Shown: positions 1 through 12,811 of the stretch, piece after piece
How the letters are laid out: every line of letters begins with the position of its first letter
Position numbering within the stretch: the first letter of the stretch is position 1
Assembly (NCBI GenBank): GCA_043797665.1
Contig: JAZDPL010000004.1
Location: 1-12,811 of the forward strand
Direction of reading: 5' to 3'
Source: Candidatus Omnitrophota bacterium
GTDB lineage: Bacteria > Ratteibacteria > UBA8468 > MWAK01
DNA length: 12,811 nt
Made by a program: the position numbers and the translations under genes
The notes under the pieces: model-generated
What the model was told of the DNA's origin: nothing
Seen by the model: only the letters and a program-made list of their open reading frames with translations
The model's database searches: none

Positions 1-131
1 GATGCCTTGCCTAACTTGGAGAGAATCAGCGTGATGGCACTGGTCAGGGTCGTTTTCCCGTGGTCGACGTGTCCGATGGTACCAACGTTAACGTGCGGTT
101 TTCCCCCGCGATCAAATTTTTCCTTTGCCAT
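1..131 (-). CDS. tuf: Elongation factor Tu, 5' part (runs off the left edge of the window)
   Basis: Manual translation from ATG at 131 gives [43 protein letters not shown], the EF-Tu N-terminus with G1 motif GHVDHGKT. Strong SD upstream; follows fusA. Confidence 0.97.
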
Positions 132-135
132 AATA

Positions 136-143
136 TCCTCCCT
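136..143 (-). promoter_or_regulatory. Shine-Dalgarno site of tuf (AGGGAGGA)
   Basis: Minus strand reads AAGGGAGGATATT-ATG. Confidence 0.85.
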
Positions 144-163
144 TGAAAATCAGAATACGGGTC

Positions 164-188
164 CCCTATCCCTTGAAGTAGGATAGGG
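164..188 (-). other. Intergenic stem-loop between fusA and tuf
   Basis: Perfect 8-bp inverted repeat CCCTATCC (164-171) / GGATAGGG (181-188) with a 9-nt loop. No U-tract follows on the minus strand. Confidence 0.6.
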
Positions 189-217
189 CTACTAAAGAAT
201 TTTATTATATTTCCTGG

Positions 218-2281
218 TCAGATGTCAATTACGCCTTCTTTTTCTACCGGCTCATAATGGCTGGGTTCCATTACATAACTGGCTCTTCCCTGGGAAACGG
301 AACGTAAAGAAGTGGCGTAACCAAAAAGGTGTGCCAGAGGGGCGATGGCTCTAATCACTTTAAGATGCGCCCAGTCACGAACCTCTTCAATTCTGCCCCG
401 GCGGCTGGTAATGTCACCGATGACGTCGCCTAAAAATTCCTCCGGGGTGGTAATCTCTAATTTCATAATCGGTTCCAGGATAATAGGCGCCGCCTTTTCT
501 ACCGCTTCCCGGAAACCAATGGAGGCGGCTATTCTGAAAGCAATATCCGAGGAATCGACCGGATGGAAGGAACCATCAAAGAGCGTAACCTTAATGTCTA
601 TCACCGGAAAACCTTTCAAAACTCCGGTTTCTGCCGCTTCGCGGACACCCTTTTCTATCGCCTTGAAATACTCTTTCGGAACGCGGTCACCCCTAATTTC
701 TTCTTCAAAAACCAGGTTACTACCTCTGGGTAAAGGCTCGACACGCAAGAACACATCGCCATACTGCCCTTTCCCGCCACTCTGACGGATAAATCTTCCC
801 TCCGCCTCCACAGTCCGTGTAATCGTCTCCCGGTAGGCAACCTGGGGCTGGCTTACCCTGGCTTCCACTTTAAACTCCCGAATCATCCGGTCCTGAATAA
901 TTTCTAAGTGCAATTCACCCATACCGGAGATGATGGTCTGCCCGGTCTCGGAATCGACCCGTAATTTAAAGGTCGGGTCTTCCTCGGCAAGCCGGTGGAG
1001 TGCGGCGCTCAATTTATCGGAATCGGCCCGGGTCTTCGGTTCTATCGCAACCGAAACGACCGGCTCCGGAATCGTAATCCTTTCTAAAACAATCGGGTGT
1101 TTTTCGGTACAGAGGGTATCACCGGTCCGGGTTTTTTTCAAACCTATCACCGCGGCGATTTCACCCGCTTCCGTATATTTCAAGTCTTCGCCCTGTCCCG
1201 CGTGCATACGCAGGATACGGTTTATACGCTCCCGTTCCTGATTGGTGCTGTTATGGACCATCGCACCGGTTCTTAAAATTCCGGAATAAATACGCAAATA
1301 GGTAAGCCGCCCCACGTACGGGTCGGTGGCAATCTTGAAAGCCAGCGCACAAAAATGTTCTTTCGGCGAAGGAGGCCTCTCTTCTTCCTTTTTGTTTTCG
1401 GGATTAAACCCCTTAACCGGCAGCACGTCCAACGGCGAAGGAAGAAACCCGCAGATGGCATCAAGAAGTAACGTGATACCCGTATTCTGTACCGAGGCAC
1501 CGCAGAGGACCGGAAGTATCTTGCCGTTCAAAACTTCCTGCCGCAAAACTTTTAGAATCAGTTCCTCCGGAATCTTTTCTTCTTTCAGATAGAGGGACAT
1601 CAACTCCTCATCGTCCCCCGCCAACCTTTCTAATAACAATTTGCGGGCCTTCTCTGCTCCGGGAAGCAGAGACTCCGGAATCGGTTCGTTGACAATTTCC
1701 TGGTTCTTCTCGCCGCGGCAGATCACCGCCTCCATCCGGACAAGATCAATTATGCCGGTAAATCCTTCCCCTTCGCCGATCGGTATCTGAATGGGACAAG
1801 GGTCTGCACCCAGACGTTCTTTCATCATTTGCACCGCCTGAAAAAAGTCCGCCCCGACCCGGTCCATCTTATTAATGTAGGCAATCCGCGGCACCTTATA
1901 CCGGTTCGCCTGATGCCAGACCGTTTCGGACTGGGGCTCGACTCCCCCGACGGCACAAAATATTCCGACCGCACCGTCAAGTACTCTCAAGGAGCGTTCT
2001 ACCTCCATGGTGAAGTCTACGTGACCCGGGGTGTCAATAAGGTTAATCTGAAAATTTTTCCAGTCAAAGGTGATGGCGGCGGAAGTGATGGTGATACCCC
2101 TCTCCTTCTCCTGTTCCATCCAATCGGTGGTGGTCGTCCCGTCATCCACCTCGCCGATGCGGTATAGTTTACCGCAACTGTAGAGCATCCGCTCGGTGGT
2201 GGTGGTCTTGCCCGCATCGATGTGGGCAATGATACCGATATTCCGTAACCGGGAAAGGTCTAAGTGTTCTTCCTGATTCAT
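218..2281 (-). CDS. fusA: Elongation factor G
   Basis: 687 aa with RNIGIIAHIDAGKTTTTER (G1), ERGITI (G2), DTPGHVDF (G3), NKMD (G4), SGMGELHLE, and domain IV QSGGKGQYG and DGSFHPVDSS. Directly upstream of tuf. Confidence 0.98.
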   Translation of the reverse strand: MNQEEHLDLSRLRNIGIIAHIDAGKTTTTERMLYSCGKLYRIGEVDDGTTTTDWMEQEKERGITITSAAITFDWKNFQINLIDTPGHVDFTMEVERSLRVLDGAVGIFCAVGGVEPQSETVWHQANRYKVPRIAYINKMDRVGADFFQAVQMMKERLGADPCPIQIPIGEGEGFTGIIDLVRMEAVICRGEKNQEIVNEPIPESLLPGAEKARKLLLERLAGDDEELMSLYLKEEKIPEELILKVLRQEVLNGKILPVLCGASVQNTGITLLLDAICGFLPSPLDVLPVKGFNPENKKEEERPPSPKEHFCALAFKIATDPYVGRLTYLRIYSGILRTGAMVHNSTNQERERINRILRMHAGQGEDLKYTEAGEIAAVIGLKKTRTGDTLCTEKHPIVLERITIPEPVVSVAIEPKTRADSDKLSAALHRLAEEDPTFKLRVDSETGQTIISGMGELHLEIIQDRMIREFKVEARVSQPQVAYRETITRTVEAEGRFIRQSGGKGQYGDVFLRVEPLPRGSNLVFEEEIRGDRVPKEYFKAIEKGVREAAETGVLKGFPVIDIKVTLFDGSFHPVDSSDIAFRIAASIGFREAVEKAAPIILEPIMKLEITTPEEFLGDVIGDITSRRGRIEEVRDWAHLKVIRAIAPLAHLFGYATSLRSVSQGRASYVMEPSHYEPVEKEGVIDI

Positions 2282-3468
2282 AATTTAAAGATTTTAATGA
2301 GGGAGGGGATTACTTCGTAGAGGTCTCCCACCAGTCCGTAATTGGCAATCCTGAATATCGGTGCGGACGGGTCCTTATTGATAGCCACAATCACGTCCGA
2401 AGTACCCATTCCCGCCAGGTGCTGGATGGCACCGGAGATTCCGCAGGCGAAATAGATTTTGGGTTTAACCGTCTTTCCGGTCTGCCCGACCTGGTGGGCA
2501 TAGGAAATCCAGCCTGAATCAACCGCAGCGCGGCTGGAGCCCACCACTCCACCCAGAGCATCCGCTAATTTTTTAATCAAAGCAAACCCTTCCGGTTTAC
2601 CCAATCCCCGGCCGCCGGAAACTATGATATCCGCATCGGTCAGGTCAATCTCTTCCACACCGGGAACGATATCCAGTAATCTCAGTTTAGACAAAGTCTT
2701 AATCCCGGAAACCGGAACTTCAATCACCTGGCCGTTCTTTGAAGATACGCCTTCTTTTGCCTCATCAAAGGTACGGGGTCTGACCGTAGCCATCTGGGGA
2801 CGGTGCCGTTCGCAGAGGATGGTAGCCAGCAGATTTCCGCCAAAGGTCGGACGGGTCTGGGCCAGAAGTTTCGTCTCCGGGTCAATCGCCAATCCGGTAC
2901 AATCCGCAGTGAGTCCGGTGCGCAAACGTGCCGCCACCCGGGGAATAAAGGACCGGCCGATGTAGGTTGCCCCGGCAAGCAAAATTGCCGGTTTAAAACG
3001 GGTAATCAGATGGGCCAGGATGTCCGTATACAGGTCGTCCTGAAAATTAAGGAGGGTTTCGTCGGAAACAACGTAAACCTTTTCCGCTCCCCGGTTCAGG
3101 AGCGCTTCAACATTAGACGGACTGACCGGTCCGATATAAAAAGCGCCGAGGCTTTCGCCCAGATCAACCGCTAATTTTCTCCCTTCTCCCAACAGTTCGA
3201 AAGAGACCCGGGCCAACTGTCCGGCCCGCTGTTCGGCAAATATCCACAGGTCTTTGTATTGAGAAACATCGGTTGCCGGTGCTGCCGCAGGTTCCCGTTC
3301 CAGGACAATCGCTCCCAGCCGGCAAGCCTCCACGCAGGCACCGCAGTAGTTACAAAGGTCAAGGTCAACAGACGCTATTTTGTCGACCACCTTTATGGCG
3401 TCAAACGGGCATGACTCGACGCACAGGTTACACCCGGTACATTTTTCTGCGACAACGGTTATCTTCAT
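2278..3468 (-). CDS. etfA: Electron transfer flavoprotein alpha subunit with N-terminal 2x[4Fe-4S] ferredoxin domain (CarE/FixB-like)
   Basis: Ferredoxin motifs CTGCNLCVESCP and CNYCGACVEAC. ETF-alpha motifs GLTADCT, RPTFGGN, SGGRGLG, QVGQTGKTVKP, GISGAIQHLAGM, AINKDPSAPIF. Confidence 0.96.
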   Translation of the reverse strand: MKITVVAEKCTGCNLCVESCPFDAIKVVDKIASVDLDLCNYCGACVEACRLGAIVLEREPAAAPATDVSQYKDLWIFAEQRAGQLARVSFELLGEGRKLAVDLGESLGAFYIGPVSPSNVEALLNRGAEKVYVVSDETLLNFQDDLYTDILAHLITRFKPAILLAGATYIGRSFIPRVAARLRTGLTADCTGLAIDPETKLLAQTRPTFGGNLLATILCERHRPQMATVRPRTFDEAKEGVSSKNGQVIEVPVSGIKTLSKLRLLDIVPGVEEIDLTDADIIVSGGRGLGKPEGFALIKKLADALGGVVGSSRAAVDSGWISYAHQVGQTGKTVKPKIYFACGISGAIQHLAGMGTSDVIVAINKDPSAPIFRIANYGLVGDLYEVIPSLIKIFKL

Positions 3469-3478
3469 GTAAAAAGAT

Positions 3479-4267
3479 TTACAAAATGTTCTGCTTTTTC
3501 AGTTCCTCGTAGAGCCGCTGCGCGATTTCCGCCGGCTCACCCTCAAACATCATCCCTTCCTTGTGTACCTCCGGCGTCCAGACGCGCATCACCCGGGTCG
3601 GTGAACCATCCGCACCGAACCGGTTCGCTTCCCCTCCCAGCCCTTCTCTATTCAGAACCGTAATCTCCGCCTTCTTCGCCTTCAACATCCCTTTTAAGGA
3701 AGGGAGCCTCGGTTCGGCAATTTCCTTAATCACCGTGATTACCGCCGGCAAAGGACCTTCCAGTTCCTCATAGTGGTCTTCCATCATCCGGCGCACTTTC
3801 ATCCTTCCGTCCGCGATTTCTTTAATCTCACTGACGTACGAAAAAAAGGGCCAGCCTAAATTTTCGGAAATCTCCGGACCAACCTGACCCGTAGAGCCGT
3901 CCATCGCCTCCCGGCCGCAGACCACGATATCCACCGGCAATAATTTCCCGATAAGCACCGCCAGAGTATAAGAAGTAGCCAGCGTGTCACTGCCGGCAAA
4001 CTCCCGGTCGCTTAAAAGAAAAGCCTGGTCAAAACCCAGGCTCAGAGCCTCCCGCAAAGCGCTTTCTGCCTGGGGTGGTCCCATGGAACAGACGACAGCC
4101 TGACCGCCGTACTTCTCCTTTAGACGCAAAGCCGTCTCCATCGCATAGAAATCACTCGGATTGATAATGCCGGGTACGCCTTCCCGGACGATGCGGTTAG
4201 TCTCCGGGTCAATTTTGACCTCCATCGTATCCGGCACCTGTTTAATGCAAACTACTATCTTTTCCAT
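3479..4267 (-). CDS. etfB: Electron transfer flavoprotein beta subunit (FixA/CarD-like)
   Basis: KIVVCIKQVPD, SMGPPQA, SDREFAGSDTLATS, DGSTGQVGP, EPRLPSL, GSPTRV. Ends 10 nt upstream of etfA. Confidence 0.96.
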   Translation of the reverse strand: MEKIVVCIKQVPDTMEVKIDPETNRIVREGVPGIINPSDFYAMETALRLKEKYGGQAVVCSMGPPQAESALREALSLGFDQAFLLSDREFAGSDTLATSYTLAVLIGKLLPVDIVVCGREAMDGSTGQVGPEISENLGWPFFSYVSEIKEIADGRMKVRRMMEDHYEELEGPLPAVITVIKEIAEPRLPSLKGMLKAKKAEITVLNREGLGGEANRFGADGSPTRVMRVWTPEVHKEGMMFEGEPAEIAQRLYEELKKQNIL

Positions 4268-4286
4268 AGAATGTGAAATTTTACCA

Positions 4287-7262
4287 TTAACCCTTAATTA
4301 CCGCAAGGGGAACCATCTGGCAGACCCGGCGGGAAAGACCGCTTCCTTCCACCACCTCCACCACCTGGTCAACGTCCTTATAAGCCTCCGGGACCTCTTC
4401 CGCTAAACCGCGCAAAGAAGGTGCGCGCGCCAATATTCCGAGGGAAGCCATCTCTGCTACTGCCGAACGTCCCTGCATCTTCTTGACCGCCTCGTGCCGG
4501 GAAAGGTTCCGGCCCGCACCGTGGCAGGTAGACCCCCAGGTTTCGGAAAGCGCCTTTTCCGTACCGACCAGAACGTAAGAAGAAGTCCCCATCGTACCGG
4601 GAATCAGGACCGGCTGGCCCACCGACGCATAGATATCCGGAACTCCCGGAACGTTGGCGGGAAAAGCGCGGGTAGCGCCTTTCCGGTGGACCAGTACCTT
4701 CATCCTCTTTCCTTCAAACTGATGTTCTTCCATCTTGGCGATGTTGTGCGCCACGTCATAAACCGTGGCCAGGCCCAATTCTTCTGCGCTCTTTCCCAAC
4801 AACTTACCGAACGTCTCGTTAATCCAATAAGCGATAACCTGCCGGTTCGCCCAGGCAAAATTCGCTGCCGAAGCCATCGCGCCTAAATAACCCTGGCCTT
4901 CACCGGAAGAAATCGGTGCGCAGACCAACTGCCTGTCCGGCGGAAAGACGCCGTATTTCTGACTCACCTTGCTGAAAAGTGACAGATAGTCATCCGCTAC
5001 CTGATAACCCAGGCCCCGACTTCCGGTATGAACCATCACCGTAATCTGACCGGGAGAAAGACCGAAAACCCCGGCAATCTCCGGGTCAAAAATTCTCTTC
5101 ACTTCCTGAATCTCCACAAAATGGTTCCCGCTGCCCAAAGTCCCCAACTGGTCCGAACCCCGTTCGTAAGCCCGGCTGCTTAATTTATCCGGGTTGGCTA
5201 AACCGTAGCGTCCCGTCTCTTCAATCACCGCAAGGTCGGATTCTTTTCCGTAACCGGCTTTGACCGCCCAGACCGCTCCGGTCTCCAGAACTTCGGACAG
5301 TTGAGTCCGGGAGAGTTTCAGACGGCCGGTTCCGCCCACTCCGCAGGGAATAGCTCGATAGAGTCCGTCAACCAATTCCTTCAATTTTCCGGTAATTTCC
5401 TCTTTACGCAGATTCGTACGCAAAAGCCTCACGCCGCAGTTGGAAACAACAAAATTATTGGCTATAAAGTTATGGTCGTGGTGACAGACCGTAAAATCAT
5501 AGACATAATCGTCAAAATCAATCTTTTCAATGGCTGAGAGCCTATCCCAGGCCATACCCGAAAGTCCCAACCCCGAAGTTCTTGATTTCACGAAGTCACC
5601 GAATTTTTCAAAATTGAACGCAATCCGGGGGGGAGTCTCTCTGTTTTCATAAATTGTTCTTTCAATAAATCGTAAATTAACGGATTTTTTCTCCGCCGGC
5701 GAAAGCCCGGCATAGATTTTCCTGGCGCTCAAACCTTTTCCCTTTAAGGAAAGAATACGGGTGGCGATTCTCTCCCTTTCGCTGACCGCCTTCTTTTTTT
5801 CCGTCAGGTATAAGATGGCAGCGTTTGCCAGAAAACTTCTCTGCCGGTTGTATTCAAACCCGACTTTGCTGTAAAGATTAATCAGGTTTTCCGGTTCACT
5901 GGAAACAAGCAATCTTAATCGGCAAGATTTTCTTCGGCTCTTCCCCACGTACTCAATCCGGTGAGAAATTTTTCTGGTTGCTACGCCAAATTCTTTTAAT
6001 AATCCGCTGACCCCTTTGAGAAATTTTTTGCCGTTTTCTACGTAACCTTCCCTTTTATTCATGGAAATCGCCGGCCCGTAAAAATTATATCCGTGTCCGG
6101 TTACAGTCTTGGGTTTTGACATTTCGGCACCGAAGAAGGCCGCCAGAAAAAGCCTTTTTTGCCAAAGGGTACATCCAAAAATCCAGGAGGGAACGGCATA
6201 ATTGATAAACGTTTTATTTCCTATCGGAACTCCGAGCAAAGAGAAGAACACCGCCAAACTGGTTGACCCAAGAACATAACTATTCTCAACCCTTTGAAAC
6301 TTATATGTTTTGTAATGGGTGACAATCTCATGATTTCTTACCCTCTGATATATTCGGGAAGATTTGTATCCTAAGCTGATAAGGTCTTCTTTGATTTTTT
6401 TCAGGTCTTCTTCACCGCCATAAAAAGAAATAACTCCCTTATCACCCTGTGATTCAAAATGTACGTTGCCGTCCCCAAAAATGTAACCCATCAATTTCAA
6501 AAGAATGGGAAGCGCTGAAGAACTATATTTCAACGGAAGCAAATTTTTTTCTTTCAGACGGTTGATTATCTGTACGGCGGCATTACCACCCGTTTTACCC
6601 ATCTCTTCCAGTTTCCGCCTGACCATCTCTTCGTTCAGGATGATTTCTGACGAAGGACGTTCGTAAGACACCCCCCGGAAGGGATATACGGCCAGTTCAT
6701 CATTTAGATTCAACCGGTTAAACGGTTTCATCCCGTCCCTTGTATAAAATGGATGGTCACCAGTGGCGATTATATTGAATCCGGAATCGGTCTTCAATCT
6801 GTACACGTTTTCCCGGGGTTTGGACTTCAGAAATCTTCTTATACCGGTATCATTGGGAACGTGGTCGTTTAAATTAATGCAGGTCAATTTCTCTTCCGGC
6901 CAAACCTTTTCGTAATCGCTGATTTTTAATGTATATCCAAATTCGCTGAGAATCTGCGTATCACCGGAAATGCAGTTGATGTCGTATCCCACGATGCCGG
7001 GAACCGCTACACCCTCTTTTAAGTCAAAGGCGGCTACCCCGCCGATCGGTGCACCGTACCCCCAGTGGATGTCCGGCATCGCCAGCGAATACCGTAAAAT
7101 CCCCGGCAGGTGCGCCACGTTGGCAACCTGTTCCGGTGCCCGGTCCGCAGTAACCTTGGCAAGCATTGCCTCGGAAGAATAAATTATTCCGGGCACCCGC
7201 ATCCCGCCGGTCCGCGGCAGCAGAAACCGGAACTGGTCAATCTTCTCTAACTTGTAATCCAT
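4287..7262 (-). CDS. rtcB: RtcB family RNA ligase (long, archaeal-like type), intein-containing precursor; 479 aa after splicing
   Basis: AMPDIHWGYG, VGYDIN|CGVR (split by the intein), LGTLGSGNHF, VHTGSRG, YDVAHNIAK, HRKGATRA, PGTMG, TCHGAGR, EEVPEAYKD and C-terminal KG. Confidence 0.97.
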   Translation of the reverse strand: MDYKLEKIDQFRFLLPRTGGMRVPGIIYSSEAMLAKVTADRAPEQVANVAHLPGILRYSLAMPDIHWGYGAPIGGVAAFDLKEGVAVPGIVGYDINCISGDTQILSEFGYTLKISDYEKVWPEEKLTCINLNDHVPNDTGIRRFLKSKPRENVYRLKTDSGFNIIATGDHPFYTRDGMKPFNRLNLNDELAVYPFRGVSYERPSSEIILNEEMVRRKLEEMGKTGGNAAVQIINRLKEKNLLPLKYSSSALPILLKLMGYIFGDGNVHFESQGDKGVISFYGGEEDLKKIKEDLISLGYKSSRIYQRVRNHEIVTHYKTYKFQRVENSYVLGSTSLAVFFSLLGVPIGNKTFINYAVPSWIFGCTLWQKRLFLAAFFGAEMSKPKTVTGHGYNFYGPAISMNKREGYVENGKKFLKGVSGLLKEFGVATRKISHRIEYVGKSRRKSCRLRLLVSSEPENLINLYSKVGFEYNRQRSFLANAAILYLTEKKKAVSERERIATRILSLKGKGLSARKIYAGLSPAEKKSVNLRFIERTIYENRETPPRIAFNFEKFGDFVKSRTSGLGLSGMAWDRLSAIEKIDFDDYVYDFTVCHHDHNFIANNFVVSNCGVRLLRTNLRKEEITGKLKELVDGLYRAIPCGVGGTGRLKLSRTQLSEVLETGAVWAVKAGYGKESDLAVIEETGRYGLANPDKLSSRAYERGSDQLGTLGSGNHFVEIQEVKRIFDPEIAGVFGLSPGQITVMVHTGSRGLGYQVADDYLSLFSKVSQKYGVFPPDRQLVCAPISSGEGQGYLGAMASAANFAWANRQVIAYWINETFGKLLGKSAEELGLATVYDVAHNIAKMEEHQFEGKRMKVLVHRKGATRAFPANVPGVPDIYASVGQPVLIPGTMGTSSYVLVGTEKALSETWGSTCHGAGRNLSRHEAVKKMQGRSAVAEMASLGILARAPSLRGLAEEVPEAYKDVDQVVEVVEGSGLSRRVCQMVPLAVIKG
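5439..6974 (-). mobile_element. Intein (512 aa, precursor residues 97-608) with LAGLIDADG homing endonuclease
   Basis: Block A CISGDT follows GYDIN. Block B ATGDHPF. LAGLIDADG-like LMGYIFGDG (6468-6494) and FLAAFFGAEM (6120-6149). Blocks F/G VYDFTV..HNFIANNFVVSN followed by +1 Cys. Removal restores GYDINCGVR. The DNA looks more AT-rich than the exteins. Confidence 0.96.
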
Positions 7263-7274
7263 AATTTTACGCTT

Positions 7275-7290
7275 CGGACTGTGTCCGCCG
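7275..7290. repeat. Short palindromic repeat copy CGGACTGTGTCCGCCG at the left boundary of the AT-rich cassette
   Basis: Matches CGGACCTGTCCGCCG at 12512-12526. GTGTCCGCCG (7281-7290) is identical to 12529-12538. Confidence 0.6.
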
Positions 7291-7353
7291 GAATTCGGTA
7301 ATGGAAATTTCGTAATAGCAAAGGTGTCACGCCGCCTTTTGATTTATAGATTA

Positions 7354-8736
7354 CTAAACATGAGCGATAAAATCCAGAACCATGAAAGCACGGATCAAAT
7401 AATCTTTTCTACCGTATTTTACACTTTCGCCATGAATAATCTTGTGTCGGTTAAAATTGAATGGTGTTGCAAGCGGCTTACCTTTTTGTGATTTTTGAAA
7501 AAGAATGTTCAAAAATATATAGTTTGCAATATCATCAAGTGGACCCGACAAAATTTCAGGCTTAGCATTTTTAAATCGAGTTTTCCTACCAATTTTCACA
7601 ACCTTGCCTGTTTTGCTATTAACCCCATCGTCATAAGAACAATCCCACGGAATACCTTTTGAATATAGATAATCGGTCAATGCTCCGTCAATCTGCGTAA
7701 TCAAGGTGGGCAAAATAACATTCGCCTTATTTAGTCCCTTTTTGCTTGCTATTTTTACTATTTTCACGCAATCCGCGAGGATTTTATATCGTTTTTTGAA
7801 CAAAAGTTTATTTTCCCAATCATTAACCATGATTTCCAAGTTGCGCCAATTTTTTGCTTCAAAATATTTAATAAATAATTTATTGACCGCTTTATCTTGT
7901 CTGCCCTGCTTCTTATCCAGATTCACCACCTCAAAAATGAAAGGCATTGGAAAGCTCGGCGTAATAAACCATTTATATTTTTGCAAAACTCTAACCGCTT
8001 TTTGTTCGGCTATATTGTATTTTTGCTGAAACCCTATCCAATGGTTTGAAAAGTTATCAAATATTTTTCTGTTTTGTTCCGTCCATTTTTGCCAAAAATC
8101 AATTTGCGGGCGTAACGATTCTGTAATAATTTTTGCTGTGGCTTGGTATTGTTCAATTACAGGTTTAATGGATTCAGCAAAACGGCGTTGCGTGTCACTG
8201 ATCTGTTTAGCGACACCTGCAAGCCCTTGCAATGAGTCTCGAATGTATGATGTGCCACCAATTGCTTGCTGAATTACAGAAGCGTAGTTTTTATTGAAAG
8301 CATTTAGTGTTTCTTGTGCCCATTTAACAATCGGCTCAAAAGTTTTCCTCAATTCTTCGATGTTCTTTTCGTAACCAATCTCAAGTGCTTTCTTGAAATC
8401 TTTGAAAAAGTCCCCAGCATTTTGAAAATACTTAAACTCGTATTTTTCATTTTCAACAAAAACTTCTGCTAATTTCTTCAGTTCATCATCTGAAATTTTT
8501 TGAAAGTCCGCAAAACCAATTTGGGGATTAACTAATTGCTGGAATAAAACCTCCGCAACAAAATCTCTGTCGGATAATTGCTTTTGCAGTAGCCTGGTAA
8601 ATTCTATCGTATCACCACACGAAATATACTTTAGCTCTATATCACCTAAAGACTCCACCCGTGTTTTTGTATTGCTCGAGGTCAGTACAACGGTTTTATT
8701 GTTCGATTGTTGCAATTTCTTCATTTGTGAGGCCAT
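7354..8736 (-). CDS. Hypothetical protein: helical/coiled-coil middle region and C-terminal putative HEPN-like domain (NRHKIIHG, Rx4H)
   Basis: 460-aa ORF in AT-rich DNA, co-oriented with and overlapping the RM gene end (alternative start ATG 8724). Rx4H motif at 7429-7452. Ends in a double stop TAG TAA. Confidence 0.8.
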   Translation of the reverse strand: MASQMKKLQQSNNKTVVLTSSNTKTRVESLGDIELKYISCGDTIEFTRLLQKQLSDRDFVAEVLFQQLVNPQIGFADFQKISDDELKKLAEVFVENEKYEFKYFQNAGDFFKDFKKALEIGYEKNIEELRKTFEPIVKWAQETLNAFNKNYASVIQQAIGGTSYIRDSLQGLAGVAKQISDTQRRFAESIKPVIEQYQATAKIITESLRPQIDFWQKWTEQNRKIFDNFSNHWIGFQQKYNIAEQKAVRVLQKYKWFITPSFPMPFIFEVVNLDKKQGRQDKAVNKLFIKYFEAKNWRNLEIMVNDWENKLLFKKRYKILADCVKIVKIASKKGLNKANVILPTLITQIDGALTDYLYSKGIPWDCSYDDGVNSKTGKVVKIGRKTRFKNAKPEILSGPLDDIANYIFLNILFQKSQKGKPLATPFNFNRHKIIHGESVKYGRKDYLIRAFMVLDFIAHV

Positions 8737-11389
8737 AGAGTTTATAAACTTCCTCGTCTATTTGGCGGTCAAGTTTTTCAATCTCTTTCTTCAATTGGTT
8801 GTGCTGGTCAGTTTTGGAAGATAATTTGCTCAATCGCTCGTGAAGATCAAGCATGAGTTTGGCAAGTTTTGCGATTTTCTCTTGCTCTTTCTCATCTGTG
8901 GTGGGAATTGGAAACATCGCCAGTTCTTTCACTTTAAATTGGGGGAAAGTTTTGCGTTGGAACTTGTCAAAAATATTCACAAACCAAAAAGTCGTAATTC
9001 TTGAATTTAGAACGGCAAGAACAAAAAACGGCTCAACACCATGAAAGTCGTAAACAATCATGCTATTGATGTCGTTCAGTAGATATTCTTTAGTGAATAC
9101 TGCGTTGATTGAATAAGGCGGTGGTGATGGAATTTGCCTAACTAAAATTCTTGGACTTGTAAACAATTTCTCATCTCTTGGTGCGGCTAAACACTCGCCA
9201 TATTTTAGCCACCAACCACCCCAATCTATTCCGTATCTTTTAACATCTTTGCCCTCTAAATACTTTCCATAATCAGCCCCGTCTTTTGACTTGCTATGAT
9301 AGATTCGAGCGTTTTTCATTGTGTCTGTTTGGGCCGGTTTTCCTTTGCCTGTTTCGTACGCTTTCAGTCCTGCTTTGACTATGGAAAATTGGTCTAGCAT
9401 TTTTGAGCCATCTTTAATTTTGTCTAATATCGCCATTTTGTCTTTGTTTTTCGCCAGTGAAATATTAATGATATAGTTGTTTTTCTTGAAAAGCGAAGCC
9501 GGGAAGTCGCCGACAATTTCAAGTTTCCCATTTCTAAATTCCCCAAGCGTTACATCGGTGGGTTTGCCTTTTTTGAAAATTAGTAGACAGGTATCAACGT
9601 TGGCGTCTTCAAAAACCTTATCGTAGATATTGATAATTTGAAGATTGCTGGTTTCTTCCAGTAGAAATTTTCTGAGCGGTGAAAAGGTGTCAATAGTCAA
9701 CCAGGTGTTGGGAATTATAAAACCGAAATAACCTCCTTTTTTGAGCAGGCGGAAAGAGTGGTCAACAAACAAAAGGTAAGTGTTTAACTGGTAATTGGCT
9801 AACGGAAAGTTGTCGTAGTAATACTTTTTTGTTTTCTCGTCGAAATGTCCACCGCGTGCGAACACATACGGCGGATTGCCGATAATCACATCAAAACCAC
9901 CTTGTTCAAAAACATCTTTGAATTCTTCTTCAAAGTTAAACGGTCTTTGTTCGCGATAGTCGGGGCCGAAATACTTTTCCAGAGTTTCAGCCGTTCCCGA
10001 CACAAGCGAATTGCCTGAATTTAAATTATGTTGAAGCGTGGGGAGTTTTGTTTTCTGCGTCAAAACTTTCAAAAGCAAGTTGAGTTGGGCGATTTCCACC
10101 GCTTGCGTATCAAGGTCAACGCCGAAAATATTCTCCTTGAGAATGTCAAACCTGGTAAAAAGCGAAGTCTGTGAATTTTGTTTTGTTACTGTTTCTAAAA
10201 TTTTGTCGTAGGCGGCAGTCAAAAACGAACCGGAACCGCAGGCGGGGTCAAGCACCTTAATTTTGGATATTTCTTTTGGTTTGGTTTTCTTTAAAATTTC
10301 ACCCAGCGTTTCTTCGACGATGAATTCAACGATATATTTCGGCGTGTAGTAAATACCCTGCGATTTCCGCTTGGACCTCTGTTTGTCTTCGCTTTTTCGC
10401 CCCTGAACAAAACTCAAATACTGCTCATACATTCCACCCAATACATCGGCGGAAATGGCGGAAAAATCATAGCGGTAGCCGTCTTTTGTCTGATAGAGCC
10501 CCTTGACCATATCTGCTGTCGGCTTGTCGTCTGCTACCCATTCCTCGCAGTAATGGGGCGCGAAAAGTTTTGAGTTGTAGCCGTCGTCAAAATCCCGGAA
10601 AATCCTGACAATCTGTTTGTAGACATTTCTGTTTTTTGCGCTTCTTTCCCATATCCGCAAAATTCCCAGAAGGACATCCGGTTCAATTTTCCGGTCTTCG
10701 GCGGTGCGGATAAATATAAGGCGGTCTAAAATCCGTTGTACTCCTTCGTCCAATTCCTCATTTGTGAGAACGTTTTTCTTTTTGAATTCTCTGGTAAGTG
10801 TTGTCCGCCAGGACATTAAGTCCTCAAAAAGTTTTTCGCTGACTTGTTTTCTTTGGACGAGTTTACCCCATTTTTCCGCTTCTTTATCAAGAAATCTTTG
10901 TTCAAAACTTTCTTTTGACAAAAGCCATAACTGGTCAAATCTTGAGATGAATTCGTGGTATTTTATTTCAATAAATAAATTTTGTGATAAACTTTTTGGC
11001 GGAATTTCAGCGTTAAATATCTTAATACTTTCAAAATCGGTGAGAATGGCCCAGGTTACGCTCTTATTCCAACTGTAGTTGATTGCCTGTTCCGCCCACT
11101 TCCACTCGTCTAAATCAACTTTCATCGCTTTGGCTTCCAAAAACACTATCGGGATATTATTCAAACGAAAAGCCAAATCAATTCTTCCGCCGGAAACATT
11201 TTCTTCGGTCGTCACTTCGTTGTCGGTGGTTAGGTTCCGCATATCCCAACCCAAGAATTCAAAAAGCGGCTCAATAAATTCGTTCCTGGTTTGGGCTTCG
11301 TTATAGAACTTAACTTTCCCGGCTTCAAGAATTCGCTGGTACTTTTCAACTAATTTCTCAATTCCTATCTTTGCTTCTTGTTTATTCAT
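8696..11389 (-). CDS. Type IIG restriction-modification enzyme (endonuclease + N6-adenine methyltransferase + target recognition domain; Eco57I/TaqI-C-like)
   Basis: N-terminal NEAQTR..IEPLF..LGWD and RIDLAF..FLEAK (PD-(D/E)xK, HsdR_N-like). Methyltransferase motif X GIYYTP, motif I VLDPACGSGSFL, motif IV IIGNPPY. C-terminal AVLNS and helical tail IDEEVYKLYGL. Confidence 0.93.
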   Translation of the reverse strand: MNKQEAKIGIEKLVEKYQRILEAGKVKFYNEAQTRNEFIEPLFEFLGWDMRNLTTDNEVTTEENVSGGRIDLAFRLNNIPIVFLEAKAMKVDLDEWKWAEQAINYSWNKSVTWAILTDFESIKIFNAEIPPKSLSQNLFIEIKYHEFISRFDQLWLLSKESFEQRFLDKEAEKWGKLVQRKQVSEKLFEDLMSWRTTLTREFKKKNVLTNEELDEGVQRILDRLIFIRTAEDRKIEPDVLLGILRIWERSAKNRNVYKQIVRIFRDFDDGYNSKLFAPHYCEEWVADDKPTADMVKGLYQTKDGYRYDFSAISADVLGGMYEQYLSFVQGRKSEDKQRSKRKSQGIYYTPKYIVEFIVEETLGEILKKTKPKEISKIKVLDPACGSGSFLTAAYDKILETVTKQNSQTSLFTRFDILKENIFGVDLDTQAVEIAQLNLLLKVLTQKTKLPTLQHNLNSGNSLVSGTAETLEKYFGPDYREQRPFNFEEEFKDVFEQGGFDVIIGNPPYVFARGGHFDEKTKKYYYDNFPLANYQLNTYLLFVDHSFRLLKKGGYFGFIIPNTWLTIDTFSPLRKFLLEETSNLQIINIYDKVFEDANVDTCLLIFKKGKPTDVTLGEFRNGKLEIVGDFPASLFKKNNYIINISLAKNKDKMAILDKIKDGSKMLDQFSIVKAGLKAYETGKGKPAQTDTMKNARIYHSKSKDGADYGKYLEGKDVKRYGIDWGGWWLKYGECLAAPRDEKLFTSPRILVRQIPSPPPYSINAVFTKEYLLNDINSMIVYDFHGVEPFFVLAVLNSRITTFWFVNIFDKFQRKTFPQFKVKELAMFPIPTTDEKEQEKIAKLAKLMLDLHERLSKLSSKTDQHNQLKKEIEKLDRQIDEEVYKLYGLTNEEIATIEQ

Positions 11390-11415
11390 CGTTATATAGA
11401 GCGTACGCAGGTATT

Positions 11416-11862
11416 CTAATCGTCTAACAATTGTGGGAAATTTTCCTTAAGCCAATTATGTACTATCTCTAAAAATTTTCCTGCCTCTTCAATTAATTCC
11501 TCAACCTCAGATTCTGAAATGCCACCGATGTGGCTGTAATCCGTTATATTCCGTTTTGTTCTGCAAGAATCAAAATAGTCTACCAGGTCATAATGTTCCT
11601 TACCCATTATTTCCCGTATTGCCTTAAACACAGTGGAATGATGCCCTACGCCTTTCGGTTTATACCCTCTGCAATAGACAACCATAATGGCTGACTGTAA
11701 AATCGCGTTGTAAGCAGTAGCAAATCTTCTGTCAGAGGAAACGCTTTTTACCTTAGCATCTTGTATGTCACGCTTTATGAGCCGCAATAAATTTCCAATC
11801 TCTTCTTTTGAGGTCTTATGGCGCGTCAAATTACCCTGATTTAATAATTCGCTTAAATTCAT
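11416..11862 (-). CDS. HEPN domain protein (putative toxin partner of the MNT)
   Basis: 148 aa from ATG 11862, with SD GGGAG 5 nt upstream. Helical HEPN pattern FATAYNAILQ..GHH..RTKRNITDY. Overlaps the nucleotidyltransferase gene. Confidence 0.82.
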   Translation of the reverse strand: MNLSELLNQGNLTRHKTSKEEIGNLLRLIKRDIQDAKVKSVSSDRRFATAYNAILQSAIMVVYCRGYKPKGVGHHSTVFKAIREIMGKEHYDLVDYFDSCRTKRNITDYSHIGGISESEVEELIEEAGKFLEIVHNWLKENFPQLLDD

Positions 11863-12421
11863 CTTCACTCCCGACAATAAATATCTTTTCTTCCTTCATT
11901 ACCGTATTCAGAAAATGGTCTTTTTGTTCTACCTTCTCCTTAAACTCTTCCACGTCAAATACTGCGTAGTTTATCTCACGGCTCAATTCCCTTTTGGGTT
12001 TAACCAGAATCTTGGAGAGAGCACGCGAACTAATGTTACCAACCACCAACAAATCAATATCACTTAAAGAACTCTCCTTCCCTTTTGCGTAAGAACCGTA
12101 GATAAAGGCAAAGGTAATATCATCCGACTTGCGAAGGTATTCTCTAAGAGATTCTGCTATCCCCGCACTCTTAAACAAAATCCTTTTTAATTCTTCAAAT
12201 ATGGGACAGATTTTATTGACGTTGTAATATACGCGGTTATCCTGTCCGAATCTCTCAATGAGACCAATTTCCTCAAGTTTATTTACCTCCCGCTGAACAG
12301 CACGTATGGGTTGATGTGTAAGAGTGGCTATTTGTCTTTGATAAAACTTTCCATCCGGATTAAATAGAAATAACTTTAAAATTTCCACGCGTGCCTTTGA
12401 AGAAAAAAGTTTATCCAACAC
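11831..12421 (-). CDS. Winged-HTH + minimal nucleotidyltransferase (MNT) fusion, putative antitoxin and autorepressor
   Basis: N-terminal LFSSKARVEIL..YQRQIA..AVQREVNKLEEIGLI (wHTH). C-terminal YGSYAKG..SDIDLLVVG (GSx10DxD, Pol-beta superfamily). GTG start at 12421 chosen because SD GGAGG lies 6 nt upstream. Confidence 0.9.
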   Translation of the reverse strand: MLDKLFSSKARVEILKLFLFNPDGKFYQRQIATLTHQPIRAVQREVNKLEEIGLIERFGQDNRVYYNVNKICPIFEELKRILFKSAGIAESLREYLRKSDDITFAFIYGSYAKGKESSLSDIDLLVVGNISSRALSKILVKPKRELSREINYAVFDVEEFKEKVEQKDHFLNTVMKEEKIFIVGSEDEFKRIIKSG

Positions 12422-12432
12422 GAACCACCTCC

Positions 12433-12471
12433 ATATACATTTTGTAGTCAATTATATACATTTTGTAGTCA
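12433..12471. repeat. Two exact 18-bp direct repeats ATATACATTTTGTAGTCA (12433-12450, 12454-12471); putative operators
   Basis: 21-bp period. Each copy holds the palindrome TACA-TTT-TGTA. They overlap the promoter spacer/-10 and the predicted transcription start. Confidence 0.85.
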
Positions 12472-12479
12472 TAAGTCAA
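12451..12479 (-). promoter_or_regulatory. Sigma70-type promoter of the MNT-HEPN operon
   Basis: Minus strand TTGACT (12479-12474), 17-nt spacer, TATAAT (12456-12451). SD GGAGGTGG at 12432-12425. Confidence 0.85.
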
Positions 12480-12510
12480 GTTTTCTGGCAGTAAAATTAA
12501 TTTTTAGAAA

Positions 12511-12583
12511 GCGGACCTGTCCGCCGACGTGTCCGCCGTAGCCTTGTGCGCAGGCGGAAGCTCGCCTTGTGAACGTAGGCGGA
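12511..12583. repeat. Cluster of nested REP-like palindromes (TCCGCC...GGCGGA) overlapping the tRNA 3' end
   Basis: TCCGCC at 12520-12525 and 12532-12537; GGCGGA at 12553-12558 and 12578-12583; GCCTTGTG repeated at 12541-12548 and 12564-12571; palindrome GCGGAC-CT-GTCCGC at 12511-12524. Confidence 0.7.
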
Positions 12584-12661
12584 GGGTGAGGGATTCGAAC
12601 CCCCATGGGCGTGAACCCGGCGGATTTCAAATCCGCTGCCTTACCGTTAGACTAACCCTCC
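12580..12661 (-). tRNA. tRNA-Ser (anticodon UGA), CCA not fully encoded
   Basis: Minus strand: acceptor stem GGAGGGT/ACCCTCC with discriminator G; anticodon arm GCGGA-TTTGAAA-TCCGC; variable arm GGG-TTCACG-CCC; T arm GGGGG-TTCGAAT-CCCTC. Followed by CCT. Confidence 0.95.
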
Positions 12662-12739
12662 GTAATTGTCCGGAAGCCATTGCCAATCCGGCGTCTCCGC
12701 TGTTCCGGCGGAAACCAAAGCGACTTCCTTTTCTCCAAG

Positions 12740-12760
12740 GTATGACAGGTGTATGACAGG
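12740..12760. repeat. 10-bp direct repeat GTATGACAGG x2 with an 11-bp period
   Basis: Copies at 12740-12749 and 12751-12760. The minus strand reads CTGTCAT-ACAC-CTGTCAT. Confidence 0.6.
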
Positions 12761-12811
12761 ATTCTTTCCAAATTCAGACAAACAATAAAACTTTGTAAGA
12801 ACGCAAAAACC

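Follow-up and report, generated by a model that had tools for sequence, protein, structure and literature searches.

We analysed a 12,811-nucleotide stretch of DNA (the window). Its minus strand carries, in order, tRNA-Ser(TGA), a wHTH-nucleotidyltransferase gene, a small HEPN gene, a Type IIG restriction-modification (RM) gene, an open reading frame for a 460-aa protein, rtcB, etf genes and an EF-G homologue (the etf and EF-G labels were assigned by eye). The features that concern us are:

12578..12661, minus strand: tRNA-Ser(TGA), one border of a 5.3-kb low-GC insertion
11831..12451, minus strand: wHTH-nucleotidyltransferase (PADLOC PDC-M05A)
11416..11877, minus strand: small HEPN protein (PADLOC PDC-M05B), which belongs to the MNT-HEPN pair that makes up the first half of the island
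8696..11389, minus strand: Type IIG RM enzyme, 897 aa, catalytic motifs intact (PADLOC, Pfam, motifs)
8696..8736, minus strand: overlap of the IIG and 460-aa genes, a conserved IIG 3' tail with an out-of-frame ATG
7354..8736, minus strand: 460-aa protein, with a predicted tail-assembly-chaperone (TAC) fold, an amphipathic helical linker and a HEPN-type domain
8383..8676, minus strand: N-terminal domain, residues 21-118, predicted phage TAC fold, likely sensor
8035..8382, minus strand: amphipathic helical linker, residues 119-234, length highly variable across the family
7357..8034, minus strand: C-terminal HEPN-type domain, residues 235-460, predicted homodimer (weak fold matches, dimer model)
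7432..7449, minus strand: Rx4H motif R430-H431-K-I-I-H435, predicted RNase active site (conservation)

We found that the four middle genes form an inserted low-GC defence block. Their GC content is 35-42%, compared to 48-56% in bases 1-5500. One border is the tRNA gene and the second edge lies near 7290, ahead of rtcB. In a genome of the same genus, the match to the window continues up to 7290 and the tRNA 3' end follows 18 nt on, and because of this junction we regard the block as an insertion. The interval between tRNA-Ser(TGA) and rtcB (window 7290-12570; L222-L224) is an insertion hotspot: it is apparently empty in two other genomes, G054 (close to a contig end) and G056. In G057 it holds one different gene, and an integrase-like ORF lies beyond the tRNA (label by eye).

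Two further observations concern the flanks of the block. A perfect 18-nt direct repeat (12433-12450 and 12454-12471, within window 12433-12479) flanks a minus-strand sigma-70 promoter (11/12 match) that precedes the wHTH-MNT gene, and is likely an autoregulatory operator of the island. A GGAGG just past the promoter and repeat suggests that the MNT gene starts near 12420 rather than at 12451. On the other side, RtcB (window 4287-7262) is interrupted by an intein that weakly matches LAGLIDADG. The intein is also present in the same-genus genome (991 aa), and three family-level relatives have intein-free RtcB of 477-479 aa. We considered RtcB as an RNA-repair partner of the 460-aa protein and ruled it out, as RtcB belongs to the native gene content of 4 of 5 relatives without the 460-aa gene.

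The first-pass annotation of this DNA had called the 897-aa ORF a Type IIG enzyme, and profile searches bear this out (PADLOC PDLC03604, E 2e-115; Pfam HSDR_N, N6_Mtase/Eco57I and TaqI_C). Nuclease, N6-adenine methylase and specificity domains lie together in one chain, with the motifs D71..E85xK87, DPACGSG and NPPY. It had also placed the start of the 460-aa ORF inside this gene, correctly: counted from M1 (8736) the two genes share 41 nt, and counted from M5 (8724) they share 29 nt. No further ATG, GTG or TTG occurs in frame before V27, which falls within the first strand of the folded domain, so the start indeed lies inside the RM gene.

Judged by its homologues, the 460-aa ORF is a real conserved gene. 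There were 229 close homologues among 6466 candidates, and the family comprises 1076 clusters at 50% identity (E<=0.001), of which we examined the best 150. It is spread over many uncultured lineages and was found in 1 of the 65 host-phylum genomes; no relative turned up in contigs of viral origin or in records of phages and plasmids. The protein matched no Pfam, PADLOC or NCBIfam family at cut-off. Among 98 relatives no family from these three libraries describes the protein; the methylase matches came from a single 606-aa relative, P0187, in which part of a C5 cytosine methylase is fused ahead of the TAC-fold domain. Searches of solved-structure sequences returned generic helical bundles only, and full-length fold searches were dominated by linker matches. 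At six loci, including a Type III RM-linked clade, the gene is followed by an unannotated protein of ~800 aa (e.g., L008:7244-9652, L047 and L089:609-3020) with no Pfam or PADLOC match at the thresholds applied.

The protein has three parts, as first annotated: an alpha/beta domain (residues ~21-118), amphipathic helices (119-234) and a helical C-terminal domain. The last contains F-N-R430-H-K-I-I-H435-G, and both residues of the proposed active site are conserved (R in 119/120 sequences, H435 in 119/120). The Rx4H motif is kept in 137 of 138 complete representatives (R[HNDQ]xxxHG in 133, RHxxxH in 4 more, H missing in 1). A separate count of 98/98 came from an alignment without truncated and motif-less rows and is therefore not our main count. 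A C-domain dimer was predicted with a score of 0.73 (control 0.00); the interface includes I433-E437 and places the motif at the seam, a result that may reflect likeness to solved dimers. Fold searches with the C-domain gave weak matches to RnlA and to a DUF4209 protein. Pfam PF13910 (DUF4209) was unmatched by the 460-aa protein and by its own genome; of 42 families for the 98 members, the 25 shown did not include it, which leaves room for no more than one matching member, at E 0.022-0.05. The neighbouring small HEPN protein (11416..11877) has no profile similarity to the C-domain. The earlier proposal of a HEPN-type RNase is supported by the conserved motif, the weak fold matches and the predicted dimer, and we regard the domain as HEPN-type, with a predicted HEPN fold, and as a predicted RNase.

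The small N-terminal domain had also been noticed before, but the most unusual part of the protein, the predicted TAC fold of this domain, had not. In structural comparisons residues 21-118 are predicted to share the fold of HK97 gp13, YqbN, Rbstp2171 and T4-like baseplate hub assembly proteins. Of 150 diverse representatives, 92 retain the domain, in which G31, D42, Q67 and P71 are conserved; 58 of 149 representatives consist of linker and HEPN domain without it. The N-domain sequence matched none of the TAC-named Pfam or PHROG families. hhalign comparisons with TAC families, made post hoc, were weak, and known TAC-fold families likewise missed one another. The TAC profiles are shallow, because collecting TAC and DUF4209 families from genomes yielded almost nothing. 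A feature search of the Atlas with the N-domain gave no usable match, and a short-length search gave 10 matches, all close kin of the 460-aa family (three inspected look truncated or internally deleted). Unlike in phage TACs, the fold is here fused to an RNase-type domain, lies outside tail operons and was not found in phage collections. There were no tail genes among the annotated neighbours of the family, and the gene does not lie between tail tube and tape-measure genes. Separately, two adjoining hypothetical genes of cyanophage S-TIM5 (145 and 114 aa; L119:48737-49511), upstream of the tail sheath gene, appear TAC-like in fold, with genes and BFVD rows paired by length only.

The protein might be an anti-phage HEPN RNase whose TAC-like domain only oligomerises, or senses another phage protein or a stress. 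The HEPN and context evidence would be the same, similarity of fold proves no function, the sequence link to TACs is weak, and TAC folds self-assemble into spirals unaided. However, a phage-specific fold kept in so many representatives, with conserved positions, leads us to infer that the usual binding partner of a TAC is the simplest trigger, and we consider this alternative unlikely.

The linker is strongly amphipathic, with a hydrophobic period of 3.55, and its length between anchors ranges from 82 to 259 in family representatives. Weak matches to a tape-measure PHROG occurred in 17 of 62 members. Such features would suit a protein in which the linker mimics a tape measure and is coated by phage chaperones, and in which the fused TAC-fold cap holds linker and RNase off until phage TAC or tape-measure protein (TMP) displaces it. 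The representatives without an N-domain fit this arrangement, as does the match of the short form (linker plus HEPN) to phrog_28904 in 53 of 62 members and to 290-aa Atlas clusters. However, the same tape-measure profile matches apolipoproteins and designed bundles, so its matches are probably compositional. In addition, linker lengths show no clear repeat period, and the full-length model (pTM 0.49) has no confident packing of N-domain against linker. We regard the capped-linker arrangement as unlikely.

We surveyed the surroundings of the gene at 96 loci (16 from genomes and the best 80 of 86 from metagenomes). We set aside 34 loci with <1 kb upstream and no RM gene, and the remaining 62 were reduced to 47 at 90% identity within label. 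Neighbours were labelled by the longest member of each cluster, and a few labels rest on contig-edge fragments. Within three genes upstream and co-directional, we found a IIG gene at 10 loci, ISP at 7, Type I at 4, Type III at 4, a IIG tail only at 2 and none at 20. RM and defence genes are thus frequent neighbours, as proposed at first, with an RM gene or remnant upstream in 27 of 47 loci (raw counts). Where no RM gene was upstream, ten loci had a further gene of defence type in the vicinity (BREX, RM genes elsewhere, Dsr1, NucC-like, weak AbiU2, Panacea) and none was detected at the other ten, in a scan that covered 62 of 75 neighbours.

These data bear on the model of the first-pass annotation, a PrrC-like guard in which the RM enzyme keeps the RNase silent and releases it when a phage inhibits the enzyme. 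The model agrees with the co-directional RM gene found within three genes upstream at 25 of the 47 loci (a IIG relative is directly adjacent in 8 of these), with two loci (L016 and L082) where the gene sits between hsdS and hsdR, a slot like that of PrrC, and with the methylase fusion in P0187. However, four unrelated RM types alternate upstream (14 label changes on a quick tree, minimum 5), and the 20 loci with no upstream RM gene, half of them with no defence gene detected, argue against a guarded partner. One homologue (L020), 95-96% identical to IIG-linked copies, has only the last ~17 RM codons ahead of it. We also surveyed from the enzyme's side: among 351 genomes from a single Patescibacteria class, 10 had a relative of the IIG enzyme. 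With the centre genome excluded, the next gene was readable in 6 of 9, and 0 of 6 carried the 460-aa family, including beside a copy 80% identical to that of the window. A fixed Type I linkage of the PrrC kind was not found, with IIG in the window and Type I in 4/47 loci. Neither an ATPase family (Pfam, PADLOC, NCBIfam) nor an ATPase fold was found in the protein, in agreement with the earlier annotation but against a PrrC-like guard. The dedicated pairing with Type IIG was not supported by the survey, and guarding of the RM enzyme now seems distinctly unlikely.

The overlap itself is real yet not partner-specific. The out-of-frame ATG in the conserved last ~20 IIG codons was seen in the window and at six loci (L001, L004, L015, L020, L111 and L007). 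This ATG starts the 460-aa gene, but also an unrelated 240-aa gene (L111:4391-5113) and a 311-aa gene (L007:11403-12338), and a remnant of the tail outlasts loss of the RM gene at L020:1600-1740. Because the upstream RM gene varies and is often missing, and because the IIG tail starts other genes, we conclude that the 460-aa gene favours RM-adjacent defence slots without a fixed partner. It may act together, in trans, with an RM enzyme encoded at another genomic site. The IIG tail would provide a built-in start codon and a slot for exchangeable cargo, so that overlap with an RM gene is no evidence of a dedicated partnership.

The gene could also be a selfish toxin or an island-stabilising RNase that hitch-hikes behind RM genes and has no part in phage defence. 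Its patchy spread and the MNT-HEPN pair in the same block agree with this, and the island would be explained without a small antitoxin. We found no conserved antitoxin neighbour, however, and the phage-type N-domain and neighbouring defence systems (BREX, Dsr1, NucC-like) speak against a purely selfish role, which we judge very improbable.

Based on these results we suggest, with a probability of about 0.4, that the 460-aa protein is a one-protein anti-phage RNase: its TAC-fold domain would bind tape-measure protein or the chaperone spiral, switch on HEPN dimers and abort infection. The RM enzyme would be a separate, earlier first line of defence. The RNase would be silent in uninfected cells. 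Late in infection, the TAC-fold domain would bind the phage TMP or enter the chaperone spiral, and binding would cluster the HEPN dimers or unlock them through linker release. The active dimers would then cleave RNA and shut the infected cell down. That the sensor is a captured phage TAC acting as an integrated decoy, which coats TMP or joins the spiral so that templated assembly turns on the RNase dimers, is a tentative reading. Such an activation is consistent with what is described in parts of the literature: TACs coat TMP (PMC10884400) and form spirals, both TAC and TMP have been proven to trigger other defences, and HEPN activation by phage structures is described for RAZR and HepS (PMC13434031, PMC13017515).

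The family is large, unnamed in four family libraries and represented by a single, directly testable gene, and could help to show how tape-measure proteins are recognised by TACs. If the proposal is true, the protein would clearly exemplify, in bacteria, an integrated decoy built from the phage's own assembly machinery. We found no description of a TAC-fold-HEPN fusion in full-text searches of the literature (subscription papers and supplements, outside this scope, could hold one), and the fusion is absent from the four libraries.

Single proteins of sensor-plus-HEPN type and HEPN genes within RM operons are already known. As described in parts of the cited sources, DS-11 is a further single-protein example (PMC13092281), and a catalogue of HEPN genes in RM operons dates from 2013 (PMC3710099). 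RAZR (zinc finger plus HEPN/DUF4145; PMC13017515, PMC13434031) likewise joins a small N-terminal sensor to a C-terminal HEPN in one protein, and the model that we propose here is likewise one in which the protein becomes active by clustering on an assembly of phage proteins. In contrast to RAZR, the 460-aa protein has a predicted TAC fold instead of a zinc finger (there is a single Cys in the N-domain), a long helical linker and no DUF4145 match. HepS (Gifsy-1 HEPN; PMC13434031) also consists of one HEPN protein that responds to a phage tail protein, but differs from the present proposal in that it binds a tail-tip J peptide allosterically; the 460-aa protein had no sequence match to it among solved-structure sequences. 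PrrC and RloC (PMC3710099) are HEPN Rx4-6H nucleases often found in RM loci, like the 460-aa family, which differs in having no ABC ATPase, no fixed RM partner and often no upstream RM gene. By fold and language-model features the nearest named HEPN branch is the DUF4209/C6orf70 family, also reported in RM operons (PMC3710099), from which the 460-aa protein differs in having no PF13910 match listed and another domain fusion. Slfn5, Avs17/Avs18 and Tab sense or target TAC or TMP, as we propose, but use Ig-like, STAND or other domains; a TAC-fold sensor is not among the features given in the parts of their descriptions considered here. Known tail-sensing defences have host-type sensor domains, and a TAC-derived sensor, if true, would target a contact that phages with long tails could give up only with difficulty.
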